Source of the DNA: Shigella phage SHFML-26 | DNA length: 64,000 nucleotides | Sequence record: KX130862 | Reading direction: 5' to 3' (one strand) | In this document: piece after piece, positions 1 to 64,000 of the stretch | Numbering within the stretch: position 1 is the stretch's first letter | How the letters are laid out: each line of letters opens with the position of its first letter | Notes under the pieces: generated by a model | The model's input: the letters and a program-made list of their open reading frames with translations, nothing else | What the model was told of the DNA's origin: nothing | Database searches by the model: none | Translations under genes and position numbers: made by a program

Positions 1-57
1 CATTACCATTAATAAGATAATACTGTCCCTTTTTAATTTCTTTATCAATCATAACCA
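1..57 (-). CDS. hypothetical protein, N-terminal fragment; gene runs off the window start
   Basis: ATG at 55-57 on minus strand preceded by GAGGAA; frame open to window edge (MVMIDKEIKKGQYYLINGN...); below ORF-track size cutoff. Confidence 0.3.
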
Positions 58-74
58 TATCAATTCCTCAAAGG

Positions 75-140
75 CAATTCATGTGTTAATAATACCACAG
101 TTTGAGCTCGTTGTAAACAACTTTGTGAAAATTATTTTAG
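75..140 (-). promoter_or_regulatory. T4 early-type promoter (GTTTAC -35, TGGTATTAT-like -10, A/T-rich upstream element)
   Basis: Minus-strand reading gives AAATAATTTTCACAAAGTTGTTTACA...TGTGGTATTATT; same motif recurs upstream of many minus-strand genes. Confidence 0.45.
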
Positions 141-185
141 GGAATGATAAGAAAGGAACGATAGCTTAGAATGGTAATATACAGA

Positions 186-212
186 ATGTGAGAAAGAAAG
201 GCCCAGAGGGCC
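186..212 (-). terminator. rho-independent terminator hairpin
   Basis: GGGCC/GGCCC stem followed by T-rich run on minus strand, directly downstream of the glutaredoxin-like gene stop. Confidence 0.5.
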
Positions 213-216
213 CGTC

Positions 217-540
217 TTAATCTTCTATGATATCTCTATCATATCCAAGTGAAATGAGAGTTTCTTTGAAGTGTTTAATGTTCTTTTGTCTAGAATCATT
301 AATGAAAATGACTGGATAACGAATGTTAAGAGATGTGAATCCAGCGCGTTTAGCAAGAGATACAATCAGCGGACGATCATACTCAATCTTACCGTTATTT
401 GTAAGAACTTTATAGAAAGTAAAAGGAGCATTGAGCTCCTTTAGAAGTTTTGTAACTGATTGACATCCAGGACAACGACCTACTTCTTCGGGGATGCCAT
501 AGATTTCAATCTTATTCTTTAAGTTCGAGTTTTGTTCCAC
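217..540 (-). CDS. glutaredoxin-like redoxin (NrdH-like); start uncertain, GTG at 538-540 proposed
   Basis: IEIYG beta-strand, CPGC redox motif, cis-Pro motif YPVIFIND; no in-frame ATG upstream of the CPGC motif after the overlapping upstream ORF. Confidence 0.6.
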   Translation of the reverse strand: MEQNSNLKNKIEIYGIPEEVGRCPGCQSVTKLLKELNAPFTFYKVLTNNGKIEYDRPLIVSLAKRAGFTSLNIRYPVIFINDSRQKNIKHFKETLISLGYDRDIIED

Positions 541-823
541 GAGAAATAATTCCTTGATAAGCCCAGTATGGCGGGTTAACAGAATCCTCACCAGAGTTTT
601 CTTCAGGAAAATAAACCTGGATAACGAAGCCGGATTCATCAAAGGTGAAATAAGTAGTAGGCAGTTCACCTAACAAATCGGCACGAGCGTTGATTTCTTC
701 GAGGTCTTGTTCACGTCCAGCCCAGAAGCTTGGGTTCAGACTACATTCATAGAAATAATAGTCATTACCGAACATATCAAAACCATTCCAACTCTCTACT
801 ACATACCGCTCAAAACTAATCAT
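512..823 (-). CDS. hypothetical protein
   Basis: 103-aa ORF on the early-gene strand, packed against neighbours. Confidence 0.5.
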   Translation of the reverse strand: MISFERYVVESWNGFDMFGNDYYFYECSLNPSFWAGREQDLEEINARADLLGELPTTYFTFDESGFVIQVYFPEENSGEDSVNPPYWAYQGIISRGTKLELKE

Positions 824-825
824 AA

Positions 826-1041
826 TTAAGCCTTTTTATCAAGAACAGCATTCAGCTTGTTAGTAATTTTATCCAGACGCTCATTAAACTCACTAGAAGA
901 TAAGCCCTTTTCTGGAGAAATTAAACTAATCACGAAAAATATAGCAATAAAAGGAATAAGGAAAATAGCTCCAACTGCCATAAACAGAAAGAATGTTACA
1001 GTTGTAAGAAAATCAGCTAAACCTTTACGAAATTTATACAT
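826..1041 (-). CDS. small membrane protein
   Basis: 71-aa ORF with one long hydrophobic segment (FFLFMAVGAIFLIPFIAIFFVISLI). Confidence 0.5.
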   Translation of the reverse strand: MYKFRKGLADFLTTVTFFLFMAVGAIFLIPFIAIFFVISLISPEKGLSSSEFNERLDKITNKLNAVLDKKA

Positions 1042-1156
1042 ATTTTACCCTTAATTAATTAACCAAGCATTGATAAGCACTAAACTATATTGGGAATAAA
1101 ATTCTGGACCAAAATGAAAAATCATATCATTTATAGTATCCATAATGTAATTCAGT

Positions 1157-1627
1157 TTAATCATGTTTCCACACCCCATCGGTATTTGACCAAAGTCGCT
1201 GATTATCTGATCCTCGCCACAGCTTTTTAGTCGGAAGATTTTTCTCATACTTCCCATCAATAATAACATCAACATATTTAAGCATTTCTAGCTGTTTAAT
1301 ATCTTCAAACTTATATCCTGTCCACAACCAAATGCTTTTATTGGGATAAAGATTTTTAATAGTTTGAACCACAGAGTGAATCACGTCTCTGTTATCAGGA
1401 TAAAGAGGGTCTCCTCCAGTTATAGTTAATCCTTCTATATAATCATTATTCAAACATTCAATCAATTGTTCTAGTGTTTCACCGGTGAATGGAATACCAT
1501 TTCTAGCATTCCATGTTGATTTATTATAACACCCTTCACATTTATGCAAACAACCTGTAACGAAAAGAACAGTTCTGCAACCAGGGCCATTCACAAAGCA
1601 GCACGGGTATATTCTGTCATAATTCAT
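1157..1627 (-). CDS. nrdG: anaerobic ribonucleotide reductase activating protein (radical SAM)
   Basis: 156 aa from MNYDRIYPCC; cysteine cluster CxxxCxxC-like (CLHKCEGC); immediately downstream of nrdD region as in T4. Confidence 0.85.
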   Translation of the reverse strand: MNYDRIYPCCFVNGPGCRTVLFVTGCLHKCEGCYNKSTWNARNGIPFTGETLEQLIECLNNDYIEGLTITGGDPLYPDNRDVIHSVVQTIKNLYPNKSIWLWTGYKFEDIKQLEMLKYVDVIIDGKYEKNLPTKKLWRGSDNQRLWSNTDGVWKHD

Positions 1628-2454
1628 AATAATATCCAATTTTTCCAAGCTTCATCAGTAGAATTACAGCGTTTTAGTATAAGATGTCTAGAAACTTTTA
1701 TGGCATTTGAGCACTTTTTAATTGAATCATATTTAATACCGTCAACTGAAACGGTTTTGCTAGTTGGAGAAATTTTTCCATACATTGGATTTTTTGAACC
1801 AACTTGAAGTCCTTTTAAAGCTTTTGAAAGCTTTTGTCTAGATTCCAATGACATGGGAGAATTCTTTTTACCTTCAATAATTCGCTTGCGATGAAGTTCG
1901 CGTTCTTCTTCACTCAAAGAATTGTAATATTTTTTAACACCGTTTGATATAGATAATTTATCTTTCTCAGACCGCTCTCCAGCTAATTTACTTCTAACAT
2001 CTTTTCGCTTCATAGCTATGCTTACGGCTTTATTTAAATTTGCTTGATGCTCTGGCGTACGTTTATATTTCTTTAAAGCACGTGAAATAGCTATTTTAGT
2101 TTCTTCTGTTCTCTTTTTACCTTTATTTGCTAAACTATTTTTGTGGCGATGTTCAAGTGTCTGTTCATAGGCAGTTCCACCTTTTCCACCAGGTTTAATA
2201 TTATATGTATTTTCTTTTAGACAATACTCTTCAGTTACAAGTTCAGCTTCTTTATCATACATTTGCTTTTCATTATCAAAAACATATAAAATTTCTTTAT
2301 AAAAATTTTTTCTACCATATTTTAATAAAGCAGCACGAATCAATGTTCCTGATCCCATATAACCGTCATTTATATTATCGGTGCTATGCGCACCGATATA
2401 TTCCTTTGAATTAATTATATTTGTTATTTTATAAATTATATAATACCTATGCAT
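1624..2454 (-). CDS. free-standing GIY-YIG homing endonuclease (Seg family)
   Basis: N-terminal YIIYKITN...YIGAHS...DGYMGSG GIY-YIG module plus basic C-terminal DNA-binding region; ATG 3 nt after nrdD stop. Confidence 0.8.
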   Translation of the reverse strand: MHRYYIIYKITNIINSKEYIGAHSTDNINDGYMGSGTLIRAALLKYGRKNFYKEILYVFDNEKQMYDKEAELVTEEYCLKENTYNIKPGGKGGTAYEQTLEHRHKNSLANKGKKRTEETKIAISRALKKYKRTPEHQANLNKAVSIAMKRKDVRSKLAGERSEKDKLSISNGVKKYYNSLSEEERELHRKRIIEGKKNSPMSLESRQKLSKALKGLQVGSKNPMYGKISPTSKTVSVDGIKYDSIKKCSNAIKVSRHLILKRCNSTDEAWKNWILL

Positions 2455-4264
2455 GTTTTACTCGTTTTACCATTTCTTTCATTTTACCTAAATTCCATGG
2501 AACAACGCTAGGAGTTCCAAGATATCCGCATGTTCTTCTTATTGTATTCATCTTTTTAGGATCAGTTTCTCCACAAATAGAACAAACAAATCCGTTTTCA
2601 GTAGGAGTCATTTCATGGGTACTTCCGCATGTAAAACACTTATCTACTGGCATGTTAACACCAAAATAATCTAAATGTTGTACAGCATAATCCCATACAG
2701 CCTCAAGACCTTTTAGGTTATTTTTCATATCAGGAAGTTCAACATAAGAAATGTGACCACCTGTCGCAATGAAATGATATGGCGCTTCACGAGAAATTTT
2801 TTCAAACGGAGTAATATTTTCTTCTACTGAAACGTGGAAACTATTAGTGTACCAGCCTTTATCGGTAACATCTTTTACACTTCCATATTTTTCTGTATCA
2901 AGTTTACAGAAGCGATAACAAAGGTTTTCAGCAGGAGTCGAATATAAACTAAAAGCAAATCCAGTTCTTTCAGTCCACTGTTTAAGATGAGCATTCATTT
3001 TAGTTAAAATTTCTTGTCCAATATCACGACCGACAAGAATATTCAATTCGTGAATACCAATGTATCCTAGGGACACTGAACTTCTACCATTTTTAAATAA
3101 CTCAATTATATCGTCATCAGGTTTAAGACGAACCCCGAATGCACCTTCTTGGTAAAGAATAGGAGCAACAGTCGCTTTAACTCCTTTTAAGGAACTAATT
3201 CTACACATCAAAGCTTCAAAACATAAATCCATTCGTTCATTGAATAATTCAACAAATTTCTGTTCATTGAACTGTGTTCCAATATAAGAATCTAACGCGA
3301 TGCGAGGAAGATTCAGTGTTACAACACCAAGATTATTACGTCCATCAAGAATTTCATTACCAGTCGAATCTTTCCATACGCTCAAGAAACTACGGCAACC
3401 CATTGGAGAAACAGGAATAGATGAACCAGTGATAGCTTTATTGTTCTTAGCTGAAATAATATCAGGATACATTCTTTTGCTTGCACACTCTAGAGCAAGC
3501 TGCTTAATATCATAGTTCGGATCGTCTTTATAAAGATTAACACCTTCTTCAACAAACATAACAAGCTTAGGGAAAATAGGAGTTATCCCATCACGACCAA
3601 GACCTTTAATACGATTTTTCAGAATTGCTTTCTGAATCATTCGTTCAGTCCAGTCAGTTCCTGTACCAAATGTAATTGTTACAAAAGGAGTCTGTCCGTT
3701 TGAACTAAAGAGAGTATTTACTTCATATTCATAAGCTTGGAATGCATCGTATACGTCTTTTTCTGTTTTAGATTGAGCATAATTTAACGCATCAGCGATT
3801 TGCCATTTTTCTGCATCCTCAATATGTTTTGCATAGGTGCGTTTAACATAAGGAGAAAGTACTTTATCTACATTAGCAAAAGTCGTTCCGCCGTATTGGT
3901 GAGAAGCAACCTGTGCAGTAATTTGTGCCATAATTGCAGTAGCAACGCCAATTGATTTAGGAGTTTCAATCTGCGCATTACCTAGCTTAAATCCGTTCTC
4001 AAGCATTCCTTTTAAATCTACTAAACAGCAATTAGTAAATGGAAGAGCAGGGGAATAATCAATATCGTGGAAATGAATAATTCCGCTTTCATGCGCTTTC
4101 ATAATAAAAGACGGGACCATATTTTTGGCAATGTGTTTAGACACAATACCAGCCATAAGGTCCCGTTGAGTTGGAAAAACACGAGAATCTTTATTAGCAT
4201 TCTCGTTTAAAAGGTCTTTATTAGTTTTATGAATCAATCCTTCAATTTCTTTTTCAATTGTCAT
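2447..4264 (-). CDS. nrdD: anaerobic ribonucleoside-triphosphate reductase, uninterrupted ORF
   Basis: 605-aa continuous ORF; glycyl-radical region RTCGYLG and C-terminal Cys cluster CFTCG...CSICG; matches T4 NrdD length. Confidence 0.9.
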   Translation of the reverse strand: MTIEKEIEGLIHKTNKDLLNENANKDSRVFPTQRDLMAGIVSKHIAKNMVPSFIMKAHESGIIHFHDIDYSPALPFTNCCLVDLKGMLENGFKLGNAQIETPKSIGVATAIMAQITAQVASHQYGGTTFANVDKVLSPYVKRTYAKHIEDAEKWQIADALNYAQSKTEKDVYDAFQAYEYEVNTLFSSNGQTPFVTITFGTGTDWTERMIQKAILKNRIKGLGRDGITPIFPKLVMFVEEGVNLYKDDPNYDIKQLALECASKRMYPDIISAKNNKAITGSSIPVSPMGCRSFLSVWKDSTGNEILDGRNNLGVVTLNLPRIALDSYIGTQFNEQKFVELFNERMDLCFEALMCRISSLKGVKATVAPILYQEGAFGVRLKPDDDIIELFKNGRSSVSLGYIGIHELNILVGRDIGQEILTKMNAHLKQWTERTGFAFSLYSTPAENLCYRFCKLDTEKYGSVKDVTDKGWYTNSFHVSVEENITPFEKISREAPYHFIATGGHISYVELPDMKNNLKGLEAVWDYAVQHLDYFGVNMPVDKCFTCGSTHEMTPTENGFVCSICGETDPKKMNTIRRTCGYLGTPSVVPWNLGKMKEMVKRVKHA

Positions 4265-4734
4265 TTTAAACTCTTTCTAAGCTGCTTCTTAAATGAAGCT
4301 ATTAACTGTGTTTTGGTGTCAGATTCATTATATTCAAATCCTCTTTGAAGCATCTCGGCCATCATTTCCTCTTTTCCTAAACGAGAAAATTCCTTTGATT
4401 TATCTCCAACAAAGTTAGGGTGAATATTATTTTGGGTGTAATCGGATTTTAAATAAGTAAGTAAATTTTCTAACCATTCAAGATAATCAACACCTTGACC
4501 CTTTAAGCCAGAACGATTAAATTTGTGCTTCATTTGACCTTCTGCAGCATTGCAGAGATTACAAAGCAATCCACGTACCTTTCCTGCTTTTGGTCCATTT
4601 AATTCATGGTCATGATCGAGGTGATTAGATTGAACATCAGGATTTAATTCTCGTTGGCAAATTAAGCATTTACCGTTTTGTGCATCATAAAATTTCTGTT
4701 TTTCTTCTTTGTATAATTTGCCAGTCAATAACAT
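4261..4734 (-). CDS. 49: recombination endonuclease VII (Holliday junction resolvase)
   Basis: 157 aa; recalled T4 gp49 sequence MLLTGKLYKEEKQKFYDAQNGKCLICQ...HLDHDHE...CNLCN. Confidence 0.9.
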   Translation of the reverse strand: MLLTGKLYKEEKQKFYDAQNGKCLICQRELNPDVQSNHLDHDHELNGPKAGKVRGLLCNLCNAAEGQMKHKFNRSGLKGQGVDYLEWLENLLTYLKSDYTQNNIHPNFVGDKSKEFSRLGKEEMMAEMLQRGFEYNESDTKTQLIASFKKQLRKSLK

Positions 4735-4776
4735 AATAAAACCCTTACCTTAAATAGATAAGGGTATTTATTATTT

Positions 4777-4952
4777 AAGTATTGTAAAACATTCGATGCA
4801 ATCGTTTATACTGTCGAATCATCTTTTTAGTAGGACGAGAATAGGTTCCTACGCAAGTGGTCATATGAGGGTCCGTAGAATGTCCTTTAATAAAAAGTTT
4901 CCAAACCTTACCGCCATTTAACTTTTCAGTATAAACCAATTCGGTTTTCATT
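4777..4952 (-). CDS. small ORF (about 58 aa) ending with a duplicated copy of the pin-like C-terminus
   Basis: ATG...MIRQYKRLHRMFYNT stop; last 15 codons are a diverged copy of the 3' end of the adjacent gene. Confidence 0.3.
4779..4825. repeat. direct repeat copy A (about 46 bp)
   Basis: AAGTATTGTAAAACATTCGATGCAATCGTTTATACTGTCGAATCAT; about 85 percent identical to copy at 4989-5035. Confidence 0.7.
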
Positions 4953-4987
4953 AAAATGCCTTGTCAGAAAAAGAATTTTGAGTTTTT

Positions 4988-5473
4988 TCAAGTATTATAA
5001 AACATTTGATGCAATCGCTTATATTGCCGAATCATTTGGTCAGAAAAAGAATTTTGTGTTTCAAGCCATTCAATGTACTCTGCGGCAGCTTGCATTAAAT
5101 TTCCTTCATAACCATCAATATCTTTTTTCAATGCCACTTTAGCTAATGCATATGAAATACGTTCACCTTGAAAAGCGGCTTTAGGCTTCTGAGCATCTTG
5201 GCTAGTTCTCTCTACAACTTCTTCAATTTCGCCATTTTCAACGGATTCAGTATTCCACAAGCACCAATACGTAATTGGCTTATCATAGATGTTAATAATC
5301 TTTCCGTCGGAAAGTTCAATTTCAATAATTCCAGTATCAGGCTCTATATCATCTTCACATTCTTTTGTAAGTTCACGAACTTTAAAGACAGTACCTGCAC
5401 TAAGTTCCGGCCAGTAATTACATAGCCCTGTATCAACACGATTAATTCTAAACCACTTATCTACTGTAATCAT
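4988..5473 (-). CDS. pin-like protein (inhibitor of host Lon protease), assigned by position and size
   Basis: 161 aa from MITVDKW; sits between gene 49 and nrdC as T4 pin does; no catalytic motif recognised. Confidence 0.5.
   Translation of the reverse strand: MITVDKWFRINRVDTGLCNYWPELSAGTVFKVRELTKECEDDIEPDTGIIEIELSDGKIINIYDKPITYWCLWNTESVENGEIEEVVERTSQDAQKPKAAFQGERISYALAKVALKKDIDGYEGNLMQAAAEYIEWLETQNSFSDQMIRQYKRLHQMFYNT
4989..5035. repeat. direct repeat copy B (about 46 bp), 3' end of pin-like gene
   Basis: AAGTATTATAAAACATTTGATGCAATCGCTTATATTGCCGAATCAT. Confidence 0.7.
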
Positions 5474-5595
5474 GTCCCATCTCCATATCAATTAAGTCAT
5501 TTATCGTTGGTTCATTATATACTGTTTCTTCATCAGTGTAAACCGGTTCTTCCGGCTCTGGCTCTACAGTTTCCCATCTAGCCGCCCACCAGGGT

Positions 5596-5766
5596 TTAAC
5601 CCCGAAGCTTATTAAGTTCTTCATAATCAATCCAGGATTCTAGTCCTGATGGCAAATCAGATTCAATTTCCCAAAGAAGCTCTTCAATTTTCTGAAGACG
5701 ATCTAGTTCTTCAGCTGGAATAGTAACCATTGATGGAGTTCTTGATACACTAATATCGTAAATCAT
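5596..5766 (-). CDS. hypothetical protein
   Basis: ORF on early strand; internal ATG chosen to abut upstream gene. Confidence 0.4.
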   Translation of the reverse strand: MIYDISVSRTPSMVTIPAEELDRLQKIEELLWEIESDLPSGLESWIDYEELNKLRG

Positions 5767-5768
5767 AT

Positions 5769-5984
5769 TTACCCCAGTTTGACCATGCAATCGCCGTATT
5801 TCCACTTAGAAATAGACTTTTCGCCATTAGAATAATAAACTTCGAGTTTAGCACGGTTATTTTTAATTTGAATAACCTTGGCTGTCATTAAAGTTCCATA
5901 CCCATAGTAAACTGCAACTTCATCACCTACATATACCGCGCTTCCGCGGTAATCATGGATATAATCAGTTCCTTCGAGCATCAT
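5769..5984 (-). CDS. hypothetical protein
   Basis: 71-aa ORF, start overlapping nrdC stop. Confidence 0.45.
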   Translation of the reverse strand: MMLEGTDYIHDYRGSAVYVGDEVAVYYGYGTLMTAKVIQIKNNRAKLEVYYSNGEKSISKWKYGDCMVKLG

Positions 5985-6244
5985 TTAAAGTATTCCCGCA
6001 ATTGGTCAAATCCACCAATATGACTTCCATCAGGAGCAAATACCTGAGGCATTGTTAAGCCGATTTGAGTATCACGACCTAGTTTAGTCAGAAGCTCAGC
6101 GATTTTCTCATCATCAAAAACACCTTTTTCCGGCATAATGTTGATAAATTCAAACGGCTGTTTCTTCACGGTCAAAAGACGTTTTGCATTATCGCAATAC
6201 ACGCATTTGTGGATGTTGCTATCATAACCATATACTTTAAACAT
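5981..6244 (-). CDS. nrdC: thioredoxin
   Basis: 87 aa; MFKVYGYDSNIHKCVYCDNAKRLL with CVYC active site as in T4 thioredoxin. Confidence 0.9.
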   Translation of the reverse strand: MFKVYGYDSNIHKCVYCDNAKRLLTVKKQPFEFINIMPEKGVFDDEKIAELLTKLGRDTQIGLTMPQVFAPDGSHIGGFDQLREYFK

Positions 6245-6245
6245 A

Positions 6246-6488
6246 TTATTCCTTAATTCCTAATACTTGTTTAAAAGTCTCGTCGTAATCAAGACTTTGG
6301 CCTGTTTGTTCTTTATGTTTGTATATAATATCACTTACTTCTGATAGCATATTTTTATATGAACGAGTTAAAGCAGATTTAAGCACGCTGTATCTATCAG
6401 GAAATTTACCGTGTTCATTATAATAAGCTATTGCTAATTCACGGACTGCCTTTTCAGCAGCCTCCATATATTCTTTACGCTTTGTCAT
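6246..6488 (-). CDS. hypothetical protein (start at internal Met likely)
   Basis: ORF 6246-6629 overlaps the next gene; internal start [13 protein letters not shown] avoids the overlap. Confidence 0.4.
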
Positions 6489-6789
6489 TTTCTTCTCGGT
6501 CAAATCGGTGTTTACAATGGCGACATTTATAACGAAGATTACTAGTCTGCCAATGGACCAATTGCACCTGTTCAGTTCCACATTCAGGGCAATTAGGAAC
6601 GTTTTTAGAAGCACGTTCGCGGCGTTCAACCATGACCATTACAGAATCCCAATTAATAGGGCTGCTATAATCATCACAACCATGAATCTTTCCACGCATT
6701 TCCAAATCGTCTTCTTCACCGGCCATAATAATTTTAATTAAACTGGAATTACTTGAAGCTGCAATGTCTTCTAATAGACGCTTTTTCAT
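6475..6789 (-). CDS. zinc-ribbon protein
   Basis: CPECG...CRHCKH two Cys pairs. Confidence 0.5.
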
Positions 6790-7715
6790 TTCAATACCTC
6801 AATAGCATTACGTAAACCATTTGCTTTTGCATTAAGAGCTTTTAACAATTTGGTGTGTTCTGCAATTTGGGCTTCAACTTCAATCAAACGAGCATTGAGA
6901 TATTCGCGTTCTTCACTCAGATTATCAGCCTTTTCTGCTTTAGGTTCTTTTACAACTTGCTTATATGTATTAGGGTTCTTCAGTTTAATTAGAATGCGTG
7001 AACTGTACAGCATTGAACCATTATCTTCGGTTTCGTCATACATTTCCACTACGTCCATCATCTCCACCATCGTGCAGAGTTTATAAGACAACGAACGAAT
7101 AATTTTGTTGTGCTTATTAATTTCTCTAGCTGTCATGGTGCCGAGATTACGTGAGTAATAATAAGGAACCTGGATATTAATTAATACTGATGAACCACCT
7201 GGCTTGTGTGTTACTTCATCAGCAATAACCCAATCCTTAACATGAACTGTATTTGTACGGTCATCGCCCGCGGTAAATAGTTTACGAGCATGCTTAAAAA
7301 GCATATTCACTTGGTCATTGAATTGACAAGCGAATTTATCAGCAAATTTAGTTTCGGGAATGGTAGATAACCAATCAGCCAAATGGGTCCTTTTAACATC
7401 GTTAACAATAGTAAATTCAACCAAATCGGTTATAGATGTCTCAGATTTAATGAAGCTCGGCTTCATAAAGTTTTTAATGTTATCACTAGCTACAGTAGAA
7501 GATAACAGACGAGAACGTTTAAACCATTGAAGCAAATTGCCTAACGAATGAGAATAAGCGTTCTGAGTATCTTTACAGATATGATTTTCCTGGCCAACAT
7601 ATTGAAGGAAATCACGAAGAATATTATTGATTACTGCCCTGTGTCCTATCTGATAATTACGATGTTTAGTAATAAGACTGTCAAAATAATCAATATAATG
7701 TTTACGAGTTTTCAT
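6786..7715 (-). CDS. hypothetical protein with C-terminal coiled coil (tandem family member 1)
   Basis: 309 aa; N-terminus MKTRKHYIDYF; C-terminal heptad-rich segment. Confidence 0.6.
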   Translation of the reverse strand: MKTRKHYIDYFDSLITKHRNYQIGHRAVINNILRDFLQYVGQENHICKDTQNAYSHSLGNLLQWFKRSRLLSSTVASDNIKNFMKPSFIKSETSITDLVEFTIVNDVKRTHLADWLSTIPETKFADKFACQFNDQVNMLFKHARKLFTAGDDRTNTVHVKDWVIADEVTHKPGGSSVLINIQVPYYYSRNLGTMTAREINKHNKIIRSLSYKLCTMVEMMDVVEMYDETEDNGSMLYSSRILIKLKNPNTYKQVVKEPKAEKADNLSEEREYLNARLIEVEAQIAEHTKLLKALNAKANGLRNAIEVLK

Positions 7716-7767
7716 GTTCTTCTCACTTTGTTAATGGTTTATACTCCGAGCCATCCTTGGCTTTAAA

Positions 7768-8769
7768 TTACTTAATTAACTGTAAAGCTTGTTCAAGACG
7801 ATCCAGGCGATTAACAGATTCTTCCCAAATCCTTTTAGCCTGCTCATATTCTTTCTGTGCTTTATTAGAAATTTCTAGAACTTCTTTATAAGCTTTTTCT
7901 AGTGCAATAACTTCTGGACGAATTTCTATCGGTTCAGGTGAATCGTCAAGACATTCCATTAGTTCCTCAAGGGTAGTTTCTTCTTTAGGAGTATTCACAA
8001 TTTCATCACATTTTTGTTGGTAAATTTCTTTATCAGTCGGTGAGTACGCGCACTTTACTTCACGAAGACTAACTACAATTTTATATCCTTCCCAACCACC
8101 CATATTTTTGAAAGGATATGTATGAATACTTTTTACAGTTTCCATACAATCCAAAGCCGTCTCTAATTGATGAGTTATAGTGCTAGCAATTGAGAAAAAT
8201 TTATTAATATTCTTTTGGTTAGCTTCTGGTGTAAAAAATTCGTAATTCACAAAAATAGCTACTTTATTTTTATCAAGCTCATATTCTTTTACGATAATCA
8301 TATCAGAAGCCAAAGGATGAATTTGACGATAATCGCCATAACATAATTTAGAAGCTGATTTTAGAATTTGTCCTTTAAAAAGTCTGAAATTACTAATCCA
8401 ACGACGAGTAAAAATATTCTTAGGGTCTTCTTTGATATTAAGATGATAAGAATTAACATCACCGAACCAATTGTATCCTATTACACCTTTAGTTCGTTTA
8501 ATTTCTTTCCCAAAATTATCAAGAATATCCCGATTAACCAAATATGAAAGAAGACGAGACCCTTTAAAGGTTTTCTTGATAACATCTTTATCTACACGGC
8601 TAGAAATTTTACGAATTTCATGAATAAATTTAGTAGAAGAAACAATACTTGCATCAATACTACTGAGCCATTGATTGATAATAGAAAGAACAGCGTTCTG
8701 ACTAGACATGGGTTTAACTTTATCATCAATAACCCTATTGAATGATTTGATATATTCGTTACGAGTCAT
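7768..8769 (-). CDS. hypothetical protein with C-terminal coiled coil (tandem family member 2)
   Basis: Start taken at MTRNEYIKSF; C-terminal EKAYKEVLEISNKAQKEYEQAKRIWEESVNRLDRLEQALQLIK. Confidence 0.6.
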   Translation of the reverse strand: MTRNEYIKSFNRVIDDKVKPMSSQNAVLSIINQWLSSIDASIVSSTKFIHEIRKISSRVDKDVIKKTFKGSRLLSYLVNRDILDNFGKEIKRTKGVIGYNWFGDVNSYHLNIKEDPKNIFTRRWISNFRLFKGQILKSASKLCYGDYRQIHPLASDMIIVKEYELDKNKVAIFVNYEFFTPEANQKNINKFFSIASTITHQLETALDCMETVKSIHTYPFKNMGGWEGYKIVVSLREVKCAYSPTDKEIYQQKCDEIVNTPKEETTLEELMECLDDSPEPIEIRPEVIALEKAYKEVLEISNKAQKEYEQAKRIWEESVNRLDRLEQALQLIK

Positions 8770-8826
8770 ATTAATCTCCTCAGTAGAAAGTAAGAACATT
8801 ATACCACATCCTTGTGGAAAAGTAAA

Positions 8827-9849
8827 CTAGTTCAGTGCATTTAGTGCATTGTTCAGTTTAGAACGTTGCTTCGTAAGATTTTTGACTTTTTCTTGAGCTT
8901 TTTCCAGCATCTTTTCAGCTTCTAACACTTCATTAGTTGCTTTAACAAGTTCATCATCTACTGCCTTGATAGACTTCTCAATCGCATCCGCGTGCCATTT
9001 TTCAACAGGTTTAAGACTCGGATTTTCAACAGGAAGAAAATTCACTTTATTAAATTTCCATGCGTCTTTATTACCTGAGCTATACATCCAAAATTTAGGA
9101 TCGTTTGATGAGCAATTAGATAAATTTAAGTTATCTTGCACTTCCTGCTTTTTCTCTTGCGGGACTTCGTCCTTTCTCAAAAAATCGTATTTAAATGAAA
9201 CGATCATATCAAGTTCATATGTTGTTGTATGTTCCCAATTTCGCTCAAAACGAGGTAAAATCTTAGATTGAACAGCAGCAACAACATCCATATACTTAAA
9301 TGCTTCTGTCAGCTGTGATTTAAGACATTCACAAATTGAAAGAGAATTTTTAGTATTAGGCTTAAAGCTAATTCGTGCAGTTCTATTATTTTCTTTTAAT
9401 GGTCTTACTTCCATCTGAAGAGTATAACCATCAAATTTCAGATTCTTTAAGTTAATATCAGAGCCTTTTAATCGACTAGCAGTAGACAAAATTTGCTTTA
9501 ATTGTCTACGGAACAGAGCAATAAATCTCCATTCAATACGATAATGATTTGGATTGAAAAATCCAGATGATAAATCGACCTTACTTTGACCAACGCCTTG
9601 AACAATCAAAGGATTTTTATAATCAATAGTTTTACAGAAATCGGTGAGCTGTTCACGAGCAGTCATTTGCGTAATATACCCTGCTTTACTAAAATTACGC
9701 ACCCATTCGCTGCTATTCAGATATTTAAAGTGATGAATAGCACGATTAACTTTATCAGGGTCTAAATTATTTTCACACAAAAATGTCATAACATCACGAG
9801 TATAGCTGGCATTACGAACCATATCTTCAATTTGAGAACGAGTTTTCAT
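8827..9849 (-). CDS. hypothetical protein with C-terminal coiled coil (tandem family member 3)
   Basis: 340 aa; N-terminus MKTRSQIEDM; C-terminal coiled coil. Confidence 0.6.
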   Translation of the reverse strand: MKTRSQIEDMVRNASYTRDVMTFLCENNLDPDKVNRAIHHFKYLNSSEWVRNFSKAGYITQMTAREQLTDFCKTIDYKNPLIVQGVGQSKVDLSSGFFNPNHYRIEWRFIALFRRQLKQILSTASRLKGSDINLKNLKFDGYTLQMEVRPLKENNRTARISFKPNTKNSLSICECLKSQLTEAFKYMDVVAAVQSKILPRFERNWEHTTTYELDMIVSFKYDFLRKDEVPQEKKQEVQDNLNLSNCSSNDPKFWMYSSGNKDAWKFNKVNFLPVENPSLKPVEKWHADAIEKSIKAVDDELVKATNEVLEAEKMLEKAQEKVKNLTKQRSKLNNALNALN

Positions 9850-9857
9850 AGTGTTCC

Positions 9858-10763
9858 TTAAGATTTAAGTAAATCGACAATTTTAATTAACTTTTCACGC
9901 TCAGATTTAGCTTTACTACTCAGTCCAGATAGTCTGAAAATTTCATCATCATATTGTTGAATAGAAATATTTAGCTCTTCAATCTGCTTATTAAAATAAG
10001 CAATTTGTTCAGAATGTTTTTCATTACTACGAACTGGTACAGGTTTTGTAGGCAATTTAGTTGAACTGGATTCATCTGGGCGATAAATTAAAATACAACT
10101 TGAACCAATCGGACATTTAGCACCAGACACATATTCTAATGTTCCGGCTTCTTTTAAAACTTCAAAAGCTAAACAGAGATGATGCCCCATATTAACATAA
10201 TCAGTAGAGCGAGCTCTGATGTAATAATCATCTCCGCGAATACTAAATTTAAAGCATTTAAGGTCTTCTGTATTATTGGTCTTAAAAATCATTTGTTTAT
10301 CTAGACCTTTAGCTAATCGAGCGCCTAATGCTAATAATCGTCGTTGATTTTCCCACAAATCCGCAATCATTTGATCGAATGACAATTTCGGCATTAGTCT
10401 ACCATAAAGGTCATATCCTTTATTATAATTGCGAAGAATTTCACTCGCGTTAATACGAGACAACGCTCCAATTTTATTAAGGGCTTTCATGATGCGATTA
10501 GATAAACTCATTCCAGACCCGTTTGTTCGCTGTAAATGTTTTTCTAATCCAAATCCAATATCAACTTTAAATTTATCTAAAATTTTGGCATGAACATCTC
10601 TGTCAATAACATTCAAATCCAAAGTTGGGTTAAATCTATGAAAAAATTTATCTGGCTCTCCACGACGAAGTACAGTCCATTCATTCATCATTTTTTTATT
10701 AACTAAAGATTTAATTACTGCATTGACATTATTAATTACTACTGACATATTTTCCTCACTCAA
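9858..10763 (-). CDS. hypothetical protein with C-terminal coiled coil (tandem family member 4)
   Basis: 301 aa; C-terminal coiled coil. Confidence 0.6.
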   Translation of the reverse strand: MSEENMSVVINNVNAVIKSLVNKKMMNEWTVLRRGEPDKFFHRFNPTLDLNVIDRDVHAKILDKFKVDIGFGLEKHLQRTNGSGMSLSNRIMKALNKIGALSRINASEILRNYNKGYDLYGRLMPKLSFDQMIADLWENQRRLLALGARLAKGLDKQMIFKTNNTEDLKCFKFSIRGDDYYIRARSTDYVNMGHHLCLAFEVLKEAGTLEYVSGAKCPIGSSCILIYRPDESSSTKLPTKPVPVRSNEKHSEQIAYFNKQIEELNISIQQYDDEIFRLSGLSSKAKSEREKLIKIVDLLKS

Positions 10764-11164
10764 TTTTCAATTTTACTAAATACACAGAATATGATGGAAA
10801 AGACTATATAAGCACCGCACACAGATTGAACTAATACCATTCCAAAGAACCAAATAATATTATCAAACAGTGTCTGTTTTACGTCGAAAGGACGTAAACT
10901 TACAGTAATATTATCACCTTTTTCTATTGAAGAATACATCTCTGGGGAAATATATTCACTAAATCTATAACCGTCTTTGAGTTCATATACAGCAATAAAC
11001 GATAAACTAGACCCCTTTCCTTGAGTTCCTGTAAGGGTATTAACTACAGTAACATCATAATCTTTATAATGCATATAATCATTAATTGCGTAATAACCAT
11101 ATGCAACTACTACACATAAACAACATATCAATAAATTCAATCTTTTAATTATCAACTGTTTCAT
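10760..11164 (-). CDS. membrane protein
   Basis: N- and C-terminal hydrophobic helices. Confidence 0.55.
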   Translation of the reverse strand: MKQLIIKRLNLLICCLCVVVAYGYYAINDYMHYKDYDVTVVNTLTGTQGKGSSLSFIAVYELKDGYRFSEYISPEMYSSIEKGDNITVSLRPFDVKQTLFDNIIWFFGMVLVQSVCGAYIVFSIIFCVFSKIEN

Positions 11165-11219
11165 AATAATCTCAATTAAAAGGGCTTAGAACCATTATAC
11201 CATCCTTGGTATAAAGCGG

Positions 11220-11747
11220 TTATGCGAGTACCGTCTTTAACCGTTCTTCAAACTTCCGAAGAGTATTCTGGCGTTCAGCTCTTTGCTTTTTGTAAGTTTC
11301 AATACGCTCTGAAATGAGAGTGTATCGTTCATTTACTGATTCTTTCATAAAATCAGGAATTTCACGAGAAGCTTTAATCTCATCAAATTTATCAATAACA
11401 GCTTGCTCTTCAGCAATTAAGTTATCATACATCAAAATATCTTTCTTGATGAACTCAATATCTTCTTGAGTTACACGAGATAATTTAGATGCTTTATCCT
11501 TTTTGTATTGTTCGTTAGTATCACGAGACCAGTGTAATGTACGATTTTTATTCGTATTCTTGTAAATTTCTACAATACCAATCTCATCAATAATAACGAT
11601 CCAATTCCAACGGGATTTGTAAATTTGTCCTCCATCAACTGTAATTTCACCTCCGATTGAGATGTCATTAAAGAACTTGCTTTGTGCTTCAGATTTAAAT
11701 TTACCATCGTTGTAATTTACCAGGTTGAAAATATCTTTAGCGTTCAT
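11220..11747 (-). CDS. hypothetical protein
   Basis: Start taken at MNAKDIF; the longer track ORF reads through the upstream promoter motif. Confidence 0.55.
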   Translation of the reverse strand: MNAKDIFNLVNYNDGKFKSEAQSKFFNDISIGGEITVDGGQIYKSRWNWIVIIDEIGIVEIYKNTNKNRTLHWSRDTNEQYKKDKASKLSRVTQEDIEFIKKDILMYDNLIAEEQAVIDKFDEIKASREIPDFMKESVNERYTLISERIETYKKQRAERQNTLRKFEERLKTVLA

Positions 11748-11754
11748 TTTGTGT

Positions 11755-11820
11755 TCCTCCGTAGTTGATAGTTGTATAGTACCACAGAGGAACGGTCTTG
11801 TAAACAACTAAAAGAAACTT
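11755..11820 (-). promoter_or_regulatory. T4 early-type promoter
   Basis: Plus strand GTAGTTGATAGTTGTATAGTACC...TGTAAAC = minus-strand GTTTACA -35 and GGTACTATAC -10. Confidence 0.5.
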
Positions 11821-12122
11821 CTTTCACAATTTTTTCCACTGAACCAAGCGCTCACTGCTTTCTTAGTCTCAGGAGCGGTGTTATCCATAAACCATTCAAA
11901 GGCAGCCTTTTTATGATTCTGGAGGGCTTCTCGGGCTTTAATCTGCTCACGGTCTATTAACACTAACATATGAGCCTTTCTTGTCACCATGGGCTTCTTA
12001 TGATTTTTTGAATACTCCCAATCATTTGTCCATCGCATTGTCGTTGCGAACTGAAATACTGCTTCTTTAATTTTAGTTTCGTAAATTTCACGAGCCTTTG
12101 AGTATAACATCATTACCTCCAT
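11808..12122 (-). CDS. hypothetical protein
   Basis: 104-aa ORF. Confidence 0.5.
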   Translation of the reverse strand: MEVMMLYSKAREIYETKIKEAVFQFATTMRWTNDWEYSKNHKKPMVTRKAHMLVLIDREQIKAREALQNHKKAAFEWFMDNTAPETKKAVSAWFSGKNCERSFF

Positions 12123-12212
12123 TTACCAGTTTAATTCTAGTCATCTTTTTAATGGCAGTCCATATAATCTATTTCTGAACTGCCTTTTTGTCTTAGAAGT
12201 CCTCTTATGAAT

Positions 12213-13193
12213 TTATTTCAGAAGAGTAACCTCAGCGATTTCTTCCCAACCGTTTTTGTCGGTCATAATAAAGTCAGCAAGATAAAGAGCAGTACGCAGT
12301 GAAACATTACGTAAACGGTTAACATTGACTTTCATCCATGATAATGCTTTATAAGTTTCTTCATCAGAAAGACCGCGCTTTTGCATCATGTCGGTTGAAA
12401 GAATAACATCTTCAACCCTGACCATAATTTCTTCATTAGTGTGAACACCCAAATCTAAATAAACTGAGCGGGACACTAATGCTTGTAAATGTGGAGCAAG
12501 TTTAGTACCACGGTCTAATTCGCGGTCAATATCAACGTTTGTGATAAAAACAATTGTTCCTTTAAATTCAAACTCACGGTCAATGCCTTTTTCTTCTAAG
12601 TAAGAAGATGCAGTGCTCCAGCAGACTTTACGGGTCTCTCCAGTGTCCAGAGCAGCTTTCAGAAGATTAAGAATGTCCATATCAGAGAAAACATCCACAT
12701 CATCAATCAAAAGGACAGAATTCTCTTCACGATTATTCCAAAGCTGCTCATAAAGACCAATACCAGAGATTTTACCATTAATGCTTTTATATTCAATGTA
12801 TCCAATATCATTTGCTTTATTCAAAGCTTTATCTAAAGAATACGTTTTACCAATACCCGCCGCACCAGAGATAATTAATGAACGAATGTTTCCGTTAATA
12901 ATACCATTCGTCATCATTCCCATAACATTAAATCTTTTATTAATGCGGGTTTTCATATCTTCATACGATTCTTTAACTTCTTCAACTTTTACACCATCAT
13001 ATGAAATGTCTGATTTGTAAACCCAAACACCGCGACGCTTACCGTCAATTTCAACAAAAACTTTACCATCTCCTTGTGCATCTACCGGAGCATTATCTGG
13101 GAACCATTCGCCTAAGAGCTCAAAAGTTCCAGAGATTTCTTTACCGAAGTAGATACCCTTATTGATAGTTACAGTTTTCATTTTATTCTCCAA
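12213..13193 (-). CDS. AAA+/P-loop ATPase
   Basis: Walker A GAAGIGKT and Walker B VLLIDDVD; 326 aa. Confidence 0.7.
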   Translation of the reverse strand: MENKMKTVTINKGIYFGKEISGTFELLGEWFPDNAPVDAQGDGKVFVEIDGKRRGVWVYKSDISYDGVKVEEVKESYEDMKTRINKRFNVMGMMTNGIINGNIRSLIISGAAGIGKTYSLDKALNKANDIGYIEYKSINGKISGIGLYEQLWNNREENSVLLIDDVDVFSDMDILNLLKAALDTGETRKVCWSTASSYLEEKGIDREFEFKGTIVFITNVDIDRELDRGTKLAPHLQALVSRSVYLDLGVHTNEEIMVRVEDVILSTDMMQKRGLSDEETYKALSWMKVNVNRLRNVSLRTALYLADFIMTDKNGWEEIAEVTLLK

Positions 13194-13195
13194 AT

Positions 13196-13262
13196 CCGTA
13201 TTAGTTGATAGTTGTATAGTACCATAAAGCTTTATGCTTGTAAACCGTTTTGTGAAAAATTT
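13196..13262 (-). promoter_or_regulatory. T4 early-type promoter
   Basis: Plus strand TTAGTTGATAGTTGTATAGTACC...TGTAAACC...TTTTGAAATA; near-identical to motif at 11755-11820 and 27930-28000. Confidence 0.5.
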
Positions 13263-13264
13263 TT

Positions 13265-13293
13265 GAAATAAAAAAGGGAGCCCGAAGGCTCCC
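13265..13293 (-). terminator. rho-independent terminator (UUCG tetraloop hairpin + U-run)
   Basis: Minus strand GGGAGCC-TTCG-GGCTCCC followed by TTTTTT, downstream of the NTase gene stop. Confidence 0.6.
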
Positions 13294-13295
13294 TA

Positions 13296-14309
13296 TCATT
13301 TATAATAACTTCGGTGGTTTTCAAGATAGACCTTCTCAAGGAAGTCATCCCAGAAACCCATGTCTACTTTTTGCTGCATACCGTTCTTAGAAGCTTCAGT
13401 AGATGCTGCTTCTACTTGATCGACCACATCTTCCAAAAACTCTTGAACCGTTTTAAATGGATGTTTACCCAACTTCACGTCGAGAATAAATGGAGCGTCT
13501 TGAAGTGGATAAATCAAGTCGCCAGTTTTGTAAATTTCCAATAGTTGGAGTCCACCACGACAAGCATGGCTCAGAGCTTTCCAGTCAATACCTTCATTGG
13601 CTTCAGCCTTACGAGCGCGTTCACCATATTCAGCATCTAATTTGTTCAGTGACTGCTTAAGCTCAATAAGAGAAAGAGTTGTCTGATATTTACGACCCAA
13701 CACTGTGTAAAACGTCTGTGGGCCTGTTTTCTCATGATTATGGAACACCCATTCACAGAATTCGTTTTCTGGAAGACGATGCTTAATATCTTCAACTTTA
13801 GTGCGACGCTGCTTAATAGAACCATCTTCTTGATAATCAATCCATTGCTCAGGGATTTGATTAACTACTTTCAATACATCACGTAATGCAGCCAAACGAG
13901 AACCCTTGACACCGTATTTAGAAGCTTGCTTACGGACATATCCTAAATAGGATTTCATGTTAGTCGTATAAAAACGAGAACGGTTGTCTTGAATAAACTT
14001 CCATACATCAGGCAAATCGGATTTAACCACTAGTTCAGGTGGAGTGTGAAGCATATCCAACGCTACAGTTTCACCATCTGCTGCTAATTTAAAGAAATAC
14101 TTAAGACTGTATAGTTCATGGTCAATATCATCTTTAGTGTTTTTAGATGATGTGTTGTTAGTGTTTTTACTCATATGCTCTTTAACATTTCCGATAAGAA
14201 TATCGCGAGCAGGAGGAACAAAGATTTCTTTAAAATCTACATCAGATTCTGGGGTAGAAGTTCCATAAAGATGACTACCAAAATAGCTTTTCATTACTGT
14301 TTTCATCAT
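13296..14309 (-). CDS. Pol-beta superfamily nucleotidyltransferase-like protein
   Basis: GS-x10-DVD signature (GSHLYGTSTPESDVDF) near N-terminus; 337 aa. Confidence 0.6.
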   Translation of the reverse strand: MMKTVMKSYFGSHLYGTSTPESDVDFKEIFVPPARDILIGNVKEHMSKNTNNTSSKNTKDDIDHELYSLKYFFKLAADGETVALDMLHTPPELVVKSDLPDVWKFIQDNRSRFYTTNMKSYLGYVRKQASKYGVKGSRLAALRDVLKVVNQIPEQWIDYQEDGSIKQRRTKVEDIKHRLPENEFCEWVFHNHEKTGPQTFYTVLGRKYQTTLSLIELKQSLNKLDAEYGERARKAEANEGIDWKALSHACRGGLQLLEIYKTGDLIYPLQDAPFILDVKLGKHPFKTVQEFLEDVVDQVEAASTEASKNGMQQKVDMGFWDDFLEKVYLENHRSYYK

Positions 14310-14767
14310 TCAGCCTTATATTCAATAACAGGACATACTTTAGCTTTACGAGCTTTTAAAAATTCAACGATAATCGATTTCTTGGGTTGAATAGGAGGTA
14401 AACCTTTATACGCCCTATCAATATTTTCTACGTGTAAAGCATAATCCTTTTTCCATTTATAATCTTTATATTTTTCACGCAAATGTGCAGGAATAACAAA
14501 TGAACCGATAATAAGTAAAACAACCAAAAGCGCAAGTATAAATGCCGATGGAAGAAGAGTCCATAAACTACCGAAAATAAGCCAACGTTGTAGGCTTTCT
14601 GCACAAATAATTGTTAGCCCTACGAGTATAGCACATCCAAAAATAGAAACGAAAAATGTAGGAATGGCAATAGACCAAAAATATGCGCATAGTGTCTTAG
14701 GTCGTTGCCATTCATCGTTAAATAGTTTAAATAATTTATAGTGCCAAGAGTTTTCATTAATAATCAT
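14306..14767 (-). CDS. membrane protein
   Basis: Two or three hydrophobic helices. Confidence 0.55.
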   Translation of the reverse strand: MIINENSWHYKLFKLFNDEWQRPKTLCAYFWSIAIPTFFVSIFGCAILVGLTIICAESLQRWLIFGSLWTLLPSAFILALLVVLLIIGSFVIPAHLREKYKDYKWKKDYALHVENIDRAYKGLPPIQPKKSIIVEFLKARKAKVCPVIEYKAE

Positions 14768-14769
14768 AA

Positions 14770-15291
14770 TTATCCTTTCATTGAAGGCGTAACAGTTGTT
14801 AAATACTTAATCATAGCCTCAGCTTCTGATTTTGATAATGAAATTTCTCCATTGTTTTGACGAATAGAAATAAAATCCGGATGACGGTCACCACCAGCTT
14901 TTAAAACACACATATAAGTATCAGTTTCATCTTCAATATTTGAAATGATTGAAGCAGTTCCACATGAATGCGGTTTTTGATAAATCAATACAGCTTTTCT
15001 TCCGCCATTTGACTGTTCATAAACTTTTAATACATCAAACAAATCACTTCTTTTATCAATAGCTAAAATGTTATTTTCATCTTCAATGTTAAATCCTTCG
15101 GATACTTCATAAAGTGTCACCCATAAATCGCCAATATCAATAACAGCGTTCACTTTTCCATGACTTTCAAGAGCATGACAAATTTTCTTGATTTCGTCAT
15201 AACTCATTTTAATAATATCATCTCCTTGAATAAGAAAGATGTCATTTTTAAATTCAACACGAATTAAACCACTTCCACTTGAAATAAACAT
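14770..15291 (-). CDS. hypothetical protein (paralog A)
   Basis: C-terminus SKSEAEAMIKYLTTVTPSMKG resembles neighbour. Confidence 0.55.
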   Translation of the reverse strand: MFISSGSGLIRVEFKNDIFLIQGDDIIKMSYDEIKKICHALESHGKVNAVIDIGDLWVTLYEVSEGFNIEDENNILAIDKRSDLFDVLKVYEQSNGGRKAVLIYQKPHSCGTASIISNIEDETDTYMCVLKAGGDRHPDFISIRQNNGEISLSKSEAEAMIKYLTTVTPSMKG

Positions 15292-15297
15292 ATTTCC

Positions 15298-15855
15298 TCA
15301 CTTTGAAATCATAGTTGGAATGACAGAATCAAGATAAGTCTTTAGTGCAATAGCTTCGTCTTTGGTAAATGTGACAATATGTGATCGAAAATCGTCGATT
15401 TGGCGAATAGTTAAGACATCTCCCTCTTCATAACATTTTGATACATTTAAAAGAGTTTCATCATTCTGATTGCAAGCGTTAGTAATAATAGCATTGCAAT
15501 TTTTGAGCCATTTTAAACTATGTTTTCTTTCATTAGAATAATAAAAATATTTAATCTTAGCTATAAAACTATCCCAATGGATAACTGATAAACACATTGA
15601 CTCACTTTTAATATTAAATCCTGGGCATGAAGAATAAAAATGAATTTTGTGCTCATCATTGATACTTACTATTTTATCAGTATAAGGATATTCAATTTGG
15701 GTTAAATGAATGATTTCACTAGGCGTAAAATATAGCATATCGTCTTCTTGCGTCAAACGATACATGTTATTTACTTTTTCTATAGCCAATTCACCAAAAA
15801 GCGGACTAACTTCTAATACTAATCGTTTCATATTGATTCTCTTCGACTCACTCAC
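15298..15855 (-). CDS. hypothetical protein (paralog B)
   Basis: C-terminus TKDEAIALKTYLDSVIPTMISK resembles neighbour. Confidence 0.55.
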   Translation of the reverse strand: MSESKRINMKRLVLEVSPLFGELAIEKVNNMYRLTQEDDMLYFTPSEIIHLTQIEYPYTDKIVSINDEHKIHFYSSCPGFNIKSESMCLSVIHWDSFIAKIKYFYYSNERKHSLKWLKNCNAIITNACNQNDETLLNVSKCYEEGDVLTIRQIDDFRSHIVTFTKDEAIALKTYLDSVIPTMISK

Positions 15856-15959
15856 AATTACATACTCCTTTGAATAATATCAATAATGTTGTTCATCAGA
15901 TTATAAGTAAACATTGGGTAATTATATTGAATCATTACATACACAACAAACAAAACTTT

Positions 15960-16030
15960 CATTCTCTTCTCCTTGACAGTTGACAAGATTACTATACCAT
16001 AACCTTGCCAACTTGTAAACCGTTAAATGT
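15960..16030 (-). promoter_or_regulatory. T4 early-type promoter
   Basis: Minus strand GTTTACAAGTTGGCAAGGTTATGGTATAGT with A/T-rich upstream region. Confidence 0.45.
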
Positions 16031-16185
16031 TGTTTTCAATAAAATTCTGAAGCTTTGTGTGAGCATCAACCATGATTTTCATTTCTTCCTTTGCGAAAGC
16101 TGTACCTCTTTCCCGAGCAGAATACTCATAGTCAGAAACTGCATTAGCATATTCTTCAATTAGCTTCATTAAAAACATCTGCTTT

Positions 16186-16380
16186 TCAGTTTTCATTATT
16201 CCACCTAATCATTTCAAGATATTGGACTAACTTAGCTTTAGATTTATCCAAATCCCTTTTAGCTGATTCTATACCATCGTATGAATATCCTTCACAATGC
16301 TCAACTGCTAATTGATATGAATCTATTTCAACATCACGTGCTAATTTAATGATTTTTTCAAACTGTTCGTGCGTTAGCAT
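16186..16380 (-). CDS. hypothetical small protein
   Basis: 64-aa ORF. Confidence 0.45.
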   Translation of the reverse strand: MLTHEQFEKIIKLARDVEIDSYQLAVEHCEGYSYDGIESAKRDLDKSKAKLVQYLEMIRWNNEN

Positions 16381-16382
16381 AC

Positions 16383-16583
16383 TTAAACTCTCGTATTATG
16401 ATCGATAATTTCATCAAGAAACATATCTAACGCTTCTAAAGCATTATCGACTTTAGTTTCAAAGTCTTTAATGCCTTTATTCGAAATACCCGATGAATAC
16501 CAAGCAAAGTCAATCAGCTCTTCATCTGCTTTACGAATTGAAGCCACTAATTCCTTAATTTTATCCGCTTGCTTTTCAGTTTT
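16383..16583 (-). CDS. hypothetical small protein (MKTEKQ family)
   Basis: Start at [13 protein letters not shown]; same N-terminus and upstream sequence as an unlisted 57-aa ORF near 16033-16205. Confidence 0.45.
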   Translation of the reverse strand, partial: KTEKQADKIKELVASIRKADEELIDFAWYSSGISNKGIKDFETKVDNALEALDMFLDEIIDHNTRV

Positions 16584-16585
16584 CA

Positions 16586-16819
16586 TTATTCCACCACATA
16601 TGACAGAGAGAATATTGCACACGCCATATGAGTTGCAGCTTCATCACACATATCATAACGTTTCTTAAGAAGTTCTACAAGTTCTTCACTAGTAACTTCA
16701 TCCATGTCGACGAAAAAATCACCATTAATGATGACGTAGATATTTCCTTCTTGATTAAGTGCTTCAATTTTCATGATGTTCTCCTCTTTATCCGATAGTT
16801 GTATAGTATCACAGTTCAA
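16586..16819 (-). CDS. hypothetical small acidic protein
   Basis: 77-aa ORF. Confidence 0.45.
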
Positions 16820-16850
16820 ATGGAAAGTAAACCGGTAAAATGAAAAAAGT

Positions 16851-16873
16851 CTCCCGAAGGAGACTAATGTTAT
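16851..16873 (-). terminator. hairpin with UUCG loop + U-run
   Basis: Minus strand GTCTCC-TTCG-GGAGAC followed by TTTTTTC; overlaps stop of upstream gene. Confidence 0.5.
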
Positions 16874-17256
16874 TCGAGGGAAAGAAGATATTTACTCTGG
16901 TAAAACATCCCAGTAATATCATCTATCGTGCTTTGAATGGCTGGAGGCATTTCTTTATAAATGCTGTTAGATTGGTCTAGTATGCGATCAATCATTTTAA
17001 TTGTGTCGGTAGGAAGTTTACTGGCATCTGGAATAGAAGGCGTGTATTTTCTACCAGAATACCCCAAATATTGCTCACCAAATTTATCAATCAAATCTGG
17101 CAACTCAGAGAAAATAAAATCGTATGCTTTGTGTCTAGCATAACTTTTAGTTTCAAAATGCGCAGAATGAAAATAAGCTTGTGCAGCCATTAATAAACCT
17201 AAGTATTCATCTGCCTTTGAAGGTTTTCCACTTTGTGAAAAGTCGCTGAATTTCAT
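16870..17256 (-). CDS. hypothetical protein
   Basis: 128-aa ORF immediately downstream of rI. Confidence 0.5.
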
Positions 17257-17546
17257 TCAGTCTCCAATTTAATGTTCATAATTCTAGCGTATGATTGTGC
17301 CATCTCCGCGCCTCGCTCTATACATTCAAAATCAGAAGAGCACGGGTCATTTTTATAAGTCGTTCGCATAAAACTATAGAACTGTTCAGATGATTCTACG
17401 CTTTTATTTTCAAAAAGCATATAAACGTGTCTAATACCAGATTCCATAAATTTATCAAAATGAGGATCGACATTCGCTTCAATTGGTGGAGATAAAGCAA
17501 ACGCTAATCCTAGCATGGCAAATAGTGCCGTTGCTTTTAAGGCCAT
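17253..17546 (-). CDS. rI: lysis inhibition regulator RI
   Basis: 97 aa, N-terminal signal-anchor MALKATALFAMLGLAFALS; T4 position next to tk. Confidence 0.85.
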   Translation of the reverse strand: MALKATALFAMLGLAFALSPPIEANVDPHFDKFMESGIRHVYMLFENKSVESSEQFYSFMRTTYKNDPCSSDFECIERGAEMAQSYARIMNIKLETE

Positions 17547-17558
17547 AAAGGCCTCCTA

Positions 17559-17771
17559 TCATTTTTGTCCTGTATTTACTTTATGCCGATGCACGGCCTT
17601 AACTTTATCAAGGTATTTTTCAAAATTTCGCAATCTAGTATAGTCTGCCGGAGATTGGTTGAGTGATACTTCTCGACGCAAAGCTGAAATGATATTTCCA
17701 ACTTCCCTACGAATTTCATCTAATTGAAGAACAGTAAGATTGCGAAGTTGCTTTTCAGTTAATTGTAGCAT
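17559..17771 (-). CDS. hypothetical protein
   Basis: 70-aa basic ORF. Confidence 0.45.
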
Positions 17772-17813
17772 ATATACCCCTTTAGTTAGATAAACCTATT
17801 TATAACTTTTGCA

Positions 17814-18395
17814 CTAACCGAGCTTTTTAGTTAATTCGTTCCAATGTTTTCTACACAAAGAAACATAAATTTCATCACCAATACAGATTTGATTACCTTC
17901 TTTAACTGGTGTTCCATCTTCCATTAATCGAGCTGTCATAATAGCTTTTTTACCACAATGACAAACTGCCTTTAGTTCAATAAGTTTATCTGCAATCGCC
18001 AAAAGTTCTTTAGAACCTTCAAATAATTTTCCAGCGAAATCAGTCCTTAGCCCATAAGCCATAACAGGAACATTATATGTATCAACAATTCGACTTAATT
18101 GATGCACCTGTTCGGTTTTTAAAAACTGAGCTTCATCTACAAATACACAATGAATATCTTTTTGTGCTTCAGCCCATTTATAGAACTCAAAAATATCCAT
18201 ATCATCCGTAATAATATTCGCTTCCTGCTTAATTCCAATGCGAGAAACGACTTCACAGACAGAATCACGAGTATCAATAGCAGGCTTAAGAACTAATACA
18301 CCCATTCCGCGTTCTTTATAATTATGTGCAGCAGTCAAAAGAGAAGCAGATTTTCCAGCATTCATTGCTGCGTAAGTAAAAATTAAACTCGCCAT
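17814..18395 (-). CDS. tk: thymidine kinase
   Basis: 193 aa; P-loop AAMNAGKS, C-terminal Zn ribbon CHCG...C; T4 Tk length. Confidence 0.9.
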   Translation of the reverse strand: MASLIFTYAAMNAGKSASLLTAAHNYKERGMGVLVLKPAIDTRDSVCEVVSRIGIKQEANIITDDMDIFEFYKWAEAQKDIHCVFVDEAQFLKTEQVHQLSRIVDTYNVPVMAYGLRTDFAGKLFEGSKELLAIADKLIELKAVCHCGKKAIMTARLMEDGTPVKEGNQICIGDEIYVSLCRKHWNELTKKLG

Positions 18396-18404
18396 ATCAC
18401 CTTC

Positions 18405-18590
18405 TTAAAGCGTATTCACATAAGCTATTAATTCGTTTTCTTTCTTATCAAACCGATCAGCAAATTCTTCTTGCTGATCGGGAGATAGCGGGCCGTATTC
18501 ATCATAAAAGGTGTTTGCTTCTGTATGCTCATCTAGAAGTTCATGGATAAGCTCAAACAATTTATCTTTTTGTTCTTTACTCAGACTCAT
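18405..18590 (-). CDS. hypothetical small acidic protein
   Basis: 61-aa ORF. Confidence 0.45.
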   Translation of the reverse strand: MSLSKEQKDKLFELIHELLDEHTEANTFYDEYGPLSPDQQEEFADRFDKKENELIAYVNTL

Positions 18591-18756
18591 ATATTAATTT
18601 CCAGGAGTTTTAAAATAATTCGCTTTTGCTTAAATATTTCCATAGTTAAATGACCAGTATCTTTTTGACCGATTCCAATGGCAAAACCTTTATTGACAGC
18701 GAGTTCAATTAAATTATCAAGCTCACGTAACACTTCATATTGTAACTCAAAACTAT

Positions 18757-18963
18757 TCATTTTGGTTTACCTTCTTTAACGAAATCAGGATAAGGATAAA
18801 ATCCTGAATAAAATCCTTCACCTTTATGATTGATGCATCCTTTATTAGAACAATAGCACCAATAATCGAAATCACAAGCCATTTCATCATTACATAAAGC
18901 AAAAACAATCGGCCATTCACACTTTTCGCAGTGGGCATTTTTAAGAATACTAGTTTGGCTCAT
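18757..18963 (-). CDS. cysteine-rich small protein
   Basis: Multiple Cys pairs (CEKCEW...CND...CDFDYWCYC...GC); start taken at MSQTS to abut upstream gene. Confidence 0.45.
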   Translation of the reverse strand: MSQTSILKNAHCEKCEWPIVFALCNDEMACDFDYWCYCSNKGCINHKGEGFYSGFYPYPDFVKEGKPK

Positions 18964-19172
18964 AACCATGTAACCTTTAAACAATATTCTTCTACATGTT
19001 GTTTACGACCTTTCCTATCAATAAAGGTATATTCAACGAATGTTCCAATATAGTCTTTATCTACATCATGTGGACTATTAATTGGGCATTTAGTACGGCA
19101 AATGCGTTCCCATTGACGAATAATTTCCACTTTGTTTTTAGGATCAAACGGATGCGGGTAATGTACTTTCAT
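18960..19172 (-). CDS. hypothetical protein
   Basis: 70-aa ORF. Confidence 0.45.
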   Translation of the reverse strand: MKVHYPHPFDPKNKVEIIRQWERICRTKCPINSPHDVDKDYIGTFVEYTFIDRKGRKQHVEEYCLKVTWL

Positions 19173-19623
19173 AATCCACCACTATTAAATCAATATCAGG
19201 AGTAAACATGTCGATTAATTTAGAAACCTTATCCCAATCGCCGCCAGCAATACCGCAACCTATGCGTGGAATGTAAATTACTGGTTTAAACAAAAGGGTT
19301 TCTGCCTGTAGATTTAATTCTATCATGCAGTTTACTAAAGCACCATAATCAAGATTAGGACCCGGTTCGTATTGTGTATACAGGTTATAGCATATACCAA
19401 ATCCCGTAGGACTATGTTTAAAAACAATAGACATATCGCCTAATTTATCACGAGAACCGTACTCGGTAGTGGTTTTATCTATTTCTAAAATTTTGGGATA
19501 GGCTCTTGCTAATTGACCTGCTACGCCAGAGCCCATTGTGTGGAAGCAATTGCACCCGTGCGCAATAATATTACCTTGAAGAAATAGGGCGACAATATCG
19601 CCCTTGATATATTTTACAATCAT
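19144..19623 (-). CDS. macrodomain protein (ADP-ribose binding/processing)
   Basis: Gly-rich loops MGSGVAGQLARAYP and IGCGIAGGDWDKV typical of macro domains; 159 aa. Confidence 0.65.
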   Translation of the reverse strand: MIVKYIKGDIVALFLQGNIIAHGCNCFHTMGSGVAGQLARAYPKILEIDKTTTEYGSRDKLGDMSIVFKHSPTGFGICYNLYTQYEPGPNLDYGALVNCMIELNLQAETLLFKPVIYIPRIGCGIAGGDWDKVSKLIDMFTPDIDLIVVDYESTLPASV

Positions 19624-19961
19624 CTAGTACTCAATCCTCGATTATAAGAATCTACTAAACGGTCAACCATTGAATGACAAGCGGCTTTATCTTTCTCCTC
19701 CGCAACTGAACATTCTAAGGTATTCCACTTTTTAGCATATCGTTTTAACAATGTATCATTTTTGTATCTGCTTGATTTATCTCTTTCTCCGTCTTTATAT
19801 GCATATATTAATTTCTGCGCAAATTCAGCTTGGCATGCTTTATTTTTCCCGCAATAATCCGCTGCAGTACGGTTTACATACTCTCTAATTTCAGTATATG
19901 ATGTATCTGCTAACGCAGAAAATGAAATTAATCCTATACATAAAACCAAAATTTTAGTCAT
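19620..19961 (-). CDS. secreted/periplasmic hypothetical protein
   Basis: N-terminal signal peptide MTKILVLCIGLISFSALA. Confidence 0.5.
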   Translation of the reverse strand: MTKILVLCIGLISFSALADTSYTEIREYVNRTAADYCGKNKACQAEFAQKLIYAYKDGERDKSSRYKNDTLLKRYAKKWNTLECSVAEEKDKAACHSMVDRLVDSYNRGLSTR

Positions 19962-20328
19962 TTACTATTTCCAAAAGTTTATTATTTTTAAGGTAATTAG
20001 CCTTTTCTAGGACTTCAGAAGCATATTTAGAACCTGCTTTAACATTCCATCCCGAATTATAAGAGGATATTGCTTTTCTTATATCGCCCTTATGTATATT
20101 TAACCAATAAGAAAGTTCAATGTACGCCCAGGAAGCTGAATTGGACCGTTTATTCAACATTCTTTTTATTTCAGCATCGGTCATATTATAACCAAGTTCC
20201 TTGACTCTCGCTCGCATAGTAGGCAAATAATTTTGGAACATTCCATAGGCATGATGCTTTGGTTTAGATTTTAAATTAACTCCGGCAGAGCTTTCTTGCC
20301 ACAAAATAGCAGCCATTATATGACCCAA
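19954..20328 (-). CDS. lytic transglycosylase (SLT) domain protein, possibly 3' part of a frame-shifted gene
   Basis: WQESS catalytic motif, GMFQ, SYNSGWN; frame open upstream across the overlap with 20316-20498. Confidence 0.6.
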   Translation of the reverse strand: MGHIMAAILWQESSAGVNLKSKPKHHAYGMFQNYLPTMRARVKELGYNMTDAEIKRMLNKRSNSASWAYIELSYWLNIHKGDIRKAISSYNSGWNVKAGSKYASEVLEKANYLKNNKLLEIVND

Positions 20329-20498
20329 TCCGCTCTTATGGATGTTTTTGTGTGTTTTATATTTTCCATCCTTAGAAAATTGTTCCCGAATTGATACGCG
20401 TAACGCATGTTATCGAGTTGGACATTACTGAAAGTATGCTCGGAGCTATGTGCCATCATTGAAATGGCCAATAGACCAGCGAGTAGTGCTTTTCTCAT
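20316..20498 (-). CDS. signal-peptide ORF, possibly 5' part of the SLT gene
   Basis: MRKALLAGLLAISMMAHS signal peptide; overlaps SLT ORF in another frame. Confidence 0.4.
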   Translation of the reverse strand: MRKALLAGLLAISMMAHSSEHTFSNVQLDNMRYAYQFGNNFLRMENIKHTKTSIRADWVI

Positions 20499-20505
20499 GC
20501 TTACC

Positions 20506-20967
20506 TCATTGAGTTTTAATTACTGCTTTAGAAGCCTTTCCTGGTAAACGACGACTGTTGATAATTGCCATCCTGCATTGAAGTGACGGGTTTTTGAACT
20601 TCTCATTAGGCTTACAAACCGTAAATCCAAGCCAAAGATTTCCATCTGTGATTTCTAAACGTCCAGGACGATATTCAACCCCATCAATAAAATCCTCGTC
20701 AATGTCAGGACGCGGAGGCATACTCAGGAATTCATTAACTTCTAAAACATGGTCTTTTATTTTATGGAATAATTCAAAAACATATGTCTCATCAATCTCC
20801 CGTTGAATTGCACGATCAAGAAGATGTTGAGAATATTTTAGATGAAACGATGAGACTCCTGCTGCTTTTGATGCCTCACGAATCTCATTGTTAATTTGAC
20901 GAAACTCCGACTCAAAATGACGACGAAGCTTATTTCGACGGATAAAAACTTCTGTATTGATAGTCAT
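20506..20967 (-). CDS. regB: RegB site-specific endoribonuclease
   Basis: 153 aa; T4 RegB size and position. Confidence 0.75.
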   Translation of the reverse strand: MTINTEVFIRRNKLRRHFESEFRQINNEIREASKAAGVSSFHLKYSQHLLDRAIQREIDETYVFELFHKIKDHVLEVNEFLSMPPRPDIDEDFIDGVEYRPGRLEITDGNLWLGFTVCKPNEKFKNPSLQCRMAIINSRRLPGKASKAVIKTQ

Positions 20968-20989
20968 GTTGTTCTCCTCTTAACTGATA

Positions 20990-21045
20990 GAAAAATTATA
21001 CCACAGTCAAGAGGAAAAGTAAACAGTTATTCTTTAAATCTAATC
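20990..21045 (-). promoter_or_regulatory. T4 early-type promoter
   Basis: Minus strand GTTTACTTTTCCTCTTGACTGTGGTATAAT. Confidence 0.5.
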
Positions 21046-21305
21046 AATTTATTCATAGACTTTGAAACTTCTGCACGAACCTCATGTAGATTTTTGAGCT
21101 GTTCAAGACGCTGCGTATAGTAAGCAATTTCATCTTCTTCGAGACAGTCCTGTGAATCTTCTTTAAGATAACGTGCATAGTCCTGGAAAGCGTTACGGAC
21201 TACTTCCTGGAAATCATCAAGACTTTGAATTTTCTTAGGAGCAACAGATACACGACGAGGGGCAGTATAATACTCATAACCAAACCCTGCGCTTAATTGA
21301 GCCAT
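21027..21305 (-). CDS. hypothetical protein (vs.3 position)
   Basis: Start at [10 protein letters not shown]. Confidence 0.45.
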
Positions 21306-21571
21306 TAGTATTTTTCCTCTGGTTGGAACACTGCACGACAAGCCCACATACTGGATTCTTTGAGTTTCGTTTTAGCAATAGTTAACTGATCGAGGCTTTC
21401 GGCGTAATTCTTCGCGAGTTCATCATCTTCACAGCTATCAAATGCTTCCCAAAATTCATCGTATAAAGCATCAAAGATAAGTCCTAAACGAACTTCAGCG
21501 TCTTTAATAGCATTTACTTTACCGATTTTTTCGTCGGTATGTGGCTTATAACCTTTAATATCTTCAATCAT
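21305..21571 (-). CDS. hypothetical small protein at the T4 vs.4 position; candidate Acb2-like cyclic-oligonucleotide sponge (by synteny only)
   Basis: About 88 aa from MIEDIKGYK; second gene upstream of regB. Confidence 0.45.
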
Positions 21572-21785
21572 ATTTGACTTCCTCACCAGTACATAAATCG
21601 TATTCAACTAAACGAATAGGTTCATGAATGCCATATCCCTGAACAGAAATTTCTGTAGTAGGATAAATTCCATTAATATCACCCATGTTCCATGCTTCGT
21701 TAAATTGCTGTTCGCCTGAATTACTAAACCATTCGGCGAAAGCATTTAGCACATCTTCAGAACCTTCAATAATTATCTTTGCCAT
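21564..21785 (-). CDS. hypothetical small acidic protein
   Basis: 73-aa ORF. Confidence 0.45.
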   Translation of the reverse strand: MAKIIIEGSEDVLNAFAEWFSNSGEQQFNEAWNMGDINGIYPTTEISVQGYGIHEPIRLVEYDLCTGEEVKYD

Positions 21786-22147
21786 TACAAACTCTCGGTA
21801 AAGGTACGAGCGATAACATCGCGCTGCTGTTCCGGAGTCAGAGAGTTAAAGCGAACTGCATAACCGGATACACGGATGGTCAGCTGCGGATATTTTTCCG
21901 GATGCTTAACTGCATCTTCCAGAGTTTCACGACGCAGAACGTTAACGTTCAGGTGTTGACCACCTTCAATTTTAACTGTAGGCTGTTGCTCAATTTCAAT
22001 TTCACGGGCATGCAAACCGTAGAAAATTTCTGGGTCTACAAAAGAGTCCTCTTTAAAGGTTTTAGAGACAATAATTCGTGCTTGAATACCATCTTCAAAA
22101 TAAATAGTACCTTTATGTGTGCCTTCAAGAATTTGATATGCTTTCAT
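21785..22147 (-). CDS. autonomous glycyl-radical cofactor (GrcA/YfiD-like; T4 Y06I-like)
   Basis: C-terminal [29 protein letters not shown] glycyl-radical motif; 3' half visibly GC-richer than flanks. Confidence 0.85.
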
Positions 22148-22154
22148 ATAAACC

Positions 22155-22484
22155 TCAATTAGAAAATAAATTTATCCAAGATTGTTCTTTAATTAAAAAC
22201 GGCTCAGAATCATATGCCATTAAACTTTGCGTAATTAATCCTTTAAAAGGTCCATCAATAAATTCCATGGTAAAATATGGAATTTTATTCATTAGCCGTG
22301 CATTAGGAGCAGTGCACAAAACTCTGCATCCTTTGAATACGCCTTTTTGTAATTTGTATTGCTTAGGATAAAATTCGCTTAAAATGTTATTTTTTGCCAA
22401 AATTTCAAAATGATTCACCAATTTATTTTTAATAGTTTTTGGCGAAAAATAAAGATATTCGAAAAGCTGAGTGTCTGTCATCAT
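22155..22484 (-). CDS. hypothetical protein
   Basis: Start at [10 protein letters not shown]. Confidence 0.45.
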
Positions 22485-23068
22485 TGCATTCCGATTACGA
22501 AAAACTGCGGACGAGTAATACCACCAATGCAACATTTACTATTACAGCAGTGTTGCACAGTTTCAATATGAATATCGTAAATTTTATCCATATCAGGAGA
22601 TTTAACAGGCTCATCGATTATATACAAAATTCGCGAAAGAGATAAACCTCTGAACTTGCTTCCTTTATTACCGATAAAACTACGGACAGAATCAGTAAAT
22701 AAGCGGAATCGAATATCATCACTAGAATAACGAGAAAATTCTTTTTTAATGTGGCCTGCAGAAATTTTAGCGTAAGCTGAAGTATTAGAAAGAACAATAA
22801 CTGTTCCACCGTCATACAGCCAATTAGCAGCAAAGTTAGTCACAGCAGTTGATTTACCAGATTGGCGTCCACCATCTAGTCGAAGTGTACAATATTGTTT
22901 AAGCAAGTCTTCAAATGGTGGGGTATAATCGTTTTTACAAATTTCTTCTACTCTAGCATCAGAATGGTGTGTAAAAGCATTCATCAGGGATAGATAAGGA
23001 CCAGTTAAAAATGTTCTCATTTTATTCTCTCTAAATTTGGGCCATTCCATGGCACATGAATTGTCCAT
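22481..23068 (-). CDS. P-loop NTPase-like protein
   Basis: GGRQSGKST Walker A-like motif. Confidence 0.5.
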   Translation of the reverse strand: MDNSCAMEWPKFRENKMRTFLTGPYLSLMNAFTHHSDARVEEICKNDYTPPFEDLLKQYCTLRLDGGRQSGKSTAVTNFAANWLYDGGTVIVLSNTSAYAKISAGHIKKEFSRYSSDDIRFRLFTDSVRSFIGNKGSKFRGLSLSRILYIIDEPVKSPDMDKIYDIHIETVQHCCNSKCCIGGITRPQFFVIGMQ

Positions 23069-23173
23069 TTCTGTATTTACCTATTACCGCACTTGGGCTC
23101 GACCTTATTACAGGTTGGCGGGAATCCCTCATAGAATCATGAGGTCCAGCTTGTTCCCATATTTCTTATTTGC

Positions 23174-23647
23174 TTATTTGAATGATTTGACGTACTGAAT
23201 AGAGCCTTTGCTATTCACGAAAGCGATTTTACCATTTTTATTATACATGGTAGCATTACGCTGATAACCATAAGTTTGTTTACCAGATTGATAACCAACT
23301 AATGCAAAATTATCTTCACCCATTTTATTCTGTTTAGCGCGAATGCGTTCATGACCATGTGCCATAAGAACCTTAGCATCACCAGTTGCAATGGATCGAC
23401 GAGTTTTTTCATCTTCAACTGTATTAACAAAGTCGTCAAATGAATCAAATTTAGCATGAGATTTATTATACAATTTTCCATCTACTGCATAATTATATCC
23501 CTGTACATCCATCTCAACTTCTGTACCATCATCCAATACAGCAGTAATTTTTTGACCTTTTTTAAATTTCAAAAGATCAGTAAAAGATTCAGCAATAATT
23601 TGAGAATTAATAGCTGCTTCAGTGATAAATTCTTGATATGTTTTCAT
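23174..23647 (-). CDS. capsid internal protein (IPII/IPIII-like) with capsid-targeting sequence
   Basis: N-terminal MKTYQEFITEAAINSQIIAE with I-x-E gp21 cleavage motifs; 157 aa. Confidence 0.75.
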   Translation of the reverse strand: MKTYQEFITEAAINSQIIAESFTDLLKFKKGQKITAVLDDGTEVEMDVQGYNYAVDGKLYNKSHAKFDSFDDFVNTVEDEKTRRSIATGDAKVLMAHGHERIRAKQNKMGEDNFALVGYQSGKQTYGYQRNATMYNKNGKIAFVNSKGSIQYVKSFK

Positions 23648-23656
23648 GGGTTTCCT

Positions 23657-24073
23657 TTAAATGTAAATATTTTTACCGTAATACTTATACCAATGTGGTT
23701 TCATTAAAATTTTTTCATCAAGTCGTTGTTGACTCAATTTAATAGCTGATTTGCATGGATTATAATCATTTTTCCATTCTACTGGAATATCGCTGATGTC
23801 AGGAACTTCAGTATCTTTTATACTGAACCTGCGTTTTAAGCATTCCGTTATAATGTCTGATTGACGCTTTCGCAAAAATTCTAACTTATCGTAAAAGAAC
23901 GTAACATGACCAGAACCTAAAATAAACTTGGAAGATATTTTAAAATCTTTAACCCGTTTACCATTTGCCACATGTTTACGAACTATACCAAAAACACGTG
24001 GCAATTCACGGTATTCTGCGATTAAATGTTGATCAGCAAGTTCAGATACTAAAGTCAAATTAATACGAGTCAT
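23657..24073 (-). CDS. denV: endonuclease V (pyrimidine dimer DNA glycosylase)
   Basis: 138 aa, [17 protein letters not shown]...EYRELPRVF; diverged from T4 DenV. Confidence 0.85.
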
Positions 24074-24074
24074 T

Positions 24075-24130
24075 TTATCCCTCCAAGTAACTGTGAATAT
24101 ACTATCACAATTCTAGGAGAAAGTAAACAA
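24075..24130 (-). promoter_or_regulatory. early-type promoter-like motif
   Basis: Minus strand GTTTAC...TGTGATAGTATATT. Confidence 0.35.
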
Positions 24131-24132
24131 CT

Positions 24133-24663
<531 letters not shown>

Positions 24664-25119
24664 TTAAAAGAGGCTGTTCATTATTCGGTAAAGTGAAGGA
24701 CCCATCACATATTGCCACTGAGTACGAGGAATAAGAGCAAAAGCATCCATCTCTGGAATCATAACGCCATCTTTATTTTCAAAATAAGACTCGCAGCGGC
24801 AATTTCTAAACATCTCATGCTCTACTGGAATCGTATAGTAAAATAGCTGTAAGTCTTTATTACTAGAATATTTAAATACACCTAGGTCTTCTAGAAGGTC
24901 TGGATTATAATTGCTAAAGCCAGTCTCTTCTAAACATTCTCTTCGTGCTGCATCTAGCGCGCTTAAATCAGAATTTTCTACACGGCCCTTTGGAATATCC
25001 CAGCGATGGGCCATCATTCCAGGCTTACGAGAACCGGTAACCCGACCCATAAATAAATCTTTATCTTCTGTCATAAAGATAATACCAGCTGATAATGTTT
25101 TCATTTTAATTTCCTGCAT
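24664..25119 (-). CDS. nudE: Nudix hydrolase
   Basis: Nudix box GRVENSDLSALDAARRECLEETGF; 151 aa. Confidence 0.8.
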   Translation of the reverse strand: MQEIKMKTLSAGIIFMTEDKDLFMGRVTGSRKPGMMAHRWDIPKGRVENSDLSALDAARRECLEETGFSNYNPDLLEDLGVFKYSSNKDLQLFYYTIPVEHEMFRNCRCESYFENKDGVMIPEMDAFALIPRTQWQYVMGPSLYRIMNSLF

Positions 25120-25589
25120 TCAGTGATAAAGTTATTTAAATTTTGAGTATATTTCTTTTCATCAAAAATCTTTTGTTGTCTGCGTAGCCGCCATGGCATT
25201 TCAATGAACATACGCCATATTCCTGATAATACTGCTGCTGTAAAAATATTAACAAGTATAGTTAAAAGAACCCAATCTCCTATTCTGTCCATTGGATTTT
25301 TTATAAAAAAGTAAAATACGAACGATGATATAGGAAGACTAATGATATACCACAGAAGAACCTTCTTATCTGTGAACCAATCAGCATTCGTTAACTTAGC
25401 GCGACCGTTTTGAATACATACGAACTTATCATCTGTTACAGTAAATGGCTTAGCTGCTTGATATCCCATTCTAAACTCCCTAATCAACAAATTTTTCATA
25501 TCTTCGGAACAACCATTCCAGTCAACTCTATCAACTGAAATGCCATCATCCCCATCATCTAAATCATACCAGCGAGTTTTTAAAATCAT
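25101..25589 (-). CDS. membrane protein
   Basis: Central hydrophobic helices. Confidence 0.5.
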   Translation of the reverse strand: MILKTRWYDLDDGDDGISVDRVDWNGCSEDMKNLLIREFRMGYQAAKPFTVTDDKFVCIQNGRAKLTNADWFTDKKVLLWYIISLPISSFVFYFFIKNPMDRIGDWVLLTILVNIFTAAVLSGIWRMFIEMPWRLRRQQKIFDEKKYTQNLNNFITECRKLK

Positions 25590-25665
25590 TTAATTTTCCT
25601 ACAATCACTCACAAACTCTTCCATTGATTCTTTTTCAATATAAGACATGTAGCTATTATATTCCT

Positions 25666-25947
25666 TTAATTGTATTTTGTAATCTTTTTTCTTTGCCAAT
25701 TTATTTTAAAATTATCATAATGAAAATATAATATGGTACCAAAGAATGAAAACAATGAAATAATTTTAGTATAGCGAAGTTCACTCCAAACTTCTATTAT
25801 ATTTACTGTGCCGTCAATGTTTAAAATAAGACAGTCAATTAACAATCCAAAAAGACTACCCGCAAGAGCTGCAGCCAACGCCACAGCAAAAATTAAAAAT
25901 GACTCAGGAAGCGAATATTTGACTTTATTTAGTTTTGGCTTTTGCAT
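25666..25947 (-). CDS. small membrane protein
   Basis: Two hydrophobic segments. Confidence 0.5.
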   Translation of the reverse strand: MQKPKLNKVKYSLPESFLIFAVALAAALAGSLFGLLIDCLILNIDGTVNIIEVWSELRYTKIISLFSFFGTILYFHYDNFKINWQRKKITKYN

Positions 25948-26342
25948 CGTGATTCCTTAACAAATTTCATAATTTCATCAAATTCATACGCAGCAAGTTT
26001 AAGCTGATGTTCCTTTTTAATCTTTTTACACTGTGCTTTCCAATCACGTACGCGTTTACGATAATGCCTTCCTTGATACCAGTATCCTATCCAATTTACA
26101 GGTACTAATAAAAGCGGAACTACCAATGGAAGAATTAGTGTTGACGCAAATATTACATTAGATTCAATATTAGTCATAACATCTATAATTATTCCAACCC
26201 CCAGTAGAATTACAAATGATACAGCTATTACAGGACCTATTAATACATCAGTAGAAATTAGCTGGCGCTTTAATTCATACTTTAAGGGTTTACTTGGAAG
26301 ATACATTGATGGCTTTGACATATTCTCTACATTCCTTAACAA
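25929..26342 (-). CDS. membrane protein
   Basis: Multiple hydrophobic helices. Confidence 0.5.
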   Translation of the reverse strand: MLRNVENMSKPSMYLPSKPLKYELKRQLISTDVLIGPVIAVSFVILLGVGIIIDVMTNIESNVIFASTLILPLVVPLLLVPVNWIGYWYQGRHYRKRVRDWKAQCKKIKKEHQLKLAAYEFDEIMKFVKESRCKSQN

Positions 26343-26904
26343 ATTTTTCTAGTAATAAATCACTTTCAAAATTAGGATTTTCCACTAATTTATCAAAAAG
26401 ATCATCAACAATATTCAAGATATTTCTTTTACTAAGAATACGTTTATTTTCATGCTTCGTTTCAGAATCAACTATAAGAGTAAAGAAATATTTCTTTCCC
26501 TGAAATTTTACTGTAGTATCAATATAGAATAAATTTGACTTTTGTAAGTTACGTTTAAACCATGCGTCACTTAAACTATAAACGCCAAGATAATCATAAT
26601 CGTCGTTTAAATAACAAACCGTCCATTCAGGAGAAATGAAATCAGTAAATTCAACATCAAAATCACACGTCAATGAATGAATTGATTCAATACTGTTAAT
26701 GAGTATTCCAGGACGTATTAAAGACTTTTTACCTCTAGAAAATCTTCCGGAAAGGCTTTCATCAGTTTCATATGAAGACCCCCAATAGTAATTACGTCCT
26801 TCTGCCATGCGTTTAAGAGCATTTAGTAATTGGTCTGGAACATCAACCTGTCTTTGGAACTCTTCAAACATTGAATTGAAATCACTTTGCATTTTCATTT
26901 TCAT
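26290..26904 (-). CDS. hypothetical protein
   Basis: 204-aa ORF. Confidence 0.5.
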   Translation of the reverse strand: MKMKMQSDFNSMFEEFQRQVDVPDQLLNALKRMAEGRNYYWGSSYETDESLSGRFSRGKKSLIRPGILINSIESIHSLTCDFDVEFTDFISPEWTVCYLNDDYDYLGVYSLSDAWFKRNLQKSNLFYIDTTVKFQGKKYFFTLIVDSETKHENKRILSKRNILNIVDDLFDKLVENPNFESDLLLEKFVKECREYVKAINVSSK

Positions 26905-26945
26905 TCCTATTTACTCCAAGTATAAGGGGCCGAAGCCCCTTATCA

Positions 26946-27539
26946 TTATTTCAGAGAATTAATATATTCCTGAACATCGGCAGAGGTAGTTTCAACCCCA
27001 GAAATATTACCATTAAAGGTTTCAACTCGAGCAAGAGTATCTTCAATATCAACCTTAGTCAGTGCTGCAATTTCAACTACATCATCAGCAGTACTAATTC
27101 CAAGGGCATTCGCTGCACGAGTTTCACGGATATATTCCAATTTAACCGCAAGTTCTTGGCGTGCATCATCCAATTCAACTACTTTCTTAGCGATTTCAAT
27201 TCGCATTTCAGCATAACCGTCAGCCTTAGTAGTCAACTGCTCAGCTGTTCGACGATATAGTAAACCGAGTTTAGCATGCATTGTTACATCTTGGCCTTCG
27301 GAAAGAAGTTTACGAATTTCACGCTCTTTTGATTCGGCCTGTCGATTCTTTTCGACAATAAGTTCACGAATACGTTTTTCTTCATTAATAGATTTAACAG
27401 AAGCAGTTTTTAGATCTTTAATTTTATCAAGTAGTTTTGCTGCTGCAGCAGTATACTGTTCTTCAACAGATAAATTTTTAGCCATAGCAGAACCAAGTTT
27501 AGTGCGAATAAACTCAACAATTTTCTTCAGTGTGTTCAT
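26946..27539 (-). CDS. coiled-coil protein (possibly PspA/IM30-like)
   Basis: Long heptad-rich helices throughout; family assignment tentative. Confidence 0.5.
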
Positions 27540-27640
27540 AGTATTTCCTTAGGTTAATTGAGATTTAAAATCCGTAGGAGTATAATACTCTATCGTCAAA
27601 TTATAGGCTCATAATATCTCAATCATGAGCCTGTGTAAAC

Positions 27641-27904
27641 TTATTTCATATTATTGAAATATTCTTCTGCGATTTCGTCGTTATCATGGTAAACTTTAGA
27701 AGACAGTTTAACATAACCTTCTGCTGTGAACATATTAATCACAACTTTTACAGTATACCACTGACCGTCTTCATTACCCATTACTGCGTAAGTTTCAAAC
27801 ATCGGATGATCAGGACCGATAACTTTAATATCATTCACTGTACGACCGAAATCTTCTGAAACGCATTTCATAAAGAAGTTGAACAGTTCGCCGTAATTAT
27901 CCAT
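27641..27904 (-). CDS. hypothetical protein
   Basis: Start taken at MDNYGELFNFF; longer ORF reads through promoter motif. Confidence 0.5.
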   Translation of the reverse strand: MDNYGELFNFFMKCVSEDFGRTVNDIKVIGPDHPMFETYAVMGNEDGQWYTVKVVINMFTAEGYVKLSSKVYHDNDEIAEEYFNNMK

Positions 27905-27929
27905 TTCATTCTCCAAGTTGTTTTCTGTA

Positions 27930-28000
27930 TCAGTAGTTGATAGTTGTATAGTACCATGGAAGAACAGAGATGTAAACAGTTTTGTGAAAAAATTTTTAGG
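27930..28000 (-). promoter_or_regulatory. T4 early-type promoter
   Basis: Plus strand GTAGTTGATAGTTGTATAGTACC...ATGTAAACAG...GTGAAAAAATTTTT. Confidence 0.5.
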
Positions 28001-28100
28001 GAATTCTAGGGCAGGGATGGGCAATTAAAGGATAGGATAATATATTATAAAGAGTAGAAACTAAATGATGTCTAGAGAGGCCCGGAAAGGCCTAGATACC

Positions 28101-28127
28101 AAAAAGCCCCAACCTTTCGGTCGGGGC
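28101..28127 (-). terminator. rho-independent terminator
   Basis: Minus strand GCCCCGACC-GAAA-GGTTGGGGC followed by TTTTT. Confidence 0.7.
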
Positions 28128-28171
28128 TAAGCCTTGCGGCAACCTTGTCGGGGTTCTACCTGCTAAGGCAA

Positions 28172-28439
28172 GTGTTTGTACGAAACGCCGGGATTCGAAC
28201 CCGGTTATTAAGCAGTTGACGCTACTCAATATTTTTAAAAGGCCATATCTCGACCATATCCGAACGTTCCGTCAAAAACGCTACTCGGCTTATGGCAAAG
28301 ATATTTCCTCGAATCGATAATTCGGTGCGCCGTTTCTGTTGTGATAGTAAAGAGCCAGAACATAGTAAAACTGTGGGAGGAACTATACTCCAGGGAACAT
28401 CAGTCCGACGACTTGCCGGTAGCGACCCGGCTTCTTGTC
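28172..28439 (-). ncRNA. stable small RNA region downstream of tRNA-Arg (T4 species 1/2, rnaC/rnaD-like) with tRNA-like T-arm
   Basis: About 270 nt non-coding; contains CCGGG-TTCGAAT-CCCGG T-arm-like element; terminator follows. Confidence 0.4.
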
Positions 28440-28515
28440 TGGTCGAGGCAGTAGGGATCGAACCTACGACCCAGGACTTAGAAGGTCCTTGCTCTTCCTT
28501 CTGAGCTATGCCCCG
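28440..28515 (-). tRNA. tRNA-Arg (anticodon UCU), CCA encoded
   Basis: Hand-folded cloverleaf: acceptor CGGGGCA/TGCCTCG, anticodon loop CUUCUAA, T-loop GTAGG-TTCGATC-CCTAC, 3' ACCA. Confidence 0.85.
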
Positions 28516-28518
28516 TAA

Positions 28519-29184
28519 TTAAAATTTCATTTTTCGACCTTTAAACCATCCTTCTGGAATTGGGTCAGTTTTCTTAATACGTTTAGAAACTTTTTCATCT
28601 AATGAATGAATCCACATCATACCAAATTGGGAATTCTTTTCACCTTTCTGGTGATTATTTTTAGCGTGAATTTCTTTCATTTTATTAATAGTTTCATCTG
28701 AATGGGACTTACCCAAGAAAGATTTAGTATTTGAAAATTTCTCTCTATACTTAGGATTATCCCAAAGCTGTTTAAACCTTTCTGAACCCATTTTACGATA
28801 TTTTTCTTTAAGGTCTGGGTCGTTCTCAAATCTGGTTTTAAAAGCGGCAGCTCCTTTTAAGGAAGCTTCTTTCTTTTTATCCAAATATTCTTTAGTGTTT
28901 AAATGGTCCCAACCACCTTCACCACCTAATTTCAAATTATAAACATCAGGGCGCTTTAAAAACTCTTCAGTCACAATATTCTTTTCTGACTCAAACATAG
29001 AGGTTTTATCGTCAAAGAACTCTAATATTTCTTTAGAAAAATTTTCTATACCATACTTATCTTGGGCTCTTTTTAATAATTTACCAGAACCCATATATCC
29101 ATCATCTAAATTTTCAGTTGAATGGGCGCCTATATAAATTTTATTATTAATTTTATTTGTTATTTTATAAGTGTAATAGAACAT
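28519..29184 (-). CDS. segB: GIY-YIG homing endonuclease SegB
   Basis: 221 aa; YYTYKITN...YIGAHS...DGYMGSG; inside tRNA cluster as in T4. Confidence 0.85.
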   Translation of the reverse strand: MFYYTYKITNKINNKIYIGAHSTENLDDGYMGSGKLLKRAQDKYGIENFSKEILEFFDDKTSMFESEKNIVTEEFLKRPDVYNLKLGGEGGWDHLNTKEYLDKKKEASLKGAAAFKTRFENDPDLKEKYRKMGSERFKQLWDNPKYREKFSNTKSFLGKSHSDETINKMKEIHAKNNHQKGEKNSQFGMMWIHSLDEKVSKRIKKTDPIPEGWFKGRKMKF

Positions 29185-29225
29185 AAATATCTCCTATTTC
29201 TAAGAGTATTTATGTTCTCAAAATA

Positions 29226-29297
29226 TGGCCCTGGGTGGAATTGAACCACCATCTGGCGATTATGAGTCGCTTGCTTGAACCTTCCAGCTACAGGGCC
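29226..29297 (-). tRNA. tRNA-Ile (anticodon CAU, AUA-reading type)
   Basis: Acceptor GGCCCTG/CAGGGCC, anticodon loop CUCAUAA, T-arm GGTGG-TTCAATT-CCACC. Confidence 0.8.
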
Positions 29298-29303
29298 TTG
29301 ATA

Positions 29304-29376
29304 TGCTGATTGACGGAATCGAACCGCCGACCTTCTCATTACAAGTGAGTTGCTCTACCTACTGAGCTAAATCAGC
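29304..29376 (-). tRNA. tRNA-Thr (anticodon UGU)
   Basis: Acceptor GCTGATT/AATCAGC, D-arm GCTC-AGTAGGTA-GAGC, anticodon loop CUUGUAA. Confidence 0.85.
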
Positions 29377-29383
29377 GAAATTA

Positions 29384-29470
29384 CGGAGGCGATAGGATTT
29401 GAACCTATGAGTCGCCGGAGCGACTGCCGGTTTTCAAGACCGGTGCATTAAACCACTCTGCCACGCCTCC
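29384..29470 (-). tRNA. tRNA-Ser (anticodon UGA), long variable arm
   Basis: Acceptor GGAGGCG/CGCCTCC, anticodon loop CUUGAAA, extended variable arm. Confidence 0.85.
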
Positions 29471-29472
29471 AG

Positions 29473-29546
29473 TCTCCGCGGCAGGATTTGAACCTGCGAC
29501 ATTCTGCTCCCAAAGCAGACGCTCTACCAAACTGAGCTACACGAAG
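29473..29546 (-). tRNA. tRNA-Pro (anticodon UGG)
   Basis: D-arm GCTC-AGTTGGTA-GAGC, anticodon loop UUUGGGA; 2 nt from tRNA-Ser. Confidence 0.85.
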
Positions 29547-29558
29547 TAAATTAAATTT

Positions 29559-29630
<72 letters not shown>

Positions 29631-29636
29631 AAACTT

Positions 29637-29723
29637 TGGTACGAGAAGTGGGACTCGAACCCACAAGGAAATCATTCCGCAGCATTTTAAGTGCTGTGCC
29701 TTTACCAATTTGACCATTCTCGC
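29637..29723 (-). tRNA. tRNA-Leu (anticodon UAA), long variable arm, CCA encoded
   Basis: Acceptor GCGAGAA/TTCTCGT, anticodon loop CUUAAAA, 3' ACCA. Confidence 0.85.
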
Positions 29724-29724
29724 G

Positions 29725-29797
29725 CTGGGAATAAAGGACTCGAACCTTTGCATCCTGGAATCAAAATCCAGTGCCTTACCAACTTGGCTAATTCCCA
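29725..29797 (-). tRNA. tRNA-Gln (anticodon UUG)
   Basis: Acceptor TGGGAAT/ATTCCCA, anticodon loop UUUUGAU; 1 nt from tRNA-Leu. Confidence 0.85.
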
Positions 29798-29883
29798 ATT
29801 ATTAACAAAGGCTCTTAAGCAAGAACCCTTGATGATAGAGGGTATTAATCAGTGCGGTATGAGTTAATAATAACAAATAATTC

Positions 29884-30408
29884 TTAAAGCAAATTAAACA
29901 TTTTAACGGTCGGCAAAACAATTTCTTCTTCTATATAAGAGTATTTAACACTCTCAACTACACGCAAAAAATCATAATCATAATACTCAGAAGCATTACC
30001 TAAAATATTAATAAGTCCTTCAAGCACTTTATTACCATTCACAAAGAATAAGTCAAATACACGTTCTTCATCTTCTTCAGATTTATTACCAAGATCAACT
30101 TCTATGCGAAAGACCTTTTTAATGAATTCTGGATAAAGCTGGTCTGAGAACAGTCCTTCAACTAAGTATTCATAAATAAAAACAGATTGCTCGCTGAACA
30201 AACCATTACCACAATAGCGCTCAATTTTAGTACTAGAATATCTGCTTTTAAATTTCTTTAAAAGATACTGAAATTGTAAGATTTCATGCTCTTCTACGCC
30301 AAACAGTGTTTTAGTTTTATAGTTGTCACCATCATTTTCCCAGGTAGTGACATCAATTACGTAACCCTGCGGAATTGTAGTACCCAAACAAATATTCATT
30401 TTCACCAC
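29884..30408 (-). CDS. hypothetical protein
   Basis: 174-aa ORF. Confidence 0.5.
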   Translation of the reverse strand: MVKMNICLGTTIPQGYVIDVTTWENDGDNYKTKTLFGVEEHEILQFQYLLKKFKSRYSSTKIERYCGNGLFSEQSVFIYEYLVEGLFSDQLYPEFIKKVFRIEVDLGNKSEEDEERVFDLFFVNGNKVLEGLINILGNASEYYDYDFLRVVESVKYSYIEEEIVLPTVKMFNLL

Positions 30409-30692
30409 GCTGCATTAATGTAAGTATATTTAATACATTCAAGACCCAAAGGATTCTTGAAAATATCATATTCAAGAAGACCTTTTTCTGTTTCAATAAA
30501 GAAATCAAAATTTACTGTATTAAATTTACGTTCTTCCTTCACTAATTTAACTTGTGAAGATGAACGGTCAATGTAAACCTTTTCAACTTCAAAACATGTT
30601 AAAATGCCATAATCATCAATCAAGGCTTTAGCTGCTTCTTGATCATATTTATATCCATTTTCAATGGATGATACTTTAGCATAAAGAATCAT
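30402..30692 (-). CDS. hypothetical protein
   Basis: 96-aa ORF. Confidence 0.5.
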   Translation of the reverse strand: MILYAKVSSIENGYKYDQEAAKALIDDYGILTCFEVEKVYIDRSSSQVKLVKEERKFNTVNFDFFIETEKGLLEYDIFKNPLGLECIKYTYINAAW

Positions 30693-30694
30693 TA

Positions 30695-31093
30695 TCAGCC
30701 TTCATCAACAATAGTGTGAGTATTAGCATTTACGATTTGCCACCAATCAAAGCGATTAGAATCCATAGGTTTGTTTTCATTTTCTTTGATAATGTCACGG
30801 AGTTCATCTTCAGAGAATGCTTTAGCAATTAAATCGGTATACCCACCACGGGGATAATAATTATCACCTGCAAACAAAAGGAAATTTACCTTCCCGGAAG
30901 GAACATACGCTTCCTTAGGATACTTGTTTCCTGCGTGGTCAACCACTTCAATATAACGGTAAGGAATATCGGTTCTTTCAACCCATTGCCATGCCGCTGC
31001 AGGGGAATCGAAAGCATCTACACCTAAACGATTATCTTCATCTTTAGACGGATTATTTTCGTAATCCGCATATACATAATATTCAACGTTCAT
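30695..31093 (-). CDS. hypothetical protein
   Basis: 132-aa ORF. Confidence 0.5.
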   Translation of the reverse strand: MNVEYYVYADYENNPSKDEDNRLGVDAFDSPAAAWQWVERTDIPYRYIEVVDHAGNKYPKEAYVPSGKVNFLLFAGDNYYPRGGYTDLIAKAFSEDELRDIIKENENKPMDSNRFDWWQIVNANTHTIVDEG

Positions 31094-31278
31094 TATTCAC
31101 CTTTAGAAATTTTATCCATAACGATAGCAATTAAACCAATTAAAAATGCTACTACAAGTGAAAAAACATTTTCTGCCGTAGTCAATAATCCGCATATAAA
31201 TCCAACAAACATTGAAAAACTGAAAGCGGAAGCAGAAATTGCAATAGCAACATTTCGAATTAATTCACAACGTTTCAT
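31093..31278 (-). CDS. small membrane protein
   Basis: Start at MKRCELIRN; two hydrophobic helices. Confidence 0.45.
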   Translation of the reverse strand: MKRCELIRNVAIAISASAFSFSMFVGFICGLLTTAENVFSLVVAFLIGLIAIVMDKISKGE

Positions 31279-31284
31279 TTTATT

Positions 31285-31345
31285 CTCCTCAGTAGTTGAT
31301 AGGGTAATAGTATCACTACCCCATCTAAAAGTAAACTTATTTTTT
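31285..31345 (-). promoter_or_regulatory. T4 early-type promoter
   Basis: Plus strand AGTAGTTGATAGGGTAATAGTATCAC...AGTAAAC. Confidence 0.45.
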
Positions 31346-31570
31346 ACGAAAAATTGATTTATTTTCTGCTGCCCATTTTTCAATAACTGCAGCAGGACCA
31401 GTAACAACAATTTTATCACCGTAATCTTCTGCGGCGAGTTGACCGAAATTATCTAATGCATCACGAAGAACTCCATGAGGCATTTCACCCATTTTATCTT
31501 TCTTGCCGGTGTAAATAAACTCAACTTTTGCATCAGAAGATTCAGCGATAAATTCTTTGAAAGTTTTCAT
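31337..31570 (-). CDS. capsid internal protein (IPI-like) with capsid-targeting sequence
   Basis: MKTFKEFIAE N-terminus with I-A-E cleavage motif. Confidence 0.65.
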   Translation of the reverse strand: MKTFKEFIAESSDAKVEFIYTGKKDKMGEMPHGVLRDALDNFGQLAAEDYGDKIVVTGPAAVIEKWAAENKSIFRKK

Positions 31571-31584
31571 TTTAGTTTCCATTC

Positions 31585-31648
31585 GATTGTTTTGTTTTGA
31601 TAGGGTAATAGTATCACAACTAAAACCCTATGTAAACAACTTTGTGAA
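31585..31648 (-). promoter_or_regulatory. T4 early-type promoter
   Basis: Plus strand GTTTTGATAGGGTAATAGTATCAC...TGTAAACAACTTTGTGAAATTATTTTAAATC. Confidence 0.45.
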
Positions 31649-31649
31649 A

Positions 31650-31907
31650 TTATTTTAAATCTTCTAATCGTTTCTTCATCTTAGAACCATTTTTAGCAAT
31701 TTCTCCTGCATCGGAGCATAATGCTAAAAGTGCTTTAACTTTCGTTTGGTCTCCTTTAAAAGATGAAGGATCTACTGCAGCAGCAAGTTCTTTAATACGA
31801 GAGAAAAGACGCTCAGCTTCAGCTAAAGCCATTCCAAGCTTTACTTCCATACCGTGGGAAGATTCAGTGATAGTAGTTTTTGTAGCAAACTCTTTGAAAG
31901 TTTTCAT
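31650..31907 (-). CDS. capsid internal protein (IPI-like) with capsid-targeting sequence
   Basis: MKTFKEFATKTTITE N-terminus with I-T-E cleavage motif. Confidence 0.65.
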   Translation of the reverse strand: MKTFKEFATKTTITESSHGMEVKLGMALAEAERLFSRIKELAAAVDPSSFKGDQTKVKALLALCSDAGEIAKNGSKMKKRLEDLK

Positions 31908-31914
31908 TTTATTT

Positions 31915-31978
31915 TCCTAATTAATTTTGATGAGGTAATAGTATCACTACCTCATCAGCATGTAAACAACTTTGTGAA
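31915..31978 (-). promoter_or_regulatory. T4 early-type promoter
   Basis: Near-identical to motif at 31585-31648. Confidence 0.45.
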
Positions 31979-31979
31979 A

Positions 31980-32664
<685 letters not shown>

Positions 32665-32665
<1 letters not shown>

Positions 32666-33390
32666 TATAGTACCTTTAGTGTATTTTTAATTTTAGAAAA
32701 AAGTTCTTCAAGAGAACCATCGTTTGTAATTACTAAATCGCCATCACGAATTGGCAATCCAGCTTCTGTAATATGTGTATCATTGGATTTTTGACCAGGA
32801 CGAACTACATGAATTACTGTAGCACCCATCGCCCTAGCCGCATCCATTTCATGATCTTGACGAGTATCAGGAACGATATAATAATCATAACCTGAGTTAA
32901 ATTTATCAAGATAATCTAAAGCAAATAATTTTACCCAGTACATGCGATCGAAGTTATTAACAATCAAATCCGTACCTAGGGCTTGCATCAGACGACGGAC
33001 TGACCATTGATCTTCAATATTATTTATAACGTCAATAATCTTGTTAAATGATACGGAATTAACTGATTCTTGTCCTTCGTCATCAAAAACAAACACACCT
33101 TTAATTGGGCTTTTACCATTAAGATAGCAAAATGCTTGTTCCATAATCGTGATTACTTCTAATTTAGTCAGATTTAAATTAGTCTCACGATCATAGTCAA
33201 TTCCTTCAAACTCTTTACGAGTTAAGCAAGGATAGTCAGTGTTTGCTGCAAATACGCCCCATGCATAAGCCAATGCATCCTTAATAGGACCAGCAAGTTG
33301 GTATTTAACTGCAGAATAATTGCTCATGATAAAATCAGCAGTAGTATCTTTTCCACTACGCTTTACACCGCTTAAAAAGATTAGTTTCAT
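32665..33390 (-). CDS. 1: deoxynucleoside monophosphate kinase
   Basis: 241 aa from MKLIFLSGVKRSGKDT (P-loop). Confidence 0.85.
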
Positions 33391-33439
33391 GTGTTTCTCC
33401 TCAAATTTAATTAAGATTATAACACACAAAACTGAAGCA

Positions 33440-33970
33440 TTAAACTTCTGCTATAATTTTACCATCTTTTTCTACTTGAAAATAGGTGTAAGGAATCGTG
33501 GCTGTACATACTAAAGCCGGGTCTGAATCTTCTGTGTAGCTAAATTCTACTTCAGATAGGTCAGAAACCCAAGGCTTATAAAAATTTATTGACATCACGA
33601 TTTCAGTTTTGCTATTATCTAAGATGTAAAGCGTAATGTACTCAGGACCTGTTTTTTGGGCAGTATTTTCGCCTGTAAGATAGTTACTAGTTCCTAGCAT
33701 CCATTCATACATTCCTATCCACGACTTAAGCTCTTCGTCAACTATAAATCTCACGATGAGTGGATCGTATTCAAATGTAACTCCTGGACGTTGTGCTCTG
33801 CCTAGTCCAAACGGCCCAGTCACGGTATCAGTAACAGGTATTCTAATTCCCGGAATAGGAACTGACTGAGCATTTAAAGTAAAAGCAGATGTAGTATTAC
33901 TATGTGGTATTGATACTACAAAGTTAGTTGTATTTGCTTGGTTAAAAATTTGTTGCAGTGCTTGCGACAT
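33440..33970 (-). CDS. 3: tail completion / sheath stabilizer (tail tube terminator) gp3
   Basis: 176 aa from MSQALQQIF; T4 order 4-2-3-1. Confidence 0.8.
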   Translation of the reverse strand: MSQALQQIFNQANTTNFVVSIPHSNTTSAFTLNAQSVPIPGIRIPVTDTVTGPFGLGRAQRPGVTFEYDPLIVRFIVDEELKSWIGMYEWMLGTSNYLTGENTAQKTGPEYITLYILDNSKTEIVMSINFYKPWVSDLSEVEFSYTEDSDPALVCTATIPYTYFQVEKDGKIIAEV

Positions 33971-34076
33971 ATATTCCTCATAATGCTTTATAACTGTTGG
34001 TGGTATAATGGGTCTAAGTCCCTTCCATTCAATTCCATTTAGAACAAACAACAGAAAAGAATGGAAGATAATAGAA

Positions 34077-34901
34077 TTAGATATTTGACCAGACTTTGTT
34101 TGCAGAGAAACGTTTTCCTTTTGAAACGAACTGCTGAAGTGGCATTAACACAACGTTCTCCCAGTCTTTCGGGGCGATTTCAACAAGGCTACCCATAATA
34201 TTACCGGGGATATATGCCTTAATCATTTGGTCTGCACCCCTAAATCCTTTCACTTGACTCCAATCAATTTTTAATTTCGTTTTATTAGTAATAGTAGGTG
34301 TATTTGCATATTGCTTTAAAAGCTCTTCTAGAAATTGCTGACGAGCTTTAGGTGGAATATAGTGCAAGTTCAATCCGTACATTAAATTATGTTTACCTAA
34401 ACCAAGGTAAATTATTAAAGGAAATTTATCCCAGTAAGGAAGAGTTTCCTTGTGTTTAGCATCATAAGCAAAAGCATATATTCGTCCCGGCTGCGGGCGA
34501 ACAACTTTATGTCCTTTTACTTGCTTAATAGTTTCGGCAAACCACTTTCTTGTTTTATTATTAATTGCTGCACCTTCATTACGAATTTTATCACGCAATG
34601 TTTGTCTGAATGAATTTATCATAAGCAGTTGTCTTTCTTGCTTATTGAGTTTATTCATTGGTTTTGATTCAAGCTTTTGAATCTTTTCAGCCGTTTTAAT
34701 TCCTGAAGCATATTTTGACATTGCTGAAGTAAACGTAGAGTATTTGATTCCTCTTTCTTCAGCAAATTGCTTTCCTGTCATTCCTTTTGCTTTGGCCTTT
34801 TTATATTCAAGACCTATCTGAATCCATTTCTTTTCGTTTAATGATTGCTTAACCTTTGGAACTTGGGGAGTGCTTTCATTAATTATTTGAAAAATAGCCA
34901 T
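34077..34901 (-). CDS. 2: DNA end protector gp2
   Basis: 274 aa, basic. Confidence 0.85.
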
Positions 34902-35353
34902 TATGCCCCCTTAAAGCCAAGAGCTCGTAATCCATCTTCTGTTAAAATTCTAAATTTTATTCCACGCTTTTCAGCTAAAGATTGTGCTGCTTTCCATTTG
35001 TCGGTATTAACAGAATATGTATAAATTTCATTCATAAATCTTTTCTTCGCTGCAGTTGTTAGATGTGCCGGTTTAACTGGTGGTTGTGTTTCTTTTTTAG
35101 GTTTTATTTCAATAAAAAATTCTTGTCCAGAAGAATCTTTCATCCAAATATCCATGAAGTATCTACGTTTTTTCCCTTCTGCATTACAAAAATAAGGAAT
35201 TACTGCTGTTTCACTACCCCATGCAATAATTTCTGGATTTTTATCTAACCATTCAAAAAAGAATTTTTCCCAATTTGATCTATACGTAATTTTTTTAGGG
35301 TCACCTCTATACTTTGATATATTTTTAGGAACCCATTTTCCAGAATATGCCAT
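34901..35353 (-). CDS. 4: head completion protein gp4
   Basis: 150 aa; divergent from gene 53. Confidence 0.85.
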
Positions 35354-35364
35354 TGGATTCTCCT

Positions 35365-35372
35365 TATAAATA
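35365..35372 (+). promoter_or_regulatory. T4 late promoter TATAAATA (gene 53)
   Basis: TATAAATA about 29 nt upstream of gene 53 ATG, GGAGG RBS between. Confidence 0.7.
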
Positions 35373-35379
35373 GATAATA

Positions 35380-35387
35380 TATTTATA
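35380..35387 (-). promoter_or_regulatory. T4 late promoter TATAAATA (gene 4, minus strand)
   Basis: Reverse-complement TATAAATA about 27 nt upstream of gene 4 start. Confidence 0.6.
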
Positions 35388-35400
35388 AACAGGAGGGCCC

Positions 35401-35991
35401 ATGCTCTTTACATTTTTTGATCCGATTGAATATGCGGCCAAAACGGTGAATAAAAACGCGCCGACTATTCCTATGACAGATATTTTTAGAAACTATAAAG
35501 ACTATTTTAAACGTGCTCTTGCGGGATACCGCTTACGTACTTATTATATTAAAGGTTCACCACGCCCGGAAGAATTAGCAAATACTATATATGGAAATCC
35601 ACAGTTGTATTGGGTTTTATTGATGTGTAATGATAATTATGATCCGTATTATGGATGGATTACTTCACAAGAAGCTGCTTATCAAGCATCTATACAAAAA
35701 TATAAAAATGTGGGTGGAGACCAAATAGTATATCATGTGAATGAGAACGGTGAAAAATTTTATAATTTAATATCATACGATGATAATCCATATGTTTGGT
35801 ATGATAAAGGTGATAAAGCTAGAAAATATCCTCAATATGAAGGAGCACTTGCTGCTGTTAATACGTATGAAGATGCTGTTCTTGAAAATGAAAAACTTCG
35901 TCAAATAAAAATAATAGCAAAATCAGACATTAATTCATTTATGAACGACCTTATACGTATAATGGAGAAATCTTATGGAAATGATAAGTAA
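35401..35991 (+). CDS. 53: baseplate wedge subunit gp53
   Basis: 196 aa. Confidence 0.9.
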   Translation: MLFTFFDPIEYAAKTVNKNAPTIPMTDIFRNYKDYFKRALAGYRLRTYYIKGSPRPEELANTIYGNPQLYWVLLMCNDNYDPYYGWITSQEAAYQASIQKYKNVGGDQIVYHVNENGEKFYNLISYDDNPYVWYDKGDKARKYPQYEGALAAVNTYEDAVLENEKLRQIKIIAKSDINSFMNDLIRIMEKSYGNDK

Positions 35992-37702
35992 TAACCTTAA
36001 TTGGTTTGTCGGTGTTGTTGAAGATAGAATGGACCCATTAAAATTAGGTCGTGTTCGTGTTCGTGTGGTTGGTCTGCATCCACCTCAAAGAGCACAAGGT
36101 GATGTAATGGGTATTCCAACTGAAAAATTACCATGGATGTCAGTTATTCAACCTATAACTTCTGCAGCAATGTCAGGAATTGGAGGTTCTGTTACTGGAC
36201 CGGTAGAAGGAACTAGAGTTTATGGTCATTTTTTGGACAAATGGAAAACTAACGGAATTGTCCTTGGCACGTATGGTGGAATAGTTCGCGAAAAACCGAA
36301 TAGACTTGAAGGATTTTCTGACCCAACTGGGCAGTATCCTAGACGTTTAGGAAATGATACTAACGTACTAAACCAAGGCGGAGAAGTAGGATATGATTCG
36401 TCTTCTAACGTTATCCAAGATAGTAATCTAGACACCGCAATAAATCCCGATGATAGACCACTATCAGAGATTCCAACCGATGATAATCCAAATATGTCAA
36501 TGGCTGAAATGCTTCGCCGTGATGAAGGATTAAGACTAAAAGTTTATTGGGATACCGAAGGATATCCGACAATTGGTATTGGTCATCTTATCATGAAGCA
36601 GCCAGTTCGTGATATGGCTCAAATTAATAAAGTTTTATCAAAACAAGTTGGTCGTGAAATTACTGGAAACCCAGGTTCTATTACGATGGAAGAGGCGACG
36701 ACTTTATTTGAGCGTGATTTGGCTGATATGCAACGTGACATTAAATCACATTCTAAAGTAGGACCAGTCTGGCAAGCTGTCAACCGTTCTCGTCAAATGG
36801 CATTAGAAAATATGGCATTTCAGATGGGTGTTGGTGGTGTAGCTAAATTTAACACAATGTTAACTGCTATGTTAGCCGGAGATTGGGAAAAAGCATATAA
36901 AGCTGGTCGTGATTCATTGTGGTATCAACAAACAAAAGGCCGTGCATCCCGTGTTACCATGATTATTCTTACGGGGAATTTGGAATCATATGGTGTTGAA
37001 GTGAAAACCCCAGCTAGGTCTCTATCAGCAATGGCTGCTACTGTAGCTAAATCTTCTGACCCTGCTGACCCTCCTATTCCAAATGACTCGAGAATTTTAT
37101 TCAAAGAACCAGTTTCTTCATATAAAGGTGAATATCCTTATGTGCATACAATGGAAACTGAAAGCGGACATATTCAGGAATTTGATGATACCCCTGGGCA
37201 AGAACGATACAGATTAGTTCATCCAACTGGAACTTATGAAGAAGTATCACCCTCAGGAAGAAGAACAAGAAAAACTGTTGATAATTTGTATGATATAACA
37301 AACGCTGATGGTAATTTTTTGGTAGCCGGTGATAAAAAGACTAACGTCGGTGGATCAGAAATTTATTACAACATGGATAATCGTCTTCACCAAATAGATG
37401 GAAGCAATACAATATTTGTACGTGGCGATGAAACTAAGACGGTTGAAGGTAATGGAACTATCCTAGTCAAAGGTAATGTTACTATCGTAGTTGAAGGTAA
37501 TGCTGACATTACAGTTAAAGGAGATGCTACCACTTTAGTTGAAGGAAATCAGACTAATACAGTAAATGGAAATCTTTCTTGGAAAGTTGCTGGGACAGTT
37601 GATTGGGACGTTGGTGGTGATTGGACAGAAAAAATGGCATCTATGAGTTCTATTTCATCTGGTCAATACACAATTGATGGATCGAGGATTGACATTGGCT
37701 AA
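35975..37702 (+). CDS. 5: baseplate hub subunit and tail lysozyme gp5
   Basis: 575 aa; MEMISNNLNWFVGVVED; lysozyme domain MLRRDEGLRLKVYWDTEGYPTIGIGHL; C-terminal VxGxxxxx beta-helix repeats. Confidence 0.95.
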   Translation: MEMISNNLNWFVGVVEDRMDPLKLGRVRVRVVGLHPPQRAQGDVMGIPTEKLPWMSVIQPITSAAMSGIGGSVTGPVEGTRVYGHFLDKWKTNGIVLGTYGGIVREKPNRLEGFSDPTGQYPRRLGNDTNVLNQGGEVGYDSSSNVIQDSNLDTAINPDDRPLSEIPTDDNPNMSMAEMLRRDEGLRLKVYWDTEGYPTIGIGHLIMKQPVRDMAQINKVLSKQVGREITGNPGSITMEEATTLFERDLADMQRDIKSHSKVGPVWQAVNRSRQMALENMAFQMGVGGVAKFNTMLTAMLAGDWEKAYKAGRDSLWYQQTKGRASRVTMIILTGNLESYGVEVKTPARSLSAMAATVAKSSDPADPPIPNDSRILFKEPVSSYKGEYPYVHTMETESGHIQEFDDTPGQERYRLVHPTGTYEEVSPSGRRTRKTVDNLYDITNADGNFLVAGDKKTNVGGSEIYYNMDNRLHQIDGSNTIFVRGDETKTVEGNGTILVKGNVTIVVEGNADITVKGDATTLVEGNQTNTVNGNLSWKVAGTVDWDVGGDWTEKMASMSSISSGQYTIDGSRIDIG

Positions 37703-38231
37703 TATACTTCCAATGAGCGCTGATTTAGGAGAATCCATGGAAGGTTCTTCTATCGACGTCACCTTTACCGCTCAATTAGAAACAGGTGAAACGTTAGTAT
37801 CTATAAATATAACTAGTTACGAAGAAACTCCTGGGGTTTTAGTAGAAGAAAATCGCTTATATGGAACATATGAATCTGTGTTTGGATTTGGAAATGACGC
37901 GTTGAAATATCGACTAGGCGATGAATTTAAAACTGCTGCTTCATGGGAAGAACTTCCTACTGATTCTGATACTCAGTTGTATTTGTGGAAAGCTCCTCAG
38001 AACCTCCAGAAGACATTCACTTACGAAGTAACATTAATATATGACTACCAAGAACAAAGTGAATCTGGAGGTTCTGGCAGTAATTCTAGGTCATCCTCTG
38101 ATACTACTGAACCGACGGATCCTCCTGCTCCAGTAAGAAAAACTCTAGTTAAAAATTATACTAAAACTATAGTTGGAAATTGGAGTCGTTGGGCTAATAA
38201 ATTGAGAGAATATGCCTATGCAAGACCATAA
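37674..38231 (+). CDS. hypothetical protein gp5.1-like; start uncertain
   Basis: ORF directly downstream of gene 5; several candidate ATGs in first 25 codons. Confidence 0.55.
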   Translation: MMDRGLTLANILPMSADLGESMEGSSIDVTFTAQLETGETLVSINITSYEETPGVLVEENRLYGTYESVFGFGNDALKYRLGDEFKTAASWEELPTDSDTQLYLWKAPQNLQKTFTYEVTLIYDYQEQSESGGSGSNSRSSSDTTEPTDPPAPVRKTLVKNYTKTIVGNWSRWANKLREYAYARP

Positions 38232-38808
38232 ATATTTTTATTTGTATTCAATAACTAATAAAACAACAGGAAAAATTTATGTAGGCGTCCACAAAACTTC
38301 AAATTTGGATGATGGGTATATGGGTTCTGGCGTTGCCATTAAAAATGCCATTAAAAAATATGGCATAGATAATTTTTATAAGCATATTATAAAATTCTTT
38401 GAATCTGAAAAAGCTATGTATGACGCAGAGGCAGAAATAGTCACAGAGGAATTTGTTAAATCTAAGAAAACTTATAATATGAAACTAGGCGGTATCGGTG
38501 GCTTCCCAAAACATAACACAGCGGGTGCTAAAAATGGATTTTACGGTAAATCTCATTCGCGTGAAACTAGATTGAAAATTAGCATTAAATCGTCTAGAAA
38601 AAGAGGGCCTAGAGGGCCTAGAGGTAAAACTCTGAAGATGTGTGGCGCCAATAACCCAAGGTATGGCAAAATAGCCCCTAATGCTAAATCTGTTATTATC
38701 AACGGCGTTTTATATAAAAGTATTAAAATCGCAGCTAAAGCTCTTAATATAAATTATAGTACCTTAAAGGGGCGAGTTAAAGCGGGGTATTATAAATGTC
38801 AGGATTGA
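38212..38808 (+). CDS. GIY-YIG homing endonuclease (SegC-like)
   Basis: YFYLYSITN...YVGVHK...DGYMGSG, paralogous to segB and the nrdD-adjacent endonuclease. Confidence 0.8.
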
Positions 38809-39089
38809 GTTATGATAAGTGTGTTACTGCTGGCCATGAAGCGTGGCCTCCAACAGTTGTGAATGCTACGCAAAGTAAAGTATTCACTGGAGGAATTGCT
38901 GTTCTAGTAGAAGGCGATCCAATTACAGAACATACAGAAATTAAAAAGCCATATGAAACACATGGCGGAGTGACACAACCCAGAACTTCTAAGGTATATG
39001 TCACTGGAAAGAAAGCTGTTCAAATGGCTGATCCAATATCATGTGGTGATACTGTGGCTCAGGCATCATCTAAAGTATTCATTAAATAG
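38796..39089 (+). CDS. 5.4: PAAR-repeat tip protein gp5.4
   Basis: 97 aa. Confidence 0.85.
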
Positions 39090-39097
39090 GATTTAAA

Positions 39098-41080
39098 ATG
39101 GCAAATACCCCTGTAAATTATCAATTAACAAGAACAGCAAATGCTATTCCCGAGATATTCGTCGGGGGTACGTTTGCTGAAATAAAACAAAACCTCATTG
39201 AATGGCTTAATGGCCAAAATGAATTTTTGGATTATGATTTTGAAGGCTCAAGATTAAACGTTCTGTGTGACCTTTTGGCTTATAATACGCTGTACATTCA
39301 GCAGTTTGGTAATGCTGCTGTATATGAAAGCTTTATGCGTACTGCTAACTTACGAAGCTCAGTTGTTCAAGCTGCACAAGATAACGGATATTTACCTACT
39401 TCAAAATCCGCTGCGCAAACCGAAATTATGTTAACATGCACCGACGCATTGAATAGGAATTACATTACTATTCCTCGTGGTACTCGCTTTTTAGCATATG
39501 CAAAGGATACTTCTGTTAATCCATATAACTTCGTTTCTACCGAAGACGTTATTGCTATTCGTGATAAAAATAACCAATATTTTCCACGTTTAAAATTGGC
39601 CCAGGGACGTATAGTAAGAACTGAAATCATTTATGATAAATTAACACCTATTATCATTTATGACAAAAATATAGATAGAAACCAAGTTAAACTATATGTC
39701 GATGGAGCAGAATGGATTAACTGGACAAGAAAGTCAATGGTTCATGCTGGTTCTACATCAACAATTTACTACATGCGTGAAACTATTGATGGAAATACTG
39801 AGTTTTATTTTGGTGAAGGCGAGATTTCTGTTAATGCGGCAGAAGGAGCATTGACTGCTAATTATATTGGAGGTCTTAAACCTACCCAGAACTCTACGAT
39901 TGTTATTGAGTACATCAGTACTAATGGTGCTGACGCGAACGGAGCAGTCGGATTTTCATACGCAGATACATTAACAAATATAACTATCATCAATATTAAT
40001 GAAAATCCAAACGGTGACCCAGATTTTGTTGGGGCAGATGGAGGCGGTGATCCAGAAGATATTGAGCGTATTCGCGAATTGGGTACTATTAAACGCGAAA
40101 CCCAGCAACGATGCGTAACTGCGACTGACTATGATACATTCGTTTCAGAGAGATTTGGTTCTATTATTCAAGCTGTTCAAACTTTCACTGATTCTACTAA
40201 ACCCGGGTATGCATTTATTGCTGCTAAACCTAAATCAGGACTGTATTTAACTACTGTACAGCGTGAAGATATTAAAAATTATCTCAAAGACTATAATTTA
40301 GCTCCTATTACGCCATCAATTATTTCTCCTAATTATCTTTTTATTAAGACTAATTTAAAAGTCACATATGCTTTAAATAAACTACAAGAATCCGAGCAGT
40401 GGCTTGAAGGTCAAATAATTGATAAAATTGATCGCTATTATACCGAAGATGTAGAAATTTTTAACTCGTCTTTCGCTAAATCTAAGATGTTAACTTATGT
40501 AGATGATGCAGATCATTCTGTCATTGGTTCATCAGCGACTATTCAAATGGTTCGTGAAGTACAAAACTTCTATAAAACACCTGAAGCAGGTATTAAATAC
40601 AATAATCAAATAAAAGATCGTTCTATGGAATCTAATACGTTTTCATTTAATTCTGGACGAAAGGTTGTAAATCCTGATACTGGTTTAGAAGAAGATGTAT
40701 TATATGATGTTCGTATAGTATCAACAGACCGAGATTCTAAAGGAATTGGTAAAGTTATTATTGGTCCATTTGCTTCTGGCGATGTTACAGAAAATGAAAA
40801 CATTCAGCCATATACAGGCAATGATTTTAATAAATTAGCAAATTCTGATGGACGCGACAAATACTATGTTATCGGTGAAATAAATTATCCGGCTGACATG
40901 ATTTATTGGAATATCGCTAAAATTAATTTAACATCTGAAAAATTTGAGGTTCAGACTATTGAATTATATTCTGACCCAACCGATGATGTTATCTTTACCC
41001 GTGATGGTTCACTGATTGTATTTGAAAATGATTTACGTCCGCAATACTTAACTATCGATTTGGAGCCTATATCACAATGA
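39098..41080 (+). CDS. 6: baseplate wedge subunit gp6
   Basis: 660 aa. Confidence 0.9.
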   Translation: MANTPVNYQLTRTANAIPEIFVGGTFAEIKQNLIEWLNGQNEFLDYDFEGSRLNVLCDLLAYNTLYIQQFGNAAVYESFMRTANLRSSVVQAAQDNGYLPTSKSAAQTEIMLTCTDALNRNYITIPRGTRFLAYAKDTSVNPYNFVSTEDVIAIRDKNNQYFPRLKLAQGRIVRTEIIYDKLTPIIIYDKNIDRNQVKLYVDGAEWINWTRKSMVHAGSTSTIYYMRETIDGNTEFYFGEGEISVNAAEGALTANYIGGLKPTQNSTIVIEYISTNGADANGAVGFSYADTLTNITIININENPNGDPDFVGADGGGDPEDIERIRELGTIKRETQQRCVTATDYDTFVSERFGSIIQAVQTFTDSTKPGYAFIAAKPKSGLYLTTVQREDIKNYLKDYNLAPITPSIISPNYLFIKTNLKVTYALNKLQESEQWLEGQIIDKIDRYYTEDVEIFNSSFAKSKMLTYVDDADHSVIGSSATIQMVREVQNFYKTPEAGIKYNNQIKDRSMESNTFSFNSGRKVVNPDTGLEEDVLYDVRIVSTDRDSKGIGKVIIGPFASGDVTENENIQPYTGNDFNKLANSDGRDKYYVIGEINYPADMIYWNIAKINLTSEKFEVQTIELYSDPTDDVIFTRDGSLIVFENDLRPQYLTIDLEPISQ

Positions 41081-44000
41081 CAGTAAAAGCACCTTCAGTC
41101 ACTAGTCTCAGAATTTCCAAGTTATCCGCAAATCAGGTGCAAGTACGCTGGGATGACGTTGGTGCTAATTTCTACTATTTTGTAGAAATCGCTGAGACAA
41201 AAACAGACTCGGGGGAAAATCTCCCGAGTGATCAATATCGTTGGATTAATTTAGGATATACAGCAAACAATAGTTTCTTTTTTGATGATGCTGATCCACT
41301 AACATCATACATCATTAGAGTAGCTACAGCTGCACAAGATTTTGAGCAATCTGATTGGGTTTATACGGAAGAGTTTGAAACTTTTGCTACGAATGCTTAC
41401 ACATTTCAAAACATGATTGAAATGCAATTAGCCAATAAATTCATTCAGGAAAAGTTTACTCTTAACAATTCTAATTATGTCAATTTTAATAATGACACTA
41501 TAATGGCTGCATTGATGAATGAATCGTTCCAATTCAGCCCATCATATGTTGATGTTTCATCAATCAGTAATTTTATTATTGGTGAAAATGAGTATCATGA
41601 AATACAAGGTTCCATTCAGCAAGTATGTAAGGATATTAACCGAGTTTATTTGATGGAATCAGAAGGGATTCTATATCTTTTTGAGCGTTATCAACCCGTG
41701 GTTAAAGTATCTAATGATAAAGGACAAACCTGGAAAGCTGTAAAGCTCTTCAATGACCGTGTAGGATATCCTTTATCTAAGACAGTATATTACCAATCTG
41801 CAAACACAACATACGTTCTAGGATACGACAAGATTTTCTACGGCCGTAAATCTACTGATGTTAGATGGTCAGCTGATGATGTCAGATTTAGTTCGCAGGA
41901 TATAACATTTGCTAAACTTGGTGACCAATTGCATCTAGGATTTGATGTAGAAATTTTTGCCACTTATGCGACTTTACCAGCGAATGTATACCGCATTGCA
42001 GAAGCTATTACTTGCACCGATGATTACATTTACGTTGTCGCCAGAGATAAAGTTAGATACATAAAAACGAGTAATGCACCTATAGATTCTGATCCATTAT
42101 CTCCAACATATTCGGAAAGACTTTTTGAACCTGATACAATGACTATAACTGGAAATCCTAAAGCAGTATGCTATAAAATGGATTCTATCGGTGATAAAGT
42201 TTTTGCTCTTATTATTGGTGAAGTTGAAACATTAAATGCCAATCCGAGAACTTCAAAAATAATTGATTCTGCTGATAAAGGAATATATGTTTTAAATCAT
42301 GACGAAAAAACATGGAAAAGAGTTTTCGGTAATACCGAAGAAGAAAGAAGACGTATTCAACCCGGATATGCGAATATGTCAACTGACGGTAAATTAGTTT
42401 CTCTATCTTCGAGTAATTTTAAATTTTTAAGTGATAACATTGTTAATGACCCTGAAACTGCAGCAAAATATCAGTTAATCGGTGCTGTTAAATATGAATT
42501 TCCTCGTGAATGGTTAGCTGATAAGCATTATCATATGATGGCATTTATAGCGGATGAAAAATCTGATTGGGAGACTTTTACTCCTCAACCAATGAAATAC
42601 TACGCAGAACCGTTCTTTAACTGGTCTAAAAAATCTAACACACGCTGTTGGATAAACAATTCTGATAGAGCTGTAGTAGTTTATGCTGATTTAAAATACA
42701 CTAAAGTTATAGAAAATATTCCGGAAACATCACCAGATAGATTAGTTCATGAATACTGGGATGATGGTGATTGCACTATAGTAATGCCAAATGTTAAATT
42801 CACTGGATTTAAAAAATATGCATCAGGAATGCTTTTCTATAAAGCCTCCGGTGAAATAATTTCTTACTATGATTTTAACTATCGTGTGAGAGATACAGTA
42901 GAAATTATTTGGAAGCCGACTGGAGTATTTTTAAAAGCATTTTTACAAAACCAAGAGCATGAGACTCCTTGGTCACCAGAAGAAGAGCATGGATTAGCTG
43001 ATCCTGATTTAAGACCATTAATTGGCACAATGATGCCTGATTCTTATTTGTTGCAGGATTCGAATTTTGAGGCATTTTGCGAAGCATATATTCAGTATCT
43101 TTCTGATGGATATGGAACTCAGTATAACAATTTACGAAATTTAATTCGTAATCAGTATCCACGAGAAGAGCATGCATGGGAATATTTGTGGTCAGAGATA
43201 TATAAAAGAAACATTTATTTGAACGCGGATAAGCGAGATGCTGTTGCAAGATTTTTTGAATCACGTAGCTATGATTTTTATTCTACTAAAGGAATTGAAG
43301 CATCATACAAGTTTCTTTTTAAAGTTCTTTATAATGAAGAAGTTGAAATTGAAATTGAATCTGGGGCTGGTACTGAATATGACATAATCGTTCAATCTGA
43401 TTCTTTGACTGAAGATTTAGTAGGACAAACGATTTATACAGCCACAGGAAGATGTAATGTTACTTATATAGAAAGAAGTTATTCTAATGGTAAATTGCAA
43501 TGGACCGTAACTATTCATAATCTTTTGGGAAGATTAATTGCTGGTCAAGAAGTTAAAGCAGAAAGACTCCCTAGTTTTGAAGGCGAAATTATTCGTGGAG
43601 TTAAAGGAAAGGATTTGCTTCAAAACAATATAGACTATATTAATAGAAGTAGATCATACTATGTAATGAAAATTAAATCCAATTTACCTTCTTCCCGCTG
43701 GAAATCTGACGTTATTCGTTTTGTTCATCCAGTAGGATTTGGATTTATAGCAATTACCCTTTTAACGATGTTTATTAATGTTGGTTTAACTCTTAAACAT
43801 ACAGAGACTATAATTAATAAATACAAAAACTATAAATGGGATTCTGGATTGCCTACTGAATATGCTGATAGAGTAGCTAAATTAACTCCAACCGGTGAAA
43901 TTGAGCATGATTCAGTAACAGGCGAAGCAATTTATGAGCCTGGCCCAATGGCTGGTGTAGAATATCCTCTTCCTGATGACTATAATGCTGAAAATAATAA

Positions 44001-44175
44001 TTCAATATTTCAAGGTCAATTGCCGTCTGAACGACGTAAATTAATGAGTCCCCTATTTGATGCTTCTGGAACAACATTTGCGCAATTTAGGGATTTAGTT
44101 AATAAACGTCTAAAAGATAATATAGGAAATCCAAGAGACCCTGAAAATCCAACACAGGTTAAAATAGATGAATGA
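41077..44175 (+). CDS. 7: baseplate wedge initiator gp7
   Basis: 1032 aa. Confidence 0.9.
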   Translation: MTVKAPSVTSLRISKLSANQVQVRWDDVGANFYYFVEIAETKTDSGENLPSDQYRWINLGYTANNSFFFDDADPLTSYIIRVATAAQDFEQSDWVYTEEFETFATNAYTFQNMIEMQLANKFIQEKFTLNNSNYVNFNNDTIMAALMNESFQFSPSYVDVSSISNFIIGENEYHEIQGSIQQVCKDINRVYLMESEGILYLFERYQPVVKVSNDKGQTWKAVKLFNDRVGYPLSKTVYYQSANTTYVLGYDKIFYGRKSTDVRWSADDVRFSSQDITFAKLGDQLHLGFDVEIFATYATLPANVYRIAEAITCTDDYIYVVARDKVRYIKTSNAPIDSDPLSPTYSERLFEPDTMTITGNPKAVCYKMDSIGDKVFALIIGEVETLNANPRTSKIIDSADKGIYVLNHDEKTWKRVFGNTEEERRRIQPGYANMSTDGKLVSLSSSNFKFLSDNIVNDPETAAKYQLIGAVKYEFPREWLADKHYHMMAFIADEKSDWETFTPQPMKYYAEPFFNWSKKSNTRCWINNSDRAVVVYADLKYTKVIENIPETSPDRLVHEYWDDGDCTIVMPNVKFTGFKKYASGMLFYKASGEIISYYDFNYRVRDTVEIIWKPTGVFLKAFLQNQEHETPWSPEEEHGLADPDLRPLIGTMMPDSYLLQDSNFEAFCEAYIQYLSDGYGTQYNNLRNLIRNQYPREEHAWEYLWSEIYKRNIYLNADKRDAVARFFESRSYDFYSTKGIEASYKFLFKVLYNEEVEIEIESGAGTEYDIIVQSDSLTEDLVGQTIYTATGRCNVTYIERSYSNGKLQWTVTIHNLLGRLIAGQEVKAERLPSFEGEIIRGVKGKDLLQNNIDYINRSRSYYVMKIKSNLPSSRWKSDVIRFVHPVGFGFIAITLLTMFINVGLTLKHTETIINKYKNYKWDSGLPTEYADRVAKLTPTGEIEHDSVTGEAIYEPGPMAGVEYPLPDDYNAENNNSIFQGQLPSERRKLMSPLFDASGTTFAQFRDLVNKRLKDNIGNPRDPENPTQVKIDE

Positions 44176-45172
44176 TTCAAGTGTTATCTATCGTGCGATA
44201 GTTACTTCAAAATTTAGAACAGAAAAAATGTTGAATTTTTATAATTCAATTGGAAGTGGTCCGGATAAAAACACTATCTTTATCACATTTGGAAGATCAG
44301 AACCGTGGTCATCAAATGAAAATGAGGTGGGCTTTGCCCCACCTTATCCAACCGATTCTGTATTAGGCGTAACTGACATGTGGACGCATATGATGGGAAC
44401 AGTAAAGGTTCTTCCATCAATGCTTGACGCAGTTATTCCTCGTCGAGATTGGGGAGATACTAGATATCCGGATCCATACACATTTAGAATTAACGATATT
44501 GTAGTGTGTAACTCAGCTCCTTACAACGCTACTGAATCAGGCGCAGGCTGGTTAGTATATCGTTGTTTAGATGTTCCTGATACTGGAATGTGTTCAATCG
44601 CATCTTTAACTGATAAGGATGAATGCCTTAAATTAGGCGGAAAATGGACACCTTCTGTTAGGTCAATGACTCCTCCTGAAGGTCGAGGAGATGCTGAAGG
44701 AACAATTGAACCTGGGGACGGGTATGTATGGGAATATCTTTTTGAGATTCCACCCGATGTATCTATAAATAGATGCACGAATGAATATATTGTGGTTCCT
44801 TGGCCTGAGGAATTAAAAGAAGACCCGACTAGATGGGGATATGAAGATAATCTCACTTGGCAGCAAGATGATTTTGGATTAATTTACCGGGTTAAGGCAA
44901 ATACTATCCGTTTTAAAGCATATTTAGATTCAGTTTATTTTCCTGATGCTGCATTGCCAGGAAATAAAGGATTTAGACAAATATCAATAATCACGAATCC
45001 TCTTGAAGCTAAAGCTCATCCAAATGACCCAAACGTTAAAGCTGAAAAGGATTATTATGACCCAGAAGATTTAATGAGGCATTCGGGCGAAATGATTTAT
45101 ATGGAAAATAGGCCACCTATTATTATGGCAATGGATCAAACAGAAGAAATCAATATTCTGTTTACATTTTAA
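44168..45172 (+). CDS. 8: baseplate wedge subunit gp8
   Basis: 334 aa. Confidence 0.9.
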   Translation: MNDSSVIYRAIVTSKFRTEKMLNFYNSIGSGPDKNTIFITFGRSEPWSSNENEVGFAPPYPTDSVLGVTDMWTHMMGTVKVLPSMLDAVIPRRDWGDTRYPDPYTFRINDIVVCNSAPYNATESGAGWLVYRCLDVPDTGMCSIASLTDKDECLKLGGKWTPSVRSMTPPEGRGDAEGTIEPGDGYVWEYLFEIPPDVSINRCTNEYIVVPWPEELKEDPTRWGYEDNLTWQQDDFGLIYRVKANTIRFKAYLDSVYFPDAALPGNKGFRQISIITNPLEAKAHPNDPNVKAEKDYYDPEDLMRHSGEMIYMENRPPIIMAMDQTEEINILFTF

Positions 45173-45177
45173 ATTAA

Positions 45178-45201
45178 GGGAGCCCATGGGCTCCCTTTTT
45201 T
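45178..45201 (+). terminator. rho-independent terminator
   Basis: Perfect palindrome GGGAGCCCATGGGCTCCC followed by TTTTTT after gene 8 stop. Confidence 0.7.
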
Positions 45202-45204
45202 CTT

Positions 45205-45212
45205 TATAAATA
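45205..45212 (+). promoter_or_regulatory. T4 late promoter TATAAATA (gene 9)
   Basis: TATAAATA about 25 nt upstream of gene 9 ATG. Confidence 0.7.
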
Positions 45213-45236
45213 TTATAAACTCATAAGGAAACCGCT

Positions 45237-46103
45237 ATGTTCATTCAAGAACCAAAGAAATTGATTGATACCGGCGAAATTGGTAACGCTTCTACTGGTG
45301 ATATCTTATTCGACGGTGGTAATAAAATTAATAGTGATTTTAACGCAATTTATAATGCGTTTGGCGATCAGCGTAAAATGGCAGTAGCAAATGGCACTGG
45401 AGCAGATGGTCAAATTATCCATGCTACTGGGTATTATCAAAAACACTCTATTACAGAGTACGCAACTCCAGTGAAAGTTGGCACTAGACATGATATTGAT
45501 ACCTCTACTGTAGGTGTTAAAGTTATTATTGAAAGAGGCGAACTCGGCGATTGTGTTGAATTCATTAACTCTAATGGATCAATATCAGTTACTAATCCTT
45601 TAACAATTCAAGCTATTGATTCAATTAAAGGTGTTTCAGGTAATTTAGTAGTAACTAGCCCATATAGTAAAGTTACTTTACGATGTATTTCATCTGATAA
45701 TTCTACATCTGTTTGGAATTATTCTATTGAAAGTATGTTTGGACAAAAGGAATCACCAGCTGAAGGTACATGGAATATTTCTACATCTGGATCAGTTGAC
45801 ATTCCACTATTTCACCGTACTGAATATAACATGGCTAAATTGTTAGTTACGTGCCAATCGATAGATGGAAGAAAAATTAAAACAGCAGAAATAAATATTC
45901 TTGTGGATAATGTTAATTCAGAGGTCATTTCTTCTGAATATGCTGTCATGCGAGTTGGGAATGAAACCGAAGAAGACGAAATCGCTAATATTGCATTTAG
46001 TATTAAAACCAACTATGTAACGGCGACTATAAGTTCTTCTACCGTTGGCATGAGAGCAGCAGTTAAAGTTATCGCTACGCAGAAAATCGGGGTGGCTCAA
46101 TAA
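45237..46103 (+). CDS. 9: baseplate wedge / long tail fiber socket gp9
   Basis: 288 aa. Confidence 0.9.
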   Translation: MFIQEPKKLIDTGEIGNASTGDILFDGGNKINSDFNAIYNAFGDQRKMAVANGTGADGQIIHATGYYQKHSITEYATPVKVGTRHDIDTSTVGVKVIIERGELGDCVEFINSNGSISVTNPLTIQAIDSIKGVSGNLVVTSPYSKVTLRCISSDNSTSVWNYSIESMFGQKESPAEGTWNISTSGSVDIPLFHRTEYNMAKLLVTCQSIDGRKIKTAEINILVDNVNSEVISSEYAVMRVGNETEEDEIANIAFSIKTNYVTATISSSTVGMRAAVKVIATQKIGVAQ

Positions 46104-47908
46104 TGAAACAAAATATTAATATCGGTAATGTTGTTGATGATGGTACCGGTGACTACCTGCGTAAAGGTGGTATAAAAATAAATGAAAACTTTGATGAACT
46201 TTATTATGAACTTGGCGATGGAGATGTTCCATATTCAGCCGGTGCCTGGAAAACTTATAATGCTTCATCTGGTCAAACATTAAAAGCTAAGTGGGGAAAA
46301 TCATACGCTATTAATACCTCTTCTGGAAGAGTAACTTTACAACTTCCTAAAGGAACTGTTAATGATTATAATAAAGTAATTAGAGCTAGGGATGTATTTG
46401 CAACATGGAACATTAATCCAGTTACTTTAGTAGCTGCTTCTGGAGATACAATTAAAGGGTCGTCATCATCGGTTGAAATTAATACTCAATTTAGTGATTT
46501 AGAGCTCGTTTATTGCGCTCCAGGACGTTGGGAGTATGTCAAAAACAAACAAATTGACAAAATTATTAGTTCAGATATTAGTAATGTAGCACGTAAAGAA
46601 TTTTTAGTCGAAGTTCAAGGACAAACGGACTTTTTAGATGTTTTCCGCGGAACTAGCTATAATGTTAATAACATCCGAGTAAAACACCGTGGTAATGAAT
46701 TATATTACGGCGATGTATTTAGTGAAAACAGTGACTTTGGCTCTCCTGGGGAAAATGAAGGAGAATTGATTCCTCTTGATGGATTTAATATTAGGTTAAG
46801 ACAGCCTTGTAATATTGGTGACACTGTTCAAATTGAAACATTTATGGATGGTATATCACAATGGAGAAGTTCATATACAAGACGCCAAATAAAAGTATTA
46901 GATTCAAAATTAACGTCAAAAACTTCTTTAGAAGGAAGTATTTACGTTACTGATTTATCAACAATGAAATCAATTCCATTCTCTGCATTTGGATTAATTC
47001 CTGGAGAACCTATTAATCCTAATTCTCTTGAAGTTCGTTTTAATGGAATTTTACAACAACAAGCTGGAACAGCAGGATATCCTCTGTTTTTGTGTGAAGG
47101 TGCTAACTCAGATACGCAAGCAGGATGTATATCTCTTGGTGGTGAATGGAAAGAATCGAACACAGATTATTCTATAGAATATGAAGATGGAAAACCTGTC
47201 AGTCTTTTATTTGATAGAAAATTTGAATCAGGTGATATAATCGTTATAACATGGTTTAATAATGATTTAGGAACTCTTTTAGAAAAAGATGACATTATTG
47301 AATTAACTGATGACCGTTATGTTAGTAAAGGATCATCTACTGAAGTTACTGGGGATGTAGCCTTAACAGATTTTGATAAAATCGGTTGGCCAAATGTTGA
47401 AAAAGTTGATTCTTATACTAGAACGTATAATTCAATATCATCTATTTTCGACAGCATTTATCCTGTTGGTTCAATTTATGAAAATGCTATAAACCCAAAT
47501 AATCCGGTGACTTATATGGGATTTGGTTCATGGAAATTATTTGGTAAAGGACAAGTTTTAGTAGGATGGAATGATGATGTTACGGATCCAAACTTTGCTT
47601 TAAACAATAATGATTTAGATTCTAGCGGAAATCCTTCACATACTGCCGGTGGAACAGTTGGTACAACATCAGTAACGCTTGAAAACGCAAATCTTCCTGC
47701 GACTAAAACTGATGAAAGAGTTTTAATTGAAGACGAAAATGGATCAGTTATTATTGGAGGTTGCCAATATGACCCAGACGAAACTGGTCCTATATATACA
47801 AAATATCGTGAAGACTACGCAACAACAAACTCTTCACATACTCCTCCTGCTAATATTAGTAATATTCAACCGTCTATTACTGTATACCGTTGGATAAGGA
47901 TTGCATAA
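46103..47908 (+). CDS. 10: baseplate wedge subunit and tail pin gp10
   Basis: 601 aa. Confidence 0.9.
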
Positions 47909-48567
47909 TGAGTTTACTTAATAATAAAGCGGGAGTTATTTCCCGCTTAGCAGATTTTCTTGGTTTTAGAACTAAGAAAAATGATATTTCGGTTATGAAT
48001 AATCAACCGGTAGGCGCTGTAACAATTTCACAAATAGCAAAAGGTTTTTATGACTCAAATGTAGAATCTGCTATCAATGATGTTAGAAATATGGCAGAGC
48101 AACAGGTTGGAGCTGTATTAATTAATATAAGCGGCGTATCTCCTACTGGCGTGCAACAAACCGACTATTGGTCATTTGAAGGAACTGTTACTGATACTTC
48201 AGCCAAACCAGGTGACCCAGTTATTGTTAACATGTTTGGTATTCCAGTTAAAGCTACTAATGGAATGACTTCAATTGAATTTACTAGTGCTGTTAGAACA
48301 GCTCTACAGGAAATGGTTGTAAAATTTATTGCAATTGATTCATTTGAAGACCATCCTACTATAGGGAATAAAATACAAGTTAAGTATTTAGATAACCAAG
48401 AACATATCTTAGAGCAATACTCTGATAAAGGAATTACTTTCAAACAAGAAATAATTTCTCCTTCTAAACCCGGGTATGGAACTTGGCAATTATTAGGTGC
48501 GCAAACTGTTACGCTAGATAGTCACACACAACCTACAGTATTTTATTATTTTGAGAGAATAGCATGA
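47908..48567 (+). CDS. 11: baseplate wedge subunit and tail pin gp11
   Basis: 219 aa from [12 protein letters not shown]. Confidence 0.9.
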
Positions 48568-50120
48568 GTAACAATACATATCAGCACGTATCAAATGAAT
48601 CAAAATATGTTAAATTCGATCCTACTGGATCGAATTTTCCTGGCACTGTTACGACAGTACAGTCTGCATTATCAAAAATAAGTAATATCGGCGTAAATGG
48701 TATTCCTGATGCAACTATGGAAGTTAAAGGAATAGCAATGATTGCATCAGAGCAAGAGGTTTTAGATGGAACAAATAATTCTAAAATCGTTACACCAGCT
48801 ACATTAGCAACAAGATTATTGTATCCAAACGCTACTGAAACTAAATATGGTTTAACGCGCTATTCAACAAATGAAGAAACATTAGAAGGCTCAGATAATA
48901 ATTCATCAATAACGCCTCAAAAACTGAAATACCATACTGATGATGTGTTCCGAAATAGATATTCATCTGAGTCATCAAACGGGGTTATTAAAATATCATC
49001 TACGCCTGCAGCTTTGGCTGGTGTCGATGATACTACGGCGATGACTCCGTTGAAAACCCAAAAACTTGCAATAAAATTAATTTCACAAATAGCTCCTTCA
49101 GAAGACACTGCAACAGAATCTGTGAGAGGAGTAGTTCAATTATCTACTGTTGCACAAACTCGTCAAGGAACTCTCCGTGAAGGATATGCAATTTCCCCGT
49201 ATACCTTTATGAATTCTGTTGCAACACAAGAATATAAGGGTGTTATACGTCTAGGAACACAAGCAGAAATTAATAATAATTTGGGGGATGTTGCAGTAAC
49301 AGGTGAAACACTAAATGGTCGAGGAGCTACTGGTTCTATGCGTGGAGTAGTAAAATTAACGACGCAAGCTGGTATTGCTCCTGAAGGTGATAGCTCTGGG
49401 GCATTAGCCTGGAACGCAGATGTAATTAATACTCGTGGTGGACAAACTATTAATGGTTCTTTAAATTTAGACCATCTTACAGCAAATGGAATTTGGTCGC
49501 GCGGCGGAATGTGGAAAAATGGCGATCAACCTGTTGCCACTGAAAGATATGCGTCCGAACGGGTTCCGGTTGGAACTATTATGATGTTTGCGGGTGATTC
49601 AGCACCTCCAGGTTGGATTATGTGTCATGGTGGAACTGTGTCAGGAGACCAATATCCTGATTATAGAAACACGGTTGGAACAAGATTTGGCGGGGATTGG
49701 AATAATCCAGGGATTCCTGATATGCGAGGTCTTTTCGTCAGAGGAGCGGGCACCGGCGGTCATATTTTAAATCAACGAGGACAAGATGGTTATGGGAAGG
49801 ATAGACTTGGTGTAGGATGTGATGGAATGCATGTTGGCGGTGTTCAAGCACAGCAAATATCATACCATAAACATGCTGGTGCCTGGGGGGAAAATGGAAA
49901 TAACAGAGGTTATGCACCGTTTGGCGCATCTAATGGCAATGGATATTTGGGCAATGGTAGAAGCGCCGACTGGGACAACCATTTGTTCTTTACTAATGAC
50001 GGATTTGAAATGGGTGGTCCTCGTGACTCGTTCGGCACGTTAAATCGCGAAGGATTAATTGGTTATGAAACTAGACCATGGAATATATCATTAAACTATA
50101 TTATTAAAATTCATTACTAA
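48564..50120 (+). CDS. 12: short tail fiber gp12
   Basis: 518 aa; C-terminal receptor-binding region with HKH motif. Confidence 0.9.
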
Positions 50121-50129
50121 GGATTACAA

Positions 50130-51587
50130 ATGATTGAATTAAAAGATTTACCTTTTGTTGATAGCGTTCCTGGCGAAGGTCAGGAACGTATTTCATGGAT
50201 TAAAAATGGTGAAGAAATACTAGGAGCTAGTACTAAGTATGGAAACGATGGATCAATGAATAGACCAACTGTTTCCGTGTTTAAAAATGTCGAAGTTCTT
50301 GATGAAAATGTGGGAATTCTTAAAACTGCCATTGAAACATCGCAGAAAGATATTAAAACAATTCAAGGAGTTTTAGATGTATCAGGAGATATAGAAGCAC
50401 TATCGCAGATCAGTGTTAATAAAAATGACATATCAAATTTAAAGACACTTACTAATGAACACACTGATATATTAACTGGAACTAATAATACAGTTGACAA
50501 AATTATTGCTGATATAGGTCCATTTAATGATGAAGAAAACTCTGTTTATAGAACAATTAGAAATGATTTATTGTGGATTAAACAAGAACTAGGGCAATAT
50601 TCTGGCCAAGACATTAACGGTCTTCCTGTTGTTGGTAATGCTAGCACAGGAATGAAACATAGAATAATAACAAATAGTACATTATTATCTTCACAAGGCA
50701 TTCGTTTAAGTGAATTAGAAAATAAATTTACTGAATCTGACGTAGGATCATTGACGGTTGAAGTTGGTAAATTACGCGATGAACTTGGTAATAAACCAGT
50801 AGATTTTGGGCCAAATATTTATAATAGATTAAGCATTATAGATGATAAACAGTCTTTAATAAATTCTGATATAGCAGAAATTAAATCTTCTATTGGATAT
50901 CCAGAAAATGTTTCTATAATAACAGAAATTAATAATAACAAAAGTAGCATTGAATCTATTAATAATGAATTAAATCAGAGTGAAGGTGTTAAACAGCGCT
51001 TAACGGCTATTGAAACTTCTATAGGTTCAGATGATATTCCTTCTAGTATTAAAGGAAAAATTAAAAATCACACAACTTCTATTGAGTCTTTAAACGGAAT
51101 TGTTGGTGAAAACACTTCGTCTGGTTTAAGAGCGAATGTTTCGTGGTTAAATCAAATTGTTGGAACTGACTCCAGCGGAGGACAACCGTCTCCTTCTGGA
51201 TCTCTATTAAATAAAGTTTCAGTGCTTGAAGGAGAAGTTTCAGTTTTAAACAATAATGTTCAAAATATACAAGTTGAAATAGGAAATAATAGAACAGGAA
51301 TTAAAGGTCAAGTTATTGAACTTACTTCACTTATAAATGGAAATAATCCTGACGGATCAACTGTTGAAGAACGAGGATTAACTAATTCTATAAAAACGAA
51401 TGAAACTAATATTGCGGCAGTCACGCAGGAAGTAAATACAGTTAAAGACGATATATCCTCTTTACAGAGCAGCGTTCAATCTCTACAAGAAGCGGGTTAT
51501 ATTCCTGAAGCTCCAAGAGATGGGCAAGCTTACGTTCGTAAAGACGGCGAATGGGTACTACTTTCTACCTTTTTATCACCAGCATAA
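50130..51587 (+). CDS. wac: fibritin (whisker) with C-terminal foldon
   Basis: 485 aa coiled coil; ends [27 protein letters not shown] foldon. Confidence 0.95.
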
Positions 51588-51590
51588 CAT

Positions 51591-51606
51591 GGGGCCGCAA
51601 GGCCCC
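51591..51606 (+). terminator. hairpin (GCAA tetraloop) after wac; possible terminator/RNA stability element
   Basis: GGGGCC-GCAA-GGCCCC 4 nt after wac stop; no strong U-run. Confidence 0.45.
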
Positions 51607-51618
51607 AAAGGATTTTAA

Positions 51619-54128
<2,510 letters not shown>

Positions 54129-54169
54129 TAAATATTATAAACTAATTAAAGCCCAAATTAGGAGAAATC

Positions 54170-57310
<3,141 letters not shown>

Positions 57311-57338
57311 TATTAAAGCATATTAAAGAGGATTAAAA

Positions 57339-59318
57339 ATGACTTTATTATCTCCGGGCATTGAGCTCAAAGAAACTACGGTTCAAAGCACCGTGGTTAA
57401 TAACTCTACTGGTACAGCAGCTTTGGCCGGTAAATTCCAGTGGGGTCCTGCTTTTCAGATTAAACAGGTTACAAATGAAGTAGATTTAGTTAATACTTTT
57501 GGTCAACCAACCGCTGAAACTGCTGACTATTTTATGTCTGCGATGAATTTCTTGCAGTACGGAAATGACTTACGAGTAGTTCGTGCTGTTGATAGAGATA
57601 CCGCTAAAAACTCATCGCCAATTGCTGGTAATATTGAATACACAATTTCTACCCCAGGTAGTAACTACGCGGTTGGAGATAAAATCACTGTCAAATATGT
57701 TTCAGATGATATTGAAACTGAAGGTAAAATTACTGAAGTAGACGCAGATGGAAAAATTAAGAAAATTAATATTCCTACTGCAAAAATTATCGCTAAAGCG
57801 AAAGAAGTAGGTGAATATCCAACACTAGGTTCTAACTGGACTGCGGAAATTTCTTCGTCTTCCTCTGGTTTAGCTGCGGTAATAACTCTTGGAAAAATTA
57901 TTACTGATTCTGGTATTTTATTAGCTGAAATTGAAAATGCTGAAGCTGCAATTACAGCGGTTGACTTTCAAGCAAATCTCGAAAAATACGGAATTCCAGG
58001 AGTAGTAGCTCTTTATCCAGGCGAATTAGGCGATAAAATTGAAATTGAAATCGTATCTAAAGCTGACTATGCAAAAGGAGCTTCTGCATTACTCCCAATT
58101 TATCCAGGTGGTGGTACTCGTGCATCTACTGCCAAAGCAGTGTTTGGATATGGACCACAAACTGATTCACAATACGCTATTATAGTTCGTCGCAATGATG
58201 CTATTGTTCAAAGCATTGTTCTTTCAACTAAGCGTGGTGAAAAAGATATTTACGATAGTAACATCTATATCGATGACTTTTTCGCAAAAGGTGGTTCAGA
58301 ATATATTTTTGCAACTGCACAAAACTGGCCAGAAGGATTCTCTGGAATTTTAACTCTGTCTGGTGGATTATCATCAAATGCTGAAGTAACAGCAGGAGAT
58401 TTGATGGAAGCTTGGGACTTCTTTGCTGACCGTGAATCCGTTGATGTTCAACTGTTTATTGCGGGTTCTTGTGCCGGTGAATCTTTAGAAACAGCATCTA
58501 CTGTCCAAAAACACGTCGTTTCAATTGGGGATGCTCGCCAAGATTGCTTAGTATTGTGCTCTCCTCCGCGTGAAACTGTAGTTGGAATTCCTGTAACTCG
58601 TGCAGTAGATAATTTAGTTAACTGGAGAACTGCGGCAGGTTCATACACTGATAATAACTTTAATATCAGTTCAACCTATGCAGCAATCGACGGCAACTAC
58701 AAATATCAGTATGACAAATATAATGATGTGAATCGTTGGGTTCCATTAGCAGCTGATATTGCCGGTTTATGCGCAAGAACTGATAACGTATCTCAGACTT
58801 GGATGTCTCCAGCTGGTTATAATCGTGGTCAGATTCTTAACGTTATTAAACTTGCTATTGAAACCCGCCAGGCTCAGCGCGACCGTTTATACCAAGAAGC
58901 TATCAACCCGGTAACCGGTACAGGCGGTGATGGTTACGTATTGTATGGTGATAAAACAGCTACTTCTGTTCCTTCTCCATTTGATCGTATTAACGTTCGT
59001 CGTCTGTTTAACATGTTGAAAACGAACATCGGACGTAGTTCAAAATATCGTTTGTTCGAATTAAACAACGCGTTTACTCGTTCATCATTCCGCACGGAAA
59101 CTGCCCAGTACTTACAGGGAATTAAAGCTCTCGGTGGAATTTATGAATACCGTGTAGTTTGCGATACAACAAATAATACTCCGTCAGTAATTGATAGAAA
59201 TGAGTTTGTTGCAACATTCTACATCCAACCGGCTAGAAGCATTAACTACATTACCTTAAACTTCGTGGCAACTGCTACTGGTGCAGATTTCGATGAGTTA
59301 ACTGGTCTTGCAGGTTAA
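57339..59318 (+). CDS. 18: tail sheath protein gp18
   Basis: 659 aa. Confidence 0.95.
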   Translation: MTLLSPGIELKETTVQSTVVNNSTGTAALAGKFQWGPAFQIKQVTNEVDLVNTFGQPTAETADYFMSAMNFLQYGNDLRVVRAVDRDTAKNSSPIAGNIEYTISTPGSNYAVGDKITVKYVSDDIETEGKITEVDADGKIKKINIPTAKIIAKAKEVGEYPTLGSNWTAEISSSSSGLAAVITLGKIITDSGILLAEIENAEAAITAVDFQANLEKYGIPGVVALYPGELGDKIEIEIVSKADYAKGASALLPIYPGGGTRASTAKAVFGYGPQTDSQYAIIVRRNDAIVQSIVLSTKRGEKDIYDSNIYIDDFFAKGGSEYIFATAQNWPEGFSGILTLSGGLSSNAEVTAGDLMEAWDFFADRESVDVQLFIAGSCAGESLETASTVQKHVVSIGDARQDCLVLCSPPRETVVGIPVTRAVDNLVNWRTAAGSYTDNNFNISSTYAAIDGNYKYQYDKYNDVNRWVPLAADIAGLCARTDNVSQTWMSPAGYNRGQILNVIKLAIETRQAQRDRLYQEAINPVTGTGGDGYVLYGDKTATSVPSPFDRINVRRLFNMLKTNIGRSSKYRLFELNNAFTRSSFRTETAQYLQGIKALGGIYEYRVVCDTTNNTPSVIDRNEFVATFYIQPARSINYITLNFVATATGADFDELTGLAG

Positions 59319-59334
59319 TACGGTGCATTCTAAA

Positions 59335-59352
59335 GGCCTGTTTCGGCAGGCC
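59335..59352 (+). terminator. hairpin after gene 18 (possible terminator/attenuator)
   Basis: GGCCTG-TTTCGG-CAGGCC; no U-run. Confidence 0.35.
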
Positions 59353-59353
59353 A

Positions 59354-59361
59354 TATAAATA
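59354..59361 (+). promoter_or_regulatory. T4 late promoter TATAAATA (gene 19, distal)
   Basis: TATAAATA. Confidence 0.55.
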
Positions 59362-59412
59362 CACTATATCCTTAATTCTTTAATTCTATATGCCCTAGGT
59401 TAAACATAGGGA

Positions 59413-59420
59413 TATAAATA
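59413..59420 (+). promoter_or_regulatory. T4 late promoter TATAAATA (gene 19, proximal)
   Basis: TATAAATA about 15 nt upstream of gene 19 ATG. Confidence 0.6.
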
Positions 59421-59434
59421 CTACAGAGGCTAAT

Positions 59435-59926
59435 ATGTTTGTAGATGATGTAACACGAGCGTTTGAATCTGGTGATTTTGCTCGACCTAACTTATTCCAA
59501 GTAGAAATTTCTTATCTTGGACAAAATTTTACGTTTCAATGTAAAGCCACTGCTTTACCAGCTGGTATTGTAGAAAAAATTCCAGTCGGTTTTATGAACC
59601 GTAAAATTAACGTAGCAGGCGATCGTACATTCGATGACTGGACTGTTACAGTAATGAACGATGAGGCACATGATGCTCGTCAGAAGTTTGTTGATTGGCA
59701 AAGCATTGCTGCTGGGCAAGGGAACGAAATTACTGGTGGAAAACCAGCAGAGTATAAAAAGAGCGCTGTTGTTCGCCAATATGCTCGTGACGCTAAAACT
59801 GTAACAAAAGAAGTTGAAATTAAAGGCCTGTGGCCTACTAACGTGGGTGAACTTCAATTAGATTGGGATTCAAACAACGAAATCCAAACCTTTGAAGTAA
59901 CTCTCGCTCTCGATTATTGGGAATAA
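59435..59926 (+). CDS. 19: tail tube protein gp19
   Basis: 163 aa. Confidence 0.95.
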   Translation: MFVDDVTRAFESGDFARPNLFQVEISYLGQNFTFQCKATALPAGIVEKIPVGFMNRKINVAGDRTFDDWTVTVMNDEAHDARQKFVDWQSIAAGQGNEITGGKPAEYKKSAVVRQYARDAKTVTKEVEIKGLWPTNVGELQLDWDSNNEIQTFEVTLALDYWE

Positions 59927-59958
59927 AATGAATGGGGAGAAATCCCCATCCTGCTTAA

Positions 59959-61583
<1,625 letters not shown>

Positions 61584-61584
<1 letters not shown>

Positions 61585-61823
61585 TGGAAGGTTTAATTGA
61601 AGCTATTAAATCAAACGACCTCGTAGCCGCTCGTAAATTATTTGCTGAAGCCATGGCTGCAAGAACGATTGATTTAATTAAAGAAGAAAAAATCGCTATC
61701 GCTCGTAATTTCTTAATCGAAGGTGAAGAACCTGATGATGAGGATGACGAAGATAGTGATGATAAAGACGACAAAAAAGACAAAGACTCTGATGAAGATG
61801 ACGAAGACGAGGATGATGAATAA
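61584..61823 (+). CDS. 67: prohead core protein gp67 with acidic C-terminal tract
   Basis: 79 aa; C-terminal D/E-rich run. Confidence 0.85.
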
Positions 61824-62248
61824 TGCTTCTGATCCCTGAAACTCATGAATTAGTTCTCGAGAATGTCGAAGCACTTATTCCTGAAGCACAGGGTCGCTTT
61901 GACGAATTGTCTTCTGCTTTAAATAAAGACGATATAAATACAATTGTCGAGAATATGCTTGATGATGAAACTGATTTAGCGGTTGCATTAGCTTCTATTA
62001 ATGAAAATATGCCGTTAAATGAATTCATCGTTAAACATGTTTCTGCCCGTGGTGAAATTACTCGCACTAAAGATCGCAAAACGCGTGAACGTAATGCATT
62101 TCAAACCACTGGGCTGTCTAAAGCAAAACGTAGACAAATTGCTCGTAAAGCTACCAAAACGAAGATTGCCAATCCAGCAGGTCAATCTCGTGCTCAGCGT
62201 AAGCGTAAAAAAGCTCTTAAACGCCGTAAAGCATTAGGATTAAGCTAA
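61823..62248 (+). CDS. 68: prohead core protein gp68
   Basis: 141 aa. Confidence 0.85.
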
Positions 62249-62886
62249 TGAATGAACCCCAATTACTAATTGAAACTTGGGGTCAACCTGGCGAAATTAT
62301 TGATGGCGTACCAATGCTTGAATCTCATGATGGAAAAGACTTAGGTTTAAAACCGGGTTTATACATCGAAGGAATATTCATGCAAGCGGAAGTCGTCAAT
62401 AGAAATAAACGTCTTTATCCAAAACGTATATTAGAAAAAGCGGTAAAAGACTATATTAATGAGCAAGTTTTAACTAAACAAGCTCTCGGAGAATTAAATC
62501 ATCCTCCACGCGCTAATGTTGACCCGATGCAAGCCGCTATCATTATAGAAGATATGTGGTGGAAAGGAAATGACGTATACGGACGAGCTCGTGTTATTGA
62601 AGGTGACCATGGTCCTGGAGATAAATTAGCAGCTAATATTCGTGCCGGATGGATTCCAGGAGTTTCTTCTCGTGGATTAGGTTCATTGACTGACACAAAT
62701 AAAGGTTATCGTATCGTAAACGAAGGATTCAAATTAACTGTAGGTGTTGATGCAGTATGGGGTCCAAGTGCTCCAGATGCATGGGTAACTCCTAAGGAAA
62801 TTACCGAATCACAGACGGCGGAAGCCGATACAAGTGCCGATGACGCCTATATGGCTCTCGCAGAGGCCATGAAAAAAGCGTTATAA
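62248..62886 (+). CDS. 21: prohead core scaffold protease gp21
   Basis: 212 aa. Confidence 0.9.
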   Translation: MNEPQLLIETWGQPGEIIDGVPMLESHDGKDLGLKPGLYIEGIFMQAEVVNRNKRLYPKRILEKAVKDYINEQVLTKQALGELNHPPRANVDPMQAAIIIEDMWWKGNDVYGRARVIEGDHGPGDKLAANIRAGWIPGVSSRGLGSLTDTNKGYRIVNEGFKLTVGVDAVWGPSAPDAWVTPKEITESQTAEADTSADDAYMALAEAMKKAL

Positions 62887-62889
62887 ATA
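62882..62889 (+). promoter_or_regulatory. T4 late promoter TATAAATA (gene 22)
   Basis: TATAAATA overlapping gene 21 stop, about 28 nt upstream of gene 22 ATG. Confidence 0.7.
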
Positions 62890-62916
62890 TTATTATCTAA
62901 ACAACAGGACTACAAA

Positions 62917-63726
62917 ATGCTTAAAGAACAACTGATTGCCGAAGCGCAGAAAATTGATGCTTCCGTTGCTCTTGATAGTATTTTCGAATCAGTTAATATT
63001 TCTCCGGAAGCAAAAGAAACTTTCGGCACTGTATTCGAAGCTACCGTCAAGCAGCACGCCGTTAAATTAGCTGAATCTCATATCGCTAAAATTGCTGAAA
63101 AAGCAGAAGAAGAAGTAGAAAAAAATAAAGAAGAAGCCGAAGAAAAAGCTGAGAAGAAAATCGCTGAGCAAGCTTCTAAATTCATTGACCATCTTGCGAA
63201 AGAATGGCTCGCTGAAAATAAATTAGCAGTTGATAAAGGTATCAAAGCCGAACTGTTTGAATCCATGCTTGGTGGATTAAAAGAGCTCTTTGTTGAACAC
63301 AACGTTGTTGTTCCAGAAGAATCAGTTGATGTTGTAGCTGAAATGGAAGAAGAGCTGCAAGAACATAAAGAAGAATCAGCTCGTCTGTTCGAAGAACTCA
63401 ATATGCGCGACGCATATATCAATTATGTGCAGCGTGAAGTGGCATTGAGCGAAAGTACTAAAGATCTGACTGAGTCTCAAAAAGAAAAAGTCTCTGCTCT
63501 GGTCGAAGGTATGGATTATTCAGATGCATTCTCAAGTAAATTGAGTGCCATCGTAGAAATGGTGAAGAAGTCTAATAAAGATGAAAGCACTATTACTGAG
63601 AGTATAAATACTCCTGATACTGAAGCAGCCGGACTGAATTTCGTCACTGAAGCTGTAGAAGATAAAGCTGCACCTGGTGCAGAAGATATTGTAAGTGTAT
63701 ATGCGAAAGTCGCATCTCGTTTCTAA
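62917..63726 (+). CDS. 22: prohead core scaffold protein gp22
   Basis: 269 aa, acidic coiled coil. Confidence 0.9.
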   Translation: MLKEQLIAEAQKIDASVALDSIFESVNISPEAKETFGTVFEATVKQHAVKLAESHIAKIAEKAEEEVEKNKEEAEEKAEKKIAEQASKFIDHLAKEWLAENKLAVDKGIKAELFESMLGGLKELFVEHNVVVPEESVDVVAEMEEELQEHKEESARLFEELNMRDAYINYVQREVALSESTKDLTESQKEKVSALVEGMDYSDAFSSKLSAIVEMVKKSNKDESTITESINTPDTEAAGLNFVTEAVEDKAAPGAEDIVSVYAKVASRF

Positions 63727-63744
63727 TTTTAAAGGTTAACACAA

Positions 63745-64000
63745 ATGACTATCAAAACTAAAGCTGAACTTTTGAACAAATGGAAGCCATTACTGGAAGG
63801 TGAAGGTTTACCGGAAATTGCTAATAGCAAACAAGCGATTATCGCTAAAATCTTTGAAAACCAGGAAAAAGATTTCCAGACAGACTACCGGAATAATAAA
63901 GAACGAAAAAATTAGCTCAGGCATTCGGTTCTTTCTTAACAGAAGCTGAAATCGGTGGTGACCACGGTTACAATGCTACTAACATCGCTGCTGGTCAGAC
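63745..64000 (+). CDS. 23: major capsid protein gp23, N-terminal propeptide region (partial; reading frame disrupted near 63883-63915 in this sequence)
   Basis: MTIKTKAELLNKWKPLLEGEGLPEIANSKQAIIAKIFENQEKDFQT then in-frame TAG at 63913-63915; conserved AQAFGSFLTEAEIGGDHGYNATNIAAGQT continues in another frame. Confidence 0.8.

Follow-up and report, generated by a model that had tools for sequence, protein, structure and literature searches.

The region between nrdD and nrdG was examined in a window of 64,000 nt, the whole stretch of DNA that was analysed. The host genome is a distinct Tequatrovirus isolate, the first 25 kb being ~96% identical to the nearest record. Four genes lie on the minus strand in the order 49-nrdD-segH-nrdG, and the same order is found in the records of LZ2, RB3 and T6:

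4261..4734, minus strand, gene 49, endonuclease VII (Pfam Endonuclease_7 and Endonuc-dimeris)
2447..4264, minus strand, nrdD, large subunit of the anaerobic ribonucleotide reductase, 605 aa (Pfam NRDD, E 3.6e-171, and Gly_radical)
1624..2454, minus strand, gene assigned as segH, predicted to encode a free-standing GIY-YIG-type homing endonuclease of 276 aa (identity to named SegH; PHROG 314)
1157..1627, minus strand, nrdG, activase of the anaerobic reductase, 156 aa (Pfam Fer4_12, E 1.6e-48, and Radical_SAM)

Gene 49 is located upstream of nrdD, as in T6, T4 and T2, and its stop codon overlaps the ATG of nrdD (ATGA). The NRDD match spans nrdD at full length, and the gene aligns without a gap to its intron-less counterparts in T2, T6 and OE5505 and equals them in length, in agreement with the original prediction of one uninterrupted 605-codon ORF. 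The same prediction correctly recognized a Seg-like GIY-YIG ORF between nrdD and nrdG, which comprises 276 codons and is identified below as SegH; its start had been placed, wrongly, 3 nt past the nrdD stop. The ATG of segH (2454-2452) is found within the last 8 nt of nrdD, ahead of the TAG of that gene (2449-2447), so that nrdD and segH share 8 nt (ATGCATAG). At the other end, the TGA of segH overlaps the ATG of nrdG (ATGA), the true nrdG start being the ATG at 1627 in place of the upstream TTG given in the ORF listing. Both segH overlaps were likewise annotated by the depositors of the LZ2, RB3 and T6 records.

Comparison with named proteins revealed the identity of the ORF. Over the full length, it differs from SegH of LZ2 (ABI48951; AY262139) in 2 of 276 residues (99.3% identity), from that of RB3 (ABI48949; AY262138) in three (98.9%) and from that of T6 (MH550421) in 6 of 276 (97.8%), and the name SegH is present in all three GenBank records. 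Since 69 phage records encode the protein at ≥90% identity, each as a full-length ORF, 1624-2454 is not a chance ORF. The PHROG 314 family, "homing endonuclease", matches it with E 2.4e-60. Residues 52 and 57 are tyrosines here and in the KAW3E185 allele, while LZ2, RB3 and T6 have N52 and H57; none of the differences from these four SegH proteins affects a motif residue. In public records, the gene is also found under the labels "segD" (RB3 to RB10 genomes), "group I intron endonuclease" (KAW3E185) and "hypothetical protein" (others).

The feature is already known, having been described in 2005. In the accounts that cite that work, SegH is a published homing endonuclease which replaces the T4 HNH gene mobC between nrdD and nrdG (Sandegren, Nord and Sjöberg, NAR 2005, as cited in PMC2988022 and bioRxiv 10.1101/2022.08.31.505936). 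It is a selfish element and a textbook case of intron-less homing, and the present gene is one more near-identical copy; the weight of the finding lies mainly in correct annotation. The reading preferred on sequence comparison, to which we assign a probability of about 0.88, is that ORF 1624-2454 is the segH of T-even-type phages and encodes a free-standing endonuclease that spreads by homing.

As far as sequence and model comparisons can tell, SegH has the modular build of I-TevI, with a GIY-YIG-type nuclease, a basic NUMOD3 linker and a C-terminal helix-turn-helix DNA-binding domain. The N-terminus reads MHRYYIIYKITN...YIG, and matches to NUMOD3 and to the I-TevI-type DNA-binding domain were obtained. 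The predicted parts are:

2176..2454, minus strand, SegH residues 1-93, catalytic GIY-YIG-type domain with Y8, Y19-I-G21, E69 and N85 (alignments, hhalign, profile, Foldseek)
1771..2157, minus strand, SegH residues ~100-228, basic linker with NUMOD3 repeats (Pfam NUMOD3, E 1.2e-7, three stretches; low-confidence helices in the model)
1636..1779, minus strand, SegH residues 226-273, I-TevI-type C-terminal DNA-binding (helix-turn-helix) domain (Pfam I-TevI_DNA-bd, E 3e-4, under the cut-off; Foldseek 1I3J)

Alignments of the catalytic domain took in T4 SegD and SegE, the SegB- and SegC-like proteins of this phage, and I-TevI. Y8, Y19, G21, E69 and N85 are invariant across the five Seg-type domains. 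The segments I-I-Y8 and Y19-I-G21 of SegH align with Y6 and Y17-V-G19 of I-TevI, so that both the GIY and the YIG tyrosine are present, and N85 was aligned with I-TevI N90 in every alignment, while E69, the candidate for the metal-binding glutamate, falls at most one position from I-TevI E75. Seg-type proteins have a gap of nine residues opposite DFEKRWKRH of I-TevI, which holds R27 and H31. For the catalytic Arg27 of I-TevI, no alignable arginine was found in SegH by the Seg/I-TevI alignments or by hhalign, an invariant H23 being present instead.

The relationship to I-TevI was also seen by profile methods. Comparison of SegH with I-TevI 1-95 by hhalign gave a probability of 71% (E 3.6e-5), and a profile built from the five Seg domains had the I-TevI catalytic-domain entries 1MK0 and 1LN0 as best matches in the PDB (E 0.0014). 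A phmmer search of the PDB with the single SegH sequence returned chance matches only, and the generic Pfam GIY-YIG model did not match SegH even at E ≤ 10. Two family models matched below threshold: SegE_GIY-YIG (E 0.025, 15.3 bits vs a cut-off of 25) and TIGR01453, "group I intron endonuclease", the best NCBIfam match (E 7e-13, 49 bits vs 56). In the AF2 model, which was obtained from a three-sequence alignment and has a mean pLDDT of 57, values of ~56-86 were reached in the N-terminal domain, and confidence is too low for a residue to be assigned in place of R27. For this model, Foldseek ranked three I-TevI catalytic-domain entries of the PDB first (probability 1.00, TM 0.60-0.61 by target) and 1I3J, the I-TevI DNA-binding domain, fourth (probability 0.51). 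Thus, there is moderate support for a predicted GIY-YIG alpha/beta fold of the N-terminal domain.

The nine-residue deletion, spanning R27 and H31 of I-TevI, could be taken to mean that the main role of SegH, which lacks the Arg27 helix, is regulation through sequence-specific DNA binding, or nicking, and not double-strand cleavage, and I-TevI does also serve as a repressor (PMC2988022). However, the same deletion occurs in T4 SegE, which is listed as active, and in the SegB- and SegC-like proteins of this phage, whose T4 namesakes are listed as active as well (PMC2988022 Table 1), and SegH itself was published as a homing endonuclease. We consider a regulator or nickase very improbable.

The state of nrdD was examined at the position where the T4 gene is interrupted:

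3726..3727 (3727 ^ 3726), minus strand, site, empty here, at which the group I intron of T4 nrdD (sunY) is inserted, nt 538 ^ 539 of the gene

In T4, the intron is 1033 nt long, with an exon that ends in T and an intron that ends in G. The alignment with T4 confirms that the site is empty, intact and identical to that of T2; the sequence GAAT ^ ATGAAGTAAATACTCTCTTTAGT is also identical in T6, OE5505 and LZ2. Rfam found no group I intron at gathering score in the whole 64,000-nt window and none at E ≤ 1 within 1000-5000. The T4 nrdD intron, used as positive control, was found at 105 bits; as Rfam at gathering score also misses the diverged nrdD intron of KAW3E185, a negative result of this kind is weak when taken alone. 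With the gapless, colinear nrdD added to the Rfam result, a hidden intron in nrdD or at the junction was rejected and the predicted intron-less state of nrdD stands.

These data bear on whether the ORF might itself be intron-encoded, a group I intron being hidden within nrdD or where nrdD meets nrdG. The name points that way, in the annotation "group I intron endonuclease" of KAW3E185 (record MK373782) as in the TIGR01453 match, and so does the failure of Rfam at gathering score with the diverged KAW3E185 intron. Nevertheless, the ORF overlaps coding sequence at both ends and therefore leaves no room for an intron RNA, both nrdD and nrdG match their T2 counterparts colinearly and at full length, and even the search of 1000-5000 at E ≤ 1 gave no intron match; we give intron encoding next to no credence.

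The original prediction had further implied that the missing intron and the free-standing endonuclease are connected, and this connection proved not to be real. In KAW3E185, segH coexists with an nrdD intron that was confirmed as homologous to the T4 intron and occupies the T4 site, and EC128, FL23 and FL44 carry segH together with an insert of ~1.0 kb in nrdD. In T4, the intron is accompanied by mobC, and T2 lacks the intron as well as segH and mobC. Since the nrdD intron and segH thus seem to occur together in four phage records or more, absence of the intron is a polymorphism independent of the presence of segH.

The features of the segH flanks are:

1535..2554, minus strand, candidate mobile unit, segH with putatively co-converted flanks of ~100 nt of nrdD and ~90 nt of nrdG (comparison with Salmonella phage KM16)
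2516..2539, minus strand, glycyl-radical motif of nrdD, codons 576-583, RRTCGYLG (translation and alignment)
2447..2522, minus strand, segH-linked variant of the nrdD 3' end, which starts directly past the glycyl-radical motif
1598..1627, minus strand, segH-linked variant of the nrdG 5' end (MNYDRIYPCC vs MNYDRFYPCD), common to T6 and unlike T2, OE5505 and T4

Gly580 of NrdD is presumably the radical site, as is established for T4 NrdD. The last ~75 nt of nrdD encode ...TPSVVPWNLGKMKEMVKRVKHA here, as against ...NPNERGFNLGKNKEIMHRVKHQ of the T2/T4 type, and over the last 118 nt of the gene, 115 positions match T6, a segH phage, and only 82-83 match T2, T4 and OE5505. Within Tequatrovirus, the distinct nrdD tail and nrdG head are common to segH phages. 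Comparison with KM16, a Moonvirus, revealed an island of ~1 kb (~1535-2554) that is ~92% identical, while the neighbouring nrdD and nrdG are ~70% identical; counted per 60 nt, 51-60 of 60 positions are identical within the island and 31-51 in the adjoining nrdD and nrdG. These comparisons place the limits of the mobile unit ~100 nt into nrdD and 30-90 nt into nrdG on either side of segH, and they show that it crossed between Tequatrovirus and Moonvirus.

T2 and OE5505 show the empty site, with nrdD running directly into nrdG through an ATGA overlap. From the sequences compared, this T2-type empty junction looks like the common state, as it was seen in every single-piece match among those listed; these junctions are at most 88% identical to the segH type. 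All of them have T2-type flanks, and precise loss of segH, which would leave segH-type flanks without the gene, was found in none of the single-piece junction matches listed. The only intermediate found is PD112, and as it carries a segH remnant with an internal deletion of ~570 nt, segH can decay.

The decayed copy would also fit a history in which the gene is segH by descent and is now a fixed, non-homing passenger, kept since its overlaps tie it to nrdD-nrdG translation and its deletion would disturb the expression of nrdG. The 8 and 4 nt shared with its neighbours in an essential operon and the lack of a promoter of its own in the scans would suit such a passenger, as might Y52/Y57 against N52/H57 of LZ2, RB3 and T6. 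On the contrary, dN/dS is ~0.2 across the whole segH ORF (0.20 vs KM16, with 34.5 synonymous and 30.5 non-synonymous differences, and 0.19 vs T6), the ORF is full-length in the 69 records, the cross-genus island with its co-converted flanks is recent, and Y52/Y57 recur in KAW3E185 with the motif residues unchanged. A passenger is improbable on this evidence, and homing remains the preferred reading.

Homing of segH is best pictured by analogy with published work on SegH and other Seg enzymes. In a mixed infection, SegH would cut the DNA of a segH-less relative near the nrdD/nrdG junction, and recombination would repair the break with the segH genome as template. By this repair, the recipient would acquire segH and, with it, ~100 nt at the 3' end of nrdD and 30-90 nt at the 5' end of nrdG. 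SegH reportedly also cuts its own genome. The originally predicted intron-less homing by a free-standing endonuclease between nrdD and nrdG agrees with the literature on SegH and with the ~92% identical island shared across genera.

As for expression, neither an exact copy of the T4 late promoter (TATAAATA) nor a middle promoter with a convincing MotA box was found in or before segH, and a sigma-70 promoter scan at segH yielded fewer sites than shuffled sequence. The gene, having no recognisable promoter of its own and no strong ribosome-binding site, would be part of the nrdD-nrdG message. Because of these features and of the 8-nt and ATGA overlaps, SegH is probably made at low level via translational coupling, and translation of nrdG would now follow that of segH and not of nrdD. 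A 9-bp hairpin at 2376-2398 (segH codons 19-26) was considered as a regulator and rejected, its fold z of -1.74 being unremarkable.

In T4, mobC is located at the nrdD/nrdG junction, exactly where segH sits here, and it occupies this junction in 31 other records as well. The first seven codons of T4 MobC copy the nrdG start, and MobC-like ORFs begin with such a copy, MNYDRIY in T4 and MNYHKIY in leE. The start of SegH, ATGCATAGG, repeats the 9 nt from which M598-H-R is read in T2-type nrdD, and NrdD receives a different sequence over its last 24 residues from the segH cassette. Genes of both kinds are present in Cronobacter phage leE, a SegH-like one directly past nrdD and, 2.8 kb away, a MobC-like one directly before nrdG. 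A tentative proposal, which we hold to be rather doubtful, is that SegH and MobC are not rivals for one site: the home of SegH would be the nrdD 3' end past the glycyl-radical codons and that of MobC the first nrdG codons, and the two would look interchangeable in T-even phages since nrdD and nrdG abut there. If true, each endonuclease took its start codon from the host gene that it invaded and carries a replacement end for it.

Among known systems, I-TevI, the td intron endonuclease (1MK0, 1LN0, 1I3J), has the same two-domain build of nuclease, linker and helix-turn-helix DNA-binding domain. SegH is ~25% identical to it, has extra NUMOD3 repeats, is not intron-encoded and lacks the nine residues with R27/H31. 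I-TevII of the T4 nrdD (sunY) intron is of the GIY-YIG type too and has the same host gene, but it is intron-encoded, is placed at nrdD nt 538, ~1.3 kb from segH, and is only ~24% identical to SegH; the T4 nrdD intron and I-TevII are both absent from the window of this phage. The mechanistic paradigm is provided by SegF and SegG of T4, free-standing Seg endonucleases that cut a conserved neighbour gene in a competitor phage with co-conversion of flanking markers, for which "intronless homing" was reportedly described (Belle et al. 2002; Liu et al. 2003). Their loci differ from that of SegH, as do their targets (gene 56, gene 32). SegF and SegG count as active in Table 1 of PMC2988022; the same paper gives the activity of MobC as "not determined". 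MobC of T4 shares the junction with SegH and is free-standing, but belongs to an unrelated nuclease family, HNH. The closest counterparts are SegH of LZ2, RB3 and T6, which have the same position between nrdD and nrdG, the same overlaps and the same variant nrdD tail and nrdG head, and from which the present gene has only allelic differences, with Y52/Y57 here and N52/H57 there.

The phage is T4-like (Tequatrovirus), and the nearest public genomes share ~96% identity with the first 25 kb of the window. Four minus-strand genes are arranged head to tail, from gene 49 through nrdD and a 276-aa ORF to nrdG:

4261-4734, minus strand, gene 49 (endonuclease VII)
2447-4264, minus strand, nrdD (605 aa; full-length match to Pfam NRDD, E 3.6e-171)
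1624-2454, minus strand, segH (276 aa)
1157-1627, minus strand, nrdG (156 aa)

The coordinates and the uninterrupted 605-codon nrdD of the original prediction are borne out. The start of the ORF had been placed 3 nt past the nrdD stop, which is wrong, as its ATG (2454-2452) sits 8 nt inside nrdD (ATGCATAG); its TGA overlaps the nrdG ATG as ATGA. Between gene 49 and pin lies a 52-nt direct repeat (4771-4822 and 4984-5035, 87% identical, 213 nt apart), which gives a 58-aa ORF (4775-4951) and Pin (ORF 4988-5491) the same C-terminus, MIRQYKRLH.MFYNT. The extra ORF is absent from T6 and T4, and a 58-codon ORF is found at the same position in OE5505.

About thirty genomes among the matches listed share 97.2-97.6% identity with the 3.7-kb region, and the ORF is annotated segH in T6 (MH550421) and PP01. 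Its protein differs by two residues from SegH of LZ2 (AY262139) and by three from that of RB3 (AY262138), both records naming SegH in their titles, by six from T6 and by one from KAW3E185; no difference among these alleles falls on a motif residue, and in all of these records the annotated genes overlap by the same 8 nt and 4 nt. Judged from these comparisons, the ORF is SegH itself and not a variant. This identity supports the original reading of a free-standing Seg-like homing endonuclease, except for the placing of the junction and the implied link with the missing intron. The first description of SegH is that of Sandegren, Nord and Sjöberg (Nucleic Acids Res 2005, 33:6203), and two further papers (PMC2988022 and bioRxiv 10.1101/2022.08.31.505936) cite it as a homing endonuclease that replaces mobC between nrdD and nrdG. 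The 2005 abstract is said to report cleavage close to its own gene, cutting of both segH-containing and segH-less DNA, and homing in mixed infections. Several public genomes (KM606994-KM606999 (RB3, RB5-RB10), MK373782, MZ2340xx) carry other labels for this gene, 'segD', 'group I intron endonuclease' or 'hypothetical protein', which are annotation errors.

SegH at ≥90% identity was found in 69 phage records and MobC in 32, while the nrdD/nrdG junction was matched in about 770. Every single-piece junction match among those listed is an empty site with an nrdD/nrdG ATGA overlap, as in T2 and OE5505. A second SegH-like clade (47% identity over the full length) comprises 24 records of Klebsiella, Cronobacter and Enterobacter phages, and in Salmonella phage KM16 (genus Moonvirus) segH also lies between nrdD and nrdG.

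The segH-containing Tequatrovirus phages examined have a distinct common variant of the neighbouring gene ends. It covers the last ~75 nt of nrdD, from just after the glycyl-radical motif RRTCGYLG, with 9 of the 24 final residues changed, and the first ~30 nt of nrdG (F6I, D10C); over the rest of nrdD, T2 and T6 are about equally similar to the window. Against KM16, 51-60 of 60 nt are identical in each 60-nt stretch across 2554-1535, and the figure drops to 31-51 of 60 where nrdD and nrdG continue beyond these limits. This pattern is as predicted for homing with co-conversion of short flanks, and a putative mobile unit of about 1 kb is delimited. Purifying selection on segH is indicated by its dN/dS, which is 0.19 against T6, 0.08 against LZ2 and 0.20 against KM16, where 34.5 synonymous and 30.5 non-synonymous differences were counted. 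In Escherichia phage vB_vPM_PD112 (MH837626), a decayed segH was found that has lost ~570 nt internally, at a 12-nt microhomology, consistent with the usual cycle in which such genes invade, decay and are lost. This remnant (region 601-1210 of the compared segment) retains roughly ~140 nt from the start of the gene and ~110 nt from its end, between segH-type nrdD and nrdG flanks, and is unannotated in MH837626.

The identity with SegH, the position, domain build and conserved motifs, the transfer signature and the purifying selection are direct observations. Going by published work on SegH and the other Seg endonucleases, the protein would bind DNA through its C-terminal domain and, when a phage lacking segH infects the same cell, cut the DNA of that phage near the nrdD/nrdG junction; recombinational repair would then copy segH with its flanks into the cut genome. 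The cut is suggested to lie within ~100 nt of segH, on one side of the gene, because the co-converted flanks point there. No promoter of its own was found in a scan in and before segH, and only a weak GAG precedes the ATG; segH is thus probably expressed weakly, its translation being coupled to that of nrdD. The same has been described for other overlapping free-standing endonuclease genes (PMC2988022).

The group I intron of T4 nrdD (1033 nt, with I-TevII) is inserted after nrdD nt 538, T being the last exon and G the last intron nucleotide. On alignment, the window is continuous at this site (between 3727 and 3726), as is T2, and ~70 nt around it match intron-less T2, T6, OE5505 and LZ2 except for scattered single differences. 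The T4 flanking exons differ from the window allele at one position just upstream; within 20 nt on the downstream side there are six differences, all synonymous. A hidden group I intron core was not found by Rfam, whether the whole window was searched at gathering score or 1000-5000 at E ≤ 1. The positive control, the T4 nrdD intron, was detected at 105 bits, but the diverged KAW3E185 intron, 66% identical to it, was missed at gathering score; hence the gap-free alignment of nrdD with that of T2 over its full length is the stronger argument against an intron. Phage vB_EcoM_KAW3E185 (KAW3E185) carries both segH and this homologue of the T4 intron, at the T4 site (682-1721 of its compared segment), and in EC128, FL23 and FL44 segH is accompanied by an nrdD insert of ~1.0 kb. 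It follows that segH and the intron are independent of each other, and the implied link between a missing intron and a free-standing endonuclease does not hold.

In T4, the HNH gene mobC occupies the position of segH. In Cronobacter phage vB_CsaM_leE (leE), a SegH-like GIY-YIG gene (47% identity) directly follows nrdD, 53 nt past its stop, and 2.8 kb downstream nrdG is immediately preceded by a MobC-like HNH gene (794-6780 of the compared segment), so that both element types are present in one phage at separate genes. This raises the possibility that SegH and MobC have different home genes, the apparent replacement arising only where nrdD and nrdG abut. The SegH start ATGCATAGG (M-H-R, 2446-2454) recurs in frame as M598-H-R (codons 598-600) of the T2/T4-type nrdD tail, where it stands 16 nt farther upstream, counted from the stop; in leE, the SegH-like protein begins with MFYTIYKITN, without this extension. 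The segH start codon may have been captured from nrdD. In MobC-like genes the first ~7 nrdG codons are copied at the start (MNYDRIY in T4, segment positions 2878-2917 and 3500-3539; MNYHKIY in leE, 5980-6019 and 6618-6657), and the nrdG start appears to have been duplicated at the insertion point.

Other endonuclease genes were also seen in the window. A SegB-like GIY-YIG gene (221 aa, 28519-29184, minus strand) adjoins a cluster of eight tRNA genes (region 28443-29797), as in T4, and a SegC-like one (198 aa, 38212-38808, plus strand) lies downstream of a gp5-like baseplate lysozyme gene and gene 5.1. An HNH gene (52545-53356, plus strand), flanked by ORFs of 309 and 267 aa, consists of two overlapping ORFs, of 153 aa (MobE/MobC-like) and 117 aa (I-TevIII C-terminus-like), and may be frameshifted or decaying.

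The SegH protein is built as follows:

residues 1-93, Seg-type GIY-YIG domain
residues ~100-228, NUMOD3 repeats
residues 226-273, weak match to the I-TevI DNA-binding domain

A perfect 9-bp inverted repeat (TATCGGTGC...GCACCGATA, 2376-2398) covers codons 19-26, the YIGAHSTD motif; the sequence around it shows no exceptional folding (z = -1.74). On family membership the evidence points both ways. SegH was not matched by the generic Pfam GIY-YIG model, and two related curated models scored under their cut-offs. The I-TevI catalytic-domain structures were best in a search of the PDB with a Seg-domain profile (E 0.0014), and hhalign of the SegH domain with I-TevI gave a probability of 71% (E 3.6e-5). 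With the AlphaFold model (N-terminal domain pLDDT ~56-86, overall mean 57), Foldseek ranked I-TevI catalytic-domain entries 1-3 (probability 1.00) and the I-TevI DNA-binding domain fourth. Y8, Y19, G21, E69 and N85, invariant among SegH, the SegB-like and SegC-like proteins of the window and T4 SegD and SegE, correspond in the alignments to Y6, Y17, G19, E75 and N90 of I-TevI; I-TevI R27 has no alignable counterpart. A 9-residue gap takes the place of the helix with R27, absent from all Seg-type proteins aligned. T4 SegE, with the same gap as SegH, is listed as active, like T4 SegA, SegB and SegC (PMC2988022).

What the first reader, a model, noticed from the sequence alone, without database searches (positions are those of the whole stretch)
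14770..15855. Two adjacent paralogous genes sharing a C-terminal motif
The 173-aa and 185-aa neighbours end with clearly related sequences (SKSEAEAMIKYLTTVTPSMKG versus TKDEAIALKTYLDSVIPTMISK) and have similar length, indicating a local tandem duplication followed by divergence.
Basis: seen in the sequence. Interest (0 to 1): 0.4.

Follow-up and report, generated by a model that had tools for sequence, protein, structure and literature searches.

The report
Paired PUR-like early genes, T4-type phage
Two neighbouring early genes of a T4-like phage are real but anciently diverged relatives of T4 MobD.1, a catalogued family of unknown function whose predicted fold resembles the nucleic-acid-binding protein Pur-alpha; this is an ordinary finding with a mildly interesting structural twist.

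Summary
Minus-strand ORFs 14770-15291 (173 aa, "A") and 15298-15855 (185 aa from GTG, 177 aa from ATG; "B") are homologous over their full length (BLASTP 27% identity over 176 aa, E=1e-8; shuffle z=12.3). The N-terminal halves alone give z=6.8.

The window is a Tequatrovirus. B is the orthologue of T4 MobD.1 (UniProt P39240). Both proteins pass the curated cut-offs of Pfam T4_y05I_N and T4_y05I_C.

"Local duplication then divergence" is only partly supported:
- A is about equally distant (19-31%) from all MobD.1 orthologues.
- A and B share no DNA similarity.
- One phage contig carries only an A-type gene.

Two full-length copies occur only in Tequatrovirus-type loci. T4 itself has the homing-endonuclease gene mobD in place of A and the downstream membrane gene. 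Natural B-A hybrid genes exist.

Function is untested. The fold suggests a dimeric binder of single-stranded nucleic acid, but the family is acidic (pI 4.2-5.8 in all but one member), unlike Pur-alpha (pI 9.4).

The parts
15298..15855 (-). Gene B: orthologue of T4 mobD.1 (UniProt P39240). 185 aa from GTG 15855, or 177 aa from ATG 15831. Stop codon TGA at 15298-15300.
   Evidence: ORF. 87-90% identical to T4 MobD.1. Pfam T4_y05I_N 133.1 bits and T4_y05I_C 74.9 bits. AF2 model pLDDT 88.
15520..15831 (-). B N-terminal domain (residues 1-104 of the 177-aa form): repeats I (strands 3-35, helix 37-45) and II (strands 53-83, helix 86-99), predicted to pack into one intramolecular PC4-like/PUR 'type I' domain.
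15301..15519 (-).
14770..15291 (-). Gene A: 173-aa paralogue (AR1_101; also present in T6). ATG at 15291 lies 6 nt after B's stop, with GAGG upstream. Stop codon TAA at 14770-14772.
   Evidence: ORF; junction sequence. Pfam T4_y05I_N 118.5 bits and T4_y05I_C 82.7 bits. Found at 90% identity or more in 432 phage records. Names.
15001..15291 (-). A N-terminal domain (residues 1-97): repeats I (strands 10-29, helix 31-43) and II (strands 49-78, helix 81-96).
14773..15000 (-). A C-terminal domain (residues 98-173): repeat III, ending SKSEAEAMIKYLTTVTPSMKG.
   Evidence: Pfam T4_y05I_C. The model is of low confidence here (pLDDT 48-71). A C-domain HMM gives E=1.8e-27.
14306..14767 (-). 153-aa predicted membrane protein. 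It is the conserved downstream neighbour of MobD.1-type genes. It starts 2 nt after A's stop, and its stop overlaps the nrdC.11 start.
   Evidence: ORF; junction. PHROG 944 'membrane protein'. The same position is occupied by a 150-157-aa gene in Mosigvirus G53, Gaprivervirus VR7 (annotated 'membrane protein') and contig L010.
14311..15272 (-). Segment (all of A except its first 19 nt, plus the membrane gene) that has no counterpart in phage T4. T4 carries the HNH homing-endonuclease gene mobD there instead.
   Evidence: blastn of window against T4: homology ends at 14310 and resumes at 15273. T4 annotation.
14932..15453 (-). 522-bp interval (174 codons, in frame) absent from natural hybrid genes (P0020, 179 aa) that fuse the B 5' part to the A 3' part.
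   Evidence: Hybrid protein sequence. Three contigs from different samples carry it as the only copy. blastn breakpoints 15454 and 14931, with a 9-nt overlap.
15858..15962 (-). 34-codon mobD.2-like ORF directly upstream of B. Its stop lies 2 nt before B's GTG.
   Evidence: Read from the sequence. T4 mobD.2 is 105 bp at the same position. A 34-aa Phage_T4_Y05J gene occupies this position in L010.
15991..16019 (-). Sigma-70 / T4-early-type promoter-like site (TTTACA, 17 nt, TG-n-TATAGT) that could drive mobD.2, B, A, the membrane gene and nrdC.11.
   Evidence: Consensus scan, 10 of 12 matches with an extended -10 TG. This is a consensus match only, not evidence of function.

Best explanation
SHOWN. 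A and B are two anciently diverged members of the T4 MobD.1 (Pfam T4_y05I_N + T4_y05I_C) family. They sit head to tail, 6 nt apart, in the non-essential early-gene region between rI.-1 and nrdC.11 of a Tequatrovirus. The family is confined to T4-like phages of enterobacteria.

PREDICTED. Each protein consists of three beta-beta-beta-beta-alpha repeats. Repeats I and II pack into one intramolecular PC4-like/PUR 'type I' domain. Repeat III is a separate, flexibly linked single repeat. A weaker copy of the same strand-turn-helix pattern sits in repeat I.

INFERRED. (1) As in Pur-alpha and Borrelia Bpur, a lone repeat cannot bury its sheet by itself, so repeat III probably pairs with a second repeat III. 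That would give homodimers where only one gene is present, and possibly A-B heterodimers here. (2) The dimer then presents two N-terminal platforms that bind a ligand early in infection. By fold analogy the ligand is single-stranded DNA or RNA. Because the family is acidic and lacks the basic PUR residues, a host protein is almost equally likely. (3) The two-gene state arose either by an old duplication or by recombination that placed two divergent versions side by side. It is unstable: it collapses to B-A hybrids by unequal recombination, and in T4 the A copy was replaced by the homing-endonuclease gene mobD.
For: Homology: BLASTP E=1e-8 over the full length; shuffle z=12.3, N-domains alone z=6.8; both Pfam domains above cut-off in both proteins; PHROG 1502 matched end to end.

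Identity of the locus: about 99% DNA identity to phages AR1 and T4_ev151, with annotated mobD.1. T4 MobD.1 is UniProt P39240.

Independence of repeat III: stand-alone 70-87-aa proteins consist of this domain alone. Two of them lie adjacent in Citrobacter phage Moon, both above the Pfam cut-off. pTM is 0.64 despite pLDDT 88, and a 45%-identical homologue superposes at only 5 A rmsd over its full length, which suggests a mobile domain orientation.

Precedent: the PC4-like review describes Pur-alpha as type I (repeats I-II) plus type II (repeat III dimer), and allows heterodimers of paralogues through repeat III (PMC7549692).

History: tree and identity matrix; no DNA similarity and the T4 replacement boundaries; single copy in Mosigvirus and Gaprivervirus; A-type-only contig L010; hybrids; survey of 25 loci.
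Against: No experiment exists for any member; full-text search finds MobD.1 only in a table of homing-endonuclease insertion sites.

A's C-domain model is of low confidence.

Frequent truncated or frameshifted copies (T2, ECO4, fPS-90) show the genes are dispensable at least in culture.
Confidence: 0.6

Rival explanations
1. One reading: a recent local tandem duplication of mobD.1 within this phage lineage, after which the second copy simply drifted.
For: The genes are adjacent, in the same orientation and 6 nt apart. Two full-length copies are seen only in Tequatrovirus-type loci, whereas Mosigvirus, Gaprivervirus and others have one.
Against: A is no closer to its neighbour B (25%) than to MobD.1 of other genera (27-31%), and it branches outside all of them. 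There is no residual DNA similarity (best 23 nt, E=0.01). Contig L010 has an A-type gene (57% identical to A) as its only copy.
Confidence: 0.2
2. The proteins share only a short C-terminal module acquired by domain shuffling or convergence, and the remainder is unrelated.
For: The C-terminal domain does occur on its own as 70-87-aa proteins. It is the most conserved part of the family.
Confidence: 0.02
3. Same fold, different job: A and B are acidic protein-binding adaptors or inhibitors (host take-over or counter-defence), or mimics of nucleic acid, and do not bind nucleic acid themselves.
Against: Most top structural neighbours are binders of single-stranded nucleic acid: Pur-alpha, MRP1/2, Whirly, PC4, Bpur, YdbC (PMC7549692).
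Confidence: 0.35
4. The database label is correct: these are MobD molybdopterin-guanine dinucleotide biosynthesis proteins.
For: Many RefSeq and GenBank records carry that product name for MobD.1 homologues.
Against: No Pfam or NCBIfam molybdenum-cofactor family matches. The same label is attached to the unrelated small genes mobD.4 and mobD.5. In T4, 'mobD' names an HNH homing endonuclease and '.1' only marks the neighbouring ORF.
Confidence: 0.01

Closest known systems
Phage T4 MobD.1 (UniProt P39240; Pfam PF24449 T4_y05I_N + PF24448 T4_y05I_C; PHROG 1502)
   Same: B is its orthologue (87-90% identity, same position between mobD.2 and nrdC.11). A has the same two domains above Pfam cut-off.
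   Different: A is a separate deep branch (19-31% identity to all MobD.1 orthologues). It is missing from T4 itself, where mobD takes its place. No function is known for any member.
Eukaryotic Pur-alpha (PURA; PDB 3k44, 5fgp, 8cht for repeats I-II; 5fgo, 8chw for repeat III)
   Different: No detectable sequence relationship. The phage proteins are acidic (pI 4.9 and 5.7) whereas PURA has pI 9.4. They are shorter, with short linkers and no Gly-rich or Q/E-rich tails. Dimerisation and nucleic-acid binding are untested.
Borrelia burgdorferi Bpur (PDB 3nm7, 3n8b): a single PUR repeat that forms homodimers
   Different: Bpur is described as binding nucleic acids (PMC3764826, abstract). All but one of the phage single-repeat proteins examined are acidic, and they sometimes occur as two different adjacent genes.
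Whirly / MRP1-MRP2 / PC4 structural group ('PC4-like domains', PMC7549692)
   Different: By the review's account these proteins bind single-stranded nucleic acid, some as higher oligomers (MRP1/2, WHY2) (PMC7549692). No such features could be tested here.
Jumbo-phage ChmC (PMC11077065)
   Same: [quoted passage not shown] It is a precedent for a phage protein of this general kind.
   Different: A different phage family, with no sequence relationship shown here. ChmC is required for infection, whereas MobD.1-type genes are often truncated or replaced.

Membership tests
T4 MobD.1 family (Pfam T4_y05I_N + T4_y05I_C) | N-terminal domain PF24449 above gathering score (24.9 bits) | tested here: met
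   A 118.5 bits, B 133.1 bits
T4 MobD.1 family (Pfam T4_y05I_N + T4_y05I_C) | C-terminal domain PF24448 above gathering score (27 bits) | tested here: met
   A 82.7 bits, B 74.9 bits
T4 MobD.1 family (Pfam T4_y05I_N + T4_y05I_C) | Syntenic position in the early region between rI.-1/mobD.2 and the membrane gene/nrdC.11 | tested here: met
PUR family (Pur-alpha/beta/gamma, Bpur) | Sequence match to the PUR repeat profile | tested here: not met
   No PUR family among Pfam hits at E<=1. Family profile vs human PURA (sequence verified against PDB 8cht and 8chw): hhalign probability 2.3%. No PDB sequence hit.
PUR family (Pur-alpha/beta/gamma, Bpur) | Three beta-beta-beta-beta-alpha repeats, with I+II forming one intramolecular domain | tested here: met
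PUR family (Pur-alpha/beta/gamma, Bpur) | Repeat III forms an intermolecular dimer | not testable with these tools
Indirect support: stand-alone repeat III proteins exist.
PUR family (Pur-alpha/beta/gamma, Bpur) | Net basic character, as in the nucleic-acid-binding PURA repeats | tested here: not met
   A pI 4.9, B pI 5.7, family 4.2-5.8 in all but one member, against PURA repeats pI 9.4.
PC4-like / Whirly structural group | Four-stranded antiparallel sheet plus helix, paired with a second such unit | tested here: met
PC4-like / Whirly structural group | Binds single-stranded DNA or RNA | not testable with these tools
   Needs biochemistry. The charge argues for caution.
MobD / Mob molybdopterin-guanine dinucleotide biosynthesis proteins (database label) | Match to a molybdenum-cofactor biosynthesis family | tested here: not met
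   No such Pfam or NCBIfam hit. The label is a name collision with T4 gene names.

The most novel reading that the evidence does not exclude
The MobD.1 family would be the first non-eukaryotic set of proteins with the full Pur-alpha architecture: an intramolecular repeat I-II domain plus a dimerising repeat III. In this reading the fold has been re-purposed into an acidic version that does not bind nucleic acid but acts as a decoy or inhibitor of a host protein early in infection. In most Tequatroviruses the two paralogues would form an A-B heterodimer through repeat III, which would be the first asymmetric 'type II' PC4-like domain. The same logic would explain the adjacent pairs of single-repeat genes in Moonvirus and Jiaodavirus.
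Probability: 0.15. Interest if true: 0.55.

Novelty: already known. Interest (0 to 1): 0.27.

Why it matters
The direct gain is small. Two "hypothetical" T4-type early genes are placed in a catalogued family (MobD.1 / T4_y05I). They receive a concrete fold assignment (three PUR-like repeats) and a testable model: dimerisation through repeat III, with the ligand still to be found.

The work also documents how a hypervariable early-gene locus turns over:
- two deep versions of one gene, carried singly or together;
- collapse of the pair into hybrids by unequal recombination;
- replacement of one copy by the homing-endonuclease gene mobD in T4.

It flags a widespread product-name error ([quoted passage not shown]).

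If the acidic PUR-like proteins prove to be host-factor decoys or heterodimers, that would extend the known range of the PC4-like fold. Nothing here shows that yet.

Tried and rejected
- Searched for further paralogues in the window with phmmer and with domain HMMs against all 528 ORFs. None were found beyond A and B.
- Looked for distant relatives in 1.84 billion representative proteins. Only 25 hits, all from T4-like phages or fragments. A 1572-aa repeat protein (P0061, 12 stretches) looks like a spurious repeat match and was set aside.
- Sequence search of the PDB with the family profile found nothing relevant (TRAP1 at E about 0.4).
- Profile vs human PURA was not significant (probability 2.3%), although the best local alignment is in register (strand-strand-strand-helix).
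- Repeat II shows no detectable sequence similarity to repeats I or III (hhalign probability <=1%). It is a repeat by predicted structure only.
- NCBIfam gave no family.
- BFVD fold search found only family members at a convincing level; a 'Whirly transcription factor' phage protein appeared at E=0.03.
- Literature searches for mobD.1, y05I, PUR domain + bacteriophage, and Whirly + phage T4 found no functional study of this family.
- DNA-level A vs B comparison found nothing.
- Dimer modelling and electrostatic surface analysis could not be done: no multimer tool, no access to model coordinates.

Full report
**1. What is there**

The window is a T4-type phage genome segment. Region 14200-16000 is 98.9% identical to phage T4_ev151 and 98.8% to AR1, and 360 of 507 matching phage records cover at least 80% of it.

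On the minus strand the gene order is:
- tk (17814-18395);
- rI.1, then rI (17253-17546);
- rI.-1 (16870-17256);
- several small ORFs;
- a 34-codon mobD.2-like ORF (15858-15962);
- B (15298-15855);
- A (14770-15291);
- a 153-aa membrane protein (14306-14767);
- nrdC.11 nucleotidyltransferase (13296-14309);
- nrdC.10 (12213-13193).

B is annotated mobD.1 in AR1 and RB32. It is 87-90% identical to T4 MobD.1, which is UniProt P39240, [quoted passage not shown].

B may start at GTG 15855, which has AAGGAG 9 nt upstream and lies 2 nt after the mobD.2 stop. It may instead start at ATG 15831. The 8 extra residues lie outside the conserved domain.

A starts 6 nt after B's TGA with GAGG upstream. The membrane gene starts 2 nt after A's TAA. 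The genes therefore look co-transcribed and translationally coupled. A T4-early-type promoter-like site (TTTACA-17-TGnTATAGT) lies at 16019-15991. That is a consensus match only.

**2. The observation**

The lengths, coordinates and C-terminal strings are exactly as reported. The similarity is real and covers the full length:
- BLASTP gives 27% identity over 176 positions, E=1e-8.
- Among 528 window ORFs, each protein's only significant hit is the other.
- Shuffle z-scores are 12.3 (full length), 6.8 (N-terminal domains only), 7.3 (without the last 25 residues) and 7.3 (last 25 only).

**3. Family**

Both proteins match Pfam PF24449 (T4_y05I_N) and PF24448 (T4_y05I_C, "y05I-like putative transcription factor") well above the curated cut-offs. 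Both match PHROG 1502 end to end.

The family is tiny and restricted to T4-like phages:
- 53 clusters at 90% identity among 5.8 billion proteins.
- 25 representatives at 50% identity among 1.84 billion proteins.

No NCBIfam model matches and there is no PDB sequence relative. No paper in the searched library deals with its function.

**4. Fold**

The B model is confident (mean pLDDT 88). The A model is confident in the N-domain (pLDDT 84-92) and weak in the C-domain.

Both consist of three units of four (in the third unit five) strands followed by a helix. In B:
- unit I spans residues 3-45;
- unit II spans residues 53-99;
- unit III spans residues 105-170.

- trypanosome MRP1/2;
- Whirly p24 and StWhy2;
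- Borrelia Bpur;
- PC4/Sub1 and YdbC.

Within the phage proteins, repeat I and repeat III are detectably homologous (hhalign probability 84%, E=8e-6). The shared pattern is roughly L-x-[IV] ... x-Q-x-D-D ... [ST]-x-x-E-hydrophobic helix. Repeat II is a repeat by predicted structure only.

This is the most conserved element of the whole family.

**5. Comparison with Pur-alpha**

The 2020 review of PC4-like domains states that Pur-alpha is the only reported factor combining two domain types. One is an intramolecular "type I" domain (repeats I-II). The other is an intermolecular "type II" domain made from two copies of repeat III. The review adds that heterodimers between Pur paralogues through repeat III are formally possible (PMC7549692).

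The phage family has the same predicted layout. Repeat III also exists on its own as 70-87-aa proteins in other Tevenvirinae:
- In Citrobacter phage Moon, two different such genes lie side by side, scoring 87.9 and 28.7 bits against a cut-off of 27.
- In Klebsiella phage KpV477, one lies next to a related DUF7189 gene.

This supports, but does not prove, that repeat III is an autonomous pairing module.

Membership in the PUR family proper is not supported:
- There is no Pfam PUR hit.
- The family profile against human PURA (sequence verified against 8cht and 8chw) gives hhalign probability 2.3%.
- The charge is opposite. A has pI 4.9, B has pI 5.7, and all but one of the other members examined have pI 4.2-5.8; one stand-alone C-domain protein has pI 9.2. 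PURA repeats I-III have pI 9.4.

"Works like Pur-alpha" is therefore a structural analogy. Nucleic-acid binding in particular is uncertain.

**6. One or two copies in relatives**

- A-type genes at 90% identity or more occur in 432 phage records, including T6, RB32, AR1 and PST.
- MobD.1-type genes occur in 727 records.
- Mosigvirus G53 and Gaprivervirus VR7 have mobD.1, then the membrane gene, then nrdC.11, with a single copy.
- In a scan of 25 loci with domain HMMs, two full-length copies appear only in Tequatrovirus-type loci (L001, L011-L013).
- T4 itself has one copy. Window 14311-15272 (A minus its first 19 nt, plus the membrane gene) is replaced in T4 by the HNH homing-endonuclease gene mobD, and the first codons of A survive in T4.
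- Contig L010 (72-85% DNA identity to the window) carries only an A-type gene (P0050, 57% identical to A) at the locus.
- Three contigs from different samples carry a single hybrid gene (P0020). It has the B 5' part joined in frame to the A 3' part, lacks exactly 522 bp (window 14932-15453) and has a 9-nt overlap at the junction. This is the expected product of unequal recombination between the tandem paralogues.
- Truncated or frameshifted copies occur in T2, ECO4 and fPS-90.

**7. History**

A is 25% identical to its neighbour B. It is 29-31% identical to Mosigvirus-type and alternative-type MobD.1, and 27-29% to the 184- and 181-aa types. The A clade branches outside all MobD.1 orthologues in a neighbour-joining tree. 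There is no DNA similarity between A and B.

The pair is therefore not a recent duplicate of the neighbour. Two histories remain possible. One is an old duplication with fast evolution of A and later losses. The other is juxtaposition of two long-separated versions of one gene by recombination between phages. The A-only contig fits both. I cannot decide between them with these data.

**8. Mechanism, with levels of support**

Shown:
- The two genes are full-length paralogues of the MobD.1 family.
- They are tightly packed in an early-region gene string.
- Copy number varies and the pair is recombinationally unstable.

Predicted with good confidence:
- The three-repeat PUR/PC4-like fold.

Inferred (about 50%):
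- Repeat III pairs with another repeat III, giving homodimers and possibly A-B heterodimers here.

Inferred (about 35-40%):
- The N-terminal domains bind single-stranded DNA or RNA.

A nearly equal alternative (about 35%) is that these acidic proteins bind a host or phage protein, as adaptor, inhibitor or mimic. Nothing else in the neighbourhood constrains the function.

**9. Verdict**

The finding is therefore known and ordinary. It adds a modest structural point (a Pur-alpha-like three-repeat layout in an acidic phage protein family) and a clear picture of locus turnover.

Noticed in passing
window 16023-16196, 16186-16380, 16383-16622 (minus strand): Three adjacent small ORFs (57, 64 and 79 aa) all match Pfam DUF7438 (55-61 bits). 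This is a second tandem paralogue array immediately upstream of the finding. Related contigs show further DUF7438 genes around tk.
   Followed up: partly
window 14311-15272 vs T4 (L002 6451-7258): In phage T4 the HNH homing-endonuclease gene mobD occupies the place of A plus the 153-aa membrane gene. The first 19 nt of A survive in T4, which suggests mobD replaced them.
   Followed up: yes
L003, L004, L005 (Logan contigs), gene at 4001-4540 of L003: Natural hybrid gene (P0020, 179 aa) joining the B N-terminal part to the A C-terminal part through an in-frame 522-bp deletion. It is the only family member at the locus in three samples. These contigs also carry an extra 88-aa 'Phage_tudor' gene upstream that the window lacks.
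   Followed up: yes
L010 (Logan SRR8048117), gene at 1533-2057: A divergent T4-like phage contig carries only an A-type gene (P0050, 57% identical to A) where the window has B and A.
   Followed up: partly
L006 (Citrobacter phage Moon) 2501-2737 and 2727-2957; L007 (Klebsiella phage KpV477) 2314-2505 and 2495-2725: Other Tevenvirinae carry only single-repeat (C-domain) genes at the syntenic locus, sometimes as two different adjacent genes. Pfam DUF7189 appears to be a related single-repeat family: it gives weak cross-hits to A's repeat I and to the KpV477 C-domain protein.
   Followed up: partly
database annotations of MobD.1, MobD.4 and MobD.5 homologues (e.g. AR1_102, AR1_106, T4p101): The product name 'molybdopterin-guanine dinucleotide biosynthesis protein MobD' is spread over many RefSeq and GenBank records. 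It has no family support and stems from the T4 gene name mobD, which denotes a mobile endonuclease.
   Followed up: yes
window 11808-12122 / 12213-13193 vs AR1 (L001 1020-1517): AR1 has the homing-endonuclease gene segE between nrdC.9 and nrdC.10. The window has only about 90 bp there, so the window is not AR1 itself, and homing-endonuclease content differs between these near-identical phages.
   Followed up: no
proteins P0051, P0053, P0061 and cluster members: P0051 fuses the MobD.1 N-terminus to the nrdC.11 C-terminus (a deletion variant). P0053 joins a HAD-like N-terminus to a MobD.1 fragment (likely an assembly chimera). P0061 (1572 aa, 12 matched stretches) is probably a spurious repeat hit. 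Partial sequences in the T4 MobD.1 cluster are deposited under Enterococcus faecalis and Pseudomonas aeruginosa names, which looks like contamination.
   Followed up: no
window 16848-16865: A terminator-like hairpin (AGTCTCC-CGAA/TTCG-GGAGACT followed by a T run on the minus strand) lies between rI.-1 and the small mobD.5-like ORF. It may separate the rI transcription unit from the mobD.x gene string.
   Followed up: no

Follow-up and report, generated by a model that had tools for sequence, protein, structure and literature searches.

The family-1 lytic transglycosylases (GH23) closest to the protein discussed here include Slt70, MltC and MltE of E. coli, Slt, MltF and MltD of P. aeruginosa, and EtgA. 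Phage SLT domains have been described in T7 gp16, phiKZ gp144 and phi6 P5, which are virion or endolysin proteins. The known muralytic enzymes of T4, gp5 and gpe, are GH24 lysozymes that are unrelated in sequence to the T4 protein Vs.1.

The gene for Vs.1 (T4p112, NP_049725; PHROG 600) is annotated in T4 (NC_000866) as one CDS of 546 nt, 61726-62271, between vs and regB. Its similarity to SLT proteins was already published in 2006, citing earlier PSI-BLAST results (PMC1524935). In the literature surveyed for vs.1 function, the similarity is mentioned only by that 2006 comparative-genomics paper. A literature search pairing vs.1 with regB yielded nothing relevant.

Vs.1 differs from the GH23 enzymes listed above in several respects. 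Its mature form is predicted to be a stand-alone domain of 160 residues, lacking any superhelical, LysM or lipoprotein module. Sequence identity to these enzymes is only 13-19% and the Pfam score barely exceeds the threshold. Its transglycosylase activity is a prediction. Vs.1 also departs from the phage SLT domains found in virion or endolysin proteins, in that it has its own predicted Sec signal. Moreover, its gene neighbours are vs, regB and tk, not virion structural genes. To our knowledge, Vs.1 has not been described as a virion component.

Here we describe the copy of this gene found in a 64,000-nt stretch of Shigella phage SHFML-26 (record KX130862), referred to below as the window. Both the gene and its conservation had been described before, as had its predicted SLT character. 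The break found in this copy is a private one-base deletion of an ordinary kind.

The vs.1 locus and its broken frame

Positions 19954-20498 of the window, on the minus strand, are the orthologue of T4 vs.1, as seen from alignment with the genes of phages Isf-Pm2 and WilhelmHis, from the T4 annotation and from a tblastn match that is split between two frames. The gene is frameshifted and measures 545 nt, against 546 nt in its relatives. A megablast search with 19400-21100 matched 671 phage records, nearly all from Tequatrovirus (T4-like), the best of them 99.2% identical. The features annotated under these matches are the valyl-tRNA synthetase modifier (vs) and the RegB endoribonuclease, with vs.1 in between. 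In the window, vs occupies 19620-19961 (113 aa) and regB 20506-20967 (153 aa), both on the minus strand, and an ORF encoding a macro-domain protein (19144-19623, same strand) flanks the vs.1 region. As in T4, tk.4, vs and regB flank vs.1, and all genes of the tk-vs-regB cluster are on the minus strand. The order vs, vs.1, regB is the same in T4, Isf-Pm2, WilhelmHis and OMNI12, which is the position characteristic of the Vs.1 group. The Shine-Dalgarno sequence of vs.1, GAGG (20504-20507, minus strand), overlaps the TGA stop codon of regB (20506-20508), and the end of vs.1 shares 8 nt, ATGACTAA (19954-19961, minus strand), with the start of vs.

When the missing base is restored, the product is a 181-aa protein. 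PHROG 600, annotated "unknown function", matches this repaired translation over residues 1-178 (E 5.6e-69), a similarity that likewise assigns it to the Vs.1 group. In T4 and in every close relative examined, vs.1 is intact, as one ORF of 546 nt and 181 codons. It is also annotated as a single 546-nt CDS in Isf-Pm2 (as "putative transglycosylase"), WilhelmHis and OMNI12.

The lesion affects codons Gly38-Glu39, where all relatives have a run of four G residues (gene positions 112-115) and the window has only three (20385-20387, minus strand; CCC on the plus strand). As a result, the wild-type TTC GGG GAA CAA (F-G-E-Q) reads TTC GGG AAC AA. A three-way alignment with the two closest relatives, Isf-Pm2 and WilhelmHis, contains 546 columns, with one gap in the window and two substitutions. 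Both substitutions are synonymous (GGC/GGT and TCC/TCA); non-synonymous changes are absent on either side of the frameshift. An earlier note, made from the letters of the window, had proposed that a 1-nt indel, real or artefactual, breaks a single secreted transglycosylase gene, and had suggested an inspection of 20310-20410; the missing G indeed falls within that interval.

The same note had described two overlapping ORFs in different frames, both of which are present on the minus strand. The first, ORF1 (20316-20498), encodes 60 aa, i.e. 38 native Vs.1 residues and 22 out-of-frame ones, followed by TAA. Its N-terminal sequence is MRKALLAGLLAISMMAHSSE..., beginning with the putative signal peptide MRKALLAGLLAISMMAHS, and a Pfam search with the 60 residues gave no match. 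The second frame is open from 20409 to 19954. From 20384 downwards it specifies native residues 39-181, which comprise the SLT/GH23 core and what remains of the conserved N-terminal region. Within this frame, ORF2 (19954-20328, minus strand; 124 aa from a TTG) contains the motifs WQESS, GMFQ and SYNSGWN. By three-frame translation, 94 nt (20316-20409) are free of stop codons in the two frames; the overlap is real but longer than the 85 nt or so first estimated. The SLT frame had also been said to lack an ATG start. This is true in part: an in-frame ATG, that of Met62, exists at 20314-20316, but no Shine-Dalgarno sequence was found at normal spacing before it. This ATG overlaps the stop codon of ORF1 (TAA, 20316-20318) in the sequence TAATG (20314-20318, minus strand), a possible point of termination and reinitiation.

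When intact Vs.1 (181 aa) from T4 or OMNI12 is compared with the window by tblastn, residues 1-43 match in one frame and residues 39-181 in the adjacent frame (99.3% identity), so that the observation does not depend on chance statistics. Both this split and the homologue alignments agree with the proposal of a single broken gene, whose product would be secreted to judge by its N-terminal sequence. Loss of a single G accounts for both the 60-aa ORF and an SLT frame devoid of a proper start. Members of the Vs.1 group have an uninterrupted frame of about 171-188 codons. The window copy lacks one G at codons 38-39 and its frame breaks after codon 38, an arrangement that no other record shares; it is therefore a disrupted copy of a family member rather than an intact member. 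As written, the allele is null for the exported Vs.1 enzyme. A ribosome starting at the normal vs.1 start would produce a 60-aa peptide (38 native and 22 missense residues) and halt at the TAA. The catalytic core would be left without a signal peptide and without a proper start.

A single-gene architecture prevails among the homologues. A tblastn search with the repaired 181-aa protein detected homologues in 2012 phage records, and 40 rows sampled across this ranking are all single in-frame pieces. The repaired translation is 100% identical to the Vs.1 proteins of three phages, PBM-1, P8 and Pu-Krd-SF5. In a search of a collection of 5.8 billion proteins, 77 clusters were found, all of 171-188 aa apart from one of 119 aa. 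The latter, P0072, starts at the equivalent of Met62 and was considered as a candidate for an independent SLT-only gene. It was rejected, since its source (ENA ERZ28565458 scaffold_178, 1311-1860), in which vs.1 appears as overlapping ORFs of 76 and 119 aa, carries ten N's at that point, i.e. an assembly gap. Homologues organized as two separate genes, which would contradict the single-gene proposal, were looked for: the two-frame arrangement occurs neither among the homologues examined by residue or by annotated CDS nor in the 40 sampled tblastn rows. Alignment of 28 homologues (40-99% identity), all of 171-188 aa, reveals nine invariant residues, Q27, N30, G38, E69, G86, F88, Q89, Y147 and N148; the codon for G38 lies in the G run itself. 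The invariant residues of the N-terminal region indicate that this region has been kept in the same frame as the catalytic core. We conclude with great confidence that the locus is one broken gene, not two genes.

The predicted Vs.1 protein

Codons 1-18 (20445-20498, minus strand) would encode a Sec-type signal peptide, MRKALLAGLLAISMMAHS. It has a basic n-region (MRK), a hydrophobic core of 13 residues (mean Kyte-Doolittle 2.27) and A-H-S at positions -3 to -1, while a lipobox Cys is absent from the Vs.1 N-terminus. The same architecture is seen in the 28 homologues, each of which has a basic residue and a hydrophobic stretch at its N-terminus. The Sec signal expected of the Vs.1 group is thus predicted for this product too, by sequence features only.

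Assignment of the remainder to the SLT proteins, made in the earlier note on the basis of motifs, is supported by Pfam, by an invariant catalytic Glu and by the predicted fold. The Pfam SLT profile (PF01464) scores 23.4 bits with the repaired protein and 24.5 bits with ORF2, a small margin over the gathering cut-off of 21.3. The predicted catalytic residue, Glu69 of the WQESS motif, is specified by the GAA codon at 20293-20295 (minus strand) and is invariant in the 28 homologues, of which at least 90% also retain the adjacent S70. A PDB sequence search with Vs.1 gave no meaningful match, which made a fold comparison necessary. The AlphaFold2 model built from the 28-sequence alignment has a mean pLDDT of 88 and a pTM of 0.83. 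Residues 1-20 are disordered or of low pLDDT in the model; confident helices span residues 25-38 and 59-70 and continue beyond. Helix 59-70 ends at E69, so that the E-S motif sits at the end of the helix, and the predicted fold is alpha-helical and goose-lysozyme-like. By modelled fold and motifs, the repaired product is a member of the SLT/GH23 family.

Taken together, these features suggest how intact Vs.1 may work. The 181-aa protein would carry a cleavable Sec signal (residues 1-18), followed by a conserved N-terminal helix (25-38) that probably packs onto the GH23/SLT lysozyme-like core, with Glu69 of WQESS as the putative single acid/base catalyst. Once exported to the periplasm as a small, soluble protein, Vs.1 would act on peptidoglycan like other family-1 lytic transglycosylases, by cleaving the MurNAc-GlcNAc bond. 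Cleavage by enzymes of this type is non-hydrolytic and leaves 1,6-anhydroMurNAc. We infer both the export and the enzymatic activity.

The tblastn homologues come from Straboviridae and also from myoviruses of the Vi1/Cba120 and FelixO1 types. Vs.1-like proteins with 30-32% identity over nearly their full length include Cba120 orf114 and proteins of Mooltan, Magnus, KhF3, VpaE1 and MM7. Their presence in Vi1/Cba120- and FelixO1-type phages indicates that a predicted exported SLT-like protein has spread well beyond the T4 family: T4-, Vi1- and FelixO1-type myoviruses all keep a small protein of this kind, with a predicted Sec signal.

Origin of the missing base

The deletion is private to this sequence among the public collections searched. 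When the 61 nt around it were compared with phage records, about 500 matches were obtained at 95-99% identity (Tequatrovirus), none at 100%, and all 20 records listed for this query span 62 nt. A 31-mer carrying the deletion had no match in IMG/VR, where the wild-type 32-mer is present in four contigs, and a deletion 22-mer had none in GTDB genomes. A metagenome match to the 22-mer covers only 23 nt of an unrelated contig and was dismissed as due to chance. A search of 153 billion gene positions gave no record of the 60-aa, 120-aa or 124-aa product. Since the missing G is not shared by other public sequences, it reflects a sequencing error of the usual sort or a knock-out confined to this phage rather than a novel arrangement of genes.

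The quality of the whole window bears on this choice. It was scanned for frame breaks with the ORFs of OMNI12 and T4, and a single-frame match was obtained for 78 ORFs of T4 and for nearly all those of OMNI12. The otherwise clean ORFs outside the gene 23 cluster described below mean that a general homopolymer-error problem is not evident. In addition, net frame-changing length differences were sought against every covering genome of a panel consisting of OMNI12, T4, BEU50, DCP2 and SH-1. Only four sites were found: vs.1 (-1, relative to all five genomes), e.3 (-1), the T-run of the gp8-gp9 terminator (+1) and a cluster in gene 23 (+5).

Gene 23 encodes the essential major capsid protein. In the window it starts at 63745 (plus strand) and, relative to every relative examined, contains five single-A insertions within 31 nt (63884, 63887, 63896, 63903 and 63914), which shift the frame and end it after codon 56; further downstream the native frame is regained. 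The insertions occur in none of the phage records: a segment of 401 nt in the window corresponds to 396 nt in every one of the best matches (T6, PST, slur07 and others). Such insertions are impossible in a viable phage, hence the sequence contains uncorrected errors. The gene 23 insertions are almost certainly one of them, and this stretch shows that the record needs quality control.

The e.3 orthologue (25586-25947, minus strand) has a 1-nt deletion at 25684 (C versus CC), which yields ORFs of 93 and 37 aa; the gene is intact in T4 and OMNI12 (120 aa). An independent isolate, Citrobacter phage PhiZZ6, has an e.3 of the same length, with the same 37-aa and 93-aa ORFs annotated. The split is common to both phages and is therefore probably a real variant. 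The fourth site, at 45196, lies in the gp8-gp9 intergenic intrinsic terminator (GGGAGCCCATGGGCTCCC followed by a T-run), which has T6 in the window and T5 in the four panel genomes that cover it.

On balance, a sequence or assembly error is the more likely cause of the vs.1 deletion, by a modest degree of belief. It is favoured by the homopolymer site, by the uniqueness of the deletion, by the lack of accompanying decay and by the proven error elsewhere in the same sequence. It must be noted that the clustered A insertions of gene 23 differ in kind from a single homopolymer deletion, which speaks against an artefact. The four panel events are too few for a firm call and only tilt the odds towards error.

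The other explanation that deserves serious weight, although it is the less probable one, is that the deletion is genuine. It would be a recent private loss-of-function frameshift, due to replication slippage in the run of four G residues and tolerated because vs.1 is dispensable in culture. Slippage in G runs is a common mechanism, and a frequent route to spontaneous frameshifts. Outside gene 23 the ORFs of the window are intact, which points to generally good base-calling. The shared e.3 variant shows that frameshift alleles occur in this lineage, and the private T6 at 45196 that private length variation exists outside genes too. In T4, vs.1 received transposon insertions at 46 of its 52 TA sites (saturation 0.885) and was classed as non-essential (bioRxiv 10.1101/2025.11.20.689424, supplement); a phage with a genuine null allele would therefore be viable. 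When T4 vs.1 was knocked down by CRISPRi-ART, the result was a weak "Semi-Fit" (score 0.81, KS p 0.099; PMC11879866, supplement). The phenotype is thus mild at most, but it hints at a mild cost that would weigh against a genuine loss. Other observations argue in the same direction. None of the public collections searched contains the allele, and it shows no sign of decay, both other differences being synonymous. Vs.1 is strongly conserved, with 446 phage records at least 99% identical to the repaired protein and homologues in three phage families. Finally, the errors in gene 23 of the same sequence are indisputable. If the deletion were real, this phage would provide a ready natural vs.1 null for studying the role of Vs.1.

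The window differs from T4 in other ways, which are typical of T-even mosaicism. The T4 ORFs I-TevII, 49.2, 49.3, tk.1, ipIII, e.7 and ipI have no match in the window, the match is only weak for mobC and ipII, and vs.8 has a different N-terminus (around 23026-23132).

Improbable recoding or reinitiation, and annotation

A third explanation assumes that the split is functional. Programmed -1 recoding by the ribosome, slippage of RNA polymerase or reinitiation at UAA-AUG would be at work, reinitiation giving a leaderless 120-aa SLT core alongside an exported 60-aa peptide. We regard this as very unlikely. A -1 shift would restore the frame, 94 nt are open in both frames, the UAAUG overlap is present and the local RNA fold is somewhat better than that of shuffled sequences (z -2.8). 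However, a slippery heptamer of the form X XXY YYZ is absent from the ORF1 frame (gene positions 1-183), no homopolymer run longer than 5 nt is found that could support transcriptional slippage, and an Rfam search at the locus gave no match. With a z of only -2.8 in addition, programmed frameshifting and transcriptional slippage were rejected. Reinitiation fares no better. Met62 lacks a Shine-Dalgarno sequence at normal spacing, and TAATG arises simply because the wild-type ATA ATG is read in a frame shifted by one base. The 120-aa product would lose, besides the signal peptide, helix 25-38, which is modelled with confidence and belongs to the fold. The two-frame arrangement, moreover, occurs in no homologue. 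It is just as improbable that a G was genuinely lost and the split put to use, with the G run serving as an on/off switch for the exported enzyme or with reinitiation at UAAUG. In the case of reinitiation, the leaderless cytoplasmic SLT core would gain access to the wall at lysis, by way of the holin alone, and a separate 60-aa peptide would be exported. Any functional or recoding reading, in short, has a very small chance of being correct.

The notion that the locus holds two unconnected genes, one for a small secreted peptide and one, with a start other than ATG, for a transglycosylase, draws on the TTG start that the ORF listing assigns to the 124-aa ORF, but it is practically excluded and was rejected on the homologue alignments, since the relatives all have one ORF, Q27, N30 and G38 are conserved in frame with the core across the 28 homologues, the final 22 residues of ORF1 are an out-of-frame translation of conserved Vs.1 codons, and the one short homologue found is an artefact of a gap in its scaffold.

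The single broken gene, for which we argue, matters little beyond annotation. The locus should be entered as a single vs.1 gene, marked as a pseudogene by a "frameshift" note or else corrected, and not as two hypothetical proteins. A nearby gene, vs.5 (21564-21785, minus strand), takes the form of an ORF of 73 aa in the window. The annotations of OMNI12, Isf-Pm2 and WilhelmHis give it 222 nt, as does the T4 gene table in the HIDEN-SEQ supplement. In the T4 reference, NC_000866, vs.5 is annotated with 58 aa, and the sequence shows a 1-nt difference at window position 21735; this record may carry a frameshift in the gene. The vs.1 gene itself is labelled "endoribonuclease" or "RegB domain-containing protein" in teqhad, teqskov, teqdroes, slur04, slur11, slur13, N2, P8 and others, and one UniRef name likewise gives it a RegB-type label. 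These labels look like annotation carry-over from the neighbouring regB.

Follow-up and report, generated by a model that had tools for sequence, protein, structure and literature searches.

A host-derived tract in the vs.6 gene of Shigella phage SHFML-26 and evidence for repeated gene conversion from grcA in T4-like phages

The vs.6 gene of Shigella phage SHFML-26 is a mosaic: its 5′ half is of phage type, and its 3′ half matches the grcA gene of E. coli almost base for base. We consider it highly probable that this structure was produced by homologous gene conversion, in which host grcA was copied repeatedly onto a phage homologue of grcA (vs.6/Y06I) that is old and diverged. The case is built on the identity to the host, the position of the breakpoints, the direction of transfer, the presence of several donors and opposite patterns of diversity in two groups of phages, each of which is documented below. 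Throughout, the window is the whole stretch of 64,000 nucleotides of record KX130862 that was analyzed; coordinates refer to the window unless they are given as gene positions, and they are collected in the Table.

The ORF shares 98.3% DNA identity with the T4 copy of vs.6 over its full length, and a Tequatrovirus record matches it at 100%. Its predicted protein differs from T4 Y06I by one amino acid in the N-terminal half, Q54 for P54, and in other phage records the gene is annotated as vs.6 or as an autonomous glycyl radical cofactor. Judged by these matches, the gene is the vs.6/Y06I of T4, and neither the gene nor its biochemical role is new. An earlier reading of this DNA, made from the letters alone (the sequence-only reading), had pointed out that T4 carries a YfiD-like gene, Y06I; the nucleotide-level comparison agrees with this and furthermore recovers the same 5′/3′ mosaic in T4. 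The place in the genome is the same as well. The minus-strand neighborhood contains ORFs of the T4 lysozyme, denV and regB types, and in T4 vs.6 likewise occupies the denV-regB interval. Like GrcA/YfiD, a stand-alone protein of about 14 kDa, the product is not the C-terminus of a large glycyl radical enzyme, for the ORF has its own start and stop, with small phage ORFs on either side; its stop codon shares bases with the start of the next ORF (TAATG), and the GAGG that precedes its start overlaps the stop of the upstream ORF (22155-22535). In profile searches, PF01228 matched residues 60-101 with 67 bits (cut-off 22.2), and TIGR04365 (spare_glycyl) matched residues 20-120 against profile positions 25-126 with 154.9 bits (E = 1.2e-45). 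The latter score misses the NCBIfam equivalog cut-off for GrcA (170 bits) because the N-terminal half is diverged. In alignments, the RVSGYAV motif around the radical glycine is the same as in GrcA and PflB, and the closest solved structures are YfiD (6OWR, 9e-42) and then the C-terminus of pyruvate formate-lyase (PFL; 5e-26).

Table. Coordinates in the window of vs.6, its parts and the neighboring or related features discussed in the text.
Feature	Position	Strand	Basis and remarks
vs.6/Y06I-type autonomous glycyl radical cofactor CDS	21785..22147	(-)	120 aa; ORF list, T4 identity, PF01228, TIGR04365
Phage-type 5′ half of vs.6	21970..22147	(-)	codons 1-59 and first base of codon 60; GC, codons, BLASTN, hhalign
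Host-derived tract of vs.6	21798..21969	(-)	gene positions 179-350; structured glycyl radical domain, residues 61-117 and last two bases of codon 60
Gly95 codon, RVSGYAV motif	21863..21865	(-)	corresponds to GrcA Gly102 (our own residue count) and to the PFL radical glycine Gly734
Phage-type 3′ end of vs.6	21785..21797	(-)	ACC GAG AGT TTG TAA against host ACT GAA AGC CTG TAA; right-hand edge of the converted tract
Shine-Dalgarno-like GAGG	22153..22156	(-)	5 nt upstream of the vs.6 ATG; read from the sequence, putative function
regB	20506-20967	(-)	flanks vs.6 on one side
denV	23657-24073	(-)	flanks vs.6 on the other side
Phage NrdG	1157-1648		
Phage NrdD	2447-4264		

Residues 61-120 of the vs.6 protein are identical to residues 68-127 of E. 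coli GrcA at all 60 positions. At the DNA level, a BLASTN search of 5426 complete E. coli genomes matched gene positions 179-363 to grcA in every one of them, at 96.8-97.3% identity, and gave no hit for the opening 178 nt. The closest allele, of the SK1144 type, shares 171 of the 172 bases in gene positions 179-350, including a perfect run of 151 nt (window 21819-21969). It carries CGT at the single synonymous site, CGT or CGC, by which the two common E. coli grcA alleles differ within the tract. The T4 tract is nearer to E. coli, with a perfect run of 178 nt. Compared with T4, SHFML-26 has one extra mismatch to E. coli in gene positions 179-350 (GAT at 330) and two more at the 3′ edge of the tract (ACC at 351 and GAG at 354). 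When the whole gene was aligned by codons with E. coli grcA, 106 of 180 positions differed in the 5′ half and 6 of 180 in the 3′ half (Fisher p = 1e-33). We also compared a 168-nt core (GGQH...RTFT) with the grcA genes of a panel of 80 host species plus E. coli and K. pneumoniae. Identity to E. coli was 98.2% for SHFML-26 and 99.4% for T4; the next-best host was another Escherichia species at 97.6-98.8%, and other genera reached at most 92%. Two other genes were considered as donors and rejected, pflB at 79% identity and tdcE at 76%, against 97% for grcA. When the entire 64 kb was run by megablast against the 5426 E. coli genomes, 21781-21969 was the sole segment listed, and no match fell past window position 25000.

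The composition of the gene changes at the same place. GC content is 0.48 for 21785-21969 and 0.34 for 21970-22147, against a window mean of 0.355, and only 0.85% of the 185-nt windows in the 64-kb stretch reach 0.48. Similarly, GC3 is 0.43 in the 3′ half and 0.22 in the 5′ half, the phage mean being 0.23. With respect to phage-typical codon use, the 3′ half falls within the lowest 0.4% of 60-codon windows; its codon use is of host type, with CTG for five of six leucines and CCG for all three prolines (phage usage 6% and 14%, respectively), and that of the 5′ half is phage-typical. The other windows at this GC level are a cluster of eight tRNAs and a Gly-rich part of a 518-aa ORF that we take to be the short tail fibre, and neither is host DNA. 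The sequence-only reading had described a C-terminal stretch of roughly 60 residues nearly identical to E. coli GrcA, encoded by DNA GC-richer than its flanks at about 21785-21965, and an AT-rich N-terminal half only loosely like GrcA. This description holds, and the span was accurate to within a few bases, the exception being the last 13 nt or so (21785-21797), which are of phage type.

In nucleotide sequence the 5′ half shares only 41% identity with E. coli grcA, and on its own it found no family match in Pfam or NCBIfam profile searches. However, an hhalign comparison of 8 phage with 10 host GrcA N-terminal halves gave a probability of 92.6% (E = 4.4e-7), with 29% identity over 48 columns, and phage forms with intermediate N-terminal sequence exist. 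The gene is therefore homologous to grcA throughout, old and diverged, and not a fusion of unrelated parts. Compared with E. coli GrcA/YfiD (PDB 6OWR; TIGR04365; IPR011140), the phage protein has the same two-part layout of an N-terminal half, disordered in YfiD, followed by a structured radical domain; it differs in that the N-terminal half is 7 residues shorter, and in that its gene belongs to a lytic phage, where it sits in a series of closely spaced same-strand phage ORFs. The 5′ half is under purifying selection, with dN of 0.04 and dS of 0.34 between Tequatrovirus and Mosigvirus.

The junctions between the two kinds of sequence can be placed to within a few bases. The left junction is identical in T4, RB10, Mosigvirus and Carettavirus, falling after the phage AAA A of GTT AAA ATT and before GAA GGT GGT, which is at residue 67/68 of GrcA. 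In YfiD, residues 1-60 are disordered and aid binding to cleaved PFL and activation, and residues 61-127 have the fold of PFL 693-759 (PMC8683613); the left junction lies close to this boundary between protein domains. At the right-hand edge, the GAG AGT of SHFML-26 is common to the unconverted phage lineages described below, and the distance from the junction to the stop is about 7-10 nt in E. coli phages and about 17-26 nt in Jiaodavirus. Both junctions lie at the edges of pairable similarity, which fits homologous gene conversion.

The mosaic is also present in T4 and in isolates of Tequatrovirus, Mosigvirus and Carettavirus. This bears on a further proposal of the sequence-only reading, that the gene had recently recombined with the host. 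The host origin of the 3′ half stands: identity to E. coli grcA is 97-100%, against 66-87% between the SHFML-26 tract and homologues of other phage genera, and the GC step (0.48/0.34) accompanies it. A recent event in SHFML-26 itself does not stand, since T4, Mosigvirus and Carettavirus share the structure. The mosaic is apparently an ancestral, and apparently a recurring, trait of several enterobacterial groups of T4-like phages.

A second set of tracts is found in Jiaodavirus, a genus of Klebsiella phages. Here the 5′ half groups with T4. The tracts match K. pneumoniae grcA at 95.8-99.4% identity, the perfect runs being 107-140 nt long; to the SHFML-26 tract they are only about 87% identical. 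They track even the two amino-acid differences of the host protein (E/L and K/E; LEDAVKH against LLDAVEH). With the K. pneumoniae tract as query, 106 phage records matched at 95-99% and 28 at 90-95%, and by this measure K. pneumoniae is the donor for most Jiaodavirus tracts. A metagenome scan with a pattern across the phage-type junction brought up a further form, L183. In L183, ATCCa and phiKp_22, the phage 5′ half is 98% identical to that of Jiaodavirus phage Kp122 (98.3% for L183); for phiKp_22, what is known of the tract is limited to its 99.4% match with that of L183. At 18 diagnostic sites, defined as those that separate K. pneumoniae from one Raoultella genome, L183 and ATCCa have Raoultella-type states at 11, as against 2 in Kp122. 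Patchy versions of the L183-type tract occur in pzk-kv6-1 and in Raoultella phage Ra_O-2. The best match to this Raoultella-like tract in the host panel reached only 95%, and in a plasmid collection that includes a few mislabelled chromosomes the best was K. pneumoniae at 92.1%.

We then compared diversity in the two halves of the gene within each group of phages. Among 15 genes of E. coli phages from three genera, nucleotide diversity falls from 0.065 in the 5′ half to 0.016 in the tract, with 32 of 178 and 13 of 172 sites segregating, respectively (p = 0.004). Among 10 Jiaodavirus genes the pattern is reversed: diversity is 0.011 in the 5′ half and 0.059 in the tract, and 6 of 178 against 26 of 160 sites segregate (p = 6e-5). 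Relative to the 5′ half, the tract is therefore four times less diverse in E. coli phages and five times more diverse in Jiaodavirus. In five of the 15 E. coli phage genes, including those of T4 and Carettavirus phiE142, the tract is the E. coli allele. The genera of T4 and phiE142 differ by about 9% right beside the identical tract, and the two phages can be told apart at a point 9 nt upstream of the tract and again directly downstream. Because they differ at both edges, the exchanged segment ends where host homology ends; this is predicted by a host template and not by exchange between phages. Furthermore, both states of the E. coli polymorphism CGT/CGC (gene position 219) are present among the phages. 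From these comparisons, conversion appears to be recurrent; it has involved several donors, with the tract following the host species and the 5′ half following the phage lineage. That conversion is ongoing we infer from the population patterns of two small samples, the 15 and the 10 sequences.

The same patterns have to be weighed against another history, in which a single ancestral conversion was followed by spread of the tract among genera through phage-phage recombination, with no continuing exchange with the host. Such a history would agree with the left breakpoint that is common to all E. coli phages, with the free recombination of T4-like phages among themselves (PMC1524935), and with the modest contrast in dS among the 15 sequences, 0.34 in the 5′ half against 0.17-0.26 in the whole 3′ halves. 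However, the exchange between T4 and phiE142 would have had to stop exactly at the end of host homology, the coexistence of the CGT and CGC states in phages speaks against a single event, and the several host-type alleles within Jiaodavirus are left unexplained. We regard this history as unlikely.

Many T4-like phages carry this old, diverged homologue of grcA, and in the phages of E. coli about 172 bp coding for the structured radical domain have been replaced by host grcA sequence. T4-like phages fragment host DNA and replicate via recombination (PMC1524935), and the most plausible route would be that, during infection, the phage recombination machinery uses pieces of the broken-up host chromosome as a template. 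The limits of the tract would then mark the points beyond which the two genes are too dissimilar for pairing. An initial, rare event on sequence of about 80% identity would have left a near-perfect target of 170 bp, on which later events would be easy. In the Klebsiella phages an equivalent replacement has taken place from other donors. The conversions may be largely neutral and not adaptive, the radical domain being nearly invariant in protein sequence across hosts; any selective benefit would be hypothetical.

In several other lineages the gene is found in a state free of recent conversion: Karamvirus (CC31), Pseudotevenvirus, an unclassified related Raoultella phage, Krischvirus RB49, T5-like phages (Epseptimavirus) and RaK2-like jumbo phages. 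Their homologues belong to the same family and have a near-invariant radical domain protein, and the neighborhood is similar in the T4-like genera that were checked (Karamvirus, Jiaodavirus, Pseudotevenvirus). In contrast to the mosaic genes, their 3′ halves are 66-85% identical in DNA to every host tested, exact matches to E. coli extend over at most 11-20 nt in five representatives, and where the N-terminal half is of the T4 type, the composition is ordinary for a phage (GC 0.40-0.50). RB49 and the T5-like phages of E. coli are among the unconverted, so infecting E. coli is not by itself sufficient for conversion. The range of 66-85% is the baseline for protein constraint alone, and codon convergence therefore cannot explain runs of 151-178 nt. 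These comparisons bear directly on the idea that no recombination took place and that an invariant protein, together with the same optimal codons in the same cell, led phage and host to the same sequence. The radical domain is indeed nearly invariant in hosts and phages, and the codons of the tract are host-preferred. However, the constraints are the same in other host species, and these still diverge from E. coli by 8-17% in the segment; the identity of other E. coli phages to it reaches only 74-76%, and synonymous states specific to E. coli or to K. pneumoniae are shared by the phage at 16 of 17 informative sites. Perfect runs of such length are out of reach of convergence, which we consider extremely improbable.

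Identity alone gives no direction, and a two-way exchange has been reported for cyanophage psbA (PMC1484495), so we asked whether the 3′ half of E. coli grcA could instead have come from a T4-like phage. In host grcA genes the 5′ and 3′ halves are equally diverged (Fisher p 0.23-0.78); between host species, the segment diverges about as much as the rest of grcA. In the phage genes the divergence of the two halves differs strongly (Fisher p 1e-28 to 1e-36). The composition of the tract is that of the host, and it is an outlier in the phage and not in the host. With host genes that are homogeneous along their length and a tract whose composition is atypical for the phage, the direction is from host to phage. 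Each phage group, moreover, matches its own host species. In a quartet of SHFML-26, Kp122, E. coli and K. pneumoniae, informative sites of the 5′ half are split 61:0:2 in favor of phages against hosts, and in the 3′ half the same four sequences give 16:1:0 in favor of pairing each phage with its own host. A transfer from phage to E. coli is hardly credible on these results. A host-identical stretch in a lytic phage could in principle also be a misassembly or host DNA contamination, but with the junctions recurring in more than 600 independent phage records, T4 among them, and in metagenome contigs of 130-168 kb, and with the reading frame unbroken across both junctions, we attach practically no weight to an artefact.

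With regard to function, T4 Y06I, like YfiD, receives a glycyl radical on its conserved glycine from the host PFL activase (PflA), docks into PFL that has been cut by oxygen at Gly734 and restores its activity (Wagner 2001, as cited in PMC8683613). Differing from Y06I at a single residue, the SHFML-26 protein would likewise serve as a spare part for host PFL, and we would draw no functional distinction between the two proteins. PflA would place the radical on the conserved glycine, and the protein would dock into Gly734-cleaved host PFL and bring its activity back, so that fermentative production of acetyl-CoA and formate may be kept up in the infected cell. The sequence-only reading had linked vs.6 to the phage NrdD, which is also an oxygen-cleaved glycyl radical enzyme and is encoded together with NrdG in the same window. 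A nucleotide-metabolism role was guessed in an early comparative paper (PMC1524935), and PMC8683613 speculates about spare parts for other enzymes of this kind. However, BLASTP found no significant similarity between vs.6 and the NrdD of the window (E = 3.8), no NrdD chain appeared among the PDB matches of vs.6 at E ≤ 0.001, among which the PFL C-terminus scores 5e-26, and the radical domain is a literal copy of that of host GrcA, whose demonstrated partner is PFL. The published biochemistry of Y06I concerns PFL only (Wagner 2001, as cited in PMC8683613). The link to NrdD is thus not supported, and we think it very unlikely that NrdD, and not host PFL, is the enzyme served.

The nearest precedent is found in marine cyanophages, in which intragenic recombination between host and phage, with patchy G+C, was described for psbA and psbD (Zeidner 2005; Sullivan 2006, PMC1484495). 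As in those genes, vs.6 is a metabolic gene of T4-like phages with patchy G+C and with segments that group with host genes and not with phage genes, and intragenic exchange between a host and a phage copy is the explanation in both cases. For vs.6, a GC step, conflicting groupings of its segments, and a donor and direction were all found. The vs.6 case differs in several respects: its donor is identifiable to species, an extant host allele matches the tract at up to 100%, the breakpoints are known to a few bases, the direction is clearly from host to phage, and the hosts are enterobacterial. Nolan 2006 goes no further than to list vs.6 among conserved ORFs, with a match to Gly_radical. A search of the searchable library found no literature on the nucleotide mosaic of vs.6 or on its tracking of the host, although an earlier mention is possible. 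It is the evolutionary behavior of the gene that stands out; its annotation is ordinary.

T4-type phages are strictly lytic, degrade the DNA of their host and carry modified cytosine, and lytic phages with hydroxymethylcytosine are usually regarded as shut off from the DNA of their hosts. Despite this way of life, a 172-bp stretch of vs.6 is up to 100% identical to the host, and related phages hold the matching stretch from their own hosts. The gene thus offers a cleanly bounded case of conversion from a host into a lytic phage within the tractable T4/E. coli system, parallel to the psbA exchanges of marine cyanophages, which are hard to test experimentally. Were conversion still going on, one could measure directly how often it happens and what it requires genetically, and the tract may mark the recent natural host of a phage independently of the strain on which it was isolated. 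A further-reaching proposal is that the tract is in continuous concerted evolution with the host chromosome, being copied anew from the grcA of whichever host species the phage currently infects, a step that the 170 bp of near-perfect homology left by an earlier conversion would permit; we take this seriously but stop a little short of favoring it. It predicts low tract diversity and identity to host alleles in phages restricted to E. coli, and high, patchy diversity of host alleles in Jiaodavirus, whose members were isolated on several Klebsiella and Raoultella species; both patterns are seen. If the proposal is true, the tract would be a built-in record of recent natural hosts in lytic phages with hydroxymethylcytosine. 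The mosaic also raises the question of whether a phage N-terminal half joined to a host-exact radical domain alters the competition with GrcA for cleaved PFL.

Among phages, no Salmonella-like tract was found, the best phage match to the 3′ half of Salmonella grcA being 83.8%. Separately, one IMG/VR sequence (L124) is 91% identical to a Yersinia grcA; this short contig may carry the grcA gene of a bacterium.

The vs.6 gene, a phage homologue of the autonomous glycyl radical cofactor GrcA, carries a host-derived 3′ tract; in two phages this tract was compared with K. pneumoniae grcA. PhiZZ23 was isolated on Citrobacter rodentium and PhiZZ30 on Serratia (H135 and H144, listed as Citrobacter and Serratia phages, respectively); in both, the tract is 87-88% identical to K. 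pneumoniae grcA, a level equal to that of the E. coli phages. These values suggest that both tracts are of E. coli type, and therefore that the vs.6 tract may point to a host in nature that differs from the strain on which the phage was isolated. The K. pneumoniae grcA used for comparison came from a chromosome mislabelled as a plasmid in PLSDB, where several 'plasmids', among them CP125156.1 (L094), NZ_OL790696.1 and others, are whole or partial chromosomes; one K. pneumoniae 'plasmid' measures 5.37 Mb. The grcA of K. aerogenes NCTC10006 (L095) is annotated in shortened form (300-623).

GrcA-like genes were also found in further phages and metagenome contigs. A stand-alone gene occurs in T5-like phages (L088, L138-L163; Epseptimavirus and relatives) whose hosts are Salmonella and E. 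coli, with an N-terminal half that looks very different (MKAYQNLKSGVINLVH..); because its 3′ half is 70-77% identical to any host, this gene is unconverted, lacking the host-copied tract. A distinct phage family, drawn from viral and metagenome contigs (L114-L119, L126, L182, L190, L192, L195 and L205-L210), has an N-terminal half (..FSNKRDVHYGDLSGSIWLIE.NKARCLVAKEV.EDTV..) that is intermediate in sequence, falling between the GrcA of hosts and the T4-type protein, and 3′ halves with 79-86% identity to Haemophilus or Pantoea grcA. Four other metagenome contigs (L188, L196, L200 and L204), three of them large at 240-514 kb, encode a host-like N-terminus (..NNSFWLLD...ARCLVSK..) followed by a phage-like junction, 'QPTVKV', and a 3′ core 86% identical to H. 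parainfluenzae grcA. These genes may be bacterial, from unsampled members of the Pasteurellaceae, or may come from very large phages.

The reading frame of vs.6 is broken in two records. In Mosigvirus vB_Eco_F31 (L091, OP870147.1; 401-764) one extra base is present and two ORFs are annotated (401-571 and 555-764), and in an IMG/VR Jiaodavirus (L121) the ORF starts just 80 aa ahead of the stop; these copies are either pseudogenes or sequencing errors. In the T4 record KJ477684.1 (L002; 2501-3076), vs.6 and the next small ORF are unannotated, with the sequence intact. Labels for vs.6 differ widely among records and include 'pyruvate formate-lyase', 'ribonucleotide reductase subunit' and 'acetyltransferase-like'.

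Anaerobic ribonucleotide reductase genes of the window, and its GC-rich spots other than the vs.6 tract
Feature	Position	Strand	Description
NrdG	1157-1648	-	radical SAM activase, just downstream of NrdD
NrdD	2447-4264	-	single uninterrupted 605-aa ORF; Pfam NRDD (571 bits) and Gly_radical
tRNA cluster	28440-29797	-	8 genes (Arg, Met, Thr, Ser, Pro, Gly, Leu, Gln)
GC-rich stretch	49465-50056	+	Gly-rich C-terminal part of 518-aa ORF (48564-50120)

A group I intron is present in nrdD (sunY) of T4; the nrdD of SHFML-26 appears to lack it. The GC-rich stretch within the 518-aa ORF, which we take to encode a short tail fibre, had no match among E. coli genomes, and its GC content is therefore attributed to amino-acid composition rather than host origin. 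Of the GC-rich 185-nt windows outside vs.6, most correspond to the tRNA cluster.

Follow-up and report, generated by a model that had tools for sequence, protein, structure and literature searches.

How should we read the record of a T-even phage, Shigella phage SHFML-26 (KX130862), in which the essential gene for the major capsid protein, gene 23, ends in a stop codon after 56 codons: is the gene truly disrupted, is the disruption bypassed during translation, or is the sequence itself in error? The stretch of DNA that we analysed (64,000 nucleotides, hereafter the window) comes from a Tequatrovirus (T-even) genome, of which it covers the part from the nrdD/tk region via the tRNA cluster to the baseplate, tail and head genes, and it shows about 97% identity (best 97-98%, INPHARED) to its nearest public relatives, e.g. 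PV295200.1, T6 and PST. The gene that precedes the locus in question, gene 22, encodes the prohead scaffolding core protein (62917..63726, plus strand; ORF list) and is intact at 269 aa; exactly the same gp22 protein is present on 15 public contigs. In the case of the eight gp22-identical contigs displayed, all match PF25623 (T4_CASP) and in all of them a 521-aa PF07068 (Gp23) gene begins 18 nt further on. The same spacing is found in the window, where the ATG at 63745 lies 18 nt from the end of gene 22 (as in 8/8 contigs), and the position of gene 22 thereby identifies the next ORF as gene 23. In phages of this type the 65 N-terminal residues of gp23 form a propeptide that is cut off by the prohead protease, and each head contains 930 copies of the mature protein, gp23* (PMC9958956).

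The original prediction held that the frame of gene 23 is disrupted within the propeptide, and translation from the ATG bears this out: MTIKTK...ENQEKDFQT is followed by DYRNNKERKN and a TAG at 63913-63915, which makes 56 aa in all. The 5' ORF as written (63745..63915, plus strand; ORF list and translation) consists of 46 native gp23 residues, the 10 aberrant ones and the stop. The claimed continuation of gp23 in a different frame (LAQAFGSFLTEAEIGGDHGYNATNIAAGQ) was also recovered, namely in frame 3 as counted from the ATG; this frame opens no earlier than 63900, with TAA TAA at 63894-63899 just ahead of the open stretch. This continuation (63900..64000, plus strand; frame-3 translation) is in the +2 frame, reads RTKK-LAQAFGSFLTE|AEIGGDHGYNATNIAAGQ (the bar marks the cut) and extends past the end of the window; the same translation places the codon for Glu65 at 63942-63944 and that for the mature N-terminal Ala66 at 63945-63947 (both plus strand).

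The earlier estimate of about five insertions within 35 nt could be sharpened. By means of a base-level alignment to three relatives, together with blastn gap lists against the sequences L001, L002 and L003, we mapped exactly five single-base insertions, all of them A, within 31 nt (63884, 63887, 63895/6, 63902/3 and 63914, plus strand), in the layout ACAG^A^CT^A^CCGGAATA^A^TAAAGA^A^CGAAAAAATT^A^GCTCAGG. The lesion (63884..63914) spans codons 47-55 of the 65-residue propeptide; its fifth inserted A produces the TAG stop (ATT^A^GCT), and the net shift of +5 puts the downstream part of the gene in the +2 frame. On both sides the sequence is invariant: over 139 nt 5' and 86 nt 3' of the lesion the consensus is matched without a difference, from 63915 on the window equals the relatives up to its end, and at the protein level the same identity holds for gp23 residues 1-46 and from residue 56 onward. 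As written, no uninterrupted frame passes through the 65-residue propeptide. Removal of the five A's restores it, and the 101-nt stretch that results is exactly that of T4, T2, T6 and RB51. The T4 peptide on which the original prediction was based (APEYKDEKIAQAF) matches the relatives' codons (GCT CCG GAA TAT AAA GAC GAA AAA ATT GCT CAG GCA). Given the base composition of the window, the probability that all five inserted bases are A is 0.0037, and a cluster of insertions in otherwise invariant flanks is far beyond chance.

The lesion was found in the record under study only. Using a query of 106 nt across the site, we obtained 762 matching phage records, and in none of them (0/762) did any of the five insertions occur. 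Identity reached 95.3% at most, i.e. 101/106 with five gaps and no mismatch (T4, T2, T6, RB51 and many others), and 274 records fell within the 95-99% band. One insertion in common would give an identity of at least 96.2%, so that the best value of 95.3% implies that not one of the 762 records has even a single insertion. The exact 45-mer of the lesion had no match in IMG/VR, the JGI metagenomes or the GTDB genomes, the truncated 56-aa product was absent among 153 billion public gene calls, and the complete E. coli assemblies yielded no T-even match. Conversely, an intact 521-aa gp23 is present in all eight displayed contigs that have a gp22 identical to that of the window, the relatives examined all have a single 521-codon gene 23 ORF with no two-frame arrangement, and an alignment of the last 7 kb of the window to L012 (Logan ERR12363570) contains exactly five gaps, which are the five A's. 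The literature yielded no comparable allele of engineered or escape origin: the frameshifts described in the CmdTAC preprint are in alt.-3, and in the Sextaphag Tequatrovirus 6phi13 gp23 is intact. We also considered, and rejected, a natural allele with a longer or divergent propeptide, as the non-inserted bases and the flanks are 100% consensus and a partial version of the lesion occurs in 0/762 records.

To place the lesion within the variation of its surroundings, the region 59400-64000 was scanned for alignment columns that are private to the window as compared to nine relatives. Of the 16 such columns, 10 belong to 63884-63914, and the remaining six are third-position substitutions at scattered sites, all synonymous (6/6), which indicates a lineage under (purifying) selection with no sign of decay. 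The substitution-level accuracy of the window is high, and its anomalies are of the indel type. Across the approximately 60 kb that can be aligned with relatives there is no other comparable cluster of insertions, and the non-triplet indels present elsewhere in the window are mostly intergenic or compensated within a few bases.

Three one-base homopolymer contractions in the window do break an ORF (20385, 25687 and 52939). The contraction at 20385 (C4 to C3) is private and unique among 501 phage records (BLAST); it lies some 115 nt into a conserved 181-aa gene of phrog_600 (19957-20519, minus strand), for which no function is assigned but which shows a weak lysozyme/transglycosylase-like similarity, and it splits this gene into two ORFs. 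It is another error in the sequence or else a pseudogene that only the window has. The contraction at 25687 (T7 to T6), likewise private and unique among 280 phage records (BLAST), falls in the final third of a conserved gene of phrog_2330 that encodes 120 aa (25669-25956, minus strand), where it alters the C-terminus, and is a suspect of the same kind. Both frameshifts are in non-essential genes and could be genuine. The third one, at 52939 (A7 to A6), affects a seg-like homing endonuclease located between genes 13 and 14 (52521-53353, phrog_655), which is split into pieces of 161 and 139 codons. Its sequence is 100% common to the phages vB_EcoM_F1 and FN, which identifies it as a real allele, apparently a circulating endonuclease allele in decay and no error. 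Exact-pattern scans of IMG/VR for these three homopolymer variants, which were run without a positive control, returned no match, and BLAST against the phage records was used instead.

Several other length differences were observed along the window. Relative to L001 and L003, the end of gene 18 (tail sheath) that encodes the C-terminus contains a -1/+1 pair of indels, 6 nt apart (59252 and 59258), by which the frame of 659 codons is kept; since L012 appears collinear with the window at this point (its sole gaps being the five A's), the pair probably is a natural compensated variant. Gene 12 (short tail fibre) has, in the part that encodes the C-terminus (49896-50032), a compensating cluster of indels relative to the same two sequences, and its ORF of 518 aa is kept. 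The exact gp12 and the exact gp18 of the window had no match in any of the collections searched, and gp12 reads as a private variant in its C-terminal part. In the region of gene 67 (61739-61798) an acidic repeat rich in GAT/GAA varies in length in frame, by 3 to 18 nt among relatives, with gp67 ranging from 79 to 85 aa across contigs. Eight tRNA genes are found at 28440-29797; just 3' of that for tRNA-Arg (28440-28515, minus strand) there are dense small indels as compared to PV295200.1 (28347-28391), and the tRNA-Arg itself measures 76 nt, versus 77 nt in PV295200.1 (indel at 28496). The exact gp7 of the window (1032 aa) occurs in one public assembly only, L013 (Logan SRR31313013_43), which differs from the window at 80 of the 7100 positions within 39077-46176 (98.9% identity) and which, going by this comparison, is a close mosaic relative in that SRA run, i.e. 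a phage other than the source.

The reading that agrees best with these data is the one that the original prediction had favoured, an error in the sequence or its assembly: the lesion occurs in no other record searched, its deletion restores the consensus, the neighbouring private changes are synonymous only, and there are other private homopolymer frameshifts in the same record. Very probably, therefore, judged on the sequence comparisons, the five A's are errors in the record that are absent from the DNA of the phage, and the underlying gene is an ordinary, intact T-even gene 23 encoding a capsid precursor of 521 aa. A gp23 of 56 aa could not supply the 930 gp23* that a head needs, which means that an isolate with the gene as written could not be propagated. 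We know of no biological source from which the most constrained gene of the genome would gain five A's, independently of one another and within 31 nt, while all else stays unchanged. The tests performed make a real lesion or recoding improbable.

As to how such an error may have arisen, the extra A's would have entered the record when a locally ill-supported stretch was base-called, assembled, merged into a consensus or handled. The most specific model of the artefact assumes a flow-based read, of the 454 or Ion Torrent type, in which the A channel was over-called for some eight cycles in a row, such that each A flow truly counting 0 or 1 came out one too high. When the sequences are written in flow space (cyclic TACG order, fitted post hoc), the consensus and the window both take 51 flows, and they differ by +1 only at A flows 8, 12, 20, 28 and 36 (three times from 0 to 1 and twice from 1 to 2). 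Over the eight consecutive cycles all A flows that have a true count of 0 or 1 are affected, and outside this range none. Random placement of five A insertions yields five pure over-calls out of five with p = 0.063, so that the fit in flow space, from which we infer the platform post hoc, is only modestly improbable by chance. The two private contractions (20385 and 25687) have the signature of an indel-prone data source and, in combination with the flow-space fit, they make a locally poorly covered stretch of such data a suitable candidate for the origin of the lesion. Against an artefact it can be held that three of the five insertions create new bases rather than extend a homopolymer, which is atypical for errors in a polished nanopore or Ion consensus. 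Moreover, some 60 kb contain no comparable cluster, so that five errors in 31 nt would have to stem from something peculiar to this spot, for instance a gap in coverage, one poor read or a slip in editing.

The alternative that survives best is that the insertions are real and that gene 23 is null, the sequenced molecule being a defective or mutant genome, such as a non-viable variant that co-infecting wild type sustains in a mixed population, or a complemented knock-out of laboratory or engineered origin. We consider this unlikely. The sequence as given does encode an unambiguously truncated gp23, and the window already holds one real frameshift allele (A7 to A6 at 52939, common to F1 and FN); nevertheless, no mutational process known to us inserts A's at five separate sites within 31 nt, and an ectopic template for them was not found. 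Gene conversion or templated mutagenesis, including that from the gene 24 paralogue of the relatives, was rejected in this connection: no k-mer that spans two neighbouring insertions was found elsewhere. Decay does not accompany the lesion, the flanks being 100% consensus and the private SNPs all synonymous, and the lesion is present in no other record or collection searched. In the case of a designed knock-out one would expect a stop cassette that closes three frames, whereas the stops here occur in only two of the three. The number of gp23 copies needed per head (930; PMC9958956) also counts against a null allele.

Far less credible still is the idea that real insertions are overcome by an unstimulated −1 ribosomal frameshift that would yield full-length gp23, with the adjacent TAG aiding the slip. 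The site would be the heptamer A_AAA_AAT (63906..63912, plus strand; direct reading), which immediately precedes the TAG in the zero frame (where the codons up to the stop are CGA AAA AAT TAG), is situated inside a 15-nt overlap of the two open frames and is the only conceivable −1 slip site. This zero-frame X_XXY_YYZ heptamer adjoins the stop, its −1 product (...NNKERKK-LAQAF...) rejoins gp23 at LAQAFGSF, and the altered residues are confined to the 65-residue propeptide that is lost at maturation. The A6 run, however, is native and present in all relatives, where no frameshift is needed, and its phase in the window is a one-in-three accident. Neither of the usual stimulators is present: the fold of 63913-64000 (−19 kcal/mol) does not deviate from that of shuffled sequences (mean −19.1, z = 0.04) and so gives no stimulatory structure, and by direct reading there is no GGAGG- or AGGGAG-like Shine-Dalgarno sequence about 10 nt upstream of the heptamer (63885-63905, CTACCGGAATAATAAAGAACG). 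The two-frame arrangement is conserved in 0/762 relatives, and the origin of the five A's would be left unexplained. In E. coli, unstimulated −1 slippage on A_AAA_AAU amounts to a few percent at most, which is far below the need for the most abundant late protein. Two other ways to reach the downstream frame fare no better: a gene 60-like hop is unsupported, as the only in-frame AAT (63972-63974) would delete the cleavage site plus the mature N-terminus and there is no take-off stem-loop, and re-initiation is rejected, as the frame of gp23 contains neither ATG nor GTG nor TTG within 63900-64000.

The consequences differ accordingly between the readings. If frameshifting did take place, the propeptide segment APEYKDEKI would be replaced by DYRNNKERKKL, i.e. 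11 residues rewritten in a segment two residues longer that is later cleaved off, and a viable T-even phage would depend on recoding for its most abundant structural protein; the peptide diagnostic of insertions that are real and read through would be DYRNNKERKKLAQAF. A lesion that is both real and expressed would make this a remarkable capsid gene, but this is unsupported by the present evidence. If, as we consider far more probable, the five A's are errors in the record, the matter is one of curation value only: the genome stays usable and the fix consists of deleting the five A's. If the record is left as written, annotation pipelines would take the essential major capsid gene for a pseudogene or for a fragment of 56 aa, and analyses that compare genomes or use g23 as a marker gene would be skewed. 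The one-base frameshifts at 20385 and 25687 in the same record warrant equal suspicion.

Comparison with known systems puts the locus in perspective. The bypass in T4 gene 60 comes from the same phage group and, as in that system, the stop in the window directly follows a potential take-off codon (AAT at 63910-63912, then TAG); unlike gene 60, the window provides no usable landing codon or take-off stem-loop, and the interruption occurs in no relative. The −1 frameshift in E. coli dnaX (A_AAA_AAG with a Shine-Dalgarno sequence and a hairpin) resembles the window in that A_AAA_AAT stands beside a stop and the −1 frame leads into a functional protein, whereas the window lacks downstream structure, upstream Shine-Dalgarno sequence and conservation, and has a less shifty codon in the A-site. 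With the indel-type sequencing errors of 454, Ion Torrent and long-read data the lesion shares that it consists of insertions only, of one nucleotide type, each at an existing A flow, and the window adds to this its private homopolymer contractions (C4 to C3 and T7 to T6) and a clean substitution level; on the other hand, it is unusual for five errors within 31 nt to persist in a consensus, and three insertions do not lengthen a run. As compared to T-even gene 23 (PF07068), finally, the window deviates in propeptide codons 47-55, which are broken by five A's that occur in no other record; in all other respects compared it is alike, in that the gene follows gene 22 after an 18-nt spacer and that its first 139 nt, as well as the sequence from 63915 to the end of the window, are identical to those of its T-even counterparts.
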